IMG/VR virus record: IMGVR_UViG_3300034103_001442
Coordinates: 64,001 to 128,000 of that record
Direction: 5' to 3' (one strand)
Length of the DNA: 64,000 bases
Source: a virus
The number at the start of each line of letters is the position of its first letter. The first letter of the stretch is position 1. Positions 1 through 64,000 of this stretch are shown piece by piece. A model generated the notes under the pieces. The model made no database searches. It saw nothing but the letters and a program-made list of their open reading frames with translations, and had not been told where the DNA came from. Both the position numbers and the translations under genes were made by a program.

Positions 1-148
1 CTGTTTTAACAATTGTACGCTCGCTGGAACCGAACTCACGCTCATATACAGTTTGACCTTTGTCTGGGCTCTCGTAGATTTTTGGCTTACGCTCTGCTAC
101 GTGATGAGCACCATCCAAGTCAGAAAACTTCAATTTTTCTTCACTCAC
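1..148 (-). CDS. small hypothetical protein, runs off the window start
   Basis: GTG start overlapping grx stop; translates MSEEKLKFSDLDGAHHVAERKPKIYESPDKGQTVYEREFG; not in ORF track. Confidence 0.6.
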   Translation of the reverse strand, partial: MSEEKLKFSDLDGAHHVAERKPKIYESPDKGQTVYEREFGSSERTIVKT

Positions 149-366
149 TTTAACGACTCCTCTAGTTGCGTATAGCCTCCAACCAGCGCATCATCCTTGG
201 TGATGATTGGGACACTACGCATTGATGGAAAATTCTCCATAACAAACTCTCTAGTTACATCCGTGCCAATTTTTACCTCTGTAAACTCCAACCCCTTCAT
301 TTTCAGGAGGGACTTGGCTTTTACGCAGTAGGGACAATCTGGCTTTGTGTAGACTTTATACATCAT
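145..366 (-). CDS. grx: glutaredoxin (NrdC/NrdH-like)
   Basis: CPYC active site, SVP motif, GGY; downstream of nrdAB. Confidence 0.9.
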   Translation of the reverse strand: MMYKVYTKPDCPYCVKAKSLLKMKGLEFTEVKIGTDVTREFVMENFPSMRSVPIITKDDALVGGYTQLEESLK

Positions 367-386
367 AATTCACCTCAGTAAGTAAG

Positions 387-791
387 TCAAGTCTTTTTTA
401 TAACACTCGACTTTCCGATTTTACAACTAATCCATTCATTATAATAATCATCGCGTTCCAACGCTTCTCTTTCGAACAGGTATTTAGCCTCGGTATAGTT
501 TGTATCACCGCGAGTTTTGCATAATTTTAAAATTGTTCTTTTGAAATTTTGCTCGCCCAACAACTCAATATCTTTTTTCAGGGACGGTGACGAACCGTAG
601 TAGTTTTCCCAGTCGGAAACCTTACGTGTCTTTTTCTTTTTCCCTTTGACTTGTTTGTACGCAGCGCGTGTGAAATACTTTCGCCCAATGTATCTTTTGG
701 AATTCACCAGGCATTCAATTTCGTAAACAAACCCATAATAACCAGAGGCATCTTCAATTGTAAATTCTTTGCCTTCAAACAACCACATCAA
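387..791 (-). CDS. GIY-YIG family nuclease
   Basis: GFVYEI...KRYIGRK motif, YYGSS, YYN. Confidence 0.7.
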   Translation of the reverse strand: MMWLFEGKEFTIEDASGYYGFVYEIECLVNSKRYIGRKYFTRAAYKQVKGKKKKTRKVSDWENYYGSSPSLKKDIELLGEQNFKRTILKLCKTRGDTNYTEAKYLFEREALERDDYYNEWISCKIGKSSVIKKT

Positions 792-970
792 TATTCATCA
801 TCAAACGGCTCGACCTCTTCAGTCCACTTTTCCTCTTCCTCTTCAGGATCTTCTCTTTCTAGGTCGGTCGCGCCGCAAAATGGGCAAAACAAAATCTCAT
901 CGTCGTCATCTACTGACTCTGACTTGATCTTAAAATCTTTCTCGCATGACAAACACTCATGCCATTGCAT
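788..970 (-). CDS. small Zn-ribbon protein with acidic tail
   Basis: CxxC...CPFCG; ATG at 970 with GGAG RBS. Confidence 0.7.
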   Translation of the reverse strand: MQWHECLSCEKDFKIKSESVDDDDEILFCPFCGATDLEREDPEEEEEKWTEEVEPFDDEY

Positions 971-980
971 ATGTTTCTCC

Positions 981-2042
981 TTACAAACTAAATCCCTTGA
1001 ATGTGTTTTGGTCCACATCTTTTTTAACACCGCCAACAATGTAACTTGTTATTTCAGTTTCTTGTGGCGCCACTTGAACCTCTCCACCACTGATCCACTT
1101 TTGTGTCCATGGAAGTGGGTTGGTTCCCGTTTTGTATATATTATCGAGACCTATTGCATGTAGACGTTTGTTACCAACCCATTCAATATAGTCACAAAGT
1201 AGTTTTTCATTCAGCCCAATCATTGAGCCATCTTTGAACAAATATTTCGCCCATGCTTTTTCTTGTTCAACAACAGACTTGAACATATCCAAAACTTCAT
1301 CTTGTGTTTGGGCTTGAATTTTCTCAAATGCTGGGTCGTCTTTTGGTAAAATCTTTAACAAGTGTTGTGTTGATGCCAAGTGGACATTTTCATCGCGGGC
1401 AATGAACTTAATGATTTTGGCATTGCCTTCCATTTTCTTGAGTTCAGCAAATGCCCATGAGCAAGCAAATGAGACGTAAAAACGGATACCCTCAAGTGCA
1501 TTAACAGCATTCAAACAGAGCCAAAGATCCTTTTTAGCCTGTAACAAAGTCTTATCATTCTTAATTACATTGTCATAATACTTGCTGATGTCTTTAGCAC
1601 AATCCACAATTTCTTTTATGTCCAGCATTTCATCAAACACCTTTGATGGGTCTGAGTAAACGTTTCTAATGATATGTGTATAAGAGCGCGAGTGAATTGT
1701 TTCGAAAAATGACCAAGTGATAATCCAGTTTTCAAGTTCTGGTAGCGAGGTCAATGGCAAAAGCGCAGCAACTGGAGCACGCCCCTGAACCGAGTCAAGG
1801 AGGATTTGACGCTTCAAGTTGCTCGTGAAAATATGTTTTTCGTAGTCAGATAAGTTTTTGAAATCTTTTGCGTCGCGTAGGAGATCAACTTCCTCAGGTC
1901 GCCAAAAGAATCCAAGTTGTTTATCAGTCAGTTTTTCGAAAATTGAATACTTCTGTTTGTCATAGCGAGCAATAGAAACTGGTGTCCCGAAAAATGCGGG
2001 CTCTTGGGTTGTATCAATTTTCTTTTGGTGGAAAACACTCAT
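981..2042 (-). CDS. nrdB: ribonucleotide reductase class Ia beta subunit
   Basis: FFWRPEEV, ETIHSRSY, EGIRFYVSF, DENVH, C-terminal APQETEITSY. Confidence 0.97.
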   Translation of the reverse strand: MSVFHQKKIDTTQEPAFFGTPVSIARYDKQKYSIFEKLTDKQLGFFWRPEEVDLLRDAKDFKNLSDYEKHIFTSNLKRQILLDSVQGRAPVAALLPLTSLPELENWIITWSFFETIHSRSYTHIIRNVYSDPSKVFDEMLDIKEIVDCAKDISKYYDNVIKNDKTLLQAKKDLWLCLNAVNALEGIRFYVSFACSWAFAELKKMEGNAKIIKFIARDENVHLASTQHLLKILPKDDPAFEKIQAQTQDEVLDMFKSVVEQEKAWAKYLFKDGSMIGLNEKLLCDYIEWVGNKRLHAIGLDNIYKTGTNPLPWTQKWISGGEVQVAPQETEITSYIVGGVKKDVDQNTFKGFSL

Positions 2043-2689
2043 GATTTATTCTCTTCAATATTATATTCAAAACGATCATCATCAGACAAAACCCATTTGG
2101 ATGTGTTTTCAACTGACCACATATTTGTGCCTAGTTTACGTTCAATAACATTCTGACCAGGTTTAGTGACAAAGGACGGTTCAAAAGCACGGATACGATT
2201 ATTAGGCTGTATTGCGAAATTTCCATTGTCCAATTTGATAAAATGACCGCACTTATGCTGTCCAGGAACTTCACTAAACCCTGTGTCAAGAACATTACGA
2301 TCCTCCTGTGACCAATCAAGGGTGAACAAGTATGTACCCTCATTCCAATTTTTACTTCGGTCAATGTAGCGCATTCGTTTATTGATCAAAAAGTCGAACT
2401 GTGTAACGCCAATGTAAGAACTAAAACAGTCCCATAAAACTAGGTTATAGAGTTCTTCTTGTTGAGCACCCTCCTTATGACAAAAGGCATGGATCGGCAT
2501 GCGGAACCAAACCCCCTCATCTTCCATAATAAAATGAAATAGAGGTACACGGTGCGGCACCGACGCCACACCGAAAATAAGAACTGGAAGGTAGAAGTCT
2601 TTTGACTCATCCCACTCAACCCTATTTTGTAAAAAGTTAGATCTAACAAAACACTCTATGGGAGGTATGTTAGCATTTAAATATGCCAT
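2039..2689 (-). CDS. conserved phage hypothetical protein
   Basis: 216-aa ORF coupled to nrdB; MAYLNANIP...GQHKCGH...GNFAIQPNNR. Confidence 0.75.
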   Translation of the reverse strand: MAYLNANIPPIECFVRSNFLQNRVEWDESKDFYLPVLIFGVASVPHRVPLFHFIMEDEGVWFRMPIHAFCHKEGAQQEELYNLVLWDCFSSYIGVTQFDFLINKRMRYIDRSKNWNEGTYLFTLDWSQEDRNVLDTGFSEVPGQHKCGHFIKLDNGNFAIQPNNRIRAFEPSFVTKPGQNVIERKLGTNMWSVENTSKWVLSDDDRFEYNIEENKS

Positions 2690-2695
2690 AATGTA

Positions 2696-3163
2696 TTATT
2701 TCTTATTTCGCTCAGCAAGTTTTGCTGCATAGGCTGCTTGCCTTTCTGCTTCTTTTGCTGCTCTTTCAGCATCACGAGCAGCTTCTTTTTCAGCCTGTGC
2801 TTTTGCAAAATCAGCATTCTTTTTAGCAATGGCTTCTTCTCTCCTCATAGCAACTACAAGTTTTCTTTCTTCAAGATAAGTGTGTCTGCTAGGATCTTGA
2901 CTTCCTGGTGCTTCATTTTTAACCATCGCAACAAATGCTTCAAGGTTGGTTTCCTTCATAATTCTACGATCTTCCAACCACTTGGCTGTGAGTTCTCTTG
3001 CTTGTCGAGCACACTCAGCAGCCTTTTCTGGATTGTTTATACGCCAGTCTAGAATTTCTGTTACTTTTTCCGTTGCCCATTGCTCGGCAATTCGCGCTTC
3101 CTTTCCTTCTGGCGTCAAAGCAGCGAAAGCCTCTGCTGACATATTTTTAATATTTACTGACAT
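2696..3163 (-). CDS. hypothetical coiled-coil protein
   Basis: A/E/K/R-rich ORF with GGAG RBS. Confidence 0.7.
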   Translation of the reverse strand: MSVNIKNMSAEAFAALTPEGKEARIAEQWATEKVTEILDWRINNPEKAAECARQARELTAKWLEDRRIMKETNLEAFVAMVKNEAPGSQDPSRHTYLEERKLVVAMRREEAIAKKNADFAKAQAEKEAARDAERAAKEAERQAAYAAKLAERNKK

Positions 3164-3166
3164 ATC

Positions 3167-3349
3167 TTAATCCTCCGATTCCAACCAATCTATATTTTGG
3201 TATGCTACTCTAACACTTTTTAGGATATTATTTTCCTGAACTTCAATTTGAACGTCTTTTTCAGAATGGACGCCATATCTAGTATACCAAAGTATTTCAT
3301 ATACTGTGTCTGAATTTAATTCAGGACAATTATATATCCTTGCTTTCAT
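3167..3349 (-). CDS. hypothetical protein
   Basis: ATG at 3349 after GAGGT RBS; fills gap. Confidence 0.55.
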   Translation of the reverse strand: MKARIYNCPELNSDTVYEILWYTRYGVHSEKDVQIEVQENNILKSVRVAYQNIDWLESED

Positions 3350-3357
3350 TTGACACC

Positions 3358-5658
3358 TCAAATTTTACAACTGTCGCACTCCGAATCAGACAGTTCGCCT
3401 TTAGCAATTTCAGGAAGTGATTTGATTTCCATTTCACCAGAACCATCGTAAGTGTTAAAATAATATAACTGCTTACCACCATACTTATAAAACATAAGCA
3501 CATGCTTAATCATTTCTGACATAGGTATTTTTTCTTCTTCATAATAACGTGGGTTGTATGAAGTGTTGACGGAAATACCTTGGTCAATAAACTTTTGAAG
3601 CACTGCGCAAATCTTTAAGTAGCCCTCTGGTGACTGTTGATCCCAAAGTAGTTCATACTTGTTCTTCAGTCTGCCAATCGCTGGGACAACCTGCTTCAGC
3701 ACTCCATCCTTTGATTGCTTGACGGATACAAGACTGCGTGGTGGCTCAATTCCATTTGTTGAGTTTGAGATTTGAGCGGATGTTTCAGCAGGCATCAAAG
3801 CCATCAGTGTTGAGTTGCGGATACCTGTAGCCTTGAGTTTGGCGCGGAGACTATCCCAGTCCATTTCATACTTTGGCTCAACGAGTTCATCAACATCCTT
3901 TTTGTAGGTGTCAATTGGTAAAATACCATGGCAATATTTTGAACTGCGGCTTGCTGGGATTTTACCACCCTCTTCAGCCAAATCAGCAGACGCCTTGATC
4001 AAATAATATGACCAAGCCTCGGCATACTGATGAACAAGTTTCAAGTCAGGGTCGCTGTAGTTGGTGTTATTTTTCGCAAGCCAATAGGCAAAGTTGATAA
4101 TACCAACACCAAGTGGTCTACGGTTCATAGTACCAATCATTGCGGCGACAACTGGGTAACTTTGATAGTCAAGCAGAGCATCAAGTGCTCTTACGGCGAG
4201 GGCGCAAGGCAACTCAAAGTCCTCTGGCTTCTTAATCTTACCCCAATTGATTGCAGCAAGTGTACAAAGACTGATCTCACCTTCATCATCATGAATACTA
4301 TTCAGTGGCATTGTTGGGAGATTAATCTCACAGCAAAGGTTGCTCATGCGGATAGGCGCCAAGTGTGGTAAAAACGAGCCATGATCATTGGCATGGTCAA
4401 CGTTCATCAAGTAAATTCGACCAGTGTCCTTTCGCTCTTGAATGAATGTTGAAAACAAATCAATTGCTGGAACACTCTTTTTGCGAATTTTAGTATTGCG
4501 CTCAGCCTTCTCATATAGTTCACGGAACTTTTCATTATCAACAAAGAAAGCATCATACAAGTCTGGAACATCTGCTGGGCTGAACAGGGTGATATTACCG
4601 CCCTGTAGCAAACGCTCATACATGACTTTGTTAAACTGTACACCGTAGTCCAAATGACGGACACGGTTGTCCTCAGTACCCTTGTTGTTTTTGAGGACTA
4701 AAAGATCTTCTACTTCGTAGTGCCAAATTGGGTAGTAGAGCGTCGCAGCCCCACCACGGACGCCACCTTGCGAACAACTTTTAACAGCAGATTGAAAATA
4801 CTTGATAAAAGGCACGATACCAGTATGACTAGCATCGCCGTTGCGAATACGGGACCCAAGAGCGCGAATACGCCCAGCACCAATGCCAATGCCAGCCTTT
4901 TGTGATACGTATTTGACAATTGATGAGGCTGTCGCATTTATGCTATCCAGCGAATCATCCGTCTCAATGAGAACGCATGAGGAAAATTGACGTTGAGGAG
5001 AGCGTACTCCTGCCATAATTGGAGTAGGCAAATTAATATAAAAACTACTAATGGCGTCATAGAGTTCTTTCACCCATTGTAAACGTGTCTTTTGTTTTCC
5101 CCAAACTGGATACCTACTGAACAAAGTCATCGCAATAAGCATATATGCCATTTGCGGTGTCTCATAAATTTCACCAGTGACACGATTTTTAATCAGGTAC
5201 TTACCACGGAACTGTTCCATGGCAGCATAGGTTAAATCATTATCGCGAGTGTGATCAATATAGGAATTCAGTAAATCAAACTCTTCCTTTTTATATAGTT
5301 CTAGAATTTCTTTATCATAATATCCAAGACCAACTACACGCTTTACATGGTTGTACAAATGCGGTGGGTCAAACGTTCCATAGACTTCTTTACGCAAATG
5401 ATAGTTAATCAAACGACCAGCAACATACTGATAGTTTGGTGTTTCTTCAGAAATGAGATCAGCCGCAGCCTTGATCAGCGTTTCCTGAATGTCAGCAGTT
5501 TTGATTTGGTTGTAAAACTGAATCTGAGTTTTAATCTCAAGATCAGAAACGGACACCCCACTCAAACCATCACAAGCATATGAAGCGACACGGTGAAATT
5601 TATTAATATCCAAAAGTTCCTTCTCACCATCTCTTTTTGTTACATATACTGGTGTCAT
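3358..5658 (-). CDS. nrdA: ribonucleotide reductase class Ia alpha subunit with ATP cone
   Basis: VTKRDG ATP cone, QFSSCVLI, SNLCCEI, MPAETS, C-terminal CDSCKI; uninterrupted. Confidence 0.98.
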   Translation of the reverse strand: MTPVYVTKRDGEKELLDINKFHRVASYACDGLSGVSVSDLEIKTQIQFYNQIKTADIQETLIKAAADLISEETPNYQYVAGRLINYHLRKEVYGTFDPPHLYNHVKRVVGLGYYDKEILELYKKEEFDLLNSYIDHTRDNDLTYAAMEQFRGKYLIKNRVTGEIYETPQMAYMLIAMTLFSRYPVWGKQKTRLQWVKELYDAISSFYINLPTPIMAGVRSPQRQFSSCVLIETDDSLDSINATASSIVKYVSQKAGIGIGAGRIRALGSRIRNGDASHTGIVPFIKYFQSAVKSCSQGGVRGGAATLYYPIWHYEVEDLLVLKNNKGTEDNRVRHLDYGVQFNKVMYERLLQGGNITLFSPADVPDLYDAFFVDNEKFRELYEKAERNTKIRKKSVPAIDLFSTFIQERKDTGRIYLMNVDHANDHGSFLPHLAPIRMSNLCCEINLPTMPLNSIHDDEGEISLCTLAAINWGKIKKPEDFELPCALAVRALDALLDYQSYPVVAAMIGTMNRRPLGVGIINFAYWLAKNNTNYSDPDLKLVHQYAEAWSYYLIKASADLAEEGGKIPASRSSKYCHGILPIDTYKKDVDELVEPKYEMDWDSLRAKLKATGIRNSTLMALMPAETSAQISNSTNGIEPPRSLVSVKQSKDGVLKQVVPAIGRLKNKYELLWDQQSPEGYLKICAVLQKFIDQGISVNTSYNPRYYEEEKIPMSEMIKHVLMFYKYGGKQLYYFNTYDGSGEMEIKSLPEIAKGELSDSECDSCKI

Positions 5659-5837
5659 TCGTTTGTCCTCTTTAGTGTAAATGTACCATCCTTGTTATCA
5701 ACCCACTCTAACGGAGTGGATTCATCCCATTTCAAATGGGTTAGGATCTCTTGGGGAATGTCTATATATAATTCCCCGTCAACCCTTTCCTTGACTTCGG
5801 TTTGATAAATTTTACCCTGCGACTGCTTCTGCGACAC
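5655..5837 (-). CDS. AbrB/MazE-like small DNA-binding protein
   Basis: GTG start with AAGGAG RBS; LYIDIPQEILTHLKW...LEW..DGTFTL pattern. Confidence 0.6.
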   Translation of the reverse strand: MSQKQSQGKIYQTEVKERVDGELYIDIPQEILTHLKWDESTPLEWVDNKDGTFTLKRTNE

Positions 5838-6477
5838 TTGGAAACTCCTTGGCGATAATGCCCCAGCACATTTTTGCAATGTCTGAATGTTCAAGTTGTG
5901 TTCCATTTGCCATCCTCAACTGGCAGTAGTGAACCCAGGAGCGTAGTGTGCCCGACATGTATAATGTTGTTTCGGTCAAACCCTCTGGCAGCACTGCTCT
6001 GGCTTGCTCTTTGGCAATACCCTTACCCAATGCCCACTGATACAAATGATCTGCTTCAGAAATAAGTTGTTCCTGTTTCATTTCCCACTCATTCCAAAGT
6101 TTTACATGTTCATCATTATGCATGTCGAGTTGAACGCTGTTTTGGCGATTTTTCGTATCTTGTAAACGAGCCTCGCGAGTCAAAAATGACTCTGATACAG
6201 CATAGCGTTGACTAAATTCCTGAAACGAAAATGAGCGGTGGCGGAGGACTTGTCTAGAAATATCACGTGTGGTTTTAATTTCCATAACAACATGAACCAT
6301 TTCAAGCGGAGACCAATGCTCATTCTTAATCAAATACTTTACCAACTTACCTGCGGTTTCCGCATTATTTTGATTTGCTGGGTTTGATACACGCGCAGCA
6401 TATGCAACCAATTCATTAGCGGTTTCACAATCGCAATTAACTGGTTTGGTAATTCCTATTAGGCGAACTGAACTCAT
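5812..6477 (-). CDS. thyX: flavin-dependent thymidylate synthase
   Basis: HWSPLE, RHRSFSFQEFSQRY, ARAVLP motifs. Confidence 0.97.
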   Translation of the reverse strand: MSSVRLIGITKPVNCDCETANELVAYAARVSNPANQNNAETAGKLVKYLIKNEHWSPLEMVHVVMEIKTTRDISRQVLRHRSFSFQEFSQRYAVSESFLTREARLQDTKNRQNSVQLDMHNDEHVKLWNEWEMKQEQLISEADHLYQWALGKGIAKEQARAVLPEGLTETTLYMSGTLRSWVHYCQLRMANGTQLEHSDIAKMCWGIIAKEFPSVAEAVAG

Positions 6478-6671
6478 TGAACGTCTCCAATTATTGAATT
6501 TATTTTACGCATAACTTCTTGTTCAGACCTACAGTCCGAGAAAAGTTGTTTTGCTATTTGAACTTTGTTTATATTTTTGGTAAACACGCCACGCTCAATC
6601 ATAACTTGAACGCAATCACGCATAGCCATTGACGTCCCAGTGCTGTCGATCGTGTTTGACCAAATCTTCAT
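6474..6671 (-). CDS. hypothetical protein
   Basis: translationally coupled ORF. Confidence 0.6.
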   Translation of the reverse strand: MKIWSNTIDSTGTSMAMRDCVQVMIERGVFTKNINKVQIAKQLFSDCRSEQEVMRKINSIIGDVQ

Positions 6672-6886
6672 TAAATCTTTCCGTTTTTGAAACCGTAGAA
6701 TTCAGAAACTTTTTTCAGGGCTTGATAGTATTTAAGCATTTCATTATCGCCCCTTCTGAATTTCTTTTGGCTCATACTACTAATTTGATCGCCAACTATT
6801 CGAATGTCTTTGGCTAAAAGACTCTCCAAAAAATCCATTTCATTATATGCTGAATTGATTTTCTTTTTCACTGGCAACGCCTCCAT
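6671..6886 (-). CDS. hypothetical protein
   Basis: coupled ORF after primase. Confidence 0.55.
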   Translation of the reverse strand: MEALPVKKKINSAYNEMDFLESLLAKDIRIVGDQISSMSQKKFRRGDNEMLKYYQALKKVSEFYGFKNGKI

Positions 6887-7896
6887 ACAGAATGATACAG
6901 TTTAGCCTCAGCACCGCTGAAAGTGTTTTCATCAATGATAGTTTTGACCTGCTCAGGGGTCATACCCGCAAGCACCATGTCATTAATATCCTTTTGCTCG
7001 ATTTTTGTATCCCAAATACAGACTTTGTAGCCAGCCTCAATGCACTTGGCTATCTTTTTAACAGTATCAGAATTTCTAGGTTCGTTATCGTATACAACTA
7101 CTATACGCTCTTTGGGAAATGAAGTCAACTGTAATTCAGTTAAAATATCTCCACCAGCGGTAGCAATTGCATTAGGAAGGAACGTTGAGTCAATTGGTCC
7201 TTCAGTGACATAGATGGTTTTGCCATCATTAACGGAGTCAAGCCCAAATATGCGTGGCTTGTTTTCGTCAAGCATGATGGTGATATAGCGGAGACTTCCC
7301 GCATGAGGATTGAACGACCTGCCTTGGAATCCGAACAAATTCTTATCCTTATCCAAAAATGGTATAACAAGTCGCGGTTCTTCTGGTGCTTTCTCATTCA
7401 ACTTATCAGGGATCATTGAATTGACCCACTGTTTGAACTTCGGCGCGTAGAACAGTTTATAATGAACTGATGGGGGTATTTTTCTGTTATCTATATATTT
7501 CTTGACTGGATGGTCGTATGCCAACTGTGAAACTTTTTTTAATTCACCAAGTGAGGTATCCTTAATGAACTTCGGTTTCTCCATTTTCTTTACAAACTCA
7601 GTGAGATCCGAGTTTTGGGTTTTGTTCTCAGCCATTTTCTCCTTGACAAACTCGTAGTAAAGAGTTTCATCAAGACTCTTAATGAAGAATGGCAACCCCA
7701 TCGAGGCTCCACAGTTGTGACAGTGAAACCGCAATGCATTTTTCTTTACGTAGATGTACCCACGAGTTTTGGATTTGTTGGCTTGTGAATCGCCACAAAT
7801 GGGACAACGGAATCGGTAGGTGTTATTGTTTACGCGAACGAACTTATCAAGACGTGGTGAGATGTACCCGACGTACTTATGCTCAAGCCATAACAT
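6868..7896 (-). CDS. gp61: T4-like DNA primase gp61
   Basis: RCPICGDS..CHNC Zn finger, TEGPIDS, DNEPRN, KDINDM TOPRIM motifs. Confidence 0.95.
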   Translation of the reverse strand: MLWLEHKYVGYISPRLDKFVRVNNNTYRFRCPICGDSQANKSKTRGYIYVKKNALRFHCHNCGASMGLPFFIKSLDETLYYEFVKEKMAENKTQNSDLTEFVKKMEKPKFIKDTSLGELKKVSQLAYDHPVKKYIDNRKIPPSVHYKLFYAPKFKQWVNSMIPDKLNEKAPEEPRLVIPFLDKDKNLFGFQGRSFNPHAGSLRYITIMLDENKPRIFGLDSVNDGKTIYVTEGPIDSTFLPNAIATAGGDILTELQLTSFPKERIVVVYDNEPRNSDTVKKIAKCIEAGYKVCIWDTKIEQKDINDMVLAGMTPEQVKTIIDENTFSGAEAKLYHSVWRRCQ

Positions 7897-7930
7897 AGAT
7901 ATTCCTGTGTATGATTAGGACAACAGTACC

Positions 7931-7959
7931 ATTATACTGGTCCCCAGGAAATAAAAAAA
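7931..7959 (-). promoter_or_regulatory. sigma70-like phage promoter upstream of primase
   Basis: TTTTTT-N17(TATTTCC...)-TATAAT. Confidence 0.6.
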
Positions 7960-7962
7960 GTG

Positions 7963-8304
7963 TTATTTCAATTCAAATGAAATTAATTTTGACACCAGCC
8001 AACCAACTACGGCTGCGCCACCAACAACAAACCATCTCCAAGTGTTGAGGTCTTCAATTTTCTTTTGTTGGGCTTCATGCTGTTTCTGCGCTTCATCCCT
8101 CATCAGTTTCATTTCTTGAACGAGATCAGTGCGCAACTCATCCATCATCGCTTGAATTTCTTTTTTGTCTTCAATTGTACGCTGGTCGAGTTTTTCGAGC
8201 GTTTTATCGAATTTCTCATATATGACACTAAAGAAACTGACTTTTTCTTTCATCGCAGCAACTTCAGTTTCCATTTTGCTGAGACGTGATTCAAAGTCTA
8301 TCAT
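7963..8304 (-). CDS. coiled-coil protein with C-terminal TM (holin/antiholin-like candidate)
   Basis: heptad-rich, ends WRWFVVGGAAVVGWLV. Confidence 0.6.
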   Translation of the reverse strand: MIDFESRLSKMETEVAAMKEKVSFFSVIYEKFDKTLEKLDQRTIEDKKEIQAMMDELRTDLVQEMKLMRDEAQKQHEAQQKKIEDLNTWRWFVVGGAAVVGWLVSKLISFELK

Positions 8305-8528
8305 TTTTTCGCAAACTTCTCCGCGCCACTTATACCAACCCCAGCAATCACAATGTAGGTCATAGCATCAAACATAAATGGATCGATTTTATAACCAAAG
8401 AACAAATTTGCCACAAATGCAATTGCTAGAAGTAGAAGTGCGATAAAAGTCACCCACCTCTTTGAAGATGGGTGACCGTCGCTGTCCTGCATTATCTCAA
8501 CAAAATAGTTTTTTAATCTTGCTAGCAT
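8301..8528 (-). CDS. two-TM holin-like membrane protein
   Basis: SSKRW then two hydrophobic helices, basic C-terminus. Confidence 0.55.
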   Translation of the reverse strand: MLARLKNYFVEIMQDSDGHPSSKRWVTFIALLLLAIAFVANLFFGYKIDPFMFDAMTYIVIAGVGISGAEKFAKK

Positions 8529-8571
8529 GATCGCTCCTTTGTATCAAAAAGATCATGCTATATGATTTTAA

Positions 8572-8967
8572 TTATTTTTGTTGGTTTGGGTCTGCGTTGA
8601 ATGGGTCTTGCGGAGACGCTGTTTCAACCGCTGGAGTTTCTGCCACTGCTGGTGCTGCTGCAGGAACTTCAGGAGGTGGTTCCGTTGGGACATAAACTGT
8701 ATCTGGTTCTGCTGGTTTTTCATCAGGCTTTTCCTGTTTACCGAGCATAATACCCGATAGGATACCTGTTAAAAACGTAGCAATTGGAGTGATCAACTCA
8801 AAGAATTTTGCATCATTTGGTGACTGTTCCATTGGCTGTGTTACAAAAATCAGTGAGTATAATACAACAAACACGATTCCTGTAAGAGTAAAAGCCAGGG
8901 AAAGTCCAACAATGAACTTCAAACGAGCCATCAATTCTGTATCAGTGTATCTTGGACCATTAAACAT
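8572..8967 (-). CDS. two-TM membrane protein with P/A-rich tail
   Basis: two hydrophobic segments. Confidence 0.65.
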   Translation of the reverse strand: MFNGPRYTDTELMARLKFIVGLSLAFTLTGIVFVVLYSLIFVTQPMEQSPNDAKFFELITPIATFLTGILSGIMLGKQEKPDEKPAEPDTVYVPTEPPPEVPAAAPAVAETPAVETASPQDPFNADPNQQK

Positions 8968-9239
8968 TATTCAACTCCTTCACTTGTTGGTGCTGGCGCT
9001 GGGCAAGGTTCTACAGCGGTAGGTGCTGCTTCTTCAGCGGCTGGTGTATTACCGCTATGAGCGGCATCCCAAGCCTGTTGACCTACCAAATTTTCAGAAC
9101 ACTCGCCTGTTGCAACGCATGCAGGCTTTTTGCACTCTTCATTATTCCAATTAGCGGGATCCTGGCAAGGATAGCGGTAATTGGCTTCACACCCAACTAG
9201 GGTGATGACAAACAATAATGAAAGTAGTGCAGCCCTCAT
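8967..9239 (-). CDS. putative lipoprotein
   Basis: signal with lipobox LVGC; YRYPCQDP..C..P.C..C. Confidence 0.7.
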   Translation of the reverse strand: MRAALLSLLFVITLVGCEANYRYPCQDPANWNNEECKKPACVATGECSENLVGQQAWDAAHSGNTPAAEEAAPTAVEPCPAPAPTSEGVE

Positions 9240-9493
9240 TTCGCCTTTTTGGCTCGTGGCTTGCTAACTTTTTTGGCAACCTTTTCACCAGCTGCCTTTA
9301 CGTCTGCAAGATTCACCTTGCCATCCTTATTGACATCAAGGGTGTTTGCTACAGTCTTTGCTACTTCTGTAGCAGCAACTTTAACATCTTGATGATCAAC
9401 CTTTCCGTCTTCATTTGCATCTGGCTTGTTAAAAAGTTTCCAAACAATCCAAACTGCAACTGCGATCAATAATAGAACAATTAATGTACCCAT
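9236..9493 (-). CDS. membrane-anchored protein with EF-hand-like loops
   Basis: N-terminal TM; DANEDGKVD and DVNKDGKVN. Confidence 0.65.
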   Translation of the reverse strand: MGTLIVLLLIAVAVWIVWKLFNKPDANEDGKVDHQDVKVAATEVAKTVANTLDVNKDGKVNLADVKAAGEKVAKKVSKPRAKKAK

Positions 9494-9502
9494 GTTAAAC
9501 TC

Positions 9503-9754
9503 CTATTTTCTCAAACTTGATGAAACTAATCTACGTGCTGTTGATGTAGCCAGTGGCTGGTCGCTAGCACTCAATAAACTCAACGCAGCAATCAACATTA
9601 AAATGCCACGCACATCGCCTTTATCTGATGTCTTGTATCTATTTAGCGAGTTGGCAATCATGGACAAAAGAGAAAGTCTAGTGGCATCTGAACTACCACT
9701 AGACTTCTCATCGTCTTTTTCTTCTTGCTCTACAAATGTAGAAAACTTTTTCAT
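9503..9754 (-). CDS. hypothetical protein, possible internal head protein
   Basis: N-terminus MKKFSTFVE resembles T4 capsid-targeting sequence; AATAAATA upstream. Confidence 0.6.
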   Translation of the reverse strand: MKKFSTFVEQEEKDDEKSSGSSDATRLSLLSMIANSLNRYKTSDKGDVRGILMLIAALSLLSASDQPLATSTARRLVSSSLRK

Positions 9755-9781
9755 TTGTTTACTCGCTGTTTACTTTATTTA

Positions 9782-9967
9782 TTATTGCGGAACCGCAGGG
9801 GTTGGTTCTGCTGGTTTTGGTGGAGGTGTTATGGTCTTCAAGTCTTTTGGCGGAACCATCAACTCCTCTGGTAATTCGATTTTATCAAGTTTCGGTAACA
9901 AACGTGTTAGTGGGGTTCCACAACCTGTCAGTAACAAACTCATACAAATGACTAGAAGGTATTTCAT
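9782..9967 (-). CDS. o-spanin-like lipoprotein (Rz1-like)
   Basis: MKYLLVICMSLLLTGC lipobox, Pro-rich, directly after i-spanin-like gene. Confidence 0.7.
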   Translation of the reverse strand: MKYLLVICMSLLLTGCGTPLTRLLPKLDKIELPEELMVPPKDLKTITPPPKPAEPTPAVPQ

Positions 9968-10527
9968 CAGCCCTCCTTTTTCTTCCATGGCATGTTTGGC
10001 ATATCAGGAAGTTTGATATCAATGCCACGTTTCTTATTTTCTTCATCAATCTTTTTGTTCACTTCAAGTAGATATTTCTGAAGTGATACCAACTGCTGAC
10101 TGTTTTGTAAGCAGATGGAGTAATTCTCAACAACTGTTTGTAGGGCTACGTTGTCTTTAACAAATGAACTGCTACCATCAGCAGCAAGATTTAGATCGAG
10201 ATCAATCGCTGGAGAAGCGCCAGCATTGTGGGCGTGTATCCAACCATTCGATAGGTCATACTGACCAGGAACTTTTTCAGACGCAGCCTCAACGATTTTA
10301 GTTTCTTTTTCTTTGATCTTTGTGATTCTGTCAACATACTCCACCTTGACAACTTCGCGGATCATAGCCTGTTCTTTTTTCAAGGCAATGGATAGTTCCT
10401 CAGCCTCATTTGCAGCACGTTGTATTTCAACTTCGCCTTGAGCAATACCTTTTTTATATCCAGCACCAAATGCGCCGCCAACAATCAATACAACTGCTAG
10501 AATTTTATATGGAAGTGGTATAAGCAT
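9967..10527 (-). CDS. i-spanin-like protein (Rz-like)
   Basis: N-terminal TM, coiled coil, NY..C..N..QL..LQ. Confidence 0.7.
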   Translation of the reverse strand: MLIPLPYKILAVVLIVGGAFGAGYKKGIAQGEVEIQRAANEAEELSIALKKEQAMIREVVKVEYVDRITKIKEKETKIVEAASEKVPGQYDLSNGWIHAHNAGASPAIDLDLNLAADGSSSFVKDNVALQTVVENYSICLQNSQQLVSLQKYLLEVNKKIDEENKKRGIDIKLPDMPNMPWKKKEG

Positions 10528-10531
10528 AACA

Positions 10532-10708
10532 TTATCCTGGCAACCTTCTCTTCAACAATTTGAGAAGCATGTTTTGTTTTTCATTGTGACGTTTATATTT
10601 GGCATGCGCTTTTGCTGAAACTGGTGGATCACCTTGAGTCCCCGCAATATTGCCACCACCTGAAGTGTTTACAGGTGCTTCTTCTCTAAATGACTTAAAA
10701 TCTTTCAT
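10532..10708 (-). CDS. 58-aa hypothetical, possible internal head protein
   Basis: hand-translated MKDFKSFREEAPVNTSGGGNIAG...; below ORF-track cutoff. Confidence 0.65.
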   Translation of the reverse strand: MKDFKSFREEAPVNTSGGGNIAGTQGDPPVSAKAHAKYKRHNEKQNMLLKLLKRRLPG

Positions 10709-11103
10709 CAGATTTTCCCTAATATTTTTACAATATTCTCATCTGACTCGATGTCAGAACTACGGACCGTTTTGTTTTCAATTCCAATTCCATGCATTAC
10801 ATCAGGCATTTGATTTAGGAGAATAAGAAATGGTTTCAAATACCTGTAATACCCATCCAATTTAAAAAACAATAACTTCGTGGTTGCTGGACCAAACATA
10901 TTATACAGAACGATCAAGTGATTCAGTATCAACCGCTCTTTCAACTCACCTGACTCTTCATAACGATTGAACAAACGTTTCAAATACTTAAAACGGTTCA
11001 AGTCATCGTAAAATTCAAGTGTGTCATAGTACTGCGGATTATCATAATGTTTCGCAGCATATAACAAAAAATTGGTATCGTCAACTTTATCAAAATTCAT
11101 CAC
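10708..11103 (-). CDS. conserved T4-like hypothetical protein
   Basis: YAAKHYDNP..EFYDDL.RFKYLKRL..ERLILNH pattern. Confidence 0.75.
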   Translation of the reverse strand: MMNFDKVDDTNFLLYAAKHYDNPQYYDTLEFYDDLNRFKYLKRLFNRYEESGELKERLILNHLIVLYNMFGPATTKLLFFKLDGYYRYLKPFLILLNQMPDVMHGIGIENKTVRSSDIESDENIVKILGKI

Positions 11104-11339
11104 GCAAGTCTAACTTTCACATCCCCTGCACCAGTGTAATACAAATGACCGACGGCAACACCGCCAGTGTTTGCTGCTGAGTCATTAGCATATGGACCAC
11201 GAACAACTGCTCCACGCAAAGTTGTTAATGTTACCTTTTTAGTTGTGTTTACAGATACATCTGAAACGATAAAAAGGTCTGACCCATCTAATGATGTCAG
11301 TGCAGTAAACTCTGCGAATTTTTTTGCTCTGTCAGACAT
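11100..11339 (-). CDS. small virion-associated/hypothetical protein
   Basis: TKKVTL, YANDSAA..GGVAVG.LY motif typical of tail proteins. Confidence 0.55.
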   Translation of the reverse strand: MSDRAKKFAEFTALTSLDGSDLFIVSDVSVNTTKKVTLTTLRGAVVRGPYANDSAANTGGVAVGHLYYTGAGDVKVRLA

Positions 11340-11759
11340 TTAATTACACCATGATTGTTTTGCATCGCCAAAATATTCGCGAGCAAATCCGTTTTTAATT
11401 AGTTCTGCTCTGAGTGACTTTCCATCAACGATGATATCACCCAAAACTCGACCGCCAAATTTGTCCCACTCTTTAATTTCTACTTGAACCTTTTTACCAG
11501 TTGTAAGTAGATTTTTTGTAAACTCACTTGCAGCCAAACCACGCTTGGCTTCAGACTCACATTTGGCTCTGAAACCTTTTTCAGGTGTATCAACGCCAAA
11601 CACGCGGATCTTTAACTTATCACCAAGTTCTTTTGGTAACCAGTTGACTTGAATCTCAACCGTGTCCCCATCTACAGCCCGTGTCACTTTCCAATCGTGT
11701 GGATTGGCAGCGACCGTGGCTGTGAATGATAGGGCAAGTGCTGCAAACAAAACTTTCAT
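11340..11759 (-). CDS. thermonuclease (SNase family) with signal peptide
   Basis: VDGDT, RVFGVDTPE, DKFGGRVLG, LIKNGFAR; true start likely MKVLFAALALS at 11759. Confidence 0.88.
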   Translation of the reverse strand: MKVLFAALALSFTATVAANPHDWKVTRAVDGDTVEIQVNWLPKELGDKLKIRVFGVDTPEKGFRAKCESEAKRGLAASEFTKNLLTTGKKVQVEIKEWDKFGGRVLGDIIVDGKSLRAELIKNGFAREYFGDAKQSWCN

Positions 11760-11767
11760 TGTTGGTA

Positions 11768-12415
11768 TTAGGTTACCGTCAATGTAGCGTTGTTGGATAC
11801 TGCGTTTGCTGCGCCAGCTGTTGAAACTTGGGCGCGGAGCAGTGTTCCAGTTGCGATCGTGTTTGCATCGACTGTGAGTGTCGCAGTTGTTTGACCGCTG
11901 AAACCTGCAACGGCTGCTGTTGTAGCAAATGTTGCCGTGTTTCCTGGTGACGTTGTGTACTGCCACAAGTAACTGAGTGATGCGCCAGCTGGTGCTGAAG
12001 CAGCAACAACACTGAATGTTGCCTGTTCGTTTGCAGCAGAGTTGGCTGAATCGTTTGCTGGTTGTGATGTGATTGACAACTTGTAGTCTGGAAAACGAAC
12101 ATCTTCAGCGTCACCAGTGATTGTGTTCATTGCAACGAGAACTTCGTTGTGGACACGACCTGCGCGACCGCCAGAACCTACTGTTCTGAGAACCCAGCCT
12201 GAGTGTGCTGATTTTGTGTTCGCGCCAGCACGTGCTGCAACTGCCTCGCCTTCAGCAACACCGAACTGACCGTGTGTGGCACCTGTTACGTATGCGTCTG
12301 CGGTTGTGTTGCCAAAAAGATTGGTTTGGTTAGCAGTGTTTGCTTCCTTATTTAATTGTGACACCGCCCAAAGTACTGAATTTGCAGCGTCGTCTGTATT
12401 GCCCCATTGTGCCAT
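11768..12415 (-). CDS. virion structural protein with C-terminal Ig-like domain
   Basis: MAQWG..HSGWV..GR...E.LVAM N-domain; ITSQP..FSV.A..LSYLWQ..SNNATLTV Ig pattern. Confidence 0.7.
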   Translation of the reverse strand: MAQWGNTDDAANSVLWAVSQLNKEANTANQTNLFGNTTADAYVTGATHGQFGVAEGEAVAARAGANTKSAHSGWVLRTVGSGGRAGRVHNEVLVAMNTITGDAEDVRFPDYKLSITSQPANDSANSAANEQATFSVVAASAPAGASLSYLWQYTTSPGNTATFATTAAVAGFSGQTTATLTVDANTIATGTLLRAQVSTAGAANAVSNNATLTVT

Positions 12416-12457
12416 TTCTTATTCTCCTAGAAAGGTTGTATCCTTATTTATTTAATA

Positions 12458-12691
12458 TTATTGTTGGTCAGAATTGATCATGTCATCCATATATTGGGAT
12501 GACCTTCTTGTGTTAAGTCTTTTTATCTTTTCTTTTTTCTTTTCTTCTAATGGTAATTCTTGCTGCACCGTTGGACCAACTTTTCTTCTAATCTCTTCAA
12601 AAGAAGGACCACTCCAAGTTTTCACTGAAGTTTTCTTTTCCTCTGGCTTTACAAATTTGCCATCGGTAAAATTGGATGCTTTAATTCCCAT
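12458..12691 (-). CDS. hypothetical protein
   Basis: coupled ORF. Confidence 0.55.
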   Translation of the reverse strand: MGIKASNFTDGKFVKPEEKKTSVKTWSGPSFEEIRRKVGPTVQQELPLEEKKKEKIKRLNTRRSSQYMDDMINSDQQ

Positions 12692-15120
12692 CAGTCTGCT
12701 GTGTCGCCGAAACTTTTGTCGCGACCCTTGTTTTTGTACTTCATCGCAGCCCTCGCAATAGCAGCCATTCTTTGCTTTTGGTCAAGTGGCTTCTTTGCTA
12801 CTGGCTTTTCAACTTCTGTTGCAGCCTTCATGAAATGCTCATGAGATTTTGCAATCTTTTTTTGGTATACTTTCTTTTCATCAGGCTTCATTGCCATGTA
12901 TTTGCCAATAACCTTTTTGGCATGTCCTGGCTCAACAGGATGCTTTTGACCATCTTTGAATGTTACATGATATGGCTTTTCGGAGTCAGATGCCTTCTTT
13001 AATTGCATCATGATATGTTGATCTGGCTCATCCATAACAGCAGCATAGAATTTGGCACGTGCTACAGGATCCTTCGGTGGGCGACCACGACGACCTTCAT
13101 CCACCTGCTCGACTTCTTCCTTCTTCATAGGATTTGGCAACTTACGATAAATGTCAGCAACTTTCTTTGACCCTAATTTAGGATCTTTCATCACCTCACG
13201 ACCTGCAATCTTTGGTGACTGCATATCTTTCTTTACGCCTTGAATATAAGCATGAGCGCCAATTTGTCTGGTGGCATTATCTTTCTTGGCTTTATTTTCC
13301 ATATTACGTTCATCAAGTGTTTGATCACCAGTTGGCTCGTAACTGTCACCATGATACTTCATATCAGGCGGGTACACTTTTAGACCCATTGGAACTTCTT
13401 TTTCTGGTGGCTTTGGATTTTTTGCTGCATCAAATGCACGAATTTTCTTCAATGCTTTTGATTTATACCCTTGACGTTTTGCGAGTTTTTCAATAGCCTT
13501 ATCAGGATCTGCACTGCGTTTTGCATCAAGAACATCTTTGATCTTTACTTTGCTACGATCGCTTGCAACGTAATCCTTGAGTCTTTTAACACCCTTCTCA
13601 GTGTTTCCAATCTCATCAATTTGTTCGACTTCTTCGTTTGTCTTAGCGACTTGTTTTTTATCATATTCTTTGCGAGCCTGAGTCAGCATTTCCTCACCAC
13701 GCTTACGGCTGGCATCGCTTGATACTTTTTCTCTGTCAAATGCGCGTTGCAATTTGACGGCTGCACTCATACGTTTCGAGCCTTCATCCACTTGCTCGAC
13801 TTCTTCGCCCATCTGAACTAGACTTCTGCTCACGTCGCCGATTTTCTTTTTTGTTTTTGCTGTATCCAAACCGTATTTCTTTTGATGGGTGTGCATTGCA
13901 TTGAGATACTTTAAATGCGTGTTTAATTCTGTTTTGCTACCAACCATTGAACCTTTGTCCATAGATTGAATTTTTTGCATATCAGCGGCTTGGTCTTCGT
14001 TTACTGATTCGACTTCTTCTTTAAACTGATCAGTCTTGTATTTTTTAGCAAACTTCAAAAAATCACGCTTGATGTATTCGTGATCATCTTCATAGCCAGC
14101 AAGATGACGACCGTGAGTAGAGTCAAGATAGTGTTTGGCCATCGTTGAATTTGTGCCAGTCAAACTTCTGACTTTTGCGTGCATTTTAGAATACTTTTGA
14201 TCAGCATTATCTGAATGCTGACCGTGATAACCGTGACCAGGATTGCTTGTGACTGCTTCTTCGACTTGCTCAACTTCTTCTTTCTTCATAGCAGACAATG
14301 TACCTGCTTGTGGAGGCTTTTTCCACTGCTTCTTTGATTCAGCATCAACCTTCTTTTGAACTTCTTTTTGGCGAGCAGCGCGCATTGCTGAGGAAATAGC
14401 ATTGCGGCGTTTCTTGAGGTAGTTGTCAGAAGAGTCAACCTTTCCATCGTTGTTGACGTCTTTATCTTCTTTACCGACTGGGTCAAGTTTCTCCATGACC
14501 TTTTTGGCGGCTTCAACGACTGCAGGATTTGCTCCCAAATTTTTGTCTGCGACCATTTCTGTTTCCTCTGGATTAAATTCGTCATCAATAACTTTTACTT
14601 TACGTTCTGCTTTGGCAGCACGTGTGATGAATTGTTTCGTGTTGTCCACGTCAAAGTCACGTGGCTCCTGGGTATACTCTGTTGGCTTGCTTGTAAATGG
14701 GTTGCCCTCTGTTCCAGCATGTTTGAATAATTTTTCAACATGTGGTTGGAGGTAATTTATTTCACCCTCAAGTCCTAGTTTTGTTGCCAGGTACTGAATT
14801 TTAGACATATGATCTTTTGCATTTTCCAAATCAGTATCACTGACCTGTTTCTTAACCATCGCACCTTTTACAAGAGCAAACAACTTGTCATGGTGAATGG
14901 CGAGGTGTTCGGCATCAATGGCATTTGAATTTTTTGGAATGCCTTGCGAGAAAAGTTTTTGAGCCTCTGGAGAAATCTCAAAATGTTTTGATTTGTATGT
15001 ACCAACCGTGACTTGATCGTTTGGGTCATGCTCCATTGTGTCACGATCTTTAGTTACAGAAATTGCTCCTGTTTTGCCTTCGAGCATATCACGAATTTTA
15101 CTTTCTAAACTCTTGTACAT
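12691..15120 (-). CDS. large basic modular protein, putative internal virion polyprotein
   Basis: start MYKSLES at 15120; repeated EEVEQ(V/I)(D/E)E linkers, DxNNDG loop, GRRGRPPK AT-hook. Confidence 0.8.
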   Translation of the reverse strand: MYKSLESKIRDMLEGKTGAISVTKDRDTMEHDPNDQVTVGTYKSKHFEISPEAQKLFSQGIPKNSNAIDAEHLAIHHDKLFALVKGAMVKKQVSDTDLENAKDHMSKIQYLATKLGLEGEINYLQPHVEKLFKHAGTEGNPFTSKPTEYTQEPRDFDVDNTKQFITRAAKAERKVKVIDDEFNPEETEMVADKNLGANPAVVEAAKKVMEKLDPVGKEDKDVNNDGKVDSSDNYLKKRRNAISSAMRAARQKEVQKKVDAESKKQWKKPPQAGTLSAMKKEEVEQVEEAVTSNPGHGYHGQHSDNADQKYSKMHAKVRSLTGTNSTMAKHYLDSTHGRHLAGYEDDHEYIKRDFLKFAKKYKTDQFKEEVESVNEDQAADMQKIQSMDKGSMVGSKTELNTHLKYLNAMHTHQKKYGLDTAKTKKKIGDVSRSLVQMGEEVEQVDEGSKRMSAAVKLQRAFDREKVSSDASRKRGEEMLTQARKEYDKKQVAKTNEEVEQIDEIGNTEKGVKRLKDYVASDRSKVKIKDVLDAKRSADPDKAIEKLAKRQGYKSKALKKIRAFDAAKNPKPPEKEVPMGLKVYPPDMKYHGDSYEPTGDQTLDERNMENKAKKDNATRQIGAHAYIQGVKKDMQSPKIAGREVMKDPKLGSKKVADIYRKLPNPMKKEEVEQVDEGRRGRPPKDPVARAKFYAAVMDEPDQHIMMQLKKASDSEKPYHVTFKDGQKHPVEPGHAKKVIGKYMAMKPDEKKVYQKKIAKSHEHFMKAATEVEKPVAKKPLDQKQRMAAIARAAMKYKNKGRDKSFGDTAD

Positions 15121-15566
15121 TATTCGTTTCCTGTTGAAATTGTAGCCTTGAGCATCCAACGGTGTTTTTGGTGAATGTCAATGCGCTCTTCCAAAAAGTT
15201 TACAATACCATTTTCGCCAAGTTCATCAGCGATATTGCGGGCGTTTTTTAAACTAGCCAAAAGCAAATTGTTATCAGTGTAAAGTTTCGTCACCATTCCA
15301 ATTGCAGAAGGGATCAAAGTTTCATCTTTAACTGATGACAGTTCGATAAATCTAGAAAATGATCCTGGTGAATATGAATCCAGTGCCCTAATATGCTCTG
15401 CGATTCCATCAACAGCAGTATCAACTTCTTCATATAGTTTACCAAACATTTCATGATATTGATGGAAATCTGGTCCCTCAACATTCCAATGGAAATATTG
15501 AGCCTTCAAACGGAAAGCAAAACTCTCCGCTAGAACTTTCTTCATTGCTTCAATCAATTGTTCCAT
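15120..15566 (-). CDS. dps: Dps DNA-binding ferritin-like protein
   Basis: HWNVEGPDF..YHEMF..LYEE...D.IAEHIR, K..WML. Confidence 0.92.
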   Translation of the reverse strand: MEQLIEAMKKVLAESFAFRLKAQYFHWNVEGPDFHQYHEMFGKLYEEVDTAVDGIAEHIRALDSYSPGSFSRFIELSSVKDETLIPSAIGMVTKLYTDNNLLLASLKNARNIADELGENGIVNFLEERIDIHQKHRWMLKATISTGNE

Positions 15567-15567
15567 A

Positions 15568-15852
15568 TCAACTTTCTACCTTTGCTCCTGCACGCCACTG
15601 ACGGCAACTCCAATATCTAGGTGTTGTTCTATCTGTAGCAGTTGCGCACTTGTGGCGAGCACGGAATGAGGCGCGACGTTTTGGATCATCGCGTTTGATT
15701 TCCATATTTGGGTCACCAAAACGAACTGTTTTGACATTTCCAGTTGATTTGTCGCGAACCTTCACCATAAACTTTCTTGGACCGCCAGGAGTGCGCTGGA
15801 TTTTACCCAATGTTTCTTCATCCAAGTTTCTAAACTCTGTAAACTTAATCAT
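15568..15852 (-). CDS. small basic conserved phage protein
   Basis: VRFGDPNM..RRASFRARHKC..YWSC..W; N-terminus MIKFTEF..LDEE. Confidence 0.75.
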   Translation of the reverse strand: MIKFTEFRNLDEETLGKIQRTPGGPRKFMVKVRDKSTGNVKTVRFGDPNMEIKRDDPKRRASFRARHKCATATDRTTPRYWSCRQWRAGAKVES

Positions 15853-18401
15853 TTGTCTACTTCCTGTTTATTGTTCATAAGGAAATCATGAACTGAATTG
15901 ATATAGTCTGCAGCCTTTGTAATCTTTGACTGAACCCAAGCATCGAGTTGTTTATCAGATGACATTTTAGATGAAATTGCTTGAGCCTTTTTGATCAAGC
16001 CCATCAACTCACTTTTTGCCATTGCGCCTTCGTCATCTGTGCCTTCGCTGATGAAGTTATCAAAACGATGCTTGATGATTGATTCCATTTGTAACAACTG
16101 GCTCAACTCTTCAACGCCAGGATAGTTTACAAAACCAGCCTTGATTTCAATTCCAGCATCGGCGGCAGTGATCATTTGGCCAATGCCAGCAGCACGGTCA
16201 AGCATGAAGGACTCATTCATTGTGAATGAATTGTTTTCTATTTCACCCTCATTTTCTTCTTTTGCGAATTTTTCTTTCTTTGTTATCGTGAGCATTTTTT
16301 TCAATGCGCCTGATCTTGCCAATCCAAGATTTTTAATTTGATTTTTCGAACCAATTCCTCCAGCGGCACGAGCAATTGTTGTATCGTGTTTTGATGCCAA
16401 AGCAGTTCCTGGTTTGAATTTTGCTTTTTGTGGTGTGCCAACTTTTATGATGCCACCTTTACTTAAGAAATTTTGCACGTCATTTTCCAAATCTGTTGTT
16501 GATGGCTTTTTTAAGACCTTTGTCATAGCACGACTTACTTCATCAATTTTTTCCACACTCACCAACATGCCATCTTTACCGACTTTGTATCCTTCTGGGA
16601 TTGGTTTGCACATTTTATCTTCAAAACAATAGTACTGACCAGGAGCGCATTCGGTTTTTGTTTCTTCTGAAACAGACTTCCAGCCACCACCCTTCGACTT
16701 GTACCATTTTGCAGCCCAACCGTTAGCATATGCTGATGGGTAAACATCAAACTTACTCTTTGCTAATGATTTTGCCTTTGACCATAGTTCTGGGTTTGTT
16801 GGTACGTTCTTTTCTTCAAGGTGTTCGACTTCTTCAGTTTTTACGAAAACTGGTTTGCCGCCTTTACCCTCGCGGTCAGCAACAGGGTCTTCCCTTCTTT
16901 TTCTTCTAGCAGCCTTTGCTCTATCTTCTTTATCCATTGCTCTGGCTTGAGCGAGTGGGAGGCACTTCGGCTTACCCTCACCCTCTTCACGAGCGCAGTC
17001 ACCTTTGATTTTACCCTTGGTGTCCATTCGAACCCACTTTTGATCAAACCACTTACGCAAATCTTCAGTGATTTGTTTTGATGCCCATGCGTCATCAATT
17101 GGGTTTGGATATGGGCGACCTGCTTCCTTTGCGCGAGCAGCAGCCTTTGCTTTTTGCTGTGGTGAGAGGTTCATTTCCTCTTCGATTTCTTTTTCAGGCT
17201 CTAACTTTTTCTTTTGCTTTGCTAGACGCTCTGTTTCTTTCTTTTCTGTATCAACGTCTTTCCAGTAGCCTTCAAACATTTCATTTGTCTTTTGGCATGG
17301 CGTGTCTTTTTTGTATTTCTTCACTAGTTTTGTTGTCCCTTCGTCACCAGCACCGCCAGCCTCATTTACTGGAACACAATTAGGAACCAGTTTACCATTT
17401 TTCTTTTTCATTCCCTTTTGGGTGTAACCATCCCAGCATTTTTCTCTAAGGTCTGAATCTAATTCATATGCCTTACCACCCGCAATGTAAGAATTTACTC
17501 GGGCAAATGCATATTGTTCTTGTGTTTGTTTTCCGTCCCAAGCCTCAAGCCCACGCTCAAAAATTGTTTTGAGTGTTTCTAACTCAACACCACTTTGCTC
17601 TGATTTCTTTTCGAGTGACTCATGAATTGGGTTGATTGGCGCAACCTTGTCAAGCATTTCGACAAGTGTTGACTTGAATGGATTTGTTTCTTCCAGTTCA
17701 TTAATCATTGTCTCAATGATATTGATAAGTGTTTCTGGGGTATACTCTTCAGCCATTTGCTGAATTGAAGTTTGATCTTCCTTATTCAGCAATTGTGAAA
17801 AAAGAGTTTCGAATTCTGCATTAAATGATTCGTGTTGTACAGCGGCTGGCACTTCACCCTTTAGAGCCAACTGTGGCTCTGAGTGCAGACTCTTCATTTG
17901 CTGACCCTTATAGAATGAACTCAAACGTTCGAATTCTTTACGGCGAATTTTTGGGAGCAAACGTGCTGCTAGACGTTTGATCAGTGCAGCCTTGCCCTCA
18001 AGTCTTTTATCAACTTGAATCTTTTGGGCAACGCTCAACTCGGCATATGGTTTGCCTTTGATTCCTGAAAAACGTTTTTTCAAAATCTCACGCGCTGCAC
18101 GTTCAGCACGGACTTGAAGTTTTTGTTTTGTTGCGGCTCTTTTCTTTGAAATTTCTCTTGCGCGCTCTAACTTCGACTCATAGCGTCTCATAATGCGAGC
18201 ACGCTTTTGTCTTTGCATAATCGTTAGGGCTTTACCCTCCTCGAGGGGAGGAGTTAGGTCTACGGCATCCTCTCGTTGTAATTTATCATTATCAATTTTT
18301 TGCTGAGGATTTGTGTCAATTTTATCTAATGGTTTCCCAGTTTTGGATCTGCCAGTAACTTTACCAACGCTGGTTTTCTTTTCTGTATCTTTATGGTTCA
18401 T
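15849..18401 (-). CDS. large mosaic protein, putative internal virion polyprotein
   Basis: ATG at 18401 downstream of late promoter; string of short modules (KCWDGY..VPNCVP, LRKWF..PKCLP, YPSAYANGW, WVQSKITKAADY). Confidence 0.8.
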   Translation of the reverse strand: MNHKDTEKKTSVGKVTGRSKTGKPLDKIDTNPQQKIDNDKLQREDAVDLTPPLEEGKALTIMQRQKRARIMRRYESKLERAREISKKRAATKQKLQVRAERAAREILKKRFSGIKGKPYAELSVAQKIQVDKRLEGKAALIKRLAARLLPKIRRKEFERLSSFYKGQQMKSLHSEPQLALKGEVPAAVQHESFNAEFETLFSQLLNKEDQTSIQQMAEEYTPETLINIIETMINELEETNPFKSTLVEMLDKVAPINPIHESLEKKSEQSGVELETLKTIFERGLEAWDGKQTQEQYAFARVNSYIAGGKAYELDSDLREKCWDGYTQKGMKKKNGKLVPNCVPVNEAGGAGDEGTTKLVKKYKKDTPCQKTNEMFEGYWKDVDTEKKETERLAKQKKKLEPEKEIEEEMNLSPQQKAKAAARAKEAGRPYPNPIDDAWASKQITEDLRKWFDQKWVRMDTKGKIKGDCAREEGEGKPKCLPLAQARAMDKEDRAKAARRKRREDPVADREGKGGKPVFVKTEEVEHLEEKNVPTNPELWSKAKSLAKSKFDVYPSAYANGWAAKWYKSKGGGWKSVSEETKTECAPGQYYCFEDKMCKPIPEGYKVGKDGMLVSVEKIDEVSRAMTKVLKKPSTTDLENDVQNFLSKGGIIKVGTPQKAKFKPGTALASKHDTTIARAAGGIGSKNQIKNLGLARSGALKKMLTITKKEKFAKEENEGEIENNSFTMNESFMLDRAAGIGQMITAADAGIEIKAGFVNYPGVEELSQLLQMESIIKHRFDNFISEGTDDEGAMAKSELMGLIKKAQAISSKMSSDKQLDAWVQSKITKAADYINSVHDFLMNNKQEVDK

Positions 18402-18466
18402 CAGAGTTTCCCTTGGGCTTATCTGGTACAACGAGCGGGATTGCCGTAGCCTAACCGCCTCTGTTT
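18402..18466 (-). ncRNA. candidate structured 5-prime leader RNA
   Basis: CAGAG/CTCTG closing stem abutting ATG, GCGG/CCGC inner stem, GGCT/AGCC possible pseudoknot. Confidence 0.4.
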
Positions 18467-18474
18467 TATTTATA
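18467..18474 (-). promoter_or_regulatory. T4-type late promoter TATAAATA
   Basis: exact consensus in intergenic region. Confidence 0.8.
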
Positions 18475-18485
18475 AAATGTTTTAC

Positions 18486-19790
18486 TTAACGTGTGATTTC
18501 TTCCCAGTCCATTGACGCTAGGACATCATCACCATTCGACGCACCTGTTGCTATGATTGAAATCGATTCTGGAGTTGAGGTTAAACTGTTTCTGGTAAGT
18601 TGGAATTTGAACAACGCTTCTTTCAAAATATCCAACGATTGTGATGCTTGGTTGGTAACTCCCAAATAACCGTTAGCCAACACTGAGTAGCCACTGATGC
18701 CTGTAGCAGAAAGGTCGTATTCAACCGCTGAATCTGAACCTGCAGATGTCCAATTCGGGCTGGTCAGGGTTCCACCTCTCGCGACTCTCCATTCAATTCT
18801 TGTGTTATTACCTAAACCGAGCAAAGATATGGCAGTCAAAATAACAATAGCATCAAGCCTGTCCGATTTCAACCTCAGTGAAACAACAGGAATAAATGTT
18901 CCAGCCGTTGGCATATCTTTTGGGGTTGTTATAGGTGTTCCTATTGAGGATTGAGCGCCTCTGAGTTCATAACCACCCTCACTGATCACACTACTACAAA
19001 TCTGTTTAAATACACTATTGGATCCAGTAGTGTTAGTATTTTTGATTTCTATTCTCAAAGGCAATGATGCTGTGGTGATGTAAGTGGATGCTAACACGTT
19101 AGCATGGTGAAATACATGACATTGGATAAAGACGCCATCGATGACGAATCCACACCTTACAGAGCCAACTCCAAGCCATTCAATATCAATAAACATGATT
19201 TGTGCTTTTGTTATGTCCAAAGTTTTTCTTGAAGGACCATTACCAAGCAAGTTGTCACAATTCCAGTTAGTTTGCGACACTCTAGTTTCTGTTGGTGATC
19301 CTGTAACCAAAGATCTTTCAACCAGATAAAGATTTGTGCCATCCAACTCTAAATAGATTCCATTATCTTTCCCGAAATATCCAGCACGTTGTCTCAAATT
19401 AGATTTTGCTGGATTAAAAACGAAAGTATTCAAAATTTGCAGTGATTTGCCAGGCTGGTAAGGGAAAACTTTATTTGTTTCTCTAATAATTTCTGCATTT
19501 GCTGTAGTGTCTAAATTTAAATTAATCAGACCTTCATTTGCCGAAAAAGAATATGTTGTTGTGGCTGTATTTGAAGTTGACCACAATCCATTATCTTTAT
19601 AACGGTGGCTAGAGTCGAACAATGTCAATGGCGTTGACATTCTTGCTCTACCAAACGCATCTACTGCTTGACCTGTGAAATTTGAGCCATTGATTGGGTT
19701 GCCGTAAATGTCGGCAAGCATCATCATCTCATAAAGATGAACATTATGCGGTTGTTTGAATTCGTAACTATCTGTACGCCACTGTGCCAT
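18486..19790 (-). CDS. virion structural protein
   Basis: DAFGR.R.S.P.TLFDS, YQPGKS, EWLGVGSVR, SVISEGG, ends WEEI; beta-rich. Confidence 0.7.
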   Translation of the reverse strand: MAQWRTDSYEFKQPHNVHLYEMMMLADIYGNPINGSNFTGQAVDAFGRARMSTPLTLFDSSHRYKDNGLWSTSNTATTTYSFSANEGLINLNLDTTANAEIIRETNKVFPYQPGKSLQILNTFVFNPAKSNLRQRAGYFGKDNGIYLELDGTNLYLVERSLVTGSPTETRVSQTNWNCDNLLGNGPSRKTLDITKAQIMFIDIEWLGVGSVRCGFVIDGVFIQCHVFHHANVLASTYITTASLPLRIEIKNTNTTGSNSVFKQICSSVISEGGYELRGAQSSIGTPITTPKDMPTAGTFIPVVSLRLKSDRLDAIVILTAISLLGLGNNTRIEWRVARGGTLTSPNWTSAGSDSAVEYDLSATGISGYSVLANGYLGVTNQASQSLDILKEALFKFQLTRNSLTSTPESISIIATGASNGDDVLASMDWEEITR

Positions 19791-21508
19791 TACTTAACTC
19801 CCATGCCTGTGCGCACATCATTATACAATTCTTCTTTGTGCGCGTCTGACATTGTTGGTGGTGCCATTTTGAAGAATGCTTTTTTGTTTCCCGCTGCGGC
19901 GTGTTTACGCATCGCAGTTCCTGAGGCAGAGGTCAGCCCAGCCCCACCTTCTGCTCTTTCTTCACCTACTGGTTTGACTGTAATATTTTTGAAATTATAG
20001 TAGCCATGAGCAGACTCTTTACCGTTGTAATCGTTCAATAACTTTTTGAACGGCTCGACGCGGTCTGATCCAACATGAACTGTTAAATTTTCAACACCCT
20101 GTTTATGTAATGCTGCTGCATGGTGAAGAATTGTTGGTGCTGCTTTATCGGCAATTTTGATATTGGCTTTTGGAAATGCTCGTCTGGCATGCTTCAATTT
20201 TTGCTCGGGGGTCAATGGGTTTTTCTTATTGTCCTGAGTTGCCGTCAAAACGATTGTATGACCAGCGCCCTCTTTTTCAGCATCTTCGGTGACTTGATTA
20301 AATACTGCAGCATGACCAGCGTGAATTGGATTGACGCGACCGAGTGTAAGGTGGTGCGACTTGTTGCCCTTTTTAGCAGCAGCCAGTATTGCCCCACGTG
20401 CTCTATTTGCGGCGGTGAATTTTTTGACATTAACAACTTTTAATCCACGTGACACAAACCCCTCACCCTCTGATTCTTGCTCTCCGATTTTGTGGGTGTA
20501 ACCGCCATGTGCAGTTTTAGCCAGCCCAGATGCTAGTGAGTTGGTGGCATTTTGTACATGCTGATAGATTTGTAATGTTCTATCAAATGCCTTTCTATTT
20601 TTCTCAACGTGAGCGAGACTTGAGTCTTTTTCAGCAGCCTTTTGTAATTTTGATTTCTCAGTTTTTACTTTCTCAATACGTTTGCCATGATATTTTTCGA
20701 GAAACTTTTTATACCCATCAACACTTGCGGTTTCACCAGTGTCAATGGTTGAGTTTGTATATGCACGGAGTGTTTGCTCATGACCTGCCAAATGATCATA
20801 GGTGTGTTTTGCTAGTAGGTCAGCGGCTGCTTTGGTATGCGTTCTAACCTCTTTACGATCTTCTGGGTTCAACGCTTGCTCTTCAACACCTACAGTGTGA
20901 CGCATGACGTGAACATCTGGATGCTCTGAAAACTCTGAAGTGTTTGTGACTGGTGTTGCCTTTCTTTGCGGACCTTTCAGTTCACTATGAAGCACCACAC
21001 TGATTTTAGATTTTTTAAGTTTTTGCCCCTCTGGAGAGTTCAGAGGAACTGAATACGTTACAGTGTTGGGCGTGTGGCTGATTTTACCATTTCCCACAAC
21101 TCTTTTATCAGGAGTGCTGAGGTAACCACCCTGCCACTCGCCTTCTCTTTTTGGAATAACTTTTCCAATGTGTCTCAAAATGTGTTTGAGTGGCGCGGCG
21201 AGGTATGGCTTATGACCATGCTGGCGATCAACATCCTCTTCAGAGTAGTTGTACTGGGCTCCTGTTCCCTTGTACTTCACTCCAACTTTACCATTTTTAG
21301 AACGAACAACTTGGAACGACATACCATCATCTACTTTTGTAGAGGTATGAAACCTGCCAGTAGCAACACCGCGTATGGTGTTCAGCGCATGGTTGGCTGC
21401 ACTTTTGCCATCAAATGTTCTATGGGCTGGGTGCTCTATGTGAAGTATGCCGCCCTCATGTTTGACTTCTTCAGTCAGAAACTTTATGATCTTATCTAGA
21501 TTGAACAT
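19790..21508 (-). CDS. fusion: ligase-like nucleotidyltransferase-type N-domain plus HxGH cytidylyltransferase-like domain
   Basis: TKVDDG, EGEGFV in N-half; GRVNPIHAGH, KNPL, VGSDRV, SGTAMR in C-half. Confidence 0.7.
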   Translation of the reverse strand: MFNLDKIIKFLTEEVKHEGGILHIEHPAHRTFDGKSAANHALNTIRGVATGRFHTSTKVDDGMSFQVVRSKNGKVGVKYKGTGAQYNYSEEDVDRQHGHKPYLAAPLKHILRHIGKVIPKREGEWQGGYLSTPDKRVVGNGKISHTPNTVTYSVPLNSPEGQKLKKSKISVVLHSELKGPQRKATPVTNTSEFSEHPDVHVMRHTVGVEEQALNPEDRKEVRTHTKAAADLLAKHTYDHLAGHEQTLRAYTNSTIDTGETASVDGYKKFLEKYHGKRIEKVKTEKSKLQKAAEKDSSLAHVEKNRKAFDRTLQIYQHVQNATNSLASGLAKTAHGGYTHKIGEQESEGEGFVSRGLKVVNVKKFTAANRARGAILAAAKKGNKSHHLTLGRVNPIHAGHAAVFNQVTEDAEKEGAGHTIVLTATQDNKKNPLTPEQKLKHARRAFPKANIKIADKAAPTILHHAAALHKQGVENLTVHVGSDRVEPFKKLLNDYNGKESAHGYYNFKNITVKPVGEERAEGGAGLTSASGTAMRKHAAAGNKKAFFKMAPPTMSDAHKEELYNDVRTGMGVK

Positions 21509-21532
21509 GCGCGAATCCTATAGGTTGTGATT

Positions 21533-21544
21533 TATTTATAAATA
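21533..21544. promoter_or_regulatory. overlapping divergent late promoters
   Basis: TATTTATAAATA gives TATAAATA on both strands between divergent genes. Confidence 0.8.
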
Positions 21545-21561
21545 CACTGAAAAGGTGACGA

Positions 21562-22914
21562 ATGGCAAGAGGACTTACACATCCATCAGCGCACATAGGC
21601 AAACCGCTGGTTGATCTGGACACGAAACAAGAATACGTCTATGAGGGGTTTCAGTTCTACTCAGACCTGAAAAAAGTTCCAGGCAATTATTCAATCATAA
21701 AAGAGGTGAACAAATCACCAAGTGTTAAGTCTGCAGCACTTTTTAAATTCAACAAGTCAAATAAAAAATATGGCATCCTGTATTATGCCAGGTCAGTAAC
21801 TTCATCTACTAAAATTAATGCTGGCACTTTCAACATGCAGTACTCTGGGCGTAAGGGTGCTACCGAAAATTTAGGCATTACCTCTGATAAATTGATCAAG
21901 GGTGGTAAAATACAAAACAGAGTGTTGAATGGTTTGCCTGTAAATTGTGCAGTGTTTTCTTCAAAGCGAGAACTGTCAGAGTCAATTTTAAACGGACTCA
22001 AGGGTAACTTGAAAGTTGGTCCACAGGTTTTCGATACCGTCAAAGATTATTTGGGTAGTGATTTAACAAAGTTCAATTGGCAACAGGGTATTCAAGACTC
22101 TGATGTAAACGAACTTGGCAAGTACCTCGGCGAACTTGTTATTGGCGTTTGTGTCCTTGGTAAAAAGTTCAGTCCAGTTTTCAGTGAGAATATTTTTGCG
22201 GGAAAACAAATCAAGGAGTTCATAGTGCCTGATGACCCTTCATTTTCAGGCGTTGACTCAGCATTTGTATTGAATGATGGCACCCTCATTCCAATTTCAT
22301 CTAAACTTGGCGCTGGCGCAAAGGCATCAGTGTTCACCAACCTTTTACCAAAGGTGATGGGAAGTAAAAAGGCAATGGGGGATAGTGTTATCAAACAACT
22401 TGCTGATAGTGCTAAAAAGATCGGTATCAGCATTGAAGATTTAAATGCCAAACGTGGCGCAAAGGACATCGTGTATGAATACGGTGTCCGTAAAATTTTG
22501 AAATTGAGTCAAGTTGAAGTCCCAGACCCATATCAAGTGTTCAGGGACATTAAACAAAACCCAAACAAACTTTCCAAGTCAGCCAAAGCAGTCGTCGATG
22601 CCATTAAGAAAAACCCAAACATCGATGAAAACGTGAAGGCAAAACTACCAATGTCTGTCACCTCTGCTTTTTGTAGAGAAATAGCAAGACGCTTAAATGC
22701 TGATGAAGCCAGTCAAAAGATTGTCACGGAAATTTTAGCTGGCAAAAACTTTTACCAAGCAAACCTTGACTTGATAAAATGGAAAAAAGGAGAAGTCTAT
22801 TTCAAACTTCTCCTTTCTGGCAACGCCAACGTTGGTTTCGTAGGTAACAAAGCGGCTACTGATGACCTTGAAGCGAAACAAGGTCTGGTCAATTACGAGT
22901 TAAAGTATAGTTAA
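21562..22914 (+). CDS. hypothetical late protein, possible PD-(D/E)xK nuclease fold
   Basis: 450-aa ORF; LGE..G...P.DPSF.GVDS...ISSK arrangement. Confidence 0.7.
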   Translation: MARGLTHPSAHIGKPLVDLDTKQEYVYEGFQFYSDLKKVPGNYSIIKEVNKSPSVKSAALFKFNKSNKKYGILYYARSVTSSTKINAGTFNMQYSGRKGATENLGITSDKLIKGGKIQNRVLNGLPVNCAVFSSKRELSESILNGLKGNLKVGPQVFDTVKDYLGSDLTKFNWQQGIQDSDVNELGKYLGELVIGVCVLGKKFSPVFSENIFAGKQIKEFIVPDDPSFSGVDSAFVLNDGTLIPISSKLGAGAKASVFTNLLPKVMGSKKAMGDSVIKQLADSAKKIGISIEDLNAKRGAKDIVYEYGVRKILKLSQVEVPDPYQVFRDIKQNPNKLSKSAKAVVDAIKKNPNIDENVKAKLPMSVTSAFCREIARRLNADEASQKIVTEILAGKNFYQANLDLIKWKKGEVYFKLLLSGNANVGFVGNKAATDDLEAKQGLVNYELKYS

Positions 22915-23445
22915 CCAAGGTGGCGGTGGTCTTTTAGTCCACTTATGCAGGTGTGTTTTACCCTGACAATAGTAGTTGCGATAATTCTCAACGGGATCAT
23001 CTGATACAATATACTTCTTGTCCATTGCTGGCGGTGGCTTGGTAAAGTCCCACTCTTTCAAATTCATCGGTGGTGACTGTAAAGCATATGCCAAACCATC
23101 TTGGTCAATCTTATGCTTTTTGCCATAACGGTAAGTATACTCTGTCATCAAGCCATACAAGTGATCAACCAACCAACTATAATTTTCTACCGAACTGCGG
23201 CACCAAACTGCTGATGGGTGATTGATATGCGTGGCTGAATAGAAAGTAAGGTCGCGATGATCATCCAGTCGCCAACGACGAGCCTTGCGACCTGTTGCAG
23301 TGCTACCCTGATATTCGGTGCCATCAATAAGTCTATGCGCAGTGCAAAGCAACTGTGCTGACTCTAGGATCATCTTGACTACATGACGGTCAACCATCCA
23401 TTCGGCTGCTTGCCTTGGATCATTTGAGAGGTAAAATATATTCAT
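22900..23445 (-). CDS. denV: pyrimidine-dimer DNA glycosylase / endonuclease V-like
   Basis: MNIFYL..D.HVVKMILESAQLL, H.NHPSAVW, EYTYRYGK.H. Confidence 0.8.
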   Translation of the reverse strand: MNIFYLSNDPRQAAEWMVDRHVVKMILESAQLLCTAHRLIDGTEYQGSTATGRKARRWRLDDHRDLTFYSATHINHPSAVWCRSSVENYSWLVDHLYGLMTEYTYRYGKKHKIDQDGLAYALQSPPMNLKEWDFTKPPPAMDKKYIVSDDPVENYRNYYCQGKTHLHKWTKRPPPPWLTIL

Positions 23446-23702
23446 AAAGAGTTTACAAGTTGTCCCTGCATTGGCATTTCGAAAGTTCTATCTTTCTCAT
23501 CCCAAAACTCAGCAATTGCATCTTTGGCAAACTCTAGGGAAACGTACTGTCCGAGGATTAATTCCTCATTGGCTGATACTAGAATTTTAGCACCCCAAAT
23601 AGAGGTATATGCCATATTGTACACTTGACCAATTATCAAGCCATTGCGGACTTGATAATAGTACTGGACGCCTTTATCAACGTCCCGCCACTCACGTCTC
23701 AT
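23442..23702 (-). CDS. hypothetical protein
   Basis: coupled ORF. Confidence 0.6.
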   Translation of the reverse strand: MRREWRDVDKGVQYYYQVRNGLIIGQVYNMAYTSIWGAKILVSANEELILGQYVSLEFAKDAIAEFWDEKDRTFEMPMQGQLVNSL

Positions 23703-23705
23703 AAT

Positions 23706-24215
23706 TTAATCCCAAAGGTTTTCGTAATATTTACCAAACAAACGGAATGCATTTTTTTTGCGATCATGATATGCTTTCATTTTTACCATATCATAAATTG
23801 GTTCGACAAGAGTTACCCTTTCAGTCCAGTCTTCGCCTTCTTTTTTCACCCACTTGTATTTACCTTTCTTGATGCAAAAATTTGGGTCACGGTTTTTGGC
23901 AAGTTCGCCAAATGCCCAAATCATCTCGCCAAGAATCCAGTCCCAACGCTTGAAGTGGTTGGAGTCTGTGTCCCATTCATTTTTCTTTGGCTTGGCTGCA
24001 GTTGAACGCAGATGTTCAGGAACATCTTCATCATCAGTGTAAGGTGCTCCATGCGCAGTTTTCTTCAACTGTTTGAGCATTGGATAAATGATATCAGAAA
24101 GAGTGTGAGCCATGTCCCAAGTGTCCCATGGATCAATATGAATAAACTTTTTTTGATCACCCTTCTTTGGGTATTTGCGAATTGTTACTTTCATTTTGTT
24201 TTTTCGTGCAGCCAT
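23706..24215 (-). CDS. conserved phage hypothetical protein
   Basis: DTWDM.HTL..II.PML..RWDWIL.EMIWAF..LFGKYY.NLWD. Confidence 0.7.
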   Translation of the reverse strand: MAARKNKMKVTIRKYPKKGDQKKFIHIDPWDTWDMAHTLSDIIYPMLKQLKKTAHGAPYTDDEDVPEHLRSTAAKPKKNEWDTDSNHFKRWDWILGEMIWAFGELAKNRDPNFCIKKGKYKWVKKEGEDWTERVTLVEPIYDMVKMKAYHDRKKNAFRLFGKYYENLWD

Positions 24216-24296
24216 TCAGCCGCTTCACAAAGAAACTTCACCAAAAAAATAATACCAAGAAAAAGTGCACCTGTTAAAAGCAAACCCAATGTCAAA

Positions 24297-24566
24297 TCAG
24301 TTATCATTTTTCGTTACTGGACTGATGTCAACATCAAATGTTCTTACTTCGACAGTTTCGTAGTAACCCTGACTCCAAAGTTTTTGGGCTCTGCTTTTGG
24401 CATCCAAATACTCAACGTGAACGCTGTCATCAAACCACCACCAACGGTCGAAAAACCATTGAGGCTCACGGCGATACTCAACGTACCACTTGCCGCTGTA
24501 TTTGGTAACTTTGACTTTAAGTATTGGGTGTTTCTTTAAATAAAACCCAGAGTCGTTGATGTCCAT
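24297..24566 (-). CDS. hypothetical protein
   Basis: ORF track. Confidence 0.55.
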   Translation of the reverse strand: MDINDSGFYLKKHPILKVKVTKYSGKWYVEYRREPQWFFDRWWWFDDSVHVEYLDAKSRAQKLWSQGYYETVEVRTFDVDISPVTKNDN

Positions 24567-24598
24567 ATTATACCACTTTTACCAGATCTTGTATATAT

Positions 24599-24862
24599 TT
24601 AAGCGAAAAGGTATCTCAAGATTCCAGCAAATAAAATGACCCCAAGGGTGCCATTCAGCACCATGATTGCTCGGTCATTCCATTTCCAGCCGACATAAAA
24701 CCAGCCGACAACACCAAGCCAACTAAAGAAAATGTCATAGATGAGGAGTTCAATCACACCGCTCGAGCGAAAAGTCACAGCAATCAAAACAAAAATGCTC
24801 GAGACCCACTTGATATACCAAGTGGCATCATATTTCGGTGTGACTGATTCCATTGTACTCAT
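24599..24862 (-). CDS. three-TM membrane protein
   Basis: WYIKW.SS..W.DRA..LN hydrophobic pattern. Confidence 0.65.
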   Translation of the reverse strand: MSTMESVTPKYDATWYIKWVSSIFVLIAVTFRSSGVIELLIYDIFFSWLGVVGWFYVGWKWNDRAIMVLNGTLGVILFAGILRYLFA

Positions 24863-25053
24863 CTTACATCATCCCTCTGCTTTCTGTAGTTGAGTATAGT
24901 GACCGCATCATTGATTTGGTCAAGGTACTTACACTCAGCAGTGTAGTTGAAGCCAGCCATGTTGTTGGCTGCATCCCGCGCATCCTTAATGATATACAGG
25001 AGTTCTTCGTTTGTTTTACCGTGATATGGATGTCCATCGAGAATTTTAGACAT
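24859..25053 (-). CDS. hypothetical protein
   Basis: start MSKILD after GAGGT RBS. Confidence 0.6.
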   Translation of the reverse strand: MSKILDGHPYHGKTNEELLYIIKDARDAANNMAGFNYTAECKYLDQINDAVTILNYRKQRDDVR

Positions 25054-25399
25054 TGTTAACACCTCGAACAAGTGGGGCAACCCCAGACTTAATTTCTTCC
25101 AAAGCATTATCCAGCAAACGGTCGCCGATTTCTTCGAGCACTCGTTTGCCATTTGGCACAAGGTAAAGACCCTTCCACTGTATCCCAACTGACTTGGCGA
25201 GTGAACTCATGGAAAAGTAATTCGGCTTGTCACCGTCATTGAACAAACGGTAGTACATATTTTGGTACTTGCGCCACTTGTCCATTTTCGGAGTTGAGCA
25301 CTTGTCATAGTAGGGGATATACTTATCCGCAACTGCCACTTCTTCTTCGCGGCGACCAGCCCAAAACGTTTCGGGGAATTTCAAATCTTGCTGAACCAT
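25046..25399 (-). CDS. hypothetical early protein
   Basis: follows promoter at 25432-25460; YYRLFNDG. Confidence 0.65.
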   Translation of the reverse strand: MVQQDLKFPETFWAGRREEEVAVADKYIPYYDKCSTPKMDKWRKYQNMYYRLFNDGDKPNYFSMSSLAKSVGIQWKGLYLVPNGKRVLEEIGDRLLDNALEEIKSGVAPLVRGVNNV

Positions 25400-25431
25400 C
25401 TTTATTTTCCTAATTACCAAACTATAGATCA

Positions 25432-25460
25432 AGTATAGGTTATTTCAGAAATAAAATAAA
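25432..25460 (-). promoter_or_regulatory. phage early-type promoter
   Basis: TTTATT-TTATTTCTGAAATAACC-TATACT (17-nt spacer). Confidence 0.75.
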
Positions 25461-25470
25461 GTCTTTTTTT

Positions 25471-25509
25471 AAAAAAACGGCGAGCCTCTTTTCAGAAACT
25501 CGCCGTTTT
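25471..25509 (-). terminator. rho-independent terminator
   Basis: AAACGGCGAG/CTCGCCGTTT hairpin followed by T-run on minus strand. Confidence 0.75.
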
Positions 25510-25511
25510 CA

Positions 25512-25919
25512 TTAGGCTACGCGAGTAACGGTAACAAACCCACGACCAACCTTACGCGAGAACCGCGCACCAGTGATCTTGCTAACGTACTTCATAGCAT
25601 TGACCACCTTACGCACAGTCTTGCGCTTGGAGTATCGGTTATCAGCACTTGTCTTAAACGACACCACCGAGCCAACACCCTGATTCTTCGCTAGAAGAAT
25701 TTGGCGAGTGAAACCACTTCGACGACGACCACGCTCACCGATAAAATTCGGATCAGCAAGTTCCGCAGTTACAGTTTCAGCCACCACTTCAGTTACAAGT
25801 CCCTCGAGAACTCGGACTTCCTGGAGGAGTTTCGAATAAGACTTCTGTGCTCCTTCAATGACCGACTCAAGATGAACCAACTGCTCACGCTTCACGTTCA
25901 AAATATTCTGCAAATTCAT
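25512..25919 (-). CDS. basic hypothetical early protein
   Basis: own promoter (25972-26000) and terminator; GGAG RBS. Confidence 0.7.
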   Translation of the reverse strand: MNLQNILNVKREQLVHLESVIEGAQKSYSKLLQEVRVLEGLVTEVVAETVTAELADPNFIGERGRRRSGFTRQILLAKNQGVGSVVSFKTSADNRYSKRKTVRKVVNAMKYVSKITGARFSRKVGRGFVTVTRVA

Positions 25920-25971
25920 ATCAACATCTCCATTACAAAAGTTACTAAACAATTAATCAACCAACTAAACC

Positions 25972-26000
25972 AGTATACGTTTTTTCAGAAATAAAATAAA
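25972..26000 (-). promoter_or_regulatory. phage early-type promoter
   Basis: TTTATT-TTATTTCTGAAAAAACG-TATACT. Confidence 0.75.
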
Positions 26001-26007
26001 GTCTTTT

Positions 26008-26262
26008 TTATTCCTCCTTTTGCGCCCCAACCTTCCGCAAAAGTTCGTATCGCTCGCTGCTGAATTGTTCAAACATTCGCCAAAGTTTATCAAACTTCGC
26101 CTCATACAATGTTTCAATTCCAATCAGCATGTTAGCAACCTTATCATCATGACCCTTTTCCAGCGGCGCATCAAGCATAAACTCACTGACAGTTTTAATA
26201 TCAGAGGTCACGCGCCAGCATTCCATAATCTGTTGTTCAAAATCGAATTGATCGTACTTCAT
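26008..26262 (-). CDS. hypothetical protein
   Basis: FD.EQQIM.CW...D..KFDKLW..FE. Confidence 0.65.
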   Translation of the reverse strand: MKYDQFDFEQQIMECWRVTSDIKTVSEFMLDAPLEKGHDDKVANMLIGIETLYEAKFDKLWRMFEQFSSERYELLRKVGAQKEE

Positions 26263-26263
26263 A

Positions 26264-26581
26264 TTAACCTCTACGCATCCGCGAAATATCTTTCATTTGT
26301 TCATCGTTAATAACTGGCACTGCGTTTGACTTATGCATTGTTGCAATGCCCTTAATCAAAGTGCCAGTATACTTCAGTGACTCTTTACGAGTGGTTGAAG
26401 ATAGGTCACTGGTCAATGACTCGAGGCGACTCGCCTGATCAGAGCCAGGACGTAGGTATGACACTGCTGAAAGTTTCAGGGTGCTGGTAATCTTATCAGT
26501 TCTCTGATACTTTTGGGCAATGACACCTTTCAACTTACGCTTTTTTTTCGGTTTGAACCGAGTAGCGCAATACACCATCAT
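26264..26581 (-). CDS. conserved T4-like hypothetical protein
   Basis: YTGTLIKGIATMHKSNAVPV motif. Confidence 0.7.
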   Translation of the reverse strand: MMVYCATRFKPKKKRKLKGVIAQKYQRTDKITSTLKLSAVSYLRPGSDQASRLESLTSDLSSTTRKESLKYTGTLIKGIATMHKSNAVPVINDEQMKDISRMRRG

Positions 26582-26775
26582 GGACTGGGATACCTCTCAT
26601 TGTGAGAACGGTAAAAGGAATTAATTTTACCAATCTCACGGGACATTTCAATTACAAAGTCGTGAATGTCTTCCTCATTTCGAGAAATGTCATTCAACTT
26701 ATGAACAAACTCGCGCAGCACGCGAATTTCTTCCATAGTGCCTCGCGGCATAACTTCAAAATCACCTTCACTCAT
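26578..26775 (-). CDS. hypothetical protein
   Basis: follows promoter 26785-26813, GGAG RBS. Confidence 0.6.
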   Translation of the reverse strand: MSEGDFEVMPRGTMEEIRVLREFVHKLNDISRNEEDIHDFVIEMSREIGKINSFYRSHNERYPSP

Positions 26776-26784
26776 ATAGTCTCC

Positions 26785-26813
26785 AGTATACGCGTTATAA
26801 GAAAAAAAGAAAA
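26785..26813 (-). promoter_or_regulatory. phage early-type promoter
   Basis: TTTTCT-N17-TATACT. Confidence 0.65.
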
Positions 26814-26814
26814 G

Positions 26815-27000
26815 TTATTCGTTGTTTTGAAAATCTTCAAAGTGAAACCACTCACAAATCTCATTCAGAACTGCTCGCTCAATCTGTTCGCGAACATGAT
26901 GATCTTCTGGTTGATCAGTATGCTTGTGTGCACGATTCCAGCCAAGCATAACGCCAGTCTCAACACACTGAGCAATTAGATTGTATTCTTTTGCTTTCAT
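26815..27000 (-). CDS. hypothetical protein
   Basis: start MKAKEY with GGAGG RBS. Confidence 0.6.
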   Translation of the reverse strand: MKAKEYNLIAQCVETGVMLGWNRAHKHTDQPEDHHVREQIERAVLNEICEWFHFEDFQNNE

Positions 27001-27162
27001 TTTACAACCTCCCAGCACTTGGCAACTGCATCTTTGTGAATCATCGTTGAGTTGGCTTCGAGGCAATTGCTATAGATTCTTTTCTCTGTAAGAGTAAACC
27101 CAAGCAGATACCCCAAAACAAATAAAATTAACGCTACCACAAAAATTGGCATTGCATTATCA

Positions 27163-27459
27163 TCATTCATATGTCATCTCCCATCTTGGCGTTCTATGCC
27201 AAACGATTTTTGAATTTGTTTTTTCATACTGCTCAACCAACTGCTGCAATGTCCACACAGCATCAGTCTCAACAGTTTCGAGCCAATCGCTGAATTTGTT
27301 ATAATCATCTGCCTTCATTATTGGCAAACCGATTTCTTCTGGATAACTCCAATCGCCACCATACATGTCGATACGACCACCAGCCCAATCACTGCCATGC
27401 TCTTTGATCCAATCCATATTGATCGGACCCATATAGTTGGTGCTGTAATGAATAGGCAT
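27163..27459 (-). CDS. hypothetical protein
   Basis: ORF track. Confidence 0.6.
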   Translation of the reverse strand: MPIHYSTNYMGPINMDWIKEHGSDWAGGRIDMYGGDWSYPEEIGLPIMKADDYNKFSDWLETVETDAVWTLQQLVEQYEKTNSKIVWHRTPRWEMTYE

Positions 27460-27603
27460 TACTCTATCTCTACTCCCATCGCATCAGCAATGCTTGTATA
27501 GATAAGTGCGAACATCATAAACACTACAAGCAGTGGAACAACCACAATTAGCCAAACAGGAAATGTGATTGTAAGAACTCCAGCAAGAATCTTCTTCTGT
27601 TTG

Positions 27604-27840
27604 TTAGTCATTGCCTTCACCATAATACTTCAACACAGTCTTGAATGCATCGATGTGTCGCTTGATCTCAGCAATGTCTTTCTTCTTGTTTGTGTCAAAG
27701 ATGGCAATCCACTCTTTGCCCTTCTTCCGTTTCTCAAGATCAACTTCAAGATTCTCAACAAGACTCTTCATTGAAGAAGTTGTAATCTTGTCAATTGTAT
27801 CCCAATCAAGTTCAACTGTGATTTTCTTGTCCATTTTCAT
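27604..27840 (-). CDS. hypothetical protein
   Basis: ORF track, GGAG RBS. Confidence 0.6.
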   Translation of the reverse strand: MKMDKKITVELDWDTIDKITTSSMKSLVENLEVDLEKRKKGKEWIAIFDTNKKKDIAEIKRHIDAFKTVLKYYGEGND

Positions 27841-27948
27841 CTCCAAAAAATACGAATCATGATTGGTCCAATGCGAATGTCACGATAAGGATTGCCATTG
27901 TTGAATCGCACAGTTGATCCGAATGACCAATGCTTGACCCAATGAATA

Positions 27949-28398
27949 TCAACCTTCACCATAGGTCTCAAACTCAAACTCACCATCGACAACAGTCACC
28001 TTGACCAACTTGCCATCAGCACCACCGCTTGTGCGCAAATAGTCACGACCACCATCAATCATGTATGGTCCTTTAGTAACATAATCATGTCGAAAACGAC
28101 TCACAAGAACCTCACCATCTTCTGTCAACAAGCCTGTGATTGGTTCACTGAATGCACTTGCAGCATCAGTGATCATCACTTGTCCCTTGTAGGGACGAAA
28201 CATTCCAAAGTAATGCGAGTGACCTTTGCTCACATCAGGATTCGGTTGATAAAAAACATCAACAGGTGTGTCTGACCAACCAGACTCAAGTCTGATTGCC
28301 CAGTATCCCATATACTTGGCACCATATTGTTTTTCGATAACAGCAATTGCGTCAGGGCTGAAATAGAAACTGGGCGTCTTGATAAACATTGTGCTCAT
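27949..28398 (-). CDS. hypothetical protein
   Basis: SRFRHDY..IDGGRDYLR; follows promoter 28405-28433. Confidence 0.7.
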   Translation of the reverse strand: MSTMFIKTPSFYFSPDAIAVIEKQYGAKYMGYWAIRLESGWSDTPVDVFYQPNPDVSKGHSHYFGMFRPYKGQVMITDAASAFSEPITGLLTEDGEVLVSRFRHDYVTKGPYMIDGGRDYLRTSGGADGKLVKVTVVDGEFEFETYGEG

Positions 28399-28404
28399 AG
28401 ATCA

Positions 28405-28433
28405 ATTATAATCTAACAATAATAAAAAGTAAA
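28405..28433 (-). promoter_or_regulatory. phage early-type promoter
   Basis: TTTACT-N17-TATAAT. Confidence 0.7.
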
Positions 28434-28443
28434 GCAATTTTTG

Positions 28444-28833
28444 CTAACTAAATTCTCTTGAACAGAACGAATAACCTTCTGGATCATCCCAATCCCACTC
28501 TGGATTGAACCAGCCTTCCTTGCGACCTTCTTCGTTGTGAACCTTCACTTTGTAACCTTGTGGGTGATACTCATTTACCACCACATAACCTGGTCTGCCA
28601 TAAATTTCTATCAATTCAACAAACTTATCAAATGGAACCGTACCACCATACTCATCGTAGATAATTTTGTCAACAAGATACTCTTTCCACTTTTGCCAAG
28701 TGGTCAAACCATCATACTTGTAACCATGGAATGAGAATGCCCAGCCATATGAATTCTTGCCGATGTGATACTTCTCATCGTATCGCTTACAGCATTCGCA
28801 AACATTGTCAACAACATAATAATTAGTGCCCAT
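28444..28833 (-). CDS. hypothetical protein
   Basis: MGTNYY..HIGK.S.GW.F..DEYG..D..GY.F..FS. Confidence 0.7.
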   Translation of the reverse strand: MGTNYYVVDNVCECCKRYDEKYHIGKNSYGWAFSFHGYKYDGLTTWQKWKEYLVDKIIYDEYGGTVPFDKFVELIEIYGRPGYVVVNEYHPQGYKVKVHNEEGRKEGWFNPEWDWDDPEGYSFCSREFS

Positions 28834-29243
28834 TATTCAACTCCTTGTTCGTATTTGCCTTTGTTTTTTACACTGCACATTTCTCTGTTCATAACATCTT
28901 CAATGAACTTTTGATTGATACGCTTGATATGATACGCAAATCTGCCACCAAAGTAAACACAATACTCTCCCAAATAATTACTTCGCAACACGATAGTGTA
29001 TGCGCTGGTTATGGCTTGACCACCAAGACCACCAAACCCCAGTGCTGTGGAACTCCAGGTTTGACTGAACATGGCATAGACTTCAATATCACGATCACTA
29101 TGCTTGCGAGTTTTGGTAACTCTTTTGTTTTCTCCAGTTTTACCGAAATGTTCCCAATCACGGTCCTCGTATTCAATCAGAGGAAACCCCTCGTACATCG
29201 CATGAGCAATAGCATTAGATAAATTCTGTACTGCGTATTCCAT
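28833..29243 (-). CDS. hypothetical protein
   Basis: F.QTWSSTALGFGG.GGQA.T.AYT. Confidence 0.7.
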   Translation of the reverse strand: MEYAVQNLSNAIAHAMYEGFPLIEYEDRDWEHFGKTGENKRVTKTRKHSDRDIEVYAMFSQTWSSTALGFGGLGGQAITSAYTIVLRSNYLGEYCVYFGGRFAYHIKRINQKFIEDVMNREMCSVKNKGKYEQGVE

Positions 29244-29461
29244 TATTCAACTCCCACAACTTTGAATTCTTGATTCTCACGTTTGAACTGGTTTGCAGCA
29301 TGCTGTGCTGCTTCTTCTGTAGTGAAGAAGTAATCCTTCAGCCACATTTCCCAGTCAGACCATTCGATATGCGACTTGAAGAAGCAACCGTTGTAGCAGC
29401 GTCTTTGTGGGTCGTCGTTGATCAATTGACCACGACGGATGTATAAAGTATATTTCATCAC
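29243..29461 (-). CDS. hypothetical protein
   Basis: DPQRRCYNGC. Confidence 0.6.
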   Translation of the reverse strand: MMKYTLYIRRGQLINDDPQRRCYNGCFFKSHIEWSDWEMWLKDYFFTTEEAAQHAANQFKRENQEFKVVGVE

Positions 29462-29703
29462 TTAACTCCAAAATGCTTTTTCAAATCCTCAACACAACGA
29501 CGGACTTCAAAGTCCTCACGATTGTTATCACCCATGTATCGTTTGTTAACTACACCGATACATTCTTGAACAATCAACTCAGCGAACTTTTCCAATCCTG
29601 GTGAAATCATTATTTCTATTGGACCACCAACCCATAGTTGGTCTTTAATTGGCTCATATGCAAATCCAGCCTGTAGAGCAAGTTCTTTAATTCGTTCGTT
29701 CAT
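29458..29703 (-). CDS. hypothetical protein
   Basis: MNERIKELA.QAG..EKFAELIV.EC..HFGV. Confidence 0.7.
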   Translation of the reverse strand: MNERIKELALQAGFAYEPIKDQLWVGGPIEIMISPGLEKFAELIVQECIGVVNKRYMGDNNREDFEVRRCVEDLKKHFGVK

Positions 29704-29706
29704 TCT

Positions 29707-30066
29707 TCAACTCCGATAAGTCTGTTCTGTTTCACGAATCCAGAACGCAGCATCTTCGGACTCAGAATCCCAAGAAGAATCTGCATCATACTGACGCAAC
29801 AATTGCTCCGTCGTTTGCAGATCATCCAAGTAACCACGACCGAACTGCGCAAGACGACCCTGCACATCTTCGCATGCAAAGTCAGAATCCCAATCGAACT
29901 CTGCTTGAAATGCATCGCAATAATCGCAAGAACCGAATGCGCCTTGCACCCAGCCACGCTGACCTTGGTACTCGACCAAAGCAACCCATGAGCCTTGCCA
30001 GTCACCAAACTCCTGAAACGCGATCACTCGCGCACCAGCAGCAACCAATGAATCTTGATATGACAT
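29707..30066 (-). CDS. hypothetical protein
   Basis: GDWQG..GSCDYCD; follows promoter 30073-30101. Confidence 0.7.
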   Translation of the reverse strand: MSYQDSLVAAGARVIAFQEFGDWQGSWVALVEYQGQRGWVQGAFGSCDYCDAFQAEFDWDSDFACEDVQGRLAQFGRGYLDDLQTTEQLLRQYDADSSWDSESEDAAFWIRETEQTYRS

Positions 30067-30072
30067 ATTAAG

Positions 30073-30101
30073 AATATACCCTACCTTGAAAATAAAATAA
30101 A
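30073..30101 (-). promoter_or_regulatory. phage early-type promoter
   Basis: TTTATT-TTATTTTCAAGGTAGGG-TATATT. Confidence 0.65.
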
Positions 30102-30102
30102 G

Positions 30103-30357
30103 TTAGGCAACCACCTGAATGCGCGGCTCAATCCACTCGTCGTCGAACATGTGCTGACCAGGAAGGGGAGCAACGAAAGTGTCAGACCAGAACCTCTCTT
30201 CAACCTTACCCTCCCACACACGCTTGATCTTGTTGGCGCGGAAAGTGCCATCAGGAAGAATGGCAGTCACGAGACCGACATAATAACAATCCGTCGTGCT
30301 CGGAAAATCGAGCGACTTCACGACGGAACCTACTTCAACAGTGTTTTCAGTTTTCAT
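30103..30357 (-). CDS. hypothetical early protein (possibly leaderless mRNA)
   Basis: ATG 6 nt after -10 box. Confidence 0.65.
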   Translation of the reverse strand: MKTENTVEVGSVVKSLDFPSTTDCYYVGLVTAILPDGTFRANKIKRVWEGKVEERFWSDTFVAPLPGQHMFDDEWIEPRIQVVA

Positions 30358-30363
30358 ATTATC

Positions 30364-30392
30364 AGTATAGGTTATTTCAGAAATAAAGAAAA
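30364..30392 (-). promoter_or_regulatory. phage early-type promoter
   Basis: TTTTCT-TTATTTCTGAAATAACC-TATACT. Confidence 0.75.
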
Positions 30393-30410
30393 GTCTTTTA
30401 TTTTAATAAG

Positions 30411-30423
30411 AATCAATGAGTTA
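30411..30423. promoter_or_regulatory. IHF consensus site
   Basis: AATCAATGAGTTA matches WATCAANNNNTTR. Confidence 0.55.
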
Positions 30424-30430
30424 CAGGCAT

Positions 30431-30458
30431 AAAAAAAGGGTGCCCTTTCGGACACCCT
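30431..30458 (-). terminator. rho-independent terminator
   Basis: AGGGTGTCC-GAAA-GGGCACCCT then T-run. Confidence 0.85.
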
Positions 30459-30590
30459 CCCACGATGCGTGTATCGAGAGGAACCCCACCTGCTGAGAAC
30501 CAGCTGCCTCGACTGTTCCAATCGTCTCTAACGAGACACTTGCCACTTTACGGACTCTAGAAACCGTAACCCACGCACCACATTGTGTAG
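30431..30590 (-). ncRNA. candidate structured late non-coding RNA (~160 nt incl. terminator)
   Basis: between TATAAATA and GAAA-loop terminator; multi-stem fold; no RBS-led ORF seen. Confidence 0.65.
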
Positions 30591-30593
30591 TCT

Positions 30594-30601
30594 TATTTAT
30601 A
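30594..30601 (-). promoter_or_regulatory. T4-type late promoter TATAAATA
   Basis: exact consensus. Confidence 0.8.
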
Positions 30602-30626
30602 ATGGGAAGTTGATTTTTTCAAAAAA

Positions 30627-32021
30627 TTATTTAAAATTTTGGAATTTTGTTTTGTCAAATTTGAACTCTGTGATCTTTTCGCCAAACTTTCCCTTATCAG
30701 CCACTGGACCATCATCCATGATATTGTGTTGGGCTGCAACCTCAACATCATAGAGTTTCATCTTTGACCTATCAATACCAACAACAAATCTTCGGTTGTT
30801 GCCTGGATCACCATAACGGTTCTTCAACTGCTTGACCAAAATTTGGTTCATGCGTTCAAGTTCCTCAGTGCTGATCAACGCAAACATAAAGTCAGCCGTA
30901 GCAGGTAGACCAAATGACTCGGAGGTATCTTCAAGTCCAACATCAGAGTTTGTAAAGCCAGACCTGTTCGTTTGGGTTGCTGATATAATTGGAACGTTAG
31001 ACTCAACCGCAAGCCCACGCAACTCTTCAGCAATTGCCTTGATGTACATATAACTGTTGACATTGCTGTTTGGCTTGATTCTTGATGAGGCGCAAATGTT
31101 CAGATAGTCAATGTAGATAATATCAGGGACAAAGTTTTTCTTGACTTTCAACTCACCAAGCAGGTGGCGAAAGTTTGCCGAGCCAGCACAAGCAGTTGGA
31201 TACTCTTTGACGATCAACTTACCCTTGGCTTTTTCTCTAATTTTAGTAATCTTGCGGTCATATGAGTCTTTTGGTAAGTCCTTGAGTTCATCAAGGGTGA
31301 CATCCATAAGGTTGGCATCAATACGTTCAGCAATCTTTTCCTCAGCCATTTCCATGGTGATATACAAAACGTTGTAACCACTGATAAGGTTGTATGCCGC
31401 GCAATGACACATAAACAAAGATTTACCAACGCCTGTTCCCGCGAGCGCGATGTTCAAAGTTTTTTTGGGCAAACCGCCATCGGTAATTTTGTTAAAGTAT
31501 TCGAGGTCAAATGGAATCTTTGACTCACGCTTATGATACAATTCAAAACGTTCATCAGAGTCGAGAAGGAAGTCGTGACCGATGCTACTATCAAATGATA
31601 CACCAAGCGCATCAGATAAAATTTTTGGAATTGATCCAACTGAAATCTTATCGTCTTTTTTATCAACCAACTTAATGGCTTCCATCAATGCATTGTATAG
31701 TGCCTTGTCTTTACAAAACTCTTCAGTGCGGTCAACCAACCAATCGAGTTCACGGTCTTCACTTTCTTTCAGTGTTCCAATCAACTCTTTGGTTAATTTA
31801 AACTGCTCTTCATTCAGATCAGTTGAACTTTGAATATCAATCAGCAACGCTTCCTTGGTCGGAAGTTTGTTATATTGTTTTACATACTTATCAATCAATT
31901 CAAAAATAACTTTGTGATTGCGGTCACGGAAATAATCGACACGCAAAAACGGTATGACCTTACGGGCATACTCTTCCCTATATATCAGGTTACCAAAAAT
32001 TATTTCTTCGATGTTGATCAT
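30627..32021 (-). CDS. gp41: T4-like replicative helicase gp41
   Basis: AGTGVGKS, EMAEE, KEYPT, IDYLNIC, SESFGLPATAD, QLKNRY. Confidence 0.97.
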   Translation of the reverse strand: MINIEEIIFGNLIYREEYARKVIPFLRVDYFRDRNHKVIFELIDKYVKQYNKLPTKEALLIDIQSSTDLNEEQFKLTKELIGTLKESEDRELDWLVDRTEEFCKDKALYNALMEAIKLVDKKDDKISVGSIPKILSDALGVSFDSSIGHDFLLDSDERFELYHKRESKIPFDLEYFNKITDGGLPKKTLNIALAGTGVGKSLFMCHCAAYNLISGYNVLYITMEMAEEKIAERIDANLMDVTLDELKDLPKDSYDRKITKIREKAKGKLIVKEYPTACAGSANFRHLLGELKVKKNFVPDIIYIDYLNICASSRIKPNSNVNSYMYIKAIAEELRGLAVESNVPIISATQTNRSGFTNSDVGLEDTSESFGLPATADFMFALISTEELERMNQILVKQLKNRYGDPGNNRRFVVGIDRSKMKLYDVEVAAQHNIMDDGPVADKGKFGEKITEFKFDKTKFQNFK

Positions 32022-33073
32022 TCAGACTCCACAAATTCTTCGTTGCCTTCGTCATCGGTCATGCCGTAACTGTAATACTTTTTGGCAGCGGCTTCAAGTT
32101 GTTCCATAACTTCCTTGGTGAAGAATTTTTCTGGCTCATCATTGATTGCCTTACCGAAAACTTTATCACCATTTGGAAGTTCGTAGCGAGTGCTGACCTT
32201 CTTAAATACCCCAGCCTTCTCAGCAAGTTCAAGCAAGCCATAGTATTTGTCAAGACCAGACTTGTATGAAAGTTTCACAACAGCGGAGGCGTTTTCCTTC
32301 GACATACGTGACTTATACATCTTGATCTTAATCAAGTTACCAACAACATCAGTGCCATCCTTGTCTTTGCTCTTTGAAAGCATAGCAATGGTTGATGCGG
32401 CATACTTCAAACCAGTGCCGCCCGAGATTTCATTTGTCGGAACATAAGCACCAACTGCAGCATAAACGTGATTGGTCAGAAGCATTGGAATTTTAGCCCG
32501 AGCAAGTTTTAAAGTCAATACCCTGAATGCAGCCTTGATGACCTGTGCCTTGGTCATATCGCGAGTTTCCTTACCCTCAGAACTATCTTCCATTTCTTTT
32601 GTAGTTGACAGCATGCCAAGTGAGTCAAGCACAAACATCATTGGGGGACGTTTATCGGCAGGGCGTGCGATGTAAGCATCAATCAACTTAATGGCATGAT
32701 GACGAAACTTCTGAATTGTATCAGGCTCGGCATAAATGACACGGTTGACATCAACGCCACGTGACTTCATCATATCACGAGTCACTGCGGCTTCGGTGTC
32801 ATAATAAACAACGCCAGCGTCAGGGTTGTTGTCAAGAAAGTTCTTGACGATGCCGAGGACGAAAAATGTTTTACCAGTTGATGATTCACCAGCGAATGCA
32901 GTGATTTTGTTATTTGGAACACCACCATACAAACTACCACTCAACACTGCGTTGAGCATGTATGATCCAGTGTCAATGAAACCAGAATATTCACCAGCAC
33001 CCTCGCCATCTGCAACGATGCTTGTATCCTCGTCTTTAATTTGATCTACTAAACTTCTAAAAAAATCGGTCAT
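32018..33073 (-). CDS. uvsX: RecA-like recombinase UvsX
   Basis: GESSTGKT, YDTE, LDSLG, RDMT, SGG.GL.YAAS. Confidence 0.95.
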   Translation of the reverse strand: MTDFFRSLVDQIKDEDTSIVADGEGAGEYSGFIDTGSYMLNAVLSGSLYGGVPNNKITAFAGESSTGKTFFVLGIVKNFLDNNPDAGVVYYDTEAAVTRDMMKSRGVDVNRVIYAEPDTIQKFRHHAIKLIDAYIARPADKRPPMMFVLDSLGMLSTTKEMEDSSEGKETRDMTKAQVIKAAFRVLTLKLARAKIPMLLTNHVYAAVGAYVPTNEISGGTGLKYAASTIAMLSKSKDKDGTDVVGNLIKIKMYKSRMSKENASAVVKLSYKSGLDKYYGLLELAEKAGVFKKVSTRYELPNGDKVFGKAINDEPEKFFTKEVMEQLEAAAKKYYSYGMTDDEGNEEFVESE

Positions 33074-33106
33074 GGGGTCACCTCTTGATACACTTTCAAG
33101 TAATCA

Positions 33107-33135
33107 ATTCTATTGTATTTGGGAAATAAAGTCAA
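33107..33135 (-). promoter_or_regulatory. sigma70-like promoter for uvsX-gp41
   Basis: TTGACT-TTATTTCCCAAATACAA-TAGAAT. Confidence 0.75.
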
Positions 33136-33137
33136 CG

Positions 33138-33416
33138 TCACTCGGACTTTACAATTTGGTCTAACTTCTTAATGAATGCGTCGATTTTCTGTTTTCTATC
33201 TGGCCAATAAATGTATTCACGTTTATCAGCGTCCTTTGCTAAATTTTGAAGCAGGGGTATAATCATCTTGTACATTGTCTCAACTTTGCTATCAGCGACT
33301 TTCACCGTTTGCTCAACTGCTACTTGTGCTGCTTTTTCTTCACGCTTTTTAAATTCATCCTCGCCAAAAGTGGTGAAACCAAAGTCAAAGTTTTCATCTA
33401 GTTCTATTCTAGCCAT
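33138..33416 (-). CDS. conserved T4-like hypothetical protein
   Basis: FDFGFT..I.PLL.NL..YIYWPDR. Confidence 0.75.
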   Translation of the reverse strand: MARIELDENFDFGFTTFGEDEFKKREEKAAQVAVEQTVKVADSKVETMYKMIIPLLQNLAKDADKREYIYWPDRKQKIDAFIKKLDQIVKSE

Positions 33417-33424
33417 TGTTGCTC

Positions 33425-35929
33425 CTATGAGAAAAAGTCCTCAAGTGTTGCTGTTTTTTCAACGTGCCAACCAATGGTGCTGATAATACTTTTGATCGGC
33501 TCAATATACGCTTTATCAAATTGAGTTTCGTAGTCAATGAAATTTTCCAACCCAAACTCTTTCGGCAAACCACTAGGACAAGACAGCACAGTTATGTTAT
33601 ATGGGTTTGGTTTCTTCATGTAACAGAATTTGATCTTTTCACCACTTGCTATACCCTGATATTTATTCGTCAGATGTTTTTTCTCAATCAGGTGGTTGAA
33701 AAATATCGCACCCTTGACATGAATGGGTGTGCCCTTCTCATATAACAAGTTCTGGTTTTGAGCCCATTTCTCAATATCAGTCACACCTCGCGGGAATGCG
33801 ACATCCTCAAACTCCATCTTTCTAAACTCACCACGGAAGTTTTCGATAAACCTGTGAAGTGCTGACTCGTTCTCATTCATGATAATCTCAAGTGACTTCT
33901 TAATGTTATCACGACATGACGATGGGGTTGAGGAGCGGACAGCCTCAATGCCCATCATCTTGAGTTTTGGCTTATCATACAGCACACCCTCTTGATCCCA
34001 CACGTTGAGGATGTACATTTTCTTCGCCTTCCAAATACCCTTATTGGCGATAGCCTCACGCTTCATGATCATCTTTTGTTGAGCAGCGTGCATATAGTTC
34101 GCAAGTTCTTGATAGACACTGTCAATGTATGGCTCAAGTTTCTTTTGGCAAACCGTATCAATGAACTTGACAATCTTTTTGTCATCAGTTTCATTTGGCA
34201 TAACTTCTTGAACCAAACGGTCAAGAGTGATGTACACTGAGTCAGTATCAGACGCAATGACATAATCTTTTTCTTTTGTCTTGAACAGTTTGTTGAGGTA
34301 CTCATTGAGTTTACCCTCAATCCAACGGATGGACAACTGACCAGACATAGTGATTGCCTCCGCATGGTTGATATCATACCAGCGGAAGTATTGATTACCC
34401 AACGCACCGTAAGCGGAGTTCAGCTGAATCTTTTTCGCCATTTGCATGTTGTTGAGACGAGCAATTTCTTTCAGCAGTGCAGGGTTTTTGAACTTCTCAT
34501 ATTCTTTCTTGACCTCAATCATTTGCTTCTTGTACACTACACGGTCGTTGTACATCTTTTGCATTAGTGCGGGCAAGAACCCTTGACGCTCTTTTGAATA
34601 CACGCAAAGGTTAGCGGCAATGGCGCAATTCATTTTGTCAAGGTATTCGTGGTAGTCAGTTATTTTGCCATCCAATATTTCCTCAATGGAATGCGACTGC
34701 TTGAGTTTAGTCACAAACGTCTCGGGGGAGATATTATACTGCATAATCAAGTGGGGGTAAAGTGAGTTGAGGTCGAATGATACAACCCATTTGCTCAACC
34801 CAACCTTTGGGTCTTTGACATAGCCACCAACTAGTGACTTACAGTTTTTGTTTTTATCAAACTGCGGGATGACGATGTTTTTACCACGGAGGTAGTTATG
34901 TACAATAACATCCCACTGCTTAACTGAGGCAAGTGTATCTTCATAGTTGACCTTGGCGTCATATGACAGCGCATAGACCAACTCAATGAATTTCATTTTG
35001 TCTTCGAGTTTTTCAATCAGTTCAACGTCACGGATGTTATACTCAATATACTTTTGAAAGTTTGAGTTGTACATATCTTGCAAGCCAGTATACTCTGAAT
35101 AGTCCAGTTTGCGCTCACCAAGTTCAACGTTGGCAATATGATCTAGGCGATATGACTCCTGTTGAGTGTAGGTGAATTTTTTGTACAGGTTTTGATAGTC
35201 AAGCACGTTGACCCCAACTGGACTGTAGGCGATGTTTTCACGCCCACGGATTTGAACTTTGTATTCTTCCAAAATGTTCCAAGGTGACAAACGTTTAGCA
35301 TCATCATCGCCAAGTACATTTTTGATTCGGTTTACAAGGTACGGAATATCAAAGAACTCAATGTTCCAACCAGTGACTACATCAGGGAGATATTCCTCAC
35401 TATTCCAAATCTCAAGGAAAACACGGAGCAATGCAGCCTCATCAGTGCACTTGTAGTACTTGATATTGTCTTGATGCTCGGTATAGTCACCGCAACCAAA
35501 TACAACCTTTTTGCCATCACGTGACATAGTGATGGCTGTGACTTCGTTCAGTGCGGTGTCCACTCGGGGAAAACCGTTATCAATGCTAACCTCAATGTCG
35601 ATGCTAACTACTGAAATCAGCGAGGGATCATACTTAACCTCTCCATGAAAGGTGTCATAAATGTAGAGGTAGGTGAAGTCACTGAGTCCATACAGGCTCA
35701 TACCCTGCACACCCTCATACTTTTGTAGGAACTCTCGACCTTCAGACATACTGCTGAAGTCTACACGACCGACATATTCACCCTTGAGATTTTTATACTC
35801 AGTAGCCTTGTTCGAGGGTATAAATAGATATGGCTTGTACTGGACGGACTTTTTATATGGTTTACCATTTTGGTAACCTCTGACCAGTATCTGGTTACGG
35901 TGCCTTGTTACGTTCGTGTAAAAATGCAT
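33425..35929 (-). CDS. gp43: family B DNA polymerase gp43
   Basis: DIEV, GWN..FFDIPY, SFDLNSLYP, K..LNSAYG, DTDS; start MHFYTN at 35929 with GGAG RBS; no intein/intron. Confidence 0.98.
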   Translation of the reverse strand: MHFYTNVTRHRNQILVRGYQNGKPYKKSVQYKPYLFIPSNKATEYKNLKGEYVGRVDFSSMSEGREFLQKYEGVQGMSLYGLSDFTYLYIYDTFHGEVKYDPSLISVVSIDIEVSIDNGFPRVDTALNEVTAITMSRDGKKVVFGCGDYTEHQDNIKYYKCTDEAALLRVFLEIWNSEEYLPDVVTGWNIEFFDIPYLVNRIKNVLGDDDAKRLSPWNILEEYKVQIRGRENIAYSPVGVNVLDYQNLYKKFTYTQQESYRLDHIANVELGERKLDYSEYTGLQDMYNSNFQKYIEYNIRDVELIEKLEDKMKFIELVYALSYDAKVNYEDTLASVKQWDVIVHNYLRGKNIVIPQFDKNKNCKSLVGGYVKDPKVGLSKWVVSFDLNSLYPHLIMQYNISPETFVTKLKQSHSIEEILDGKITDYHEYLDKMNCAIAANLCVYSKERQGFLPALMQKMYNDRVVYKKQMIEVKKEYEKFKNPALLKEIARLNNMQMAKKIQLNSAYGALGNQYFRWYDINHAEAITMSGQLSIRWIEGKLNEYLNKLFKTKEKDYVIASDTDSVYITLDRLVQEVMPNETDDKKIVKFIDTVCQKKLEPYIDSVYQELANYMHAAQQKMIMKREAIANKGIWKAKKMYILNVWDQEGVLYDKPKLKMMGIEAVRSSTPSSCRDNIKKSLEIIMNENESALHRFIENFRGEFRKMEFEDVAFPRGVTDIEKWAQNQNLLYEKGTPIHVKGAIFFNHLIEKKHLTNKYQGIASGEKIKFCYMKKPNPYNITVLSCPSGLPKEFGLENFIDYETQFDKAYIEPIKSIISTIGWHVEKTATLEDFFS

Positions 35930-35951
35930 AAATACTCCCATTGAACTGACA

Positions 35952-35980
35952 AGTATACCTGAATGAGTTAATAAAGAAAA
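35952..35980 (-). promoter_or_regulatory. promoter for gp43
   Basis: TTTTCT-TTATTAACTCATTCAGG-TATACT. Confidence 0.7.
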
Positions 35981-35993
35981 GCGCGAGGGAAAT

Positions 35994-37166
35994 ATGAGTT
36001 TAGCCAACCTACAAAAAAAGATGGGCATCGTCTCCGATGGTGCTTTTGGACCAGGAACATTAAAGGCAGCAATGGCGTACTACAAACTGACGCCAAATCG
36101 TGCTGCACACTTCTTTGCCCAAACGGCACATGAGTCTGGTAATTTCAAAGCATTTAGTGAAAACCTCAGTTACTCAGCAGATGGTTTGCTGAAAATTTTT
36201 GGTAAGTATTTCAATCCAGGCAACGTTACAAGTTATGCCCGCCAACCTGAAAAAATTGCCAACCGTGTATATGCCAACCGCATGGGTAATGGTAATGAGG
36301 CAAGTGGTGATGGTTGGAAGTATCGTGGGCGTGGCGCATTGCAATTAACTGGTAAAGACAACTATGCCGCATTTGCGAAATATTTAAACAAACCAGAAAT
36401 TATGACAAACCCAGACTTGGTCGCGACCGAATATGCATTTGAATCCGCAATGTTTTTCTTTCAAAAGAATAACCTCTGGGCGATTTGTGATAGTGGCGTT
36501 AGCGATTCAACTATTTTAGCAATGACCAAAAAAATCAATGGTGGCACTCACGGTCTTGCTGACCGTAAAGAGAAAACAATTAAGTACCTCGGTTGGTCAA
36601 TGTCAAACGCACAACCAACAAAGGCAGCACCCCCTCCAGCCCCAGCAAAGCCAGCAGCAGCGCCAGCCAAGCCAACTACAAAATTATCCCCTGATACTGT
36701 TTTGTCTGAAAATTTTAAACTTGGTGAGTTCATAAAATCAGAAACCGCAATACGTAAAGGTATTGACAACAGCCCAAGCGAGGAACATCTTGAAAATCTT
36801 AAACTTGTATGCCAAAAAATTCTTGAACCAGTTAGGAAACACTTCGGCAAACCAATTCGTATTAATAGTGGGTACCGTGGTCCTGCTCTTAATGCTGCTG
36901 TTGGCGGATCAAAAACTTCGCAGCATTGCAACGGAGAGGCAGTCGACTTTGAAATTGACGGACTTGCCAATCCTGAACTAGCAAAGTGGGTTGCTGCCAA
37001 CTGTGACTTTGACCAAATCATTCTTGAGTTCTATGACCCAAAGGAAGGACCAAACAGTGGTTGGGTTCATGCAAGTTATACAAACAAAAAACCAAACCGC
37101 AAACAAACAATGACGGCATCAAGTGCTGGCGGTAAAACCGTTTACACTCCTGGATTTAAAATATGA
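35994..37166 (+). CDS. modular endolysin: PG-binding stub + GH19 + P/A linker + peptidase M15
   Basis: DG.FGPGT; AQTAHESG, YRGRGALQLTG, INGG; SGYR..LN..VGG..SQH..AVD..WVH. Confidence 0.88.
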   Translation: MSLANLQKKMGIVSDGAFGPGTLKAAMAYYKLTPNRAAHFFAQTAHESGNFKAFSENLSYSADGLLKIFGKYFNPGNVTSYARQPEKIANRVYANRMGNGNEASGDGWKYRGRGALQLTGKDNYAAFAKYLNKPEIMTNPDLVATEYAFESAMFFFQKNNLWAICDSGVSDSTILAMTKKINGGTHGLADRKEKTIKYLGWSMSNAQPTKAAPPPAPAKPAAAPAKPTTKLSPDTVLSENFKLGEFIKSETAIRKGIDNSPSEEHLENLKLVCQKILEPVRKHFGKPIRINSGYRGPALNAAVGGSKTSQHCNGEAVDFEIDGLANPELAKWVAANCDFDQIILEFYDPKEGPNSGWVHASYTNKKPNRKQTMTASSAGGKTVYTPGFKI

Positions 37167-37272
37167 AAAACAAATTGTTGACTTTTATTCAAGAGTGGGG
37201 GTTGCTATTCGTTCCTCCTTTGTTATTTGTAGGATTTTGGTTGTTAATAACACTCACTGATATTCTTTATTG

Positions 37273-37401
37273 ATGCAACCATACAAAGAAGTCATTTGGC
37301 ATTTTGTTTGTTCCAAATGCACGCTTTGGTGGAGTTTTGCAACTGATGGGGAGTGGAAACCAAAAGAATGGTTTTGCCCCCACTGCGGCACCAAACATTA
37401 A
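37273..37401 (+). CDS. 42-aa Zn-ribbon protein
   Basis: hand-translated WHFVCSKC..WWS..WFCPHCG. Confidence 0.55.
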   Translation: MQPYKEVIWHFVCSKCTLWWSFATDGEWKPKEWFCPHCGTKH

Positions 37402-37428
37402 AAGAAAGGGGGAGTTTCCTCCCCCAAT
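37400..37428. terminator. terminator between convergent genes
   Basis: GGGGGAG-TTTC-CTCCCCC hairpin, T-run on minus strand. Confidence 0.75.
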
Positions 37429-37432
37429 CTTA

Positions 37433-37906
37433 TCACTTTTCTTCGACTAAAAGTTGTGGTGAAGTTTTAATTTCGATTTTCTTCGGCTTTTTGTGTTCTG
37501 GAATAACATCAACCAGAGTCACAGTCAACATACCATTAGCAAGCACCGCAGACTCAACTTGAATTGTATCTGCTAGAGTAAACTGACGAGTAAATGCCCT
37601 GTCAGAAATACCACGGTAAACATAATGAATATCTTTGTCCACGTCAAGTCGATCGAGCGTTTCATGATTGCCTTTGATTGTCAATTTACCATCTGCGACT
37701 GAAATGTCGATGTCATTTTCAGCAAAACCAGCCACTGCGAGTTCAAGCACATACTTGTCCTCGTTCATGATTTTCTTTACATTGAATGGTGGGTAGTTGG
37801 CTTTACCGTATGCAGCAGCCTCATTGAATTGTTTCATGAGTCTGTCAGCGCCAAGAAAATAACGCTCAAATAGATCATTACCAAATACGTCTTTTACGTA
37901 TGTCAT
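37433..37906 (-). CDS. hsp20: small heat shock protein Hsp20 (IbpA-like)
   Basis: YPPFN, LELAVAGF, RGIS.RAF.RQFTL, NGML...IPE..KPKKIEI. Confidence 0.93.
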   Translation of the reverse strand: MTYVKDVFGNDLFERYFLGADRLMKQFNEAAAYGKANYPPFNVKKIMNEDKYVLELAVAGFAENDIDISVADGKLTIKGNHETLDRLDVDKDIHYVYRGISDRAFTRQFTLADTIQVESAVLANGMLTVTLVDVIPEHKKPKKIEIKTSPQLLVEEK

Positions 37907-37966
37907 ATGTTTCTCCTTTAATAAGCAAGATTGTTAGAATTGCATCCCATTTCGGCGATGCAATTC
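37907..37966 (-). promoter_or_regulatory. ROSE-like RNA thermometer leader
   Basis: AGAATTGCATC/GATGCAATTCT hairpin then CTTGCT..AGGAG pairing over SD. Confidence 0.55.
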
Positions 37967-37974
37967 TATTTATA
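37967..37974 (-). promoter_or_regulatory. T4-type late promoter TATAAATA
   Basis: exact consensus upstream of hsp20. Confidence 0.75.
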
Positions 37975-38169
37975 TCAATCTTCCTCTTTTCCCACACCGA
38001 GCATTGACAAAAATAAGTCAACAGCGACGAGGATGAAGAACGCTTTGCCGACATTCTCAAAAAACAATTCCCAGCCAGGATGAGTCCCGCCCACCACAAA
38101 CATTATTAGTGACAGTGCGAAACAAATTGTTAAAGACCAAAACCCTCTACTGATTAAGTAAATTATCAT
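37975..38169 (-). CDS. small membrane protein
   Basis: two hydrophobic segments. Confidence 0.5.
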   Translation of the reverse strand: MIIYLISRGFWSLTICFALSLIMFVVGGTHPGWELFFENVGKAFFILVAVDLFLSMLGVGKEED

Positions 38170-38425
38170 CTTGCTCCAACTCGAAAAGTTTTTCCTCCCA
38201 CTTTACGCCGATGTAATATTCAGCCACAGTGGTTAGTGATTGAAGAAACTCTAAATTGTCTTGATACTCATAATGAATATCATGCTGAGTGTTTGCCAAG
38301 TATTCTGGGTTATATTCAATTTCTTTTATCAATGATCGGTTACGTTTGCGCAATGAAGATATATCACGCAAAATCGTTTCATTGACTATTTCATCGATCA
38401 TTGATTGCTGTAGATTTACTTTCAT
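38147..38425 (-). CDS. hypothetical protein
   Basis: ORF track. Confidence 0.55.
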   Translation of the reverse strand: MKVNLQQSMIDEIVNETILRDISSLRKRNRSLIKEIEYNPEYLANTQHDIHYEYQDNLEFLQSLTTVAEYYIGVKWEEKLFELEQDDNLLNQ

Positions 38426-38549
38426 GCCTTTCCATTTCCTTTAACAAAATTTCTTCAACCAATTTATTGAAGGTGATATCGCGACGGTGAGCCTCAAGCA
38501 TTAACTGAAATAAAGTTTCGTCATCTAAATCAATTTCGATTTCTTCCAT
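38391..38549 (-). CDS. small ribbon-helix-helix-like protein
   Basis: hand-translated MEEIEIDLDDETLFQLMLEAHRRDITFNKLVEEIL; GGAGG RBS. Confidence 0.6.
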   Translation of the reverse strand: MEEIEIDLDDETLFQLMLEAHRRDITFNKLVEEILLKEMERHESKSTAINDR

Positions 38550-38730
38550 TAGCACCCTCCGCAATGCATTTAGTTATTGCTGCATACCAAGCAAGTTGCT
38601 TAATCGCCTGACGTTTGTACACTTCATACAAAAGTTTCCCTGATGGCGTTCGCTCATAGGGATCCATTTCCATAAAGAGGCAAAACTCAATGGCAACTTG
38701 ATCTATCTTTTCAGCCATTGGGTCTAACAA
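38530..38730 (-). CDS. hypothetical protein
   Basis: ORF track, AAGGAG RBS. Confidence 0.5.
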   Translation of the reverse strand: MLDPMAEKIDQVAIEFCLFMEMDPYERTPSGKLLYEVYKRQAIKQLAWYAAITKCIAEGANGRNRN

Positions 38731-38948
38731 GACTCCTTACTCCCAAAATATTTACGCAAGTCTTCATCGAGAAATTCGGCAAGTTGATTCACAGGTTCAA
38801 CTTCATGATCTCGATAAACTATATGCTGCTTGTAAAAATCATATACCTTATCGTACAAACCAGGAACATCAAAGTAAAATATTTGCCCACTGTAGATTTT
38901 GTAGGCAATTTCGTCGTTGTTGATAATTTCTGCAATATTAGATTTCAT
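38724..38948 (-). CDS. hypothetical protein
   Basis: follows TTGACT-N17-GATACT promoter (38955-38983). Confidence 0.55.
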   Translation of the reverse strand: MKSNIAEIINNDEIAYKIYSGQIFYFDVPGLYDKVYDFYKQHIVYRDHEVEPVNQLAEFLDEDLRKYFGSKESC

Positions 38949-38979
38949 ATTACAAGTATCCTGCTTCTTGATATTAAAG

Positions 38980-39651
38980 TCAAGCGGCAATCTTGGTACG
39001 TACAGCAGCCATGCGGCGGTAAGTACGAACCCACTGCTGGGCGGTCATAGTGGTGGTCTTGCGATGCATGCGGAGACCGCTAGAGCGGAACGTCTTCTTA
39101 AGGATGTCGCCAGCCTTTGCGCTCATGAATCGCGAGACCAACTTGACGAGAGTTTGACGAAAGGACAAGTCGTGATGCATATGACCCGCAACGTGAGCCA
39201 GTTCATGAAGCAACACATACATGTTGAAGCCACTAGTCGGGCAAAGAGTGATTTGACCCCATGTAGCAAGACCAGCAGTGCGGCTACGCATACCCATATC
39301 ACGCTTTTGAACCAATCGAACGTTACGGGAGCCGCTGAGTTTGGACCAAGTCTTGCTGCTGATGATGTTGTTCATCGCACGCAATGCTTCATCGTAGTCT
39401 TTGAAGTTCTTGTTAACACCACCAACCTTGGTGTAGTTACACAAAAATTCGTTCTCAGCAGTATACACCTTCGTCTTTTCGCTATCCTTGTACGCGCTAC
39501 GACCGCGACGCTTGACACGGCTGAAGCGCAGAAGATACTCATCATACTTTTTAACTTCTTCCAAAGTCCAATCCCAAGAAAGAAGTTCGTCAACGTCATT
39601 ACGAGAAATGATACTTGTGTAGATCACTTTGCTTTCCTTTTTATCAATCAT
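38980..39651 (-). CDS. HExxH zinc metallopeptidase-like protein
   Basis: KVY.AE, VLLHELAH..H...F. Confidence 0.75.
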   Translation of the reverse strand: MIDKKESKVIYTSIISRNDVDELLSWDWTLEEVKKYDEYLLRFSRVKRRGRSAYKDSEKTKVYTAENEFLCNYTKVGGVNKNFKDYDEALRAMNNIISSKTWSKLSGSRNVRLVQKRDMGMRSRTAGLATWGQITLCPTSGFNMYVLLHELAHVAGHMHHDLSFRQTLVKLVSRFMSAKAGDILKKTFRSSGLRMHRKTTTMTAQQWVRTYRRMAAVRTKIAA

Positions 39652-39657
39652 AGAACA

Positions 39658-39686
39658 AGTATATTCTATTTCAGAAAAAAAGAAAA
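39658..39686 (-). promoter_or_regulatory. phage early-type promoter
   Basis: TTTTCT-TTTTTTCTGAAATAGAA-TATACT. Confidence 0.7.
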
Positions 39687-39704
39687 GTTTTAAATTTACT
39701 TAAA

Positions 39705-39717
39705 AATCAATGACTTA
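39705..39717. promoter_or_regulatory. IHF consensus site
   Basis: AATCAATGACTTA matches WATCAANNNNTTR. Confidence 0.55.
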
Positions 39718-39722
39718 CCCAC

Positions 39723-39751
39723 TTGACTTTATTTCTCATCTTTAGTATAAT
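39723..39751 (+). promoter_or_regulatory. near-consensus sigma70 promoter pointing antisense into mazG-like gene
   Basis: TTGACT-TTATTTCTCATCTTTAG-TATAAT. Confidence 0.65.
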
Positions 39752-39768
39752 GGTTCTGTTGAGCGAAT

Positions 39769-40188
39769 TTAAAGATCTTTTATGTCACCACTGAACAAAT
39801 GGTGACTGGTTGACTTGAACAAAACGGAGTGCAAATCTGGTTCCTTGTAGTTTGGTCCCTTCATAACCTTCCCATCTTCGCGGTAGATCGGTTTACCATT
39901 TGGTCCAAGTTTGCTCATGTTGCTTCGTTGAACTTCTAGGAAACATTTGTCAAGGTTGATACCAAACGCATGACCAGCGCCATAGGTGACATACAAAATA
40001 TCGGTCAAGGCATCAGCAACGCCAACGATATCTTTTTCGCCCATTGCTTGGAAAAGTTCTTTCAACTCTTCATTGATTAATTCATAACGCAACGCTTGAG
40101 TGTCAATTGATGGAAGTTCAGGGGAAGTTTTTACCTCCTGCCCAAACTTGGTCATAAAGTCTCCAACCATTTTAAAATTACTTACCAC
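39769..40188 (-). CDS. MazG-like/PRA-PH NTP pyrophosphohydrolase
   Basis: LI.EE..EL, DAL.D..YV.YG, EV.RSNMSK, REDGKV.KG. Confidence 0.85.
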   Translation of the reverse strand: MVSNFKMVGDFMTKFGQEVKTSPELPSIDTQALRYELINEELKELFQAMGEKDIVGVADALTDILYVTYGAGHAFGINLDKCFLEVQRSNMSKLGPNGKPIYREDGKVMKGPNYKEPDLHSVLFKSTSHHLFSGDIKDL

Positions 40189-40579
40189 GGATTCTCTCCC
40201 TCAATTCAGTTGTGCTGTAGTCATGATACCTTGAAGTGTAGACGATGTCATAATGTTTGAGGTCATCGCCTGTAAATGCTCTTCCATGATAATCACCACC
40301 AATAAAACGGTAGTCAATTTTAGTCGTCAATAAAATATTGAGCAAGTCATGCTCAGTATCATATGGGATAATTTCATCAACAAACCTACAACCACGCAGT
40401 TGAACCCAACGTTCATACATACTTTGTATTGGCTTGCCCTTTGTATCTGGGCGTTCAACATTTGGGTTGGTGTGTAATCCAACAATCAGCCAGTCGCATT
40501 TTTCTTTTGCCTCAGCAAGCATTAAAACATGACCAGGATGAAATAAATCAAACGCTCCACATGTAAATCCAATTTTCAT
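40178..40579 (-). CDS. TagD-like cytidylyltransferase
   Basis: GAFDLFHPGH, LIVGL, VDEIIPY, G.DY, SST-like STTELR. Confidence 0.85.
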   Translation of the reverse strand: MKIGFTCGAFDLFHPGHVLMLAEAKEKCDWLIVGLHTNPNVERPDTKGKPIQSMYERWVQLRGCRFVDEIIPYDTEHDLLNILLTTKIDYRFIGGDYHGRAFTGDDLKHYDIVYTSRYHDYSTTELRERIRGK

Positions 40580-40722
40580 TTTATTTTACCTCGCTTACGC
40601 ATATCTTTGTATTCAGTGAATGACATCCTATATTGGGCTGATGGGTGTTTAAGGTAGTCTTGATACCAACCCTTACTGTTTCTCTTTGCTGGCGCGTTCT
40701 GCTTTTCTTCTTTTTTTAACAT
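40576..40722 (-). CDS. small basic hypothetical protein
   Basis: coupled to downstream gene. Confidence 0.4.
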   Translation of the reverse strand: MLKKEEKQNAPAKRNSKGWYQDYLKHPSAQYRMSFTEYKDMRKRGKIK

Positions 40723-41161
40723 GCTCCATCCACCTTGCATAAAGTCCTTCCTCTTTCCCATAGGCTTCAATTTCCCATGGGCTGTCATAGTAATCATCTA
40801 ATTCATCGCCAGAGTTTTTCCACAGTTTACCTTTCCAGTAGGTCTTGATAATATCCCCACGCTTGATATGGTCTTTCATCTCTCCAGTTAGCCACTGTTT
40901 GAGATGCACAACCTCATGCGCGAGAGTCTTAAACTTCGACTTCCTGTCAAGTTTGCTGTGTATTGTTATTTCGTATGTTTTTGGGCGATTTGTGTTAACA
41001 CAAGATCCTTGATCGCTCTTCATCTCTGCGAGTCTAAAGATGAGTGTAACATTATTTAGTTTTCTTTTCGAGACACCAAGTTTATGCAAGTAAAAATAGC
41101 AGGCATCAGTAACGCTCTCACGAAACTTTTTGTTCGTTCTCCCTCGGAAGGTGATTCGCAT
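40673..41161 (-). CDS. HExxH metallopeptidase-like protein (paralog A)
   Basis: LAHEVVHLKQ..W.G..DSPWEIEAYG.E. Confidence 0.8.
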   Translation of the reverse strand: MRITFRGRTNKKFRESVTDACYFYLHKLGVSKRKLNNVTLIFRLAEMKSDQGSCVNTNRPKTYEITIHSKLDRKSKFKTLAHEVVHLKQWLTGEMKDHIKRGDIIKTYWKGKLWKNSGDELDDYYDSPWEIEAYGKEEGLYARWMEHVKKRRKAERASKEKQ

Positions 41162-41203
41162 AGAGTGAACTCCAGAATTTAGAGCGTCACTCTATATATA
41201 AAA

Positions 41204-41440
41204 TCAGATCTTGTCCATATACCTCTTCATGAATTTATGCATCAGTTTGTACTGCACCATCGTAGGAACATTGAAGAATGGAGACTCGAGAACAAATGGA
41301 CATCCTTGATCCCATTTACCATACTTCATGAAGTGTGCATACTCTAACAGATGAGAGTTGTCACTTGGGTCGAATCTTACTAAATTCCTTTTCCGCTTTA
41401 AAAATGTTCCACTTGGTGTAAAGTCCAACTTCTCGACCAT
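41204..41440 (-). CDS. hypothetical protein
   Basis: FDPS..H...GCPF.LE.PF..VP; start uncertain. Confidence 0.5.
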   Translation of the reverse strand: MVEKLDFTPSGTFLKRKRNLVRFDPSDNSHLLEYAHFMKYGKWDQGCPFVLESPFFNVPTMVQYKLMHKFMKRYMDKI

Positions 41441-41858
41441 ATGCTTCAATCTCCCATGGGGAATCGAGGACTGTAATATACTCACGTTTTGTCTCCTTCC
41501 AAAGTTTACCACGCCATAAGACTGAGGGTGGCTTGCCATCTACAAACAAGTCTTTGATCTCACCTTTCGCATACTGTTTGACATGAACCATCTCATGCGC
41601 CAGTGCTCTAAATGGATCTGATTCGTTCGTATATCTCTTTTTGTCATCACGCAGGTGAATCGTGAACACGCGAGGAGGATTGACATCGTCTGCGTTTTCA
41701 CAAAACCCAGACAGATCTAATTTCTTATGCAACTTGATCAGAATTGATAGGTTGTTAACCATCCGAGGATCCATAAGTAGCAAACCGTATAGGAGAGTTG
41801 CGGACTTGTACTCATCCCTACGCTTTTTGCTACGGCATCCTGTTACGCTAATTTCCAT
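41361..41858 (-). CDS. HExxH metallopeptidase-like protein (paralog B)
   Basis: LAHEMVHVKQ..W.G..DSPWEIEAYG.E. Confidence 0.8.
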   Translation of the reverse strand: MEISVTGCRSKKRRDEYKSATLLYGLLLMDPRMVNNLSILIKLHKKLDLSGFCENADDVNPPRVFTIHLRDDKKRYTNESDPFRALAHEMVHVKQYAKGEIKDLFVDGKPPSVLWRGKLWKETKREYITVLDSPWEIEAYGREVGLYTKWNIFKAEKEFSKIRPK

Positions 41859-41869
41859 TTATGCTCCAT

Positions 41870-41948
41870 AAAAAAGTGGGCGGCAAAAGAGCGGTTCACA
41901 GAGGGATTTACCCAATTTACGAAAAACCACGGTGCTCTTTGCCGCCAT
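41870..41948 (-). ncRNA. candidate small RNA / attenuator hairpin
   Basis: GGCGGCAAAGAGC/GCTCTTTTGCCGCC stem enclosing about 41 nt, then T-run; starts just after promoter. Confidence 0.5.
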
Positions 41949-41954
41949 ACATTC

Positions 41955-41983
41955 AATATACTACAACTCAGAAATAAAGAAAA
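41955..41983 (-). promoter_or_regulatory. phage early-type promoter
   Basis: TTTTCT-TTATTTCTGAGTTGTAG-TATATT. Confidence 0.7.
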
Positions 41984-41990
41984 GGGCTCA

Positions 41991-42161
41991 CTACTTTTTT
42001 GAAATTACAACTGAGTAGTTCTCACTAGTAATATTTCTTTTTACAATGTCACTTTGTATAGATAAAGCAAACCTGTAATCGTGAGTGACCAATAAAATTT
42101 TTTTACCAACACTCACGATGTACCTTTTAGGTTGCAATGGCAACACTAACGCCTCAAGCAT
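41991..42161 (-). CDS. hypothetical protein
   Basis: coupled ORF. Confidence 0.45.
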   Translation of the reverse strand: MLEALVLPLQPKRYIVSVGKKILLVTHDYRFALSIQSDIVKRNITSENYSVVISKK

Positions 42162-42700
42162 TAATTTGCTAGTGGGTTTTCCCATGCTTGCTTAATTTTT
42201 TCATCAACTTTCTTTTCAAGTTCTTTTAATTTTTGATCCGTTTCACGTTCAATTGTTCTCAAACGTGCTGACATATCACGGTCAGTTACGCCAACAAATC
42301 CACGCACTTCTTTATCAAGTTCGCGATTACGACGATCTGCAGCATCCATATCGGCTTGGAGACTATCAATATCGCCCTTTAGGTCTGAACGAACATCGCG
42401 GATAATATCACCGCTTTCATCAACCATTACAACTGCATTATCGACGCGCTCTTCCATCTTGGTGATGCGCTCTTGGATTGCAGAAAGATCTGGTGCAACA
42501 TACTCTTGAATCTGTTGCTTCATGTCCATATAATCTTTATAGAACTCAAAGGCTCCATAAAGACCGCCCAATACTGAAGAAACAATGCCACCAGCGATCA
42601 TTAATTTTGCTGGGGTAAAACTGTACCCACCAATGCTGATGACCGTATTTGGGTCAACTGCTGCTTCTAGTTTATCTACCTTCTCGTCTAAATCGCTCAT
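42161..42700 (-). CDS. TM plus coiled-coil protein
   Basis: LGGLYGAFEFYKDY, YVAPDLS, ends ENPLAN. Confidence 0.75.
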   Translation of the reverse strand: MSDLDEKVDKLEAAVDPNTVISIGGYSFTPAKLMIAGGIVSSVLGGLYGAFEFYKDYMDMKQQIQEYVAPDLSAIQERITKMEERVDNAVVMVDESGDIIRDVRSDLKGDIDSLQADMDAADRRNRELDKEVRGFVGVTDRDMSARLRTIERETDQKLKELEKKVDEKIKQAWENPLAN

Positions 42701-42724
42701 TTGTATTGCTCCTTGTTTTATATT

Positions 42725-43168
42725 CTATCTCGTTATAATATAAGCAAATCCAAAAATTATGCCAACAAGCATAAAAAATAAAATCCCCACACAAACCATT
42801 AATGTAATTTCTTCTTGCCTGTGCGCGGCTTCAATTTCAGCGCGTCGTCTTGCTTGCGCCGCTGCTAATTCCATCTGCGCATGCATTTTCTGAAACTTCA
42901 CCCAATCATCCCATAATCCAGGTCGCCCAGCAATCAGCATATAGTCTTTAAGTTCTCTTTCCTTTTTTCGCACTTCTTCTAATGCAAAAAATTCTTCTAG
43001 TCGGCTACGCTCATTTGCAGGTGTTTCAATAACTTTCTTTTCTAACTTTCGTTTACCTTCAAAAAACTTTCCTAATTGACCTGCGCAATCACTTAATTCT
43101 CTGCCGTTAGAGACAACCTCCTTGATAACCGCATATGCAGCATTGATTGCTGCGAGTTCTGCTAACAT
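42725..43168 (-). CDS. hypothetical protein with C-terminal TM
   Basis: MLAELAA.NAAY.VIK..NG.EL..GRPGLW.DW..FQ. Confidence 0.75.
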   Translation of the reverse strand: MLAELAAINAAYAVIKEVVSNGRELSDCAGQLGKFFEGKRKLEKKVIETPANERSRLEEFFALEEVRKKERELKDYMLIAGRPGLWDDWVKFQKMHAQMELAAAQARRRAEIEAAHRQEEITLMVCVGILFFMLVGIIFGFAYIITR

Positions 43169-45414
43169 TACTTGTACTGCTCTTCGACCATCTTTTTATA
43201 TGTGTCAGTGTTTCCTTTTTCGAGAAAATATGAACCGCGAACATTATCTTTGTAGACAACGTTCTTGTATATATCTTCTGGTTTATAAAACGGCACATCT
43301 TGAAGTCTTTGCGACAAATAAGAACTCACATCTGCATCCACTGCAATTGCTGATACAATACCTGATTGATCAGCGTCCATGTAGTTTGCATTAATTGCAT
43401 CTTGTTGTTCTTTGTTCGCAGCAACTACTTGCTCGGCACGAACTTCAGCATCAGACTTTTCAATTGGTTTTAACACACCAATAATTTCAAGATTCATCAT
43501 GCTTGGTGGTTGATTAAACGTATTTGCCACGGCAAGTGCTGGATCAATCAATGCATTTGTTGTCTCGGCATCTTTTGCAGACTCATCATCAAACTTTTGC
43601 TCTGATGATGCAACAGCCGCAGCAACGATGTTTAGTGCTTCAGCCTCTTGAGCCTCTGCCGTTACTGTTTGATCAGCATTCTCAGCCATCATTTCTTTAC
43701 CAACATCAAAACTTATTTCAGCAGATGCTTCTGCTTGTAACGTTGCTTCGGCAACTACGGTTTCGGTTGTTGTTTCGATCGCTTCAGCCACGACAGTTGA
43801 TTCTTGTACCTGCGCTTCTTCAGCCGCTACAGTTTCTTCTGATTGGACTGATGTGCTTGAAGAGTCACTAGCAACCATTGATGCTTCGGCTGCGGTGGCT
43901 GATATTGTCTCAGCCTCTGCGACGGATTCATTTGCAGATGCTTCCGTTCCAGCAAGAGTTGCAGCCAATGCTTCTTGCCCCAACGCTCTACCTGTTTCCA
44001 AAAGTTCAGCAGAGGCATCACCTTCATTTGATGCCAAAGCAACTTCTTCGTTTGCTGTTTCGCTTGATGACGCTGCCTCAGCAACTGCAGTTTCAGAAGT
44101 TTCATTTGCAGTTTTTGATGATGAAGAAGATGCAGTAGTTGATGTTGTTTCGCCAGCAACGCTTCCTGCAGTAGTTACATCAGCAGCAATTGATAGCGCA
44201 GCCTCAAGAACATCTTTTGAAATTGAGTCAGATAGTACTGATGCCTTTTCTTCGTTTTCTAATGTCTTGGCTACAGCAACAGTTTCAACAACTTCCTCTT
44301 CATCATCAATTGTTTCTTCATCAGCAAGCAACTCTTCAAGATCTTCATCAATCATTTCTTCATCAGCAATTTCTTCAGCGACAAGAACTTCTTCTGCGAC
44401 TGAATCGTCTACTGTTTCTTCTTCGTCTTCGGTAAATGCATCTGAACCGTCATCTGAACCACTGTCAAATCCAGTATCAGCAAGCATTTCTTCATCAATG
44501 GCGTCACTTGTTATACTGTCAATAATACAAGTTGGATCAGTTGGGTCAGTGGCGCAATCGACTTCAGCAACAGATGGTGGTATATTACTACCGAATGAGC
44601 AACTTTTAACAACACCACCAATTGGATCACTACCCCAGTCGCCATTAGTACAAGCATACGTTCCTGCTTGAAATTCTTGATAGATGTAAACACCATCAGC
44701 ACCATATCTTACAACACCTGGTTCGGTGAGTGTAAACAATTCATTTTCACCAGCCAATCTTTCCCAATATAAAAAATCTGTTGGAGGTGGTGCCGCAGCA
44801 TATGTTAAACTTAAATCAAGACTTCTAACTTGCGGACCATAGTAGCCAGCCCAAAATCTATCATCTTTACCTGTAAAACTAATTTGTATTCGACCAATTT
44901 CAGATATATCGTATGGATTGGTAAAACTTATTTCACCGCCAAATAATGTCCAACCATTTGTGGTTTGTCCTAATTGAAAATTAAAATCTTCTAGGATATT
45001 GTTGTTTGGGTCATAAAATTTAATGGCTGCGGACAACGTACCCCTGCTAAACTCTTGGTTGAAATATTCCCAACTATATTTGAAACTGTTTATTTGAGTT
45101 CCGTTTCCTGGAAACTCACTTGTATCAAATAAGTTGTAATTTACTGTGCCCTGCGCATAACCAAATATAAAAGTTCCTGTTTGACCGTTGTACCCAGGAA
45201 TATTTCCGCCAGAAAATCCACCACCACTTGAATTGGTATTAACGAATCCAGTCCAAGTATAATTTGTTCCCTGTGGTGGAGGGTTCAATGTAGTATAAAT
45301 TAAATTCTCAGTTTCACCAGTAGGAGGTGATGCTGGAATGTATGGACCAGGAGTGTACTCCTGCGCGAACGCAGGAGCCACTGCTAATAAAAGTAGAGCG
45401 AGAAGTCGCTTCAT
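43168..45414 (-). CDS. large acidic exported protein with lectin-like module
   Basis: signal peptide AFA-Q; GKDDRFWAGYYGP beta domain; CTN..WG.DP..GVVKSC module; long E/D/A/S/T region. Confidence 0.8.
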   Translation of the reverse strand: MKRLLALLLLAVAPAFAQEYTPGPYIPASPPTGETENLIYTTLNPPPQGTNYTWTGFVNTNSSGGGFSGGNIPGYNGQTGTFIFGYAQGTVNYNLFDTSEFPGNGTQINSFKYSWEYFNQEFSRGTLSAAIKFYDPNNNILEDFNFQLGQTTNGWTLFGGEISFTNPYDISEIGRIQISFTGKDDRFWAGYYGPQVRSLDLSLTYAAAPPPTDFLYWERLAGENELFTLTEPGVVRYGADGVYIYQEFQAGTYACTNGDWGSDPIGGVVKSCSFGSNIPPSVAEVDCATDPTDPTCIIDSITSDAIDEEMLADTGFDSGSDDGSDAFTEDEEETVDDSVAEEVLVAEEIADEEMIDEDLEELLADEETIDDEEEVVETVAVAKTLENEEKASVLSDSISKDVLEAALSIAADVTTAGSVAGETTSTTASSSSSKTANETSETAVAEAASSSETANEEVALASNEGDASAELLETGRALGQEALAATLAGTEASANESVAEAETISATAAEASMVASDSSSTSVQSEETVAAEEAQVQESTVVAEAIETTTETVVAEATLQAEASAEISFDVGKEMMAENADQTVTAEAQEAEALNIVAAAVASSEQKFDDESAKDAETTNALIDPALAVANTFNQPPSMMNLEIIGVLKPIEKSDAEVRAEQVVAANKEQQDAINANYMDADQSGIVSAIAVDADVSSYLSQRLQDVPFYKPEDIYKNVVYKDNVRGSYFLEKGNTDTYKKMVEEQYK

Positions 45415-46775
45415 CAGCCACCTACGGAGGCTACTGGAATATCAGTTGATTTTTCTTGCTCTTTCTTTTCCCAAAATTTCCACCACTTCTTCTTGAAGTC
45501 TGGACGTTCTTCTTGGTTGCCTGTCCACTCTGTTGTTGCTTCTTTGCCGATTTTACCCATGTATGGGCAAGGTGTTCCAGCCATTTCCATAGCCTTGAAC
45601 ACTCTTTCATCTTGACACATTAGTGACACAGCAGCAACCTTCATACCCATGTCGTATAGAGTCTTTGATAGTTTCAAACGTTCGCAATTCATATCACGAA
45701 CTGCCTTACCAGCAGAGACACCGAACACTTGAGTTTGTACAGCGCCAGAAACGCCTGACACACAGACATCTTGGCTGTATGTTGAGATCATTGGAGCAAT
45801 AGCACTAGCAGGAGGTGCTTTGATTGTTGTTTCTGTTTTTGTAAAGTTTTCGTTACGATTGATATTCGTATTTGTATTTTCAGTTTTTACATTTGATTGG
45901 CTTGTGCTTTCAGACTTGTTAACGTTTTCGTTTTTGTTTACAGCTGTTGATGTGCTTACATTAACATTGTTATTTGTGTTTACGCTAGTGCTATCGTTTT
46001 TATTAACATTGGTATTTGTTGAAGTTGAGACGTTGTTGTTATTATTTGTGTTGGTTGAAGTTGAGACGTTATTGTTGTTATTCGTATTCACATTATTTGA
46101 GTTGATATTTGTGTCATTTTTATTGTTATTATTATAAGTCACTTCACCAGATAGGTTGTTATTATTGTTATTTGTGTTCGTAGATGTTGAGGTGTTCACA
46201 TTGTTATTATTATTTGTATTTGTGCTCACTGATTCATTCGTACTATTATTGTAATTAACGTTCGTATTTGTCGATACGTTGTTGTTATTATTTGTAGAAG
46301 TGTTAACATTCGTATTTGTGGAAACACTGTTATTATTATTCACGTTGGTATTCGTAGAAACACTGTTGTTATTGTTAGTGCTTGTACTGTTCACCGTTGA
46401 CGTATTCACATTGTTATTGTTATTCGTCGATGTGGTGTTATTGTTATTATTGTACGTCACCTCACCAGACATATTATTGTTGTTGGTGTTGACGTTTGTA
46501 TTCGTAGACGTCGAATTGTTCGTGTTTACGTTGTTGTTATTATTCGTATTCGTACTTGTAGAAGTCGAATTATTCGTGTTAATATTCGTATTGAGATTCG
46601 TATTATTCGTCGTCTCAGTACTGGTATTAACGTTCGTGTTGTTATTTGTGTTTGTATTCGTCGTCGTTGACGTAGTGTTAACGTCACTAGTCGTGTTGAC
46701 CGTAGAAACTGTAGTAGTTTGTGCGAATACTGTTCCAGAAACGAGAAGAGCAAGAACTGCTAGTAATCTTTTCAT
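45414..46775 (-). CDS. exported Asn/Thr-repeat protein with Cys-rich C-terminal domain
   Basis: signal peptide VFA-Q at 46775; N/T/S/V repeats; APPASAIAP..C..NCERLKLSKTLYDMGMKVAAVS.MCQD..GTPCP. Confidence 0.8.
   Translation of the reverse strand: MKRLLAVLALLVSGTVFAQTTTVSTVNTTSDVNTTSTTTNTNTNNNTNVNTSTETTNNTNLNTNINTNNSTSTSTNTNNNNNVNTNNSTSTNTNVNTNNNNMSGEVTYNNNNNTTSTNNNNNVNTSTVNSTSTNNNNSVSTNTNVNNNNSVSTNTNVNTSTNNNNNVSTNTNVNYNNSTNESVSTNTNNNNNVNTSTSTNTNNNNNNLSGEVTYNNNNKNDTNINSNNVNTNNNNNVSTSTNTNNNNNVSTSTNTNVNKNDSTSVNTNNNVNVSTSTAVNKNENVNKSESTSQSNVKTENTNTNINRNENFTKTETTIKAPPASAIAPMISTYSQDVCVSGVSGAVQTQVFGVSAGKAVRDMNCERLKLSKTLYDMGMKVAAVSLMCQDERVFKAMEMAGTPCPYMGKIGKEATTEWTGNQEERPDFKKKWWKFWEKKEQEKSTDIPVASVGG
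45820..46720 (-). repeat. imperfect tandem coding repeats (T/S)TNTN(N/V)NNN(N/S)VS
   Basis: 10-12 aa periodic N/T/S/V units; SGEVTYNNNN twice. Confidence 0.85.
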
Positions 46776-46863
46776 TGTACCCTCTTTGTTGTTTGCATAA
46801 CGAAACATCAAAAAAGGATATAATTCAATGGTGATGAGTGTATTTAGTCGTTTCCGTTTTAGA

Positions 46864-46899
46864 AATAAAAAAAGAGCCTGCACCAAAACGGTACAGGCT
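46864..46899 (-). terminator. rho-independent terminator
   Basis: GAGCCTG/CAGGCTC hairpin with T-run. Confidence 0.7.
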
Positions 46900-46941
46900 C
46901 CAACTCATGAGGATAAGTATGAGTTAAATGTTAGCTGTAAA

Positions 46942-47244
46942 TTAGGCAGCAATCGTAACGTTGATCGCGTCACGATAGAGCGTCTTACGCGAACGAGCAA
47001 CCTGACGGTTGGAACGATACGTATTGAACGCCTTGTTGGCACTACCAATGCGGTAGGCAAACACCTTACGACCACGGCTGTTAGTTACGCGGTTGGTGTA
47101 AACAGTTACACCAGCGTTACGAGCGCGGTAAGCAAGGTCAGCGATATTCTTAACCTTAAAGAGGGTGCGAGCCTGACGGGTCGTAACCTCACTACCCTCA
47201 TTGACGAGGAAGTTAAGGAAAGAGTTAAGTGCAGTCATCTTCAT
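46942..47244 (-). CDS. basic HTH-like early protein
   Basis: own promoter and terminator; R/K-rich, VYTN..YRIG. Confidence 0.7.
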   Translation of the reverse strand: MKMTALNSFLNFLVNEGSEVTTRQARTLFKVKNIADLAYRARNAGVTVYTNRVTNSRGRKVFAYRIGSANKAFNTYRSNRQVARSRKTLYRDAINVTIAA

Positions 47245-47305
47245 AATTACTCCAATAATATAATTTCAAGTTTAACAAAGTGTTGGACGCTTATCCAACT
47301 TTACC

Positions 47306-47334
47306 AGTATACCCCAACCCAGAAATAAAGAAAA
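47306..47334 (-). promoter_or_regulatory. phage early-type promoter
   Basis: TTTTCT-TTATTTCTGGGTTGGGG-TATACT. Confidence 0.75.
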
Positions 47335-47349
47335 GGGGTGTTTTGGTTC

Positions 47350-47422
47350 GGTAGCGGAGCCGAGAGTTGCACTCGGAATTGAGGATTATGAGTCCTCTGT
47401 GATGCTGTTTCACTACCCCGCA
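47350..47422 (-). tRNA. tRNA-Met(CAT), initiator-like, atypical
   Basis: GAGGA-CTCATAA-TCCTC arm; 1:72 mismatch; T-loop TGCAA; ends ACCG not ACCA. Confidence 0.75.
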
Positions 47423-47427
47423 ATAGA

Positions 47428-47661
47428 TCACTTCTCGCACTTGTCCAGCAAGTAGGCTTTCGCAGTACGTAATTCTGAGTTTGACAAAGAACCATCGTTG
47501 TTCTTGTCTGCTCTTTCAAAAAGTTTTGCATCAACATCGCAATAACGGTTGAGGTCTTCAAGTGTTACCTTACCATCTTGATCAAAATCGTAAATTGATA
47601 CACGGTCAACTGCCAATGCTGGTGTTGATGCGAGAGCGAGTGCTAGAATAAACTTCTTCAT
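47428..47661 (-). CDS. exported EF-hand protein
   Basis: signal ALA; DFDQDGKVTLED and DKNNDGSLSNSE. Confidence 0.8.
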   Translation of the reverse strand: MKKFILALALASTPALAVDRVSIYDFDQDGKVTLEDLNRYCDVDAKLFERADKNNDGSLSNSELRTAKAYLLDKCEK

Positions 47662-48074
47662 TTTGTGATTTCTCCAATTTTCTTATAACCGTTACCAGTG
47701 GGATGTATGCCATCTTTTGATAGGGATGGAATCCTAATAATCCAATCACCATACATCTCCGCAATACTTTCTACATACTCTTGAATTCTGACGATAGGGA
47801 TTTCGCTAGTCTTTGCATTACCAGCAGGAAGAATCCAGTATACCGTTTCTGCTTGTACTCGTTCGCGCAGTTTAAACAGTTCCTTTTCAGTCTTAATGTA
47901 CTTGTGGTCATTACTACCAAGACTGATTACAACAATCCTACCAGCAAATTTTTGCGGATACTTTTTGTTGAATTGTGTGGTATTGATTCCACTCGTAGCA
48001 TAAGCCACACACTCGGGGCGAGCCTGTGCAGTGCCAACAGCAATACTATCACCCAAAATCAAACAGTCAATCAT
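47658..48074 (-). CDS. SGNH/GDSL hydrolase
   Basis: GDSIA, SLGSND, DGIHP. Confidence 0.85.
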   Translation of the reverse strand: MIDCLILGDSIAVGTAQARPECVAYATSGINTTQFNKKYPQKFAGRIVVISLGSNDHKYIKTEKELFKLRERVQAETVYWILPAGNAKTSEIPIVRIQEYVESIAEMYGDWIIRIPSLSKDGIHPTGNGYKKIGEITK

Positions 48075-48136
48075 ATTTCTTTTTTATGCCAATAATTTGG
48101 TATACGACAAAATGTCGCACACTTACTTATATAGAA

Positions 48137-48256
48137 TCAGCCCTTTTTTTGGCTCTTTCTATTAATTTTTTTACCCTGACCGAAAATGCGCTCCCAGTTT
48201 TTGTCAAACTGTTTTTTTGGGATGCTCAACGGTCTTTGTTTACTACCTTTGGACAT
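48137..48256 (-). CDS. 39-aa basic protein
   Basis: hand-translated MSKGSKQRP..QFDKNWERIFG. Confidence 0.55.
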   Translation of the reverse strand: MSKGSKQRPLSIPKKQFDKNWERIFGQGKKINRKSQKKG

Positions 48257-48257
48257 A

Positions 48258-48830
48258 TCAATTTTTCCAAACACGACTGTTCTTTGGGATACTCGCCATC
48301 AAGTATTCCATTTGATCAGCGAGCACCTTACGATTTTTCAGTAGTATACGTTCATGCACAGTTGGTGCATATGGAACATAGATCAAATGCATCTTGGCTT
48401 CTTCTGGTGTACGGTTGCCTTTACGATGATTACATGAACGGCAAGCAGTGACACAGTTAGTCCACTGATTTGTACCGCCTCGGGATTTCGGATGAACATG
48501 GTCAATCGTCAATTGGCTTGATGAAAACTCATCACCACAGTATGCACAAATATGCCAGTCACGAGCATACAACGTCATTCGATCAGCAAATTTGGTTTGT
48601 TGATTGTAAAACTTATCACCAAGCAATGGACCACTGACACCGATGATTGAAGAAATATCAATGCGTGATTGCTCGCCAAAATTGTTACGCCCACCAAACA
48701 TGGACTTCACTTTGGTTCCCAATTCCCACAACACTTTTTCTTTTGCGTAATAACAAGCAGCCATTTCAAAATTCACCCAGTCTTTGGGCATGCCGCCTTT
48801 ATCAACAACCAATACCAGTGACACAATCAA
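48258..48830 (-). CDS. HNH endonuclease
   Basis: RD..CAYCG, TIDHV.P.SRGG, N.VTAC..CN..K. Confidence 0.9.
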   Translation of the reverse strand: MIVSLVLVVDKGGMPKDWVNFEMAACYYAKEKVLWELGTKVKSMFGGRNNFGEQSRIDISSIIGVSGPLLGDKFYNQQTKFADRMTLYARDWHICAYCGDEFSSSQLTIDHVHPKSRGGTNQWTNCVTACRSCNHRKGNRTPEEAKMHLIYVPYAPTVHERILLKNRKVLADQMEYLMASIPKNSRVWKN

Positions 48831-48963
48831 CTCCTACCAGTGATGGATAATATTTGCTATGATAAAAATACAAGTTACGATTTCTAGGGCACGGATACAC
48901 CACCAAATAACTGGTGTATGTTTTTCAACTTTTCTACTATATCTAGTGATCATATTTTATTTA

Positions 48964-49047
48964 TGGTGCCCAGAAGAGGACTCGAACCTCCATGCCTTTC
49001 GACGGCAGATTCTAAGTCTGCTGTGTATACCATTCCACCATCTGGGC
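48964..49047 (-). tRNA. tRNA-Leu(TAG)
   Basis: cloverleaf, long variable arm, CCA. Confidence 0.92.
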
Positions 49048-49058
49048 GTTTTAAATTT

Positions 49059-49148
49059 TGGCGGAAGCGGAAGGATTCGAACCTTCGTGTCCCGTTAAGG
49101 ACTGCTTGTTTTCAAGACAAGTGCGATCAACCACTCTGCCACGCTTCC
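49059..49148 (-). tRNA. tRNA-Ser(TGA)
   Basis: cloverleaf, long variable arm, CCA. Confidence 0.92.
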
Positions 49149-49160
49149 AAAATTTTATTC

Positions 49161-49478
49161 CTACGAATTTATCTTATAATACTCTTTCATGATAAAAAAG
49201 TCAAGCGCCTTAACAATCTTGCTAATCCTATAGGACTGATTGTCACCTGCCGCTTGACGTGTTTGATGGTTTACTAGATGTAACTCATAAACCAAATCTT
49301 CAAATGTAATACTTTTGTTTCTAATTTTCCGTAGTATTTCACGGTATTGTTCCGCGTATTGATATACTTCTTTGTTGTATGAAATACCACTAGCAGATGC
49401 ACCTTTGTTATCAAGCGCATCGCAAAGCATATCAACATGCGGCTGTAAATCTTCGAACCGTAATTTCTTTTGTGTCAT
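49161..49478 (-). CDS. hypothetical protein
   Basis: ORF between tRNAs. Confidence 0.5.
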   Translation of the reverse strand: MTQKKLRFEDLQPHVDMLCDALDNKGASASGISYNKEVYQYAEQYREILRKIRNKSITFEDLVYELHLVNHQTRQAAGDNQSYRISKIVKALDFFIMKEYYKINS

Positions 49479-49483
49479 AAAAT

Positions 49484-49557
49484 TGGAGCGGGATGCGAGA
49501 ATCGAACTCGCGCGTAAACCTTGGCAAGGTTTCAGGCTACCATTACATCAATCCCGC
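49484..49557 (-). tRNA. tRNA-Gly(GCC)
   Basis: loop TTGCCAA, TCCA end. Confidence 0.92.
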
Positions 49558-49569
49558 ATAAATAGTTAT

Positions 49570-49746
49570 ATGGAAATATCGAATGTAAAAGAAAATAGTT
49601 TGATACAAGGTAATTTAGTCGAAAAACCTAAACCTGTACCGCAAGTACCTTCCGAGTCCAGTTTACTCTCAACACCGCCAGAAGAAATTCAAAAAAATAT
49701 AGAGCGTTGGAGAGAGTTTAATGAACGCATACATGTAGTTGTTTAA
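49570..49746 (+). CDS. small hypothetical protein opposite tRNA cluster
   Basis: ATG just after CATAAATA late-like promoter. Confidence 0.5.
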   Translation: MEISNVKENSLIQGNLVEKPKPVPQVPSESSLLSTPPEEIQKNIERWREFNERIHVVV

Positions 49747-49748
49747 AA

Positions 49749-49823
49749 TGGTGCGCGATGAGAGGGTCGAACTCCCGACATTTGCCGTGTAAAGGCACTA
49801 CTCTACCACTGAGTTAATCGCGC
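49749..49823 (-). tRNA. tRNA-Val(TAC)
   Basis: loop TTTACAC, CCA. Confidence 0.92.
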
Positions 49824-49824
49824 A

Positions 49825-50121
49825 TTAATTCGTCAACACTCTATATAGACCATAAGTGTCTACAATAGTCAATAGCAAATAATTAGCAAACATACCAAAA
49901 CTATTTCGTGTCCATGCCGCCCAAGCATACATGGCGCAACCACTCATCCAAAATGGATATAACAATTTGAGTGGTGGATCGGGAACAGTTACAGCCATAG
50001 CAACGGTGCAACCGATACTGATAATCCAAGCGATCACTTCAACGCAAAATCTAAACGGATACGATTGATAATCGGTTTTCGCCCAATTCCATGTATCAAC
50101 CATTGCTTTTTTGATAATCAT
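49825..50121 (-). CDS. membrane protein
   Basis: three hydrophobic segments. Confidence 0.65.
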   Translation of the reverse strand: MIIKKAMVDTWNWAKTDYQSYPFRFCVEVIAWIISIGCTVAMAVTVPDPPLKLLYPFWMSGCAMYAWAAWTRNSFGMFANYLLLTIVDTYGLYRVLTN

Positions 50122-50134
50122 AGTTCCCTCAATT

Positions 50135-50210
50135 TGGCGCGCTCGGCAGGATTCGAACCTGCGTATATCTGCTTAGAAGGCAGATGCCTCATCCACTAGA
50201 CTACGAGCGC
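50135..50210 (-). tRNA. tRNA-Arg(TCT)
   Basis: loop CTTCTAA, CCA. Confidence 0.92.
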
Positions 50211-50211
50211 A

Positions 50212-50285
50212 TGGAGCAGAGTAGGAGAATCGAACTCCTTTGACCAGCTTGGAAGGCTGGGACACAACCAATATGCCAACTCTGC
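50212..50285 (-). tRNA. tRNA-Gly(TCC)
   Basis: loop CTTCCAA, TCCA. Confidence 0.92.
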
Positions 50286-50292
50286 GTAACAC

Positions 50293-50377
50293 TGGTGCGA
50301 CTGGTCGGACTTGAACCGACATGGCTAACGCCGACAGATTTTAAGTCTGTTGTGTATACCGATTCCACCACAGTCGC
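50293..50377 (-). tRNA. tRNA-Leu(TAA)
   Basis: loop CTTAAAA, variable arm, CCA. Confidence 0.92.
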
Positions 50378-50382
50378 GAAAA

Positions 50383-50459
50383 TGGTCGGACAGAGAGGAT
50401 TCGAACCTCCGACCCTCTGCTCCCAAAGCAGATGCACTACCAGGCTGTGCTACTGTCCG
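50383..50459 (-). tRNA. tRNA-Pro(TGG)
   Basis: CGG start, loop TTTGGGA, CCA. Confidence 0.92.
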
Positions 50460-50467
50460 ATTTATAC

Positions 50468-50496
50468 ATTATAAGTTAGTGATGAAATAAAGTCAA
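50468..50496 (-). promoter_or_regulatory. sigma70-like promoter within tRNA cluster
   Basis: TTGACT-TTATTTCATCACTAACT-TATAAT. Confidence 0.8.
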
Positions 50497-50497
50497 G

Positions 50498-50574
50498 TGG
50501 TGCGCCCACTAGGACTTGAACCTAGAATCAACAGATTATGAGTCTGCTGCATTAACCAATTATGCTATAGGCGC
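50498..50574 (-). tRNA. tRNA-CAT (Ile2 or Met)
   Basis: loop CTCATAA, CCA; identity ambiguous. Confidence 0.85.
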
Positions 50575-50578
50575 GAAA

Positions 50579-50653
50579 TGGAGTTGCGGACTGGACTCGC
50601 ACCAGCATAGAACAGTTTTGCAGACTGTCGCCTAACTTCTCAGCCACCGCAAC
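50579..50653 (-). tRNA. tRNA-Cys(GCA)
   Basis: loop CTGCAAA, TCCA; T-loop TGCGA variant. Confidence 0.88.
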
Positions 50654-50726
50654 AAAATTTACTGATCGGTAAAATTTTGTTAACAATAATTAACAATGTC
50701 AAAAAATTTACTGATCGGGAAAATTT
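50654..50726. repeat. two direct copies of a GATC-centred near-palindrome
   Basis: AAAATTTACTGATCGG(T/G)AAAATTT at 50654 and 50703. Confidence 0.7.
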
Positions 50727-50801
50727 GGTAGCAACGGTTGGACTCGAACCAACGATAAACTCCGTATGAAGGAGGTGCATTAGCCACTATGCTACGTTGC
50801 C
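50726..50801 (-). tRNA. tRNA-Met(CAT), elongator-like
   Basis: loop TTCATAC, CCA. Confidence 0.88.
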
Positions 50802-50803
50802 AT

Positions 50804-50890
50804 TGGCGGAAGGCAGTGTACTCGAAACACATTCCCAAAGGGAACCATCTGTTTAGCAAACAGCGACAGATCCTCTCTGCTTTACCTTCC
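50804..50890 (-). tRNA. tRNA-Ser(GCT)
   Basis: loop TTGCTAA, long variable arm, GCCA. Confidence 0.88.
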
Positions 50891-50895
50891 TAAAA

Positions 50896-50972
50896 TGGCG
50901 ACTCGGATGGGACTTGAACCCACGACCTCATGCGTGACAGGCATGTGAACTAACCAACTGTTCTACCGAGCC
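50896..50972 (-). tRNA. tRNA-Asp(GTC)
   Basis: loop CTGTCAC, GCCA. Confidence 0.92.
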
Positions 50973-50976
50973 AACT

Positions 50977-51053
50977 TGGTGGGACAAGATGGATTCGAAC
51001 CATCGACCTCAGTCTTATCAGGACTGTGCGCTAACCAACTGTGCCATTGTCCC
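50977..51053 (-). tRNA. tRNA-Ile(GAT)
   Basis: loop CTGATAA, CCA. Confidence 0.92.
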
Positions 51054-51059
51054 GAATAA

Positions 51060-51146
51060 TGGTGGGAAAGGAAGGATTCGAACCTACTCAGCCGATTGGC
51101 GACAGATTTACAGTCTGTTGTGACTCTCCAACTTCACCGCTTGCCC
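51060..51146 (-). tRNA. tRNA-Tyr(GTA)
   Basis: loop CTGTAAA, variable arm, CCA. Confidence 0.9.
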
Positions 51147-51155
51147 ACATAAACT

Positions 51156-51229
51156 TGGCTGAGGCGCATGGATTCGAACCACGATAAGCAGGATCAAAAC
51201 CTGCTGTCCTGCCGTTAGACGACGCCTCA
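51156..51229 (-). tRNA. tRNA-Gln(TTG)
   Basis: T1-A72, loop TTTTGAT, GCCA. Confidence 0.92.
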
Positions 51230-51461
51230 AAAATAAAATGCTTCCCCCTGCAGGCGGTTTTTGTCGTCCCACCACAAACACTTATGTGGTATCCGCATCC
51301 CAACACAGGGAGATTGTCGTATTGCCAACGCTGAACTTCATCAGGGAGATCACTATGGGAATCCAACCCATTTCTCATCATGCGTGTCGCACTAGCCATT
51401 GGATTCATGGCACGTTATGATAGCCGACACGTACATTGCTGCAGAGGTGTCGGGCATATTT

Positions 51462-51536
51462 TGGTGGAGGATGAGAGAATCGAACTCTCAACTCTGCGAT
51501 GCAAACGCAGCGTGTTCCCATTAGCACTAATCCCCC
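51462..51536 (-). tRNA. tRNA-Ala(TGC)
   Basis: G3-U70, loop TTTGCAT, CCA. Confidence 0.92.
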
Positions 51537-51698
51537 AATAAGGTGTGGGCTACCATTTAAGGTTTGTTCTTAATCCTTACCCCCACACAGCAAGGTTGCG
51601 ATCCGTTCTGCCTCATAATTCGATCAGTGCTACCGAAACGGATAAGCCCTTACACTGATAGGATGAACCCGACAGAGCGCGCCTGCAGGTCACCAAGA

Positions 51699-51773
51699 TG
51701 GCTGGCGAGGATGGGATCGAACCATCGACAGGCTGATTAACAGTCAGCTGATCTACCTCTGATCTACTCGCCA
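51699..51773 (-). tRNA. tRNA-Asn(GTT)
   Basis: loop CTGTTAA, GCCA. Confidence 0.92.
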
Positions 51774-51785
51774 AAAAAATTAAAC

Positions 51786-51860
51786 TGGCTCCCCGATACG
51801 GACTCGAACCGCAACCAACAGTTTTGGAGACTGCGATGCTACCAATTACACCATCGAGGA
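51786..51860 (-). tRNA. tRNA-Trp(CCA)
   Basis: loop CTCCAAA, GCCA. Confidence 0.9.
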
Positions 51861-51872
51861 ACAATCACAATA

Positions 51873-51948
51873 TGGTGAGACCACTGGGACTCGAACCCAG
51901 AACTTACGAGTTAAAAGCACGTTACTCTACCAGTTGAGTTATGGTCTC
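51873..51948 (-). tRNA. tRNA-Lys(TTT)
   Basis: loop CTTTTAA, CCA; one mismatch in anticodon stem. Confidence 0.9.
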
Positions 51949-51962
51949 AAATTCATAATATA

Positions 51963-52037
51963 TGGTGAACCCAAGGGAATTCGAATCCCTATTCCATCCG
52001 TGAAAGGGATGTGTCCTAACCGTTAGACGATGGGTCC
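51963..52037 (-). tRNA. tRNA-Glu(TTC)
   Basis: loop CTTTCAC, CCA. Confidence 0.92.
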
Positions 52038-52129
52038 GCAAAAGGTGCTGGTTACTCATCCAGCGTCACAATGTGCTTCGGGGTGACAGTCTCCGCTGCT
52101 ACGAACTTCTGATAGCAGTCAGGTTAAAT

Positions 52130-52205
52130 TGGTGCCTTCAGAGAGACTCGAACTCCCAACCTACTGATTACAAATCAGTTGCACTACCAATTGTGCTATG
52201 AAGGC
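52130..52205 (-). tRNA. tRNA-Thr(TGT)
   Basis: loop TTTGTAA, CCA. Confidence 0.92.
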
Positions 52206-52209
52206 AAAA

Positions 52210-52463
52210 CCTTGATACCTGCCCCAACTCCCGCAGATATCGGTGGCTTCCCGCATACAAGTATGCATCGAAACCTTACCCAGTGTCCTATAATTTTAAA
52301 CAACTTTTTGCCGCTTGGACAAAAATTCCTGCTTACCTAATACAGGACGGTCTTTTCGTAACCGTGGCTCTCAACCGCCGAACTTCGCTATCGGTGCGCC
52401 TGTATGCGCTTATGATACAGGTCAAGTTGTTGGTGGGTAAGTAACCTTACCTCATCCAACATA
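52210..52463 (-). ncRNA. candidate structured RNA(s) heading the tRNA operon
   Basis: no ORF in track; at least six hairpins with ACAACTT/AAGTTGT closing helix. Confidence 0.45.
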
Positions 52464-52469
52464 GAAAGA

Positions 52470-52498
52470 AGTATACATTAAGTCAGAAAATAAAAAAA
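52470..52498 (-). promoter_or_regulatory. promoter of tRNA operon
   Basis: TTTTTT-TATTTTCTGACTTAATG-TATACT. Confidence 0.7.
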
Positions 52499-52520
52499 GT
52501 GTTTTTTAAAAAATTATTTA

Positions 52521-52703
52521 TTAAGAATAAACAAAAGTGATGATAAGAGAAAACAAAACTGCAAACCCAAGAATGATGTAGATATCTCGCCGAGCAATCT
52601 TGTTATTTTTTAATTCATCCCAAGTCAACTTCGGCTTGATTGGACACCCTTTGCTATAGCAACTCTGTTCCATTTCCTTGTTACAAACGTGACAAAATTT
52701 CAT
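52521..52703 (-). CDS. small Cys-containing membrane protein
   Basis: MKFCHVC..C...C, C-terminal TM; GGAG RBS. Confidence 0.5.
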   Translation of the reverse strand: MKFCHVCNKEMEQSCYSKGCPIKPKLTWDELKNNKIARRDIYIILGFAVLFSLIITFVYS

Positions 52704-52850
52704 AGTGACTCCACGTGCCACTTGTAAAGTAAGTTTTTCAAACGTTTGGGGAACATTTCCCAAGGAACATACCACTTACTCAAGCAAAACATCGCAATTC
52801 GACCTTTGATACTCATTTTACTCACCTACTAATAATTAAACGATAGTAAG

Positions 52851-52879
52851 AGTATATTGAGTTCTTGAAATTAAGTCAA
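52851..52879 (-). promoter_or_regulatory. sigma70-like promoter
   Basis: TTGACT-TAATTTCAAGAACTCAA-TATACT. Confidence 0.75.
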
Positions 52880-53277
52880 GGGGTCTTTTTTCTACCGATG
52901 TTGTACTTGGTTACCAGTTCCCAGTCATTTTTCTCTTTGTACGGAAGGATCTTCACCTGACTCAATGGGACAACTGGTTCAGCAGTTTTGCTGGCATCAA
53001 CAATCTTAACCAAACCCCACTCTTGGAGTAGGTTGGCAATCGTGTTTCGACGACCTTGATCTGACTCAGAAAACTCTGTTGGCTTACCATCAAGCGCAAA
53101 CAACTCTTTGAAATGAACGATGTAATACTTGCCTTGCTTATGAAGGATGTGGCAAGATTGATAGAGTGTTTTTTCTTTTCTTGAGGCAACACCGATGCGT
53201 GTCAAAGTTTCACGGACTTTCAAGAAGTCATCTTCTGTCTTAAGTATGACCTCTACTAGTGATTCTACTGAACTCAT
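52876..53277 (-). CDS. regA: translational repressor RegA
   Basis: DDFLKVRETLTRIG, LYQSCHILHKQG.YYIVHFKELF.LDG. Confidence 0.97.
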   Translation of the reverse strand: MSSVESLVEVILKTEDDFLKVRETLTRIGVASRKEKTLYQSCHILHKQGKYYIVHFKELFALDGKPTEFSESDQGRRNTIANLLQEWGLVKIVDASKTAEPVVPLSQVKILPYKEKNDWELVTKYNIGRKKTP

Positions 53278-53279
53278 TT

Positions 53280-53669
53280 TTATCCACCTTTGTCAAATTC
53301 TTTTAATTGTTGTAGTTGTTCAGGTGATAGAATTTGAATAGCAGATCTTGCCTTCTTCATGTTGTAACCATAACATCTGGCGACCGCTTCCAAATCACTG
53401 TCTTCCTTCTTCTTCGCCCATTTGCTATATCGCTTCTTGGGTCTAACAATATTTATTAAATACTGATACTGAAGTTTGTTATCCAAGTGATGGTTACCAT
53501 TCATCACGTTAGCATACTGAATTGTATCGGGGAAGTAAGACAAAGCACTGTTGATAAGCCACGCATTGTATGACTTTTCCGCAAGTTGATCGTTCTCAGT
53601 GCCTCGCATCAAATCTTTTTTACTAAAGTTGATGGAGTCTACAAAATCAAATGGATTCATCTTTGCCAT
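53280..53669 (-). CDS. gp62: clamp loader small subunit gp62
   Basis: N.ALSYFPDT..AN.MN..LQY..KRYSKWAK; position before regA. Confidence 0.9.
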   Translation of the reverse strand: MAKMNPFDFVDSINFSKKDLMRGTENDQLAEKSYNAWLINSALSYFPDTIQYANVMNGNHHLDNKLQYQYLINIVRPKKRYSKWAKKKEDSDLEAVARCYGYNMKKARSAIQILSPEQLQQLKEFDKGG

Positions 53670-53844
53670 TTTTGTTCCTCAAAACTTCAGCAGACTTGTC
53701 GAAAAATTCAGCGCAAGGCTCACAAATTTCCAACTCAATCAAACCTTCTTGAACCTGCATTCGCAAAATAGAAAACTCTTCATTTGGTTTCTTTTTTGCA
53801 TAACACATTTTGCATTTGCCTTTAGTGAGTATGTCAAAAATCAT
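53647..53844 (-). CDS. small Zn-binding hypothetical protein
   Basis: CKMC...ICEPC. Confidence 0.55.
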   Translation of the reverse strand: MIFDILTKGKCKMCYAKKKPNEEFSILRMQVQEGLIELEICEPCAEFFDKSAEVLRNKNGKDESI

Positions 53845-54773
53845 TTGAACTCACACTCAACCATGATCTCAGTCAAGCAAGCCATCAAGTTGATATCGGG
53901 ATTTGCAACAAATGCATTTTGATACTGATAGCGAGCAATGATAAGAACAAGTTGAGGGATGCTCTTTTTGTCTACATACTCTTCACACTTGTCAAACAAG
54001 TTACGGAAAAATTCATTTGGCTCAAAGTCAGCCTCGCCAATCCACTTGCGTAAGTTGGTATAGTCTTTTTCTTTGAGGTATCCAACGAGTTTGGTAAGGT
54101 TGACATCCCGCATATTTGAAAGGATGCCAGTGTCGATTTTACCAGTTGCTGAATAGCGTTGAAGTTCATTCAAAACTCTACGCCAATCAGGAAAATGCTT
54201 CTTGATTACCTCCGCAACAACTGCCTTTTCATATGGAACACTCTCAGCGTTGAGGATGTCCATCACACGCTTCATGAACTGCTTGGCGAGTTCAGCCATA
54301 TCACCCTTGTTGATTTTAAACTCAATGACCGAGCACCGTGACTTCAGTGGGTCAATGATTTTGTCTTTAAAATTACAAGTGAGGATAAAACCACAGTTCT
54401 TTGAAAACTCCTCCATAAAATTACGGAGGGCTGGCTGGGTGTTGTTAGTTAGGTAGTCAGCCTCATCAAGGATGACATACTTGCGTCCACCACGGAGAGA
54501 AACTGATGAGGCAAACCTACTGATTTCATTACGCAATGTATCAATGTTACCATTTAACGAACCGTTGATCACGATGTAATCGCAATCAAGCATTTCACAC
54601 ATTGCTTTAGCAACAGTAGTTTTACCTACACCAGCCCCACCAGAGAGAAGTAAGTTTGGGATATTTTTTTGATCGACAAATTGCTGGAAAGTTACCTTGA
54701 GTTGTTCAGGTAAAATTGTATCAGCGATGGTCTTGGGGCGGTATTTTTCAACCCACAAAAAGTCAGTAAGCAT
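53841..54773 (-). CDS. gp44: clamp loader large subunit gp44
   Basis: LWVEKYRP, GAGVGKTT, LDEADY, SRC. Confidence 0.96.
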   Translation of the reverse strand: MLTDFLWVEKYRPKTIADTILPEQLKVTFQQFVDQKNIPNLLLSGGAGVGKTTVAKAMCEMLDCDYIVINGSLNGNIDTLRNEISRFASSVSLRGGRKYVILDEADYLTNNTQPALRNFMEEFSKNCGFILTCNFKDKIIDPLKSRCSVIEFKINKGDMAELAKQFMKRVMDILNAESVPYEKAVVAEVIKKHFPDWRRVLNELQRYSATGKIDTGILSNMRDVNLTKLVGYLKEKDYTNLRKWIGEADFEPNEFFRNLFDKCEEYVDKKSIPQLVLIIARYQYQNAFVANPDINLMACLTEIMVECEFK

Positions 54774-54803
54774 TTTTCACCTCTATCATTATAAAATTAA
54801 AAA

Positions 54804-55133
54804 TCACTCAGTTACTATTCTACGCCACTTTCCATTAATCTTTAAATACATTTCACCGTCTGGTCCGACATTCATTCCAACATTAACATCCTTTCTTGTA
54901 CCAGAAACATATCGTGGTTCACGTATGAACATATGGTTTGAAGGCGATGCTGGATCTGGAAGTCTTTGACCATAAGTTTGCTGGAATTGTATATTGGTCA
55001 TGGTTTTGTCAAGTTTCTTTACACACTCTGTTTTTTCAGGATCTGGCAAAACGGCTGCAGCGGCAACAATGCCGCCACCAGCCACGCCACCAGCAAGACC
55101 AAGATATTTGAAGAAATTACGTCTTGTTGTCAT
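54804..55133 (-). CDS. protein with twin-arginine (Tat) signal
   Basis: MTTRRNFFKYLGLAGGVAGGG. Confidence 0.7.
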   Translation of the reverse strand: MTTRRNFFKYLGLAGGVAGGGIVAAAAVLPDPEKTECVKKLDKTMTNIQFQQTYGQRLPDPASPSNHMFIREPRYVSGTRKDVNVGMNVGPDGEMYLKINGKWRRIVTE

Positions 55134-55290
55134 CGTTTTTTCTCCGCGACCATTCATTGTAACCAACCTCAGCACCCATGGAAATTAGAATACCATAAAT
55201 GCCATAAGATGGTTCTAAATTTAAAAAGAAAGCAACCAGCGTGTAAACAGCAAAACCTAAAATCAGTGCCGCAAAAATAAGATCTTTCAT
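55117..55290 (-). CDS. small membrane protein
   Basis: hand-translated MKDLIFAALILGFAVYTLVAFFL; GAGG RBS. Confidence 0.45.
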   Translation of the reverse strand: MKDLIFAALILGFAVYTLVAFFLNLEPSYGIYGILISMGAEVGYNEWSRRKNDDNKT

Positions 55291-55303
55291 AATTGCCTCA
55301 CAA

Positions 55304-55328
55304 TAAAAGAGGGGGAGTTGCCTCCCCC
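55304..55328 (-). terminator. rho-independent terminator after gp45
   Basis: GGGGGAG-GCAA-CTCCCCC then T-run. Confidence 0.8.
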
Positions 55329-55333
55329 ATCAA

Positions 55334-55993
55334 TTAACCCTGATAAGAGGATGAAGACTCAACAGCAATCCAGTACTCGACTTCCTTACCCTTAAAGTGT
55401 GACAAACCCTTCGATGAAATTGATACATCGTAGTCGCCAGCCATCACCTTGATATTTTCAGCGCGGAACACCATGCGGAAGTTCGCATTGGTTGTACCAA
55501 CTTCAACGTTGAAAACGTCAGCAGTTGTACCCTTGACATCAACCGCCTGAAGATAGATTTTACCATTCTTGCCTGTGACGGCAATCTCAGGCAAACCTAG
55601 CACGCCAAGCGCACGTGTAGCCTTGGTCAACTTGGCTTCTGGCAAATGGAAATTAACTTCAGCATTTGAGAGATTAATTTCCTTTTCAGGTGCAGCAACG
55701 ATCATAGAAGGATCAGTGAAAGTATACTCACACTGCTCTTCGCCATCACCCACAACAACGTGCTTCTCATTAAAGGTCAACTCTGGAGAGTCAAACTGAG
55801 AAACGACACCCAAGAAACGGGAAACGTCATAAATCGCAAACTGCTGGGGGAAGTCTTGATTCAACATTGCCTTTGCCATCACAGTCTTTGACGGTGAAAT
55901 GGTGCGGATAACGTTGCCAGGCTTTACAAGCACTGATTGATTAATGGTTGCAAAATTCTTCAATACACTAACTGTCTTATCATCAAGTTTCAT
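55334..55993 (-). CDS. gp45: sliding clamp gp45
   Basis: LKNFATINQS, FAIYD...FL, GDY.V.ISS, YWIA.E. Confidence 0.95.
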   Translation of the reverse strand: MKLDDKTVSVLKNFATINQSVLVKPGNVIRTISPSKTVMAKAMLNQDFPQQFAIYDVSRFLGVVSQFDSPELTFNEKHVVVGDGEEQCEYTFTDPSMIVAAPEKEINLSNAEVNFHLPEAKLTKATRALGVLGLPEIAVTGKNGKIYLQAVDVKGTTADVFNVEVGTTNANFRMVFRAENIKVMAGDYDVSISSKGLSHFKGKEVEYWIAVESSSSYQG

Positions 55994-56022
55994 AACAATC
56001 TCCTATAACAAACGAGTTATTA

Positions 56023-56051
56023 ACTCTAACGCAAATCACAAATTAAGTCAA
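56023..56051 (-). promoter_or_regulatory. sigma70-like promoter for gp45
   Basis: TTGACT-N17-TAGAGT. Confidence 0.6.
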
Positions 56052-56054
56052 GGG

Positions 56055-56915
56055 TCACTTTTTCTTCTTTAACAAACTAGAATCAGCAGTTGCTGCTGCG
56101 CCAATTTGAGCAAGGTCAATGAGTGAACCGCCGAACACATACATACCAACGTGCTGGAGTTTCATCCATGGGCAAAGCCAAACATGCATTCCAGCCTTGC
56201 GTGACCACTGACAGAACATATAGTCCTCAGACAAGTAGCGATTTGACTCCTCGCAAATTGGGGTGTCGAAAAATGCCATGATCTGACGAGTGCCATCAAA
56301 GTGCTCAGTGCGGATATGATCTGGGCGATACAATTGCTTTGGATATGCTTCCTGGAATTTTTCAAACGTCTTACGGCGAATCATCATGAAGCCAGTTCCC
56401 GCCTCAAGCACTTCAACTGGTTGCCCGAGTGGAATTTCGGTCTGACCGCCAACTGGGTTGAAAACGTAGTCACCAACGTACTTGTCAAGATCTGCTGGGT
56501 CTTTATCAGCAAATCCCTTATCAACTGCAACCTTAATCTTTTCCCAACTAATGCACTTCTTTGGGTATGGACCAGCGATGATGTCATACTTGTTATCAGG
56601 ATCTTCATGATCAGACAACGCAAGAAGCGCAATGACATCGTTGGCATTAAATCCAATATCAGAGTCAATGAACATCAAGTGAGTATCACCACTGCGCATA
56701 AACTCATCAGCGCAATAGTTTCTCGCGCGAGTGATTAGTGACTCATTGAACAAAAAGTAAAACCTTACCTGAATTCCATAGTGTGTACAAAGTGCTGAAA
56801 GGTCAGCAACTGACCTAGCAAACATACCACTACATTGACCGCCATACATTGGAACCGCAAGAAATAACTTACGCTTGCGGAGTTCTTCTACAGACACCTT
56901 AATATCAATTCCCAT
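56055..56915 (-). CDS. GT-A fold glycosyltransferase-like protein
   Basis: PMYGG, NESLITRARN, FIDSDI (DxD), GTGFM, YLSEDY.FC. Confidence 0.75.
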   Translation of the reverse strand: MGIDIKVSVEELRKRKLFLAVPMYGGQCSGMFARSVADLSALCTHYGIQVRFYFLFNESLITRARNYCADEFMRSGDTHLMFIDSDIGFNANDVIALLALSDHEDPDNKYDIIAGPYPKKCISWEKIKVAVDKGFADKDPADLDKYVGDYVFNPVGGQTEIPLGQPVEVLEAGTGFMMIRRKTFEKFQEAYPKQLYRPDHIRTEHFDGTRQIMAFFDTPICEESNRYLSEDYMFCQWSRKAGMHVWLCPWMKLQHVGMYVFGGSLIDLAQIGAAATADSSLLKKKK

Positions 56916-57189
56916 TTTTCATTGCCTCATCGTGAATATAAAGTTGAATAATTGAATAGTGAATAATCTTCAATAAGTCTTTTCGCCACTCTTCAGGTGT
57001 ACCTTTTTTACCATAGCGTTGCGAATACTTTTGAATGTTGCCCATACAAAAACCAGTGCCGTGACCCGAGTCAATAATAAACTCAGTTGCCTGATATTTG
57101 TTTTGTGAGTAGTGTTGGGCGTAGGTGCTATTGACGTACTCTCGAATTTCATCGAGTGTTGCACCCTCATTGTATTTATAATCAGCCAT
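56905..57189 (-). CDS. DUF3310-like small protein
   Basis: TY..HY, GFC.GN..KY..RYGKK..DL.K..HY. Confidence 0.7.
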   Translation of the reverse strand: MADYKYNEGATLDEIREYVNSTYAQHYSQNKYQATEFIIDSGHGTGFCMGNIQKYSQRYGKKGTPEEWRKDLLKIIHYSIIQLYIHDEAMKNGN

Positions 57190-57724
57190 TGACCACCTCT
57201 GTAATATACTTCATAATTTTATCTTGATCCTCAATGCTCTCATTATTGAAACGTTCAGTTACAAACTTCAACTCAAAGTTACCAAGTATGTTACTGATTT
57301 TACTTTCACGACCAGCAAGCCAAGTCTCATTTTGGTTTGACCCACGCTCAGCATAACGAACCTTGCGAGTGTCAGACTTGGTTTGTAGGTAAACCATTTT
57401 GAGGTCAAACTTATTATTGCAATGCTCTAAAAAAGAAGCAGTACAAAGACGATCACCCTCAAAGAAAACAACGGAATCATTTGGCAGTGTGTCAAGAAAC
57501 TTAATAGCCTCTGGCTGAACTGCCATGCTCATTCGGTCTGTTCCAGCAAACACTTCACCCTCTTCATACTTACCAAGGACGTATTTGTTCTCATGCTTAT
57601 GATAGGGAACAAGTTTGAAATCTTCCTTGAGTGTGCCTTTAGCAAAACCGAGTTCACAAAGAACACGACGCATAAGAGTTGACTTGCCACTTCCTGGCTC
57701 GCCAAATATAGCAACAACTTTCAT
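57182..57724 (-). CDS. P-loop nucleotide/DNA kinase of base-modification clusters
   Basis: GEPGSGKS, FAGTDRMSMAVQP, FEGDRL, R...RGS.Q. Confidence 0.75.
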   Translation of the reverse strand: MKVVAIFGEPGSGKSTLMRRVLCELGFAKGTLKEDFKLVPYHKHENKYVLGKYEEGEVFAGTDRMSMAVQPEAIKFLDTLPNDSVVFFEGDRLCTASFLEHCNNKFDLKMVYLQTKSDTRKVRYAERGSNQNETWLAGRESKISNILGNFELKFVTERFNNESIEDQDKIMKYITEVVNG

Positions 57725-57731
57725 ATTCACC

Positions 57732-58802
57732 TCAGTTCAAAAATCTAGTCAGTGAGTTTTCTGCTTCTTGATTGTAGAAGGGCATGTTTTTGATTGATGT
57801 CCAACGTTGTGGTTGCTTGTTGTACCAAGCCTCAACACGAGGAATTCGACCAAAATCTTTTAGACAGTTTACCCAGTCTTTACAGTAGGCGTGATCGGTT
57901 TCAGCCTTGTAGTTTTCATACAGCAGTTCTTGTGGAATGACATGCTGTCTACCCTCTAGGTATTTATTCCAAAGCCAGTCATACTCTGGCCAATCACGCT
58001 TCATTTGCATCGTTTCAGCATACTGTTCATCTATATAGCAGCCGCCATAACGGGAACCTTTATGCTGACGTTTGTAATTACAGCAAGCAGTCTCAAGCGT
58101 GAAAAACCCAGCGCGGATAAATTTTTTATCAGCAATATACTCAGCAGCAGTTCGCTCTAGGTATTCACAGTCTTCATTTGAAATAGTATCACCAGTCAAG
58201 TCGTCTCGACCGATACAAAACGCCCAACCTGACCTATGACTTTTGCCATCAGCAAATTCCATAGTTGGGGGTAGGATAGGGGCATCAATAAACCTAGCAA
58301 TCGCCTCTGAAAAACACCAGTGACCCATTCGCCCCCAGTGATACCAATTGGTCATACATTTTTCTTTGAGGTCATTGTAGTTCTTGTATTTGTCATCGCT
58401 TTGTAGGCATGACTGGATAAAGTTCCCAAGTGTGCCATAGTGCTTCAATGACTCGCCAACTGAATAAAGAAACTTATCAAATACAAGTTTGCGGTACTTA
58501 CAGTCAGGCGAAAACAGGAGTCGTTTTTTGTTCTCAAAGAAAAAGTCAACTAACCCCTGAACATTTGGTGTGATGGTTGAGAAACGATCAGCAAACATTG
58601 ACTCGCATGGACCAGCATAAGTTGCACCATGAAACAAACCAAGGACACAACGTTTCTCAAAGTCAAACCCCATATCATCGGCAATCCATTTTTCAACTGC
58701 GATGTCGGGGGAGCAATCGTTTGTAAGGCAATGAAATTCGTAAAATTTATCAAAACCTACTTTGCGATATTCTATATCGCGGTAGTCAATATCAGATAGC
58801 AT
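57732..58802 (-). CDS. amino acid:DNA transferase-like protein (aGPT-Pplase2 type)
   Basis: D.KYRK, GRMG.W.F.E, DG.SHR.G, FTLET.CC.YK..RY...Y.D. Confidence 0.65.
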   Translation of the reverse strand: MLSDIDYRDIEYRKVGFDKFYEFHCLTNDCSPDIAVEKWIADDMGFDFEKRCVLGLFHGATYAGPCESMFADRFSTITPNVQGLVDFFFENKKRLLFSPDCKYRKLVFDKFLYSVGESLKHYGTLGNFIQSCLQSDDKYKNYNDLKEKCMTNWYHWGRMGHWCFSEAIARFIDAPILPPTMEFADGKSHRSGWAFCIGRDDLTGDTISNEDCEYLERTAAEYIADKKFIRAGFFTLETACCNYKRQHKGSRYGGCYIDEQYAETMQMKRDWPEYDWLWNKYLEGRQHVIPQELLYENYKAETDHAYCKDWVNCLKDFGRIPRVEAWYNKQPQRWTSIKNMPFYNQEAENSLTRFLN

Positions 58803-59454
58803 AGATACATTTTCCATGACGCCAGATTTCTTCCCTTATTTCATAACCAAGGTACTGGCGCTGATTTCTTTTAGCAGCAGCCAGCGTTGTACCAATTCCA
58901 GCAAATGGGTCATATACAACATGACCCTCATCAGTATAATTTAGTATACAGTATTCGGCGATTTCAATCGGTTGACCAACAACTTCGCCATCAATTTTCT
59001 TTTCTTTACCGAATGGTCCCCAAAAATCTTTACCGTAAGTTTGATACAACGAGTCTTTTCGCAGGTTGTACAAACCCTTGACGCCTTCTTTTTGAAAGGT
59101 CAATATATGTAGGATTTGCGAGGAGTAGGCATTGAAACTCTCGCTTTTCTTAGAATATTTTACATCTCTTAGATAATAACCGTTCTCAGAAAAAGAGTCA
59201 ATGACAAATTTAAATTTCGGTAAAATGCGCCCACCATTGCGACGGTCGCCAGTAAATGAAACAGTGGCAGTGCCCAAACGCGGATTCATCATTGGGATAA
59301 TGCCATCCATGAATTTGGTCTTGTAGGTCTCAGGCTTGTTTATATCAACTCCGAAAAACCCAAGGTCTTCATAACAAGGTGGGCTCATGAACAGGTAGTC
59401 ATACTGCTCACTGGCAAACGTATCTAAACAACTACCAAGTTTGTATTCACTCAT
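58792..59454 (-). CDS. beta-class amino-methyltransferase fold protein
   Basis: motif IV-like SPPCY before motif I VYDPFAGIGTT, GYEI. Confidence 0.75.
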   Translation of the reverse strand: MSEYKLGSCLDTFASEQYDYLFMSPPCYEDLGFFGVDINKPETYKTKFMDGIIPMMNPRLGTATVSFTGDRRNGGRILPKFKFVIDSFSENGYYLRDVKYSKKSESFNAYSSQILHILTFQKEGVKGLYNLRKDSLYQTYGKDFWGPFGKEKKIDGEVVGQPIEIAEYCILNYTDEGHVVYDPFAGIGTTLAAAKRNQRQYLGYEIREEIWRHGKCIYAI

Positions 59455-60824
59455 TCAAAAAACGCCTCAAGGCTCGCATTTACACCAACAACGCCATCTT
59501 CATCTTTCATGTTGTGTTTCTTTAAGTAGTCCAACCACTCTTCACTTTCCCACATTCCTGGGCTGATACCATTCCAAAGTGGTCGCCAAAACTTATGATC
59601 CTTGTTTGCACGACGTTCATCAACAAACTTACGACGCAGTGTTTCATACTCCCAAGACTTCAACTCGAGCATTTTCTCGCGGAAGTAACAAACAAGTGAA
59701 ATACGCTCGCTCTTTGGATCATCTGGATTATTCAAAACAATCGGTGTGTTACCATGAATAATCTCATGATTGTTAACAAGGAGCAAGTCTCCAGGACGAA
59801 CGTTGACCGCTACACGGTACTCGGGGAAAATAAGGTAGCCACCAGTATAGTTACCAGTGCCTACAACCAGCAGATTACTCAAACCGTCATTCAAGTCACC
59901 AGCGTCACGGTGGGCAGCAGTACGGAAAGTCTTATTGACCGTGATTGTAGTGAATACAGTTTCAGGGACAAGAAAACGTTTATCAAGTTTATCAGCCGCT
60001 ACTTTTTGGTTTGACCAACGCCATGGCATTAAGTCTTTGAAGCCACGGTTGAGTGATTGTAAGAATGGATAAGAAAGGGCAAACTTGTCAGGGTGTTTTT
60101 CGGTGTATGAAGTCGCACGACCATATGGAATGCGTGGGTAACGATCATACCAACCAGCAACACCAGAATAAACTGACTTGGCATAGTTTGTAACTGAAAT
60201 CCAGTCATTGACTACACGCTCCGCATCAGCACGTTGCTCAGCCGCTGGCTTGTCCAATATTGAATCAACCCACTTATCAAACCAACCGTGATACTCTGGG
60301 TAAACCTTGGTCACCTCAGAGCGTAGCCAAACTTGACCACGTGTATCATCTGGGTTTGCGCGTGGTTTACCCGAGTGACGCTCGCGAATTTTTTCAACTG
60401 ATTCATCTTGAATGAGTTTTGCCGAGTTGTCGAGGAAAAAATCTAGAATTTCTAGTTCGTACTCGGTGACCCAATCGCGACCTTTGCGACCAGCAGTTGT
60501 AAGAAGTTCGCCTCTTGGACCAGCAGCAAGACCTCGGTTTTGACTCTCAGTTGCGGCTTCACGCAATCCATTGTAGGCTTGCTCTTGCTCCTCTTTGGTG
60601 AAAAAGTTTTTACGGAATTTAAAAGCAACAGTGCGTTCATCAGTACCATCAGCACAGTTGTTACAATCTTGATTGCAGTTTTCCTTCGTTGTAATATCAC
60701 AAACGGGAGGCATGAAACAATCAGTGTCTTCCTCGACTAGAATGTCGTAGTGACTTTCATCTAGATAATGACCGAGCAAATGCTCACAGTCAATTTTCTC
60801 TTTTGCTGTGATTACTTTAACCAT
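59451..60824 (-). CDS. TET/JBP-like 2OG-Fe(II) dioxygenase
   Basis: FTTITVN..FRTAAHRDAGD, PGDLLL...H..IHGNT, RISLVCYFR. Confidence 0.8.
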   Translation of the reverse strand: MVKVITAKEKIDCEHLLGHYLDESHYDILVEEDTDCFMPPVCDITTKENCNQDCNNCADGTDERTVAFKFRKNFFTKEEQEQAYNGLREAATESQNRGLAAGPRGELLTTAGRKGRDWVTEYELEILDFFLDNSAKLIQDESVEKIRERHSGKPRANPDDTRGQVWLRSEVTKVYPEYHGWFDKWVDSILDKPAAEQRADAERVVNDWISVTNYAKSVYSGVAGWYDRYPRIPYGRATSYTEKHPDKFALSYPFLQSLNRGFKDLMPWRWSNQKVAADKLDKRFLVPETVFTTITVNKTFRTAAHRDAGDLNDGLSNLLVVGTGNYTGGYLIFPEYRVAVNVRPGDLLLVNNHEIIHGNTPIVLNNPDDPKSERISLVCYFREKMLELKSWEYETLRRKFVDERRANKDHKFWRPLWNGISPGMWESEEWLDYLKKHNMKDEDGVVGVNASLEAFFE

Positions 60825-61366
60825 GATAAAAACTCCCTTGACTTATCTGACAGTTGGCTCATAGGTTTGATGGGGCTGTTCCTATTAAACTTTTTGGCAA
60901 ACTTTTTCGCTTTTTCAAGATGATACTCGCTTGCTCTACTAGTATATAGTAAACCATTTAAATGGTCAAGTTCATGTTGAAAACATCTTGCGGTGATACC
61001 ATCAAACACCTTTGTGACAGTCTCACCGTTGGGGAGCGTATACCTTGTTTTAATTTTCTTTGGTCTTTTGATTTTAACAAACAGACCAGGATTGGACAAG
61101 CAACCCTCTTCCATTAAAATAGTTTCTGATGAATAGTCTACAATCTTAGGATTAAAACAACCAATGACTTCTTCAGCACGCAATACAAACGCACGGTAAG
61201 GTAAACCCACTTGGTTAGCACTCAACCCAAGCCCATGATACTCAATCATAGTCTCAGCAAGGTTGTTATACAACTCAACTGGGTTTGTAGGTGGGTTTGC
61301 AAAATCAAACAACTCCATCTCTTGGCGGAGGATCGGACTGTCACATTCCAACAACTTTAATATCAT
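60812..61366 (-). CDS. def: peptide deformylase
   Basis: GLGLSANQVG, EGCLS, QHELDHL. Confidence 0.95.
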   Translation of the reverse strand: MILKLLECDSPILRQEMELFDFANPPTNPVELYNNLAETMIEYHGLGLSANQVGLPYRAFVLRAEEVIGCFNPKIVDYSSETILMEEGCLSNPGLFVKIKRPKKIKTRYTLPNGETVTKVFDGITARCFQHELDHLNGLLYTSRASEYHLEKAKKFAKKFNRNSPIKPMSQLSDKSREFLSWLK

Positions 61367-63075
61367 ACCATCCTCGAAAAATTCTGATGCTTCACAAACT
61401 TAATAACCGAATGAAACTTGTCATACAACTGATCACCCTTATGGCTGATGATGAACACGTTTGTATCGGCTGTCAGGCTCTCCAAAATTTTCAGAAACTC
61501 ATCTGTTCCCGTAGCATCAAGTGAACTATCAAACACCTCATCCATAATCAACAAGTTTGTTGATGCGGAGTTACGCATTTTAGCAATTGACCGCCAAGTG
61601 AATAACAGTGACAAGTCAATTCGCATTTTCTCACCTTCACTGAATGAGTCATAAGAAAATTCATCACGGAAACGAGACTTGATCGTTTCTTTGAAGTTTT
61701 CATTCAACTCAAACTGAACAAAGAAGTCCATTGAGGCTAGGTACTTGTTGATCAGTTTGTTCATGATTGGAACATACTGACGAATAATTTTCGTTTTGAT
61801 ACCCGAATCTTTCAACAACACTGATGCTACGTCTTGAATTTTCTTTTCTTGATGCAACCCTTCAAGTGATGACACCTTGCTCTTCAATTCAGTTTGTAAC
61901 TTTTCAATCTCAACATTGTTGGCGTCAATAACCTTCGTGTTGTTTCTGATCTTTTCAATTTCATCGTTTAACGTACTGATTGACTCATTCCAAGAGGATA
62001 TCTTGTTATTGTTCTCAGTGATTTCACGATTCAATTTCTCAATTTCAGAATTGACAGATGAAATCTCAGCCAACCTTGATTCTAGAATTGTAAACTCTTT
62101 CGATAATTCTGTCAAGCCCCCATTGACTTGGGTTAGTTGTTCATTACGGGAGTTGAGTTTTTCGCACTTGAACTCTTCATGAATACCCTGCTTACAAGTA
62201 GGGCAGTTGTCGTTTTCTTCGAAAAATTTAACTTCCTTCCTAATCGCGCGAATTCTATCCTCAAGTTTCTTTTCTAATTCAAGAACTTTTTGTTTCTTGG
62301 TTTCGACTTTCGTTTTGTCTGCGATGGTTTGCTTCAAAGTATTAATTTGAGCAGAAATGTTGGCAACAACTACGTTTGCCTCACTGATTTTCACTTTAGT
62401 GACATCAATGAGTTCTTGCTTTTGACCTATCAACTCCTCATTGTTAAGTTTGAGTGACTTGATATTCTTTTCTTGCATCTCGATCTTGTTTTCGATCAAA
62501 TCAATCTCATGTTCAGAGTTCAAGATTTCGTTTTTGTTTGCAACAACTTTTTCTTTCAGCAAACTATTCATGACTGAAAAGATTTGAATATCAAGAAGGT
62601 CTTCAATCACCTCACGTCTTGTATGAGCAGGCAACTGCATAAACGGAATGAAGTTTGCCGAGCCGAGCACAACAATTTGTCCAAATGACTTATGATTCAT
62701 TTTCAAAATAGTTGTCTCAAGTAGTTCTTGATACTCCTTGATGTTTGGACTCTGGTTTATCAGCCCACCATTGCAATAAATCTCAAACACCTCTGGGCGT
62801 TGACCCCTTCGGATTTTATACTCCTTACTACCAATGCTAAACTCACACTCAACCAAACAATTCTTTTGCGTGATAGAGTTTACAAGTTGCGGCTTGTTGA
62901 TATTGCGGAATGGTTTACCGTAAAGAGCAAATGACAAAGCGTCAAGCATGGTAGATTTACCAGCCCCATTCTCACCAACCACAAGTGTTGATTTAGACCT
63001 GTTGAGTTTTATCTCGGTAAATTGGTTGCCCGTTGACAGAAAATTCTGCCAACGGATCGTTTTGAATAGTATCAT
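61363..63075 (-). CDS. gp46: recombination endonuclease subunit gp46 (SbcC/Rad50-like)
   Basis: GENGAGKS, CPTC hook, FSEGE, MDEVFD, ISH. Confidence 0.96.
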   Translation of the reverse strand: MILFKTIRWQNFLSTGNQFTEIKLNRSKSTLVVGENGAGKSTMLDALSFALYGKPFRNINKPQLVNSITQKNCLVECEFSIGSKEYKIRRGQRPEVFEIYCNGGLINQSPNIKEYQELLETTILKMNHKSFGQIVVLGSANFIPFMQLPAHTRREVIEDLLDIQIFSVMNSLLKEKVVANKNEILNSEHEIDLIENKIEMQEKNIKSLKLNNEELIGQKQELIDVTKVKISEANVVVANISAQINTLKQTIADKTKVETKKQKVLELEKKLEDRIRAIRKEVKFFEENDNCPTCKQGIHEEFKCEKLNSRNEQLTQVNGGLTELSKEFTILESRLAEISSVNSEIEKLNREITENNNKISSWNESISTLNDEIEKIRNNTKVIDANNVEIEKLQTELKSKVSSLEGLHQEKKIQDVASVLLKDSGIKTKIIRQYVPIMNKLINKYLASMDFFVQFELNENFKETIKSRFRDEFSYDSFSEGEKMRIDLSLLFTWRSIAKMRNSASTNLLIMDEVFDSSLDATGTDEFLKILESLTADTNVFIISHKGDQLYDKFHSVIKFVKHQNFSRMV

Positions 63076-63079
63076 AGTG

Positions 63080-64000
63080 TTACTCTATGGACAAGGCTTC
63101 AGTATAAAGGTTCTGAAGAAAAATGTCAAGTTTTTTCTTATCAATACTGGTATCCATACCATCAACCACTTTGCGCAATATGGTCAGCGTGTCCTCAGCC
63201 TCATTGATGATGTCACCGTCATCTTCAAGATTCAGATTCAAGTGGTCATCAAGCACCTGTAAGTCTGACACCCCTGTTTTCTCAAGTTTGTCAATAAACA
63301 TATCAAACCAAAGAGGATTTTCTTTAGAGTGAATGATGACTTTGACATATTGATTTTTGTAGGGCGCTGGGTCAAACAGAAGCACTTCATCCATCGTTTT
63401 GCCAGCGTCATCATAGTGAATTTTGCTGAACATTTTGTATGGATTTTCGATAAACAACAACTCACGTGTATCAGTATCGAAAATATGAAAGCCACGCGGG
63501 TCATTATAGTCTGACCAAGTCATTTCATAAGGAGCGCCAAGGTAGTGAATATTACCCCTGCTTGACTTATGATGGAAGTGACCAGACAAAACCATATCGA
63601 ATTTATCAAACTGTTTGGCATCAAATCCATGGTCATTGAATGAGCCACGGTACATTTCAAATCCTTGAATCTCTAGGTGACCAAAAAGGATTTGGGCATC
63701 GGTTTCATTGACAAACTTCATTGACTCGTCATAGTTACCCGAGCAAACCCAAGGCAACAATGCGATTTTCAAGCCATCAAACTCTTTAGTGGTTGGGCTT
63801 GAATAATAAGAAACATCATATGAACTATGCTCAAACAACTCATTCATTGAGTTGACTTCATTTGTATTCTTAAATGAAGTGTCATGGTTGCCGATCAAAA
63901 CGTCAAGTTTTATCCCTGACGTGTCACAATGACCAACAAACTTCCGCAAGTTTTTTGCGGTCAAATAGTTGATATACTTGCGGCGGTCTACAATATCGCC
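63080..64000 (-). CDS. gp47: recombination endonuclease subunit gp47 (SbcD/Mre11-like), 5-prime truncated
   Basis: GD.VDRR at window edge, GNHD, GHLE, SGHFH. Confidence 0.95.
   Translation of the reverse strand, partial: GDIVDRRKYINYLTAKNLRKFVGHCDTSGIKLDVLIGNHDTSFKNTNEVNSMNELFEHSSYDVSYYSSPTTKEFDGLKIALLPWVCSGNYDESMKFVNETDAQILFGHLEIQGFEMYRGSFNDHGFDAKQFDKFDMVLSGHFHHKSSRGNIHYLGAPYEMTWSDYNDPRGFHIFDTDTRELLFIENPYKMFSKIHYDDAGKTMDEVLLFDPAPYKNQYVKVIIHSKENPLWFDMFIDKLEKTGVSDLQVLDDHLNLNLEDDGDIINEAEDTLTILRKVVDGMDTSIDKKKLDIFLQNLYTEALSIE

What the first reader, a model, noticed from the sequence alone, without database searches (positions are those of the whole stretch)
30431..30601. Stand-alone structured late ncRNA downstream of gp41 helicase
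Seen on the minus strand: an exact TATAAATA promoter, about 130 nt with no convincing ORF, then a GAAA-loop terminator. Fold read by eye: closing helix UGUGGUGCGUG/CACGCAUCGUG (with G-U pairs); hairpins UUACGG/CCGUAA and GUCUC/GAGAC; arm UCGAG/CUCGA containing CUG/CAG; a possible pseudoknot GGAAC/GUUCC; purine-rich linkers AGUGGCAAGU and GGUGGGG. I do not recognise it as tRNA, tmRNA, SRP, 6S or a known ribozyme. Inference: a dedicated late RNA gene, for example a packaging/assembly RNA, a decoy or antitoxin RNA, or a ribozyme.
Basis: partly seen in the sequence, partly recalled or inferred. Interest (0 to 1): 0.75.

Follow-up and report, generated by a model that had tools for sequence, protein, structure and literature searches.

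The report
New late structured RNA of T4-like phages
Downstream of the gp41 helicase gene this phage carries a small RNA gene with its own late promoter and terminator. It belongs to an undescribed, strongly conserved RNA family found only in uncultured aquatic T4-like phages, and its function is unknown.

Summary
On the minus strand, TATAAATA (30601-30594) is followed by a unit of about 155 nt that ends in a GAAA-loop terminator (30457-30431).

- **Family:** I found 101 distinct homologues in uncultured T4-like phage contigs (IMG/VR). There was no match in Rfam 15, in 50,697 cultured-phage records, or in one genome each of 185,579 prokaryote species.
- **Structure:** Covariation supports a four-way junction (P1-P4), an optional hairpin P4a, and a 3-bp hairpin P4b. 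The P4b stem occurs in seven complementary versions under an invariant heptaloop, UGGGGUU. Two junction strands are also invariant.
- **Transcription unit:** Every copy has a late-promoter box and a terminator. Downstream genes differ. In 18 of 108 loci the RNA converges on its neighbour. It is therefore a stand-alone, trans-acting RNA, not a riboswitch or leader.
- **Neighbouring protein:** A small protein gene usually lies next to the RNA, but it is not an obligate partner.
- **Expression:** Freshwater metatranscriptomes contain the RNA. One 142-nt RNA-library contig runs from the promoter to the U-tract, which is a weak hint of a discrete transcript.
- **Function:** Unknown. I favour fold-dependent binding of a conserved partner late in infection. 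P4b resembles the ribosomal P-loop; this is a lead only.

First-stage readers flagged the same family in another genome.

The parts
30594..30601 (-). T4-type late promoter box TATAAATA
   Evidence: Read. In 76 of 108 homologous loci there is an exact TATAAATA just upstream. Most of the others show variants ending in TAAATA, and a few show no clear box.
30431..30588 (-). Predicted primary transcript of about 155 nt. The start is inferred to lie about 6-8 nt after the promoter box; the end is in the U-tract.
   Evidence: The covariance models match 30461-30593 (86.7 bits, E = 3.6e-20). The ends are inferred, not measured. In a homologue, a 142-nt RNA-library contig runs from 3 nt after the box into the U-tract.
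30572..30578 (-). P1, 5' strand (7 nt). Pairs with 30465-30471.
   Evidence: All 7 pairs show changes on both sides across the family.
30548..30569 (-). P2 hairpin (6 bp in the window, 10-nt loop)
   Evidence: All 7 family pairs covary. Loop length varies.
30539..30547 (-). J2/3 junction strand holding the near-invariant GGCA(A/C)G
   Evidence: Conserved in all 81 distinct sequences of A4. Note that this word was part of the search pattern.
30523..30538 (-). P3 hairpin (6 bp, GUUA loop)
   Evidence: All 5 modelled pairs covary. Stem length and loop vary.
30514..30522 (-). J3/4 junction strand holding the invariant GGAA
   Evidence: GGAA is invariant in 80 of 80 sequences. It stays single-stranded once the pseudoknot is rejected.
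30508..30513 (-). P4, 5' strand. Pairs with 30473-30478.
   Evidence: 100% of cells are paired and 4 of 6 pairs show double changes. This helix is anchored without gaps next to invariant words.
30492..30504 (-). P4a, an optional inner hairpin (4 bp, 5-nt loop)
   Evidence: In the commonest form it is replaced by a bulge of about 5 nt, mostly A-rich. It is present with other complementary stems in many relatives.
30479..30491 (-). P4b: a 3-bp stem closing the invariant heptaloop UGGGGUU (30482-30488)
   Evidence: Seven different complementary stems occur in 101 of 103 distinct pattern matches. The other two are false hits. The loop is always the same and a fourth pair almost never forms.
30465..30478 (-). 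P4 3' strand (30473-30478), one junction A (30472), and P1 3' strand (30465-30471)
30431..30457 (-). Intrinsic terminator: 8-bp stem, GAAA loop, seven T
   Evidence: Folded. All 108 loci listed show a G+C-rich hairpin of differing sequence; 90 have a run of at least 5 T and the rest mostly 4. Not flagged by the simple scan.
30627..32021 (-). Upstream neighbour: gp41-type DnaB-like replicative helicase (context only, not part of the RNA)
   Evidence: Pfam DnaB_C, E = 1.4e-17. It is 60-63% identical to gp41 of cyanophages and Melnitz.

Best explanation
**What is shown.** This is an independent, late-transcribed, non-coding RNA gene of a new family, inserted like a 'moron' between the replication genes (DNA polymerase, UvsX, gp41) and the next gene block.
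- The RNA folds into a four-way junction (P1-P4).
- P4 carries an optional side hairpin (P4a).
- P4 ends in a 3-bp hairpin (P4b) with an invariant seven-base loop.
- Two junction strands (J2/3 and J3/4) are also invariant, while all helices change sequence freely.

**What is inferred.**
- The RNA acts in trans through its three-dimensional fold.
- The junction holds the invariant loop and junction strands in a fixed arrangement.
- That arrangement binds a highly conserved partner during the late phase. The partner would most likely be a protein or a large RNA of the translation or RNA-processing machinery, from the host or the phage.
- The RNA would sequester, guide or scaffold that partner.
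- It does not act by regulating a neighbouring gene, by encoding a peptide, or by long antisense pairing.
For: **A real RNA on this strand**
- Covariation is found in P1, P2, P3, P4 and P4b.
- Many G-U pairs would be A-C mismatches on the other strand.

**An independent unit**
- A late-promoter box lies directly before P1 and a terminator follows P1 in the homologues.
- Terminator sequences differ freely.
- The gene after the RNA often has its own TATAAATA.
- Downstream genes fall into many unrelated clusters.
- In 18 of 108 loci the RNA converges on the neighbouring gene, so nothing lies downstream to regulate.

**Function carried by the fold**
- About 20 invariant bases sit in the junction strands and one loop, while the helices vary.
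- P2 and P3 vary in length and P4a is optional.

**Restricted to phages**
- More than 100 variants occur in IMG/VR.
- There was no covariance-model match at E <= 1 in the 79 pattern hits from 596 Gb of prokaryote genomes. Those hits lie in coding regions.

**Present in RNA libraries**
- It occurs in four freshwater metatranscriptome studies.
- No extended complement of the invariant elements exists in the phage's own 151.7-kb record.
Against: - No partner has been identified.
- The only recurrent neighbour, a ~65-aa protein, is not an obligate partner. The window's record has the RNA without that protein. Many relatives have the protein without the RNA.
- Expression is not demonstrated. All RNA runs were available only as contigs, and two of them run straight through the neighbouring gene and the RNA, as DNA carry-over or read-through would.
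- Late timing rests on the promoter consensus alone.
- Conserved junction bases fit a small-molecule pocket or a catalytic core as well as a protein-binding surface.
- The invariance of three elements is partly built in, because they were used as search patterns. However, divergent members first found through gp41 alone carry them too.
Confidence: 0.55

Rival explanations
1. tRNA-end binder or P-loop mimic. The P4b hairpin copies the ribosomal P-loop, and it resembles the UGGN element of T-box leaders. It would pair with the CCA 3' end of tRNAs, or divert a factor that recognises the P-loop, during late translation.
For: - P4b always has exactly 3 bp and a 7-nt loop beginning UGGGG.
- E. coli 23S rRNA holds a 3-bp complementary stem around a loop with the same first five bases. 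It lies 2243 nt into the annotated 23S gene. That equals positions 2249-2255 if the annotation lacks 6 nt at the start.
- That this rRNA hairpin binds C74-C75 of P-site tRNA is established knowledge.
- The phage invests heavily in translation, with 22 tRNA genes in the window.
Against: - The resemblance covers 5 of 7 loop bases of a very short element and could be chance.
- Nothing else in the RNA resembles a T-box or RNase P.
- tRNAs are abundant, so a stoichiometric sponge is implausible.
Confidence: 0.1
2. Trans-acting small-molecule binder: an aptamer without an expression platform. It would sequester or sense a metabolite or a nucleotide signal, for example a host defence second messenger.
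For: The anatomy is aptamer-like: a multi-helix junction with invariant junction bases and freely varying helices. It has accessory-gene ('moron') organisation with patchy distribution, being present in 13 of the 80 closest gp41 loci.
Against: - No known riboswitch class matches.
- No precedent is known to me for an RNA sponge of this kind.
- Late expression is an odd time to counter defence signalling.
Confidence: 0.1
3. Base-pairing regulator. The invariant loop, possibly with the junction strands, pairs with a conserved host or phage RNA through a kissing contact and changes its translation or stability.
For: It is a stand-alone promoter-to-terminator sRNA unit with a U-tail. It has a 7-nt invariant exposed loop.
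Against: - No extended complement was found in the phage record. The 7-mer complements occur at about chance numbers and not at start sites.
- The elaborate covarying four-way junction is more than a seed carrier needs.
- The host is unknown, so host targets could not be searched.
Confidence: 0.12
4. Ribozyme: a new self-cleaving or trans-acting catalytic RNA.
For: It has a compact junction with about 20 invariant bases. Phage and metagenome sequences are rich in small ribozymes (established knowledge).
Against: - No match to any ribozyme model in Rfam 15 at E <= 10.
- It is a single copy in a dedicated unit rather than part of a processed or repeated transcript.
- The 142-nt RNA-library contig spans the whole unit uncut (weak evidence).
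Confidence: 0.08
5. Cis-regulatory element: a riboswitch or attenuator that controls read-through of its terminator into the genes downstream, or a 3' element of the gp41 mRNA.
For: Aptamer-like fold directly followed by a terminator. In two RNA runs, contigs run from the upstream gene through the RNA.
Against: - Downstream genes are unrelated between loci.
- Many downstream genes have their own late promoter right after the terminator.
- In 18 of 108 loci the RNA faces the 3' end of the neighbouring gene.
- Each copy has its own promoter box placed a few bases before P1.
- Terminator sequences vary freely while the core is constant in the main group.
Confidence: 0.04
6. RNA partner of the neighbouring ~65-aa protein (motif LNLGGGFDGWTP), forming a ribonucleoprotein or a toxin-antitoxin-like pair.
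For: The protein gene ends next to the RNA in 92 of 108 loci, whichever strand the RNA is on.
Against: - The window's 151.7-kb record (87% complete) has the RNA but no such protein, as does L002.
- At least 19 relatives have the protein followed directly by other genes, and no RNA.
- The protein model shows three strands and a helix, with no significant match to solved structures.
Confidence: 0.06
7. A short peptide gene (the main group has AUG UGG UGC GUG at the start of P1).
For: An AUG lies a few bases after the predicted start in the main group.
Against: - No ribosome-binding site.
- The peptide length and sequence change with the compensatory changes of P2.
- Divergent members have no AUG there.
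- Frame-breaking indels are present.
Confidence: 0.02

Closest known systems
Orphan structured RNA motifs found by comparative genomics (Weinberg et al. 2010, PMC2864571; the 8,495 unnamed IMG/VR candidates of Fremin, Bhatt and Kyrpides 2023, PMC10690425)
   Same: A conserved intergenic RNA with covarying helices and no assigned function, found in metagenomic phage sequence.
   Different: No Rfam 15 family matches. The main text of the 2023 catalogue describes no motif next to a DnaB/gp41 helicase and no four-way junction. Its supplementary lists are not held, so I cannot say whether part of this RNA is one of its numbered candidates.
Ribosomal P-loop (23S rRNA helix 80) and the UGGN bulge of T-box antiterminators
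   Same: A very short stem presents a seven-base single-stranded element beginning UGGG(G). In the known cases these G residues pair with the CCA end of tRNA (established knowledge; the rRNA sequence and position were checked).
   Different: The last two loop bases differ. The surrounding RNA is unrelated. Binding is untested. I also checked my recollection that the ribosomal A-loop has the same word, and it was wrong: the second CUGGGGC in 23S lies about 30 nt upstream of the A-loop.
Riboswitch aptamers built on multi-helix junctions
   Same: Freely covarying helices around invariant junction bases; size about 115-135 nt; followed by a terminator.
   Different: No conserved downstream gene, its own promoter, convergent arrangements in some loci, and no known class match.
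Small stable RNAs C and D of phage T4 (my own knowledge, not checked here)
   Same: Small non-coding RNAs of unknown function encoded by a T4-type phage.
   Different: Those RNAs lie in the tRNA cluster and are processed from its transcript. This RNA lies 17 kb from the tRNA cluster, with its own late promoter. blastn of three family members against 50,697 phage records found nothing.
Phage 'morons' (accessory genes with their own promoter and terminator, inserted between conserved genes)
   Same: A promoter-gene-terminator cassette at a module boundary, with patchy distribution among relatives.
   Different: The cargo is a structured RNA rather than a protein gene.

Membership tests
Any Rfam 15 family (tRNA, tmRNA, SRP, 6S, RNase P, riboswitches, ribozymes, known phage RNAs) | Covariance-model score at or above the family's gathering score | tested here: not met
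   The whole window gives only 22 tRNAs elsewhere. A permissive scan of 30300-30750 and of a divergent homologue gives only chance-level hits: the best E is 0.5 and all scores are far below gathering.
tRNA / tmRNA | Cloverleaf or tRNA-like domain with a tag reading frame, as detected by ARAGORN | tested here: not met
   No gene found in 28000-33000.
T4-type late transcription unit | TATAAATA box directly upstream of the transcribed element | tested here: met
   Box at 30601-30594. An exact box is present in 76 of 108 homologous loci; most of the rest have variants ending in TAAATA.
T4-type late transcription unit | Transcription late in infection, dependent on the phage late sigma and sliding-clamp coactivators | not testable with these tools
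   No cultured phage carries the RNA. RNA runs were available only as contigs.
Intrinsic (Rho-independent) terminator | G+C-rich hairpin followed by a U-run | tested here: met
   8-bp stem, GAAA loop and seven U in the fold. Hairpin plus T-run is present in the homologues. The simple consensus scan did not list it.
Riboswitch / cis-regulatory leader | A constant class of gene directly downstream on the same strand | tested here: not met
   Downstream genes fall into many unrelated clusters, and 18 of 108 loci are convergent.
Riboswitch / cis-regulatory leader | Conserved alternative pairing between aptamer and terminator (an expression platform) | tested here: inconclusive
   Terminator sequences vary freely under a constant core in the main group, which argues against it. 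I did not search systematically for covarying antiterminators.
   The fifth pair is broken in 10 of 80 sequences. In 16 distinct variants the 3' strand is replaced by other letters that instead pair within P4b. Only 1 nt and 0 nt would link the two helices.
Type III toxin-antitoxin RNA (ToxI-like) | Tandem repeats of the RNA unit next to a toxin gene | tested here: not met
   No tandem repeat, one copy per genome, and no constant neighbouring protein.
Known self-cleaving ribozyme classes | Match to the class model; cleavage in vitro | tested here: not met
   No model match. Cleavage itself cannot be tested here.
P-loop-like / UGGN CCA-binding element | A short stem presenting a 7-nt element that begins UGGG(G) | tested here: met
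   A 3-bp stem with an invariant heptaloop in 101 distinct sequences. The rRNA counterpart was verified in E. coli 23S.
P-loop-like / UGGN CCA-binding element | Pairs with C74-C75 of tRNA | not testable with these tools
   Needs binding assays.
Small-protein gene | A reading frame kept across homologues | tested here: not met
   Indels of 1, 2 and 4 nt and an optional 15-nt hairpin. There is no AUG in divergent members.

The most novel reading that the evidence does not exclude
A phage-encoded RNA uses a miniature copy of the ribosomal P-loop, held on a four-way junction, to capture the CCA 3' ends of tRNAs, or to decoy a factor that recognises the P-loop. That would give T4-like phages an RNA-based handle on the host translation apparatus late in infection.
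Probability: 0.1. Interest if true: 0.85.

Novelty: categorically new. Interest (0 to 1): 0.66.

Why it matters
T4-like phages are among the best-studied viruses and dominate aquatic viromes, yet almost no stand-alone structured RNAs are known from them apart from tRNAs. In this family about 20 bases are invariant across phages whose helicase proteins are only about 62-68% identical to the window's. The family also has its own late promoter. That degree of constraint is usual for RNAs that contact a conserved machine or ligand.

If the partner is found, it would show a new way in which phages use RNA late in infection. Possibilities include translation control, anti-defence or assembly. The RNA is small enough (115-135 nt) for direct biochemical and structural work.

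One caveat applies to the novelty claim. A 2023 catalogue of unnamed IMG/VR candidate RNAs may already list part of it. I could not check its supplementary files.

Tried and rejected
1. **Rfam.** Gathering and permissive scans on the window and on a divergent member gave nothing.
2. **ARAGORN.** No tRNA or tmRNA found. I tried this because Melnitz-like phages carry two-piece tmRNAs (PMC9004378).
3. **Cultured phages.** blastn with three family members and with the conserved 45-nt core found only chance hits at E = 9. The covariance model found nothing in Melnitz.
4. **Prokaryote genomes.** The pattern scan gave 79 hits. My estimate of the chance expectation is about 50. All hits I read lie in coding sequence, such as Obg-type GTPase motifs, and none matches the model.
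5. **Neighbouring small protein as partner.** It co-occurs by synteny only. Its predicted fold (pLDDT 74) has no significant match in the PDB; the nearest, very weak, rows include YegP-like proteins. Pfam gives nothing, and PHROGs gives only phrog_29065 of unknown function. tblastn against cultured phages gives nothing.
6. **Antisense targets.** No targets of the invariant elements were found in the phage's own record.
7. **Metatranscriptomes.**
   - Only assembled contigs were available, so starts, ends, strand and level could not be measured.
   - Contigs in X1 and X2 bridge the neighbouring gene and the RNA.
   - Parts without cover carry no weight.
8. **A-loop recollection.** My memory that the ribosomal A-loop shares the loop word was checked and dropped.
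9. **Consensus terminator scan.** It missed the terminator.
10. **Host type.** There is no psbA in the record, so the phage is probably not a cyanophage. The host remains unknown.
11. **Literature.** Full-text searches found no description.

Full report
**What is in the window.**
- The window is part of a 151.7-kb IMG/VR record of a T4-like myovirus.
- On the minus strand the genes run family-B DNA polymerase, a UvsX/RecA protein, then a DnaB-like gp41 helicase at 32021-30627. The helicase is 60-63% identical to gp41 of cyanophages and of Methylophilales phage Melnitz.
- Twenty-five bases after the gp41 stop codon lies an exact TATAAATA (30601-30594).
- About 155 nt further on is an 8-bp G+C-rich hairpin with a GAAA loop and seven T (30457-30431).
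- The stretch folds better than its shuffles (-60.8 kcal/mol, z = -3.1).
- It has no conserved reading frame.

**It is a family.**
- Neither blastn against 50,697 cultured-phage records nor Rfam found anything.
- Fetching the DNA around gp41 relatives from IMG/VR gave homologues just downstream of gp41, at 82% and 69% identity.
- Two exact words from the conserved parts then found dozens of contigs holding both words at a fixed spacing. Each had TATAAATA in front and a hairpin plus T-run behind.
- A covariance model built from 29 of these (A2, R1) found much more divergent copies next to gp41 in other contigs, and these have quite different helix sequences.
- A looser three-word pattern brought in 89 model matches, 81 of them distinct.
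- A further pattern that excluded the common P4b stem found more variants.
- In all I count 101 distinct family sequences.
- It is patchy. Only 13 of the 80 loci with the most similar gp41 have it, mostly those with the closest gp41.

**It is phage-specific as far as can be seen.**
- The three-word pattern hit 79 places in one genome each of 185,579 prokaryote species. I estimate about 50 hits from chance alone.
- None of these places matches the model at E <= 1, and the ones I read are coding sequence.
- No cultured phage has it.
- The window's record has one copy.
- The record has no psbA, so the host is probably not a cyanobacterium.
- The run search for a relative's variant returned mainly freshwater samples.

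**Structure.**
- On the 81 distinct sequences, 94.9% of cells form standard pairs. This falls to 36-41% when the 3' partners are slid by 1-3 columns.
- All 7 pairs of P1, all 7 of P2, all 5 of P3 and 4 of 6 of P4 show changes on both sides.
- That alignment was fitted to the model. However, P4 and P4b are anchored without gaps to invariant words.
- An independent MAFFT + RNAalifold run on 18 diverse members recovers P1, P3, P4 and P4b. In that run 14 of 18 pairs carry compensatory changes.
- The many G-U pairs fix the strand as the minus strand of the window.
- The base before and the base after the word around the loop covary (C-G 37, A-U 26, U-A 14).
- In other variants the whole 3-bp stem is replaced. 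Seven complementary versions occur, always around the same seven-base loop, and a fourth pair almost never forms.
- This establishes the hairpin P4b (30491-30479 in the window).
The 3' strand of that pseudoknot is part of P4b. In 16 distinct variants it changes in ways that keep P4b but break the pseudoknot. The fifth pair of the pseudoknot is already broken in 10 of 80 sequences. Only one base and no base would connect the two helices.
The commonest form has a short bulge instead, mostly A-rich.
- The invariant elements are the P4b loop, a junction word in J2/3 and GGAA in J3/4. These words were used to find many members. They are also present in the divergent members that were found through gp41 alone.

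**It is a stand-alone unit.**
- Of 108 loci, 76 have an exact TATAAATA a few bases before P1. Most of the others have variants ending in TAAATA, and a few have no clear box.
- All 108 have a hairpin followed by T's, with unrelated hairpin sequences.
- In many loci the next gene has its own TATAAATA right after the terminator.
- Gene order around the RNA is usually UvsX, gp41, a ~65-aa protein, then the RNA. After that come unrelated genes: many small ORFs in one group, and tandem DUF6321 proteins in another.
- In 18 of 108 loci the RNA lies on the opposite strand, converging on the small protein gene.
- A leader or riboswitch cannot explain these arrangements.

**The neighbouring protein is not an obligate partner.**
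- The ~65-aa protein (conserved motif LNLGGGFDGWTP) is adjacent in 92 of 108 loci.
- It is absent from the window's record and from L002.
- At least 19 relatives have the protein directly followed by other genes and no RNA.
- Its model has three strands and a helix (pLDDT 74). It has no significant structural match and no Pfam family.
- The adjacency is best read as shared gene order at an insertion hot spot.

**Expression.**
- Eleven runs recorded as RNA hold part of a relative's locus.
- I laid four freshwater metatranscriptomes from four studies on it.
- All are assembled contigs, so they cannot show level, strand or true ends.
- Two runs have contigs that bridge the protein gene, the RNA and the terminator. 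This fits read-through or DNA carry-over.
- One run has a contig whose whole length (142 nt) runs from 3 nt after the promoter box into the U-tract. It is separate from a lower-depth contig covering the upstream gene.
- That is what a discrete abundant transcript would give, but it is only a hint.

**What it most likely does.** The gene's reality, strand, fold and independence are shown. The mechanism is inferred.
- Freely varying helices, about 20 invariant unpaired bases and a dedicated transcription unit fit an RNA that works in trans through its shape.
- My favoured reading is binding of a conserved macromolecular partner late in infection (0.55 for the whole statement; about 0.9 that it is a real independent RNA gene).
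- The rivals are a trans-acting ligand binder, a kissing-loop regulator, a ribozyme, and a tRNA-end binder.
- The tRNA-end idea comes from a resemblance that I could check only in part. P4b is a 3-bp stem with a seven-base loop starting UGGGG. So is helix 80 of 23S rRNA, whose sequence and position I verified in E. coli. That this rRNA loop pairs with the CCA end of P-site tRNA is textbook knowledge. Whether the phage RNA does anything similar is untested.

**Novelty.**
- There is no Rfam family, and I found no description in the papers searched.
- A 2023 screen of IMG/VR intergenic regions produced 8,495 unnamed candidates, up to 151 nt long. It may include this motif or a piece of it. Its lists were not available to me.
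- First-stage readers of this scan noted the same kind of unit in another genome. They proposed the same pseudoknot, which does not hold.

Noticed in passing
L296:8500-8700 (+); also L090:1284-1523 (-), L282:11050-11283 (+): A family of ~60-80-aa proteins with the conserved motif LNLGGGFDGWTP lies directly after gp41 in many aquatic T4-like phages. It has no Pfam family and only a weak match to phrog_29065 (unknown function). The predicted fold is three strands and a helix. It is absent from the window's own record.
   Followed up: partly
window 47352-52205 (-): A cluster of 22 tRNA genes lies on the same strand as the replication genes, a large set for a 152-kb phage.
   Followed up: no
window 21533-21544: Two overlapping TATAAATA boxes on opposite strands form a palindromic pair of late-promoter boxes. 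The window holds 7 exact boxes against 1.9 expected.
   Followed up: no
L321:3516-4502 (+) and neighbours; also L289, L333, L281: In one group of carrier phages the RNA is followed by two to four tandem paralogues of a ~330-aa protein with a C-terminal DUF6321 domain. Each appears to be preceded by a late-promoter box.
   Followed up: partly
L093, L106, L115, L147, L188, L220: about 10 nt after the RNA's terminator: A conserved word, GTTTACAATATATTC, follows the terminator in several main-group loci. It resembles the -35 region of T4 early promoters (my own knowledge). If so, the late RNA unit sits between early transcription units.
   Followed up: no
window 27949-30357 (-): Seven consecutive small ORFs (72-149 aa) downstream of the RNA have no Pfam match.
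   Followed up: partly
window 30431-30457 (-): The consensus terminator scan reports no terminator here, although the fold shows a textbook one. Probably the stem can extend into the T-run, so that too few T remain after it.
   Followed up: partly

What the first reader, a model, noticed from the sequence alone, without database searches (positions are those of the whole stretch)
56055..60824. Candidate post-replicative DNA hypermodification operon: TET/JBP dioxygenase + MTase-fold + amino-acid:DNA transferase + kinase + glycosyltransferase
Seen: six tightly coupled genes (overlapping or nearly abutting) in the replication block between def/gp46 and gp45. They carry HxD..H..R dioxygenase motifs, SAM-binding motifs, an aGPT-Pplase2-like E.CC.YK..RY signature, a P-loop kinase, a DUF3310-like protein and a DxD GT-A protein. 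Known: in phages such as ViI, M6 and phiW-14, hydroxymethyluracil in DNA is phosphorylated by a kinase and then substituted by an amino-acid:DNA transferase, but those phages make hmdUMP before replication. Inference: this phage encodes ThyX (normal dTMP) and no dUMP hydroxymethylase is visible in the window. The hydroxymethyl handle may therefore be made on DNA by the dioxygenase (T to hmU, or mC to hmC), then phosphorylated, substituted and further methylated or glycosylated, giving a possibly undescribed base for evading restriction or CRISPR.
Basis: partly seen in the sequence, partly recalled or inferred. Interest (0 to 1): 0.85.

Follow-up and report, generated by a model that had tools for sequence, protein, structure and literature searches.

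The report
Clamp-tailed phage thymine hypermodification cassette
An uncultured T4-like phage carries a four-gene cassette (DNA oxidase, methyltransferase-like enzyme, amino-acid:DNA transferase, kinase) that most likely decorates thymines in already-copied DNA. This kind of pathway is published, but two of these enzymes end in the same short tail as the phage's DNA polymerase, so they probably ride the sliding clamp.

Summary
Six overlapping or abutting minus-strand genes lie between def/gp46 and gp45: TET/JBP, a beta-class amino-MTase fold, an amino-acid:DNA transferase (AADT), a Ploopntkinase3 kinase, DUF3310 and a GT-A protein. The held genome has ThyX but no C5-MTase, ThyA-fold hydroxymethylase or ParB.

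This scan has reported it before on at least 17 other genomes.

Only four genes form the module. TET, MT-like, AADT and kinase recur together in unrelated small phages. DUF3310 and the GT-A gene are resident genes of this lineage and also occur in phages without TET.

Three points go beyond the published accounts that I read:
- The MT-like gene has a non-canonical motif IV and travels with this AADT type (29 of 35 loci).
- TET and AADT end in the tail of the phage's own gp43 polymerase (SLEAFFE, SLTRFLN, TLEDFFS).
- Orthologues in clamp-less small phages lack the tail (0/17) and often carry ParB instead.

The final base is unknown. I class this as a new variant of a known kind.

The parts
59451..60824 (-). 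TET/JBP-family 5-methylpyrimidine dioxygenase (457 aa), predicted thymine dioxygenase. The catalytic core is about residues 209-390, with an N-terminal Cys-rich extension. The C-terminal tail is ...ASLEAFFE (last 8 codons at 59454-59477).
   Evidence: - Pfam PF12851: 86.4 bits against a cut-off of 34.9.
- H305, D307, H357 and R374 are invariant in alignment A5.
- 42% identity over the core to a ParB-linked small-phage TET.
- The tail motif is present in 49/51 TETs of T4-like loci.
58792..59454 (-). Methyltransferase-like protein (220 aa) with a beta-class N6A/N4C DNA amino-MTase fold. SAM motif I (DPFAGIGTT) is kept. Motif IV is non-canonical (SPPC-YED).
   Evidence: - Pfam PF01555 matches only from residue 81.
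- The AF2 model has pLDDT 88.5, and Foldseek top hits are N4C/N6A DNA MTases with TM about 0.7.
- The family motif is [SG][PTS]P[CD]YED, against DPPY/SPPY in canonical phage MTases.
- It lies beside this AADT type in 29 of 35 assessable loci.
57732..58817 (-). Amino-acid:DNA transferase (AADT, formerly aGPT-Pplase clade 2; 361 aa). The C-terminal tail is ...NSLTRFLN (57735-57758).
   Evidence: - Pfam PF18724: 57.1 bits against a cut-off of 26.2.
- 26% identity over 95% of its length to ViI gp247, the serine:DNA transferase.
- The essential Glu/Cys pair is conserved as E242/C246.
- The tail is present only in T4-like contexts.
57182..57730 (-). P-loop kinase (182 aa; GTG start, or ATG at 57724), predicted 5-hmdU DNA kinase of the Ploopntkinase3 clade.
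   Evidence: - Pfam PF18751: 52.3 bits against a cut-off of 27.
- P-loop GEPGSGKS.
- It lies directly after an AADT in T4-like and small-phage modules.
- The validated ViI kinase gp243 falls in a different Pfam family, HMUD2.
56905..57189 (-). DUF3310 protein (94 aa). It is a resident gene of this lineage and its part in the pathway is doubtful.
   Evidence: - Pfam PF11753, 1e-9; phrog_480.
- It is kept next to the GT-A gene whatever cassette follows TET, including TAGT-only cassettes.
56055..56915 (-). GT-A fold glycosyltransferase-like protein (286 aa) with an invariant DxD and a lysine-rich C-terminus. The acceptor is unknown, and it is probably not part of the module.
   Evidence: - AF2 pLDDT 76.5; all top Foldseek hits are GT-A enzymes (STIV A197, LH3, ppGalNAc-T) with TMq 0.39-0.48.
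- D84 and D86 are invariant.
- Homologues occur in phages without TET.
- 0/36 carry the clamp-type tail.
55334..55993 (-). gp45 sliding clamp, the proposed docking platform for the tailed enzymes.
   Evidence: - Pfam gp45-slide_C 9.7e-16; phrog_223 9e-72.
- In complex prediction with TET residues 395-457 the score was 0.41 against a best control of 0.02, rated weak support.
33425..36028 (-). Family-B DNA polymerase (gp43, 867 aa) ending ...TATLEDFFS. This is the reference clamp-binding tail of this phage.
   Evidence: - Pfam DNA_pol_B and DNA_pol_B_exo1.
- The tail was found by a genome-wide scan of C-terminal ends.
60812..61366 (-). Peptide deformylase, the upstream neighbour in the same transcription unit.
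   Evidence: Pfam PF01327, 1.3e-37.
61363..63075 (-). gp46-like SbcC/Rad50 ATPase, the first gene of the run. A promoter-like site lies at 63101-63129.
   Evidence: - phrog_77, 1.4e-179.
- TTGACA-17-TATACT, 11 of 12 matches.
55311..55328 (-). Intrinsic-terminator-like hairpin directly after gp45, the likely end of the transcription unit.
   Evidence: Seven-pair stem with 6 G-C pairs, followed by a T-run.

Best explanation
This is a post-replicative thymine hypermodification cassette. Proposed steps, all inferred from family membership and context and none assayed here:
1. The TET/JBP enzyme oxidises thymine in duplex phage DNA to 5-hydroxymethyluracil.
2. The Ploopntkinase3 kinase phosphorylates the hydroxymethyl group.
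3. The AADT attacks C6 with Cys246, expels phosphate and lets an amino-acid-type nucleophile add to the exocyclic methylene.
4. The methyltransferase-fold protein then tailors the appended group, probably by SAM-dependent methylation. This is the weakest step.

The result would be a bulky thymine derivative that shields the DNA from host nucleases.

TET and AADT each end in a hydrophobic-acidic tail like that of the phage's own gp43 polymerase. They are therefore probably tethered to gp45 sliding clamps left on newly made DNA. This would couple modification to replication. It would also play the role that a ParB-type clamp plays for the related TETs of small phages.

DUF3310 and the GT-A protein are neighbours, not demonstrated parts of the pathway.
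For: Family membership:
- Pfam matches are above the curated cut-offs for TET, AADT, kinase and MTase.
- Catalytic residues are conserved.
- Lee 2021 showed that the Glu and Cys are essential in M6 gp51 and ViI gp247.

Source of the hydroxymethyl group:
- ThyX is present, but no ThyA-fold hydroxymethylase and no C5-MTase is found in this record or in five relatives, two of them 98% and 100% complete.
- Phage 5mYOX enzymes of this type oxidise T on DNA (O'Toole 2026).

Module boundaries:
- TET, MT-like, AADT and kinase recur as a block in T4-like phages and in unrelated small phages with DnaB, terminase and portal genes.
- MT-like and AADT are 59-61% identical between the window and L089, while TET is 42% and the kinase 35%. 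So the MT-like/AADT pair appears to move together.
- Where this AADT type lacks the MT-like gene, five loci carry an Asp/Arg-hydroxylase-like gene after the AADT. That fits a tailoring slot.

Clamp tail:
- gp43 ends TLEDFFS, TET ends SLEAFFE and AADT ends SLTRFLN.
- In the TET-anchored loci, tails are on TET 49/51, AADT 18/24, def 0/34, gp46 0/35, gp45 0/31, GT-A 0/36 and kinase 1/26. Of the 429 other ORFs, 28 carry the tail. The ten of these that I scanned are five TAGT, three GT-B and one GNAT enzyme just after TET, plus a polB.
- In the AADT-anchored loci, T4-like contexts have tails on TET 13/14 and AADT 11/15. Small phages have them on TET 0/17 and AADT 0/17.
- The hydrophobic-acidic C-termini of T4 gp43, gp55 and gp33 are the established gp45 ligands (PMC2988020).
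- Complex prediction gave weak support: score 0.41, best of 3 controls 0.02. The mark was reached by 58 of 80 solved complexes and 2 of 110 mismatched pairs, but at 0.60 or under by only 7 of those 80 solved complexes and by both mismatches. The runs agree in at least 62% of contacts, and the partner's pLDDT is at least 64. A clamp-peptide complex is solved for RB69, so the pass may come from memory.
Against: - No chemistry was measured. Substrate (T or 5mC), nucleophile, product and extent of modification are all unknown.
- The kinase is in Ploopntkinase3, not in the HMUD families that hold validated 5-hmdU DNA kinases.
- The AADT is only 26% identical to a characterised enzyme.
- The record is 87% complete, so a C5-MTase or hydroxymethylase could lie in the missing part.
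- Earlier work found some ParB-less clade C1 TETs inactive in E. coli.
- The MT-like protein lacks the canonical motif IV and may be inactive, or may be an ordinary DNA methylase. One T4-like locus with this AADT type (L104) has no MT-like gene at all.
- The kinase and the MT-like protein carry no tail.
- The complex prediction gives only weak support.
- The candidate gp55 of this phage ends ...ADSLDN, without the hydrophobic residues.
Confidence: 0.65

Rival explanations
1. The methyltransferase-like protein is an ordinary, independent N6-adenine or N4-cytosine DNA methyltransferase that protects against restriction. It sits in a DNA-modification island but takes no part in the thymine pathway.
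For: - The whole-length fold matches N4C and N6A DNA MTases.
- SAM motif I and the acidic motif II residue are conserved.
- O'Toole 2026 lists N6/N4 MTs among domains that co-occur with 5mYOX.
- Locus L104 has the same AADT type without it.
Against: - Motif IV is [SG][PTS]P[CD]YED throughout the family, instead of (D/N/S)PP(Y/F/W).
- All 7 contexts looked up, and 29 of 35 assessable AADT loci, have it beside this one AADT type, mostly between TET and AADT with overlapping stop and start codons.
- Its identity tracks that of the AADT, not that of TET or the kinase.
- It is the only PF01555 gene in the genome.
Confidence: 0.25
2. The GT-A protein, and perhaps DUF3310, act on the same base, for example by glycosylating 5hmU or the appended group.
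For: - Translational coupling with the kinase and DUF3310.
- GT-A fold with an invariant DxD.
- Glycosyltransferases are the commonest 5mYOX neighbours.
Against: - The GT-A and DUF3310 genes are kept beside gp45 whatever cassette follows TET.
- The family occurs in phiM12, phiN3, ACG-2014f and HTVC027P, none of which showed a TET match.
- It is absent from the small-phage modules.
- 0/36 carry the tail that TAGT and GT-B enzymes of sister cassettes carry.
- It has no match to the TAGT family.
Confidence: 0.15
3. The dioxygenase acts on 5-methylcytosine, and the cassette hypermodifies cytosine, as in clade A/B phage TETs.
For: - Burke 2021 showed phage TETs that oxidise 5mC, and suggested that P-loop kinases might act on 5hmC in some contigs.
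- The record is 87% complete.
Against: - No C5-MTase is found in this record or in five relatives, two of them near-complete.
- AADTs and 5-hmdU kinases are characterised only on uracil derivatives.
- Only 6% of 5mYOX pathways co-occur with a C5-MT.
Confidence: 0.07
4. The shared C-terminal motif is not a clamp-binding element. It could be a degradation or folding signal, or a motif that binds another shared partner, and the enzymes find DNA on their own.
For: - The complex prediction gives only weak support.
- The kinase and the MT-like protein act without a tail.
- The gp55 candidate lacks the hydrophobic part.
Against: - The motif is at the extreme C-terminus of the phage's own polymerase and of another polB in L077.
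- It is present on orthologues only in genomes that encode gp45.
- It matches the description of the T4 and RB69 clamp ligands.
Confidence: 0.2

Closest known systems
Metavirome TET_JBP + 5-hmdU DNA kinase + aGPT-Pplase2 clusters (Lee et al., Nucleic Acids Res 2021/22, PMC8989533, Fig. 2, sequences 22-25)
   Same: [quoted passage not shown]
- There is no nearby 5mC-forming gene.
- The proposed logic is the same: T to 5hmU in situ, then phosphorylation and substitution.
   Different: - Those clusters were only drawn and inferred.
- No methyltransferase-fold partner appears in the text I read.
- Nothing is said about clamp-type tails.
- The kinase here belongs to the Ploopntkinase3 clade.
Phage 5mYOX clade C1 T-dioxygenase clusters, ParB-dependent subclass (O'Toole et al., PNAS 2026, PMC13229309)
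   Same: - The dioxygenase core is related: 42% identity to a ParB-linked TET of a small phage that carries the same MT-like, AADT and kinase genes.
- The clusters are linked with P-loop kinases and AADTs.
- Thymine oxidation on DNA is experimentally shown for the class.
   Different: - No ParB is found in this genome.
- The TET is about 150 aa longer and ends in a polymerase-like tail.
- The proposed helper is the replicative clamp gp45, not a ParB-type clamp.
- No member of this T4-like branch is known to me to have been assayed.
Salmonella phage ViI 5-NeOmdU pathway (kinases gp67/gp243, serine:DNA transferase gp247, PLP decarboxylase gp226)
   Same: - The kinase-then-AADT chemistry on 5hmU in DNA.
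- The AADT aligns over 95% of its length and keeps the essential Glu/Cys.
   Different: - ViI makes 5hmdU before replication.
- Its kinase is in Pfam HMUD2.
- Its tailoring enzyme is a PLP decarboxylase, not an MTase fold.
- Identity is only 26%, so the nucleophile cannot be inferred.
T4/RB69 gp45 clamp ligands: C-terminal tails of gp43, gp55 and gp33 (Geiduschek and Kassavetis 2010, PMC2988020)
   Same: A short hydrophobic-acidic motif at the extreme C-terminus, shared with the phage's own polymerase.
   Different: The known ligands are replication and transcription proteins. Here the tail is on DNA base-modifying enzymes: TET and AADT in the window, and TAGT, GT-B and GNAT in sister cassettes. 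Binding has not been measured.
Beta-class N6A/N4C DNA methyltransferases (M.PvuII, M.RsrI, M1.HpyAVI, rotifer N4CMT)
   Same: The fold, the order of motifs (IV before I) and the SAM motif DPFxGxGTT.
   Different: Motif IV is [SG][PTS]P[CD]YED, so the aromatic fourth residue is replaced and the first two positions vary. The gene is bound to one AADT type.

Membership tests
TET/JBP (5mYOX) dioxygenases, Pfam PF12851 | Profile match above the curated cut-off | tested here: met
   86.4 bits against a cut-off of 34.9, residues 252-383.
TET/JBP (5mYOX) dioxygenases, Pfam PF12851 | Fe(II) triad HxD...H and the 2OG-binding Arg | tested here: met
   H305, D307, H357 and R374 are invariant in 28 sequences. 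The sequence is shown.
TET/JBP (5mYOX) dioxygenases, Pfam PF12851 | Oxidation of thymine (not 5mC) in DNA | not testable with these tools
   Context only: no C5-MTase in this or five related records, and the partners are specific for hmU.
ParB-dependent 5mYOX subclass (O'Toole 2026) | Adjacent ParB-like activator gene | tested here: not met
   No PF02195 match in the 151.7-kb record. def abuts TET. ParB_N is present before the TET of small-phage copies such as L089.
Amino-acid:DNA transferase (AADT / aGPT-Pplase clade 2), PF18724 | Profile match above the cut-off | tested here: met
   57.1 bits against a cut-off of 26.2. ViI gp247 scores 197.6 bits in the same family.
Amino-acid:DNA transferase (AADT / aGPT-Pplase clade 2), PF18724 | Essential Glu and Cys of the active site (Lee 2021) | tested here: met
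   E242 and C246 are invariant across 12 sequences, including ViI gp247. Their essentiality is stated.
Amino-acid:DNA transferase (AADT / aGPT-Pplase clade 2), PF18724 | Transfer of a defined nucleophile to 5-PmdU in DNA | not testable with these tools
   26% identity to the nearest characterised enzyme. No match to a solved structure by sequence.
5-hmdU DNA kinases (Pfam HMUD families) | Membership of a family that holds a validated kinase | tested here: not met
   The protein matches Ploopntkinase3 (52.3 bits) and no HMUD family at E <= 0.01. ViI gp243 matches HMUD2 at 5.6e-169.
5-hmdU DNA kinases (Pfam HMUD families) | P-loop, and a position beside an AADT | tested here: met
   GEPGSGKS. 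The gene is adjacent to an AADT in the window and in the loci.
Beta-class N6A/N4C DNA amino-methyltransferases, PF01555 | Fold and SAM-binding motif I | tested here: met
   Foldseek E 1.5e-16 to 1e-10 with TM about 0.7 to N4CMT, M1.HpyAVI, CcrM and M.PvuII. DPFAGIGTT is conserved.
Beta-class N6A/N4C DNA amino-methyltransferases, PF01555 | Catalytic motif IV (D/N/S)PP(Y/F/W) | tested here: not met
   SPPC-YED in the window and [SG][PTS]P[CD]YED in 16 family members. It aligns against DPPY and SPPY of two phage MTases. The Pfam match starts only at residue 81.
GT-A glycosyltransferases | GT-A fold with a DxD motif | tested here: met
   All top Foldseek hits are GT-A enzymes, E 3.7e-7 and weaker, with modest TMq of 0.39-0.48. 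D84 and D86 are invariant in 20 sequences.
TET-associated glycosyltransferases (TAGT, PF20691) | Profile match and dependence on a TET neighbour | tested here: not met
   No Pfam hit. Homologues occur in phages with no TET match. True TAGTs occur in the sister cassettes L026 and L068 and in DLP6.
gp45 sliding-clamp ligands | Hydrophobic-acidic motif at the extreme C-terminus, like that of the phage's own gp43 | tested here: met
   TLEDFFS (gp43), SLEAFFE (TET) and SLTRFLN (AADT).
gp45 sliding-clamp ligands | Physical binding to gp45 | tested here: inconclusive
   Complex prediction gave weak support: 0.41 against a best control of 0.02, with the caveats printed by the tool.

The most novel reading that the evidence does not exclude
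Clade C1-type phage thymine dioxygenases and the enzymes that follow them need a DNA sliding clamp to work along duplex DNA, and different phages supply different clamps. Small phages encode a ParB-type clamp next to the TET. T4-like phages instead graft the polymerase's gp45-binding tail onto TET, AADT, TAGT, GT-B and GNAT enzymes, so that hypermodification is carried out by a tool-belt on clamps left behind the fork. This would explain why ParB-less clade C1 TETs looked inactive when expressed alone in E. coli. In addition, the MT-like/AADT pair may make an N-methylated amino-acid-thymine that has not been described.
Probability: 0.4. Interest if true: 0.75.

Novelty: new variant of a known kind. 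Interest (0 to 1): 0.55.

Why it matters
- Post-replicative thymine hypermodification is a main route by which phages escape restriction enzymes and some CRISPR nucleases, and its enzymes are candidate tools for site-specific DNA labelling.
- This locus adds a defined four-gene variant with an unassigned methyltransferase-fold partner, so the product may be a new base.
- The gp45-binding tail offers a concrete, testable answer to a question the field calls open: how a polymer-level pathway covers a whole genome in time for packaging.
- The tail gives a simple sequence mark for finding DNA-acting modification enzymes in T4-like genomes.
- The tail also suggests adding gp45 and its loader when such TETs are tested in heterologous hosts.
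- Cultured relatives (Stenotrophomonas phage DLP6, Caulobacter phage Cr30) carry tailed TETs and could be used for direct tests.

Tried and rejected
- Sequence searches of the AADT against solved structures, single sequence and 12-sequence profile, found nothing useful. So the PaMx11 gp46 structure could not be used to map the active site.
- Pfam at loose thresholds did not confirm that the roughly 203-215-aa proteins before the TET of L087, L090 and L091 are ParB-like. Only weak BLAST similarity around a GH(T/L)R motif was seen for L087 and L090. Only the L089-type proteins count as ParB.
- The 5mC route was considered and set aside for lack of any C5-MTase.
- A pre-replicative hmdUMP route was set aside for lack of a ThyA-fold enzyme.
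- Treating the GT-A protein as a TAGT was rejected.
- Iyer et al. 2013 could not be read. It is cited from memory and through Lee 2021.
- Only one complex job was allowed. It went to gp45-TET, so a possible MT-like/AADT complex was not tested.

Full report
**What is there**

The window is bases 64001-128000 of a 151.7-kb IMG/VR virus record estimated 87% complete. On the minus strand a run of coupled genes reads as follows:
- gp46-like ATPase (61363-63075)
- peptide deformylase (60812-61366)
- TET/JBP dioxygenase (59451-60824)
- methyltransferase-like protein (58792-59454)
- amino-acid:DNA transferase, AADT (57732-58817)
- P-loop kinase (57182-57730)
- DUF3310 protein (56905-57189)
- 286-aa protein (56055-56915)
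- gp45 sliding clamp (55334-55993)

Neighbouring genes overlap by 4-26 nt or are 1 nt apart. A good promoter-like site precedes gp46, and a strong hairpin with a T-run follows gp45.

**Family assignments**

All Pfam matches are above the curated cut-offs: Tet_JBP 86.4 bits, ADDT 57.1, Ploopntkinase3 52.3, N6_N4_Mtase 59.5, DUF3310 38.7.
- TET keeps H305-x-D307, H357 and R374, all invariant in 28 relatives.
- The AADT keeps E242 and C246, invariant in 12 sequences including ViI gp247. Lee et al. showed this Glu/Cys pair to be essential in M6 gp51 and ViI gp247.
- The 286-aa protein has no Pfam match. An AF2 model (pLDDT 76.5) matches only GT-A glycosyltransferases, and D84xD86 is invariant.
- The MT-like protein folds with confidence (pLDDT 88.5) and matches N4C and N6A DNA methyltransferases over its whole length.

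**Source of the hydroxymethyl group**

The record encodes ThyX. It has no ThyA-fold enzyme, no C5 cytosine methylase and no ParB. Five related records, two of them 98% and 100% complete, also lack a C5-methylase and a ThyA-fold enzyme. Thymine in DNA is therefore the likely substrate of the dioxygenase.

- Lee et al. 2021 described metavirome clusters in which TET_JBP replaces the dUMP hydroxymethylase next to kinase and aGPT-Pplase2 genes.
- O'Toole et al. 2026 showed that phage 5mYOX enzymes oxidise T on DNA. They state that clade C1 is consistently linked with P-loop kinases, AADTs and amidotransferases.

The pathway type is thus already known as an inference. No complete TET-kinase-AADT pathway has been reconstituted in the papers I read.

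**Module boundaries**

In 80 IMG/VR loci found with the TET, the gene sits at one site between gp46/def and gp45. What follows it varies:
- amidotransferase, amidoligase-like, GNAT and a distant AADT, followed by the kinase
- a TAGT glycosyltransferase alone
- a GT-B glycosyltransferase
- the window's set: MT-like, AADT and kinase

DUF3310 and the GT-A gene stay beside gp45 through all of these. The GT-A family also occurs in phiM12, phiN3, ACG-2014f and HTVC027P, which gave no TET match.

By contrast, TET, MT-like, AADT and kinase recur as a block in small phages with DnaB-type helicase, terminase and portal genes, without DUF3310 or the GT-A gene. I therefore count four genes as the module and treat the other two as neighbours.

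**The methyltransferase-like partner**

The family has 49 clusters at 90% identity.
- SAM motif I (DPFAGIGTT) and the following acidic residue are conserved.
- The catalytic motif IV is [SG][PTS]P[CD]YED, whereas two canonical phage enzymes aligned with it have DPPY and SPPY.
- All seven contexts looked up place it between TET and AADT.
- In 37 loci anchored on this AADT type, it lies beside the AADT in 29 of 35 assessable cases.
- Between the window and the small phage L089, MT-like and AADT are 59% and 61% identical. TET is 42% identical over its core only, and the kinase 35%. The MT-like/AADT pair therefore seems to be exchanged as a unit.
- Exceptions: one T4-like locus has no such gene (L104). 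Five small-phage loci have no MT-like gene; in the one scanned (L114), an Asp/Arg-hydroxylase-like gene follows the AADT.

This pattern fits a tailoring enzyme that acts on the group added by the AADT, most simply by methylation. That is an inference. An ordinary adenine or cytosine methylase is not excluded (I give it about 25%).

**The kinase**

It has a P-loop and the right neighbours. It belongs to Ploopntkinase3, whereas the validated ViI kinase gp243 belongs to Pfam HMUD2. Its nearest relatives in cultured phages are in Caulobacter phage Cr30, in mycobacteriophages (annotated as adenylate kinase) and in Microbacterium phages, where it follows a TET-like gene. Its role as a 5-hmdU DNA kinase is inferred.

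**Clamp-type tails**

In this genome, a scan of all ORF ends found the motif on very few real genes. The clearest are the family-B polymerase (TATLEDFFS), TET (ASLEAFFE) and AADT (NSLTRFLN).

| Protein, TET-anchored T4-like loci | With tail |
|---|---|
| TET | 49/51 |
| AADT (two types, only 22-25% identical to each other) | 18/24 |
| deformylase | 0/34 |
| gp46 | 0/35 |
| gp45 | 0/31 |
| GT-A | 0/36 |
| DUF3310 | 0/19 |
| kinase | 1/26 |

Of 429 other ORFs, 28 carry the motif. The ten I scanned are five TAGT, three GT-B and one GNAT enzyme directly after TET, plus another polB.

| Context, AADT-anchored set | TET with tail | AADT with tail |
|---|---|---|
| T4-like genomes | 13/14 | 11/15 |
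| small phages | 0/17 | 0/17 |

The small-phage AADTs lack the tail although they are 59-75% identical to the window's AADT. They simply stop before the extension.

The hydrophobic-acidic C-termini of T4 gp43, gp55 and gp33 are the established ligands of gp45.

A complex prediction of gp45 with TET residues 395-457 gave weak support:
- The score was 0.41, and the best of 3 controls was 0.02.
- The mark was reached by 58 of 80 solved complexes and 2 of 110 mismatches. At 0.60 or under it was reached by only 7 of those 80 solved complexes and by both mismatches.
- The runs agree in at least 62% of contacts, and the partner's pLDDT is at least 64.
- An RB69 clamp-peptide complex is solved, so the pass may reflect memory.

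Taken together, the comparative pattern is strong and the binding itself is untested.

**A link to ParB**

The small-phage modules of the L089 type have a ParB_N gene directly before the TET. O'Toole et al. found this arrangement to be required for activity on duplex DNA and discussed it in terms of a clamp that holds the enzyme on DNA.

The T4-like TETs have no ParB but carry a tail for the replicative clamp. My most novel reading is that two kinds of clamp serve one purpose. It would also explain why some ParB-less clade C1 enzymes appeared inactive when expressed alone. I give it about 40%.

**Verdict**

- The locus is a new variant of a known kind. It combines an unassigned MTase-fold partner, a kinase of an unvalidated clade and clamp-type tails on the DNA-acting enzymes.
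- This scan has reported the same kind of cassette, with the same tails, on at least 17 other genomes. I checked the claims independently on this DNA.
- The product, the nucleophile and the extent of modification remain unknown.

Noticed in passing
L032:8371-12747, L026:8368-9153, L057:8866-10212 (relatives; the same site as window 57732-59454): The slot after TET is a swap site. Alternative cassettes are (a) amidotransferase, amidoligase-like, GNAT, a 431-aa unknown and a distant AADT; (b) a TAGT alone; (c) a GT-B glycosyltransferase. Sister phages therefore probably make different thymine derivatives.
   Followed up: partly
L114:4181-5434 (also L112, L113, L115, L116): Five small-phage loci have the window's AADT type but no MT-like gene. 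In L114, the one scanned, an Asp/Arg beta-hydroxylase-like (cupin) gene follows the AADT. This may be an alternative tailoring step.
   Followed up: partly
L002 (Stenotrophomonas phage DLP6, KU682439.2) and L003 (Caulobacter phage Cr30, KF301602.1): These are cultured T4-like phages with tailed TETs annotated as 'SNF2 DNA repair protein'. DLP6 has a TAGT (ending LSDLSSFFN) and a sugar nucleotidyltransferase before the TET. Cr30 has an AADT, a TAGT-like protein (ending ISDLSKLF) and an inositol-1-phosphate synthase after it.
   Followed up: partly
window 57173-57180 (-): An exact T4-type late-promoter box, TATAAATA, lies just inside the start of the DUF3310 gene, upstream of the GT-A gene and gp45. 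It could give these two genes their own late transcription, separate from the four-gene module.
   Followed up: no
G000:C1:128119-128712 (-), just beyond the window's right end: The ORF in the place where gp55 lies in DLP6 (197 aa) ends ...EEDSNADSLDN. It is acidic, but it lacks the hydrophobic residues of the clamp-binding tail seen on gp43, TET and AADT. Its identity was not checked.
   Followed up: no
G000:C1:42125-42841 (+), before the window: A 238-aa ORF ends ...LSTLNDFFTLG, a tail-like motif. It is not known whether this is chance.
   Followed up: no
window 56055-56915 (-), C-terminus: The GT-A protein and its relatives end in a disordered lysine-rich tail (SSLLKKKK here, KFKDKGKKK in L032), and pLDDT is under 50 from residue 257. 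This may be a nucleic-acid or membrane anchor.
   Followed up: no
L032:6621-7001 and L026:6624-7001: Relatives carry a MazG/PRA-PH-type pyrophosphohydrolase directly before the TET. L032 also has a pyrimidine-dimer-glycosylase-like gene (a weak match, below the Pfam cut-off), and L026 a second 2OG-Fe(II) oxygenase (also below the Pfam cut-off). In the window, def abuts TET with nothing between them.
   Followed up: no
Hits H10-H17 and H124 (Microbacterium phages Matzah, Cinna, Cressida and MementoMori): Genes 2 and 3 at the left genome end are a TET-like 'oxidoreductase' and a kinase related to the window's. Cluster B-type mycobacteriophages carry the kinase as gene 1, annotated as adenylate kinase.
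   Followed up: no
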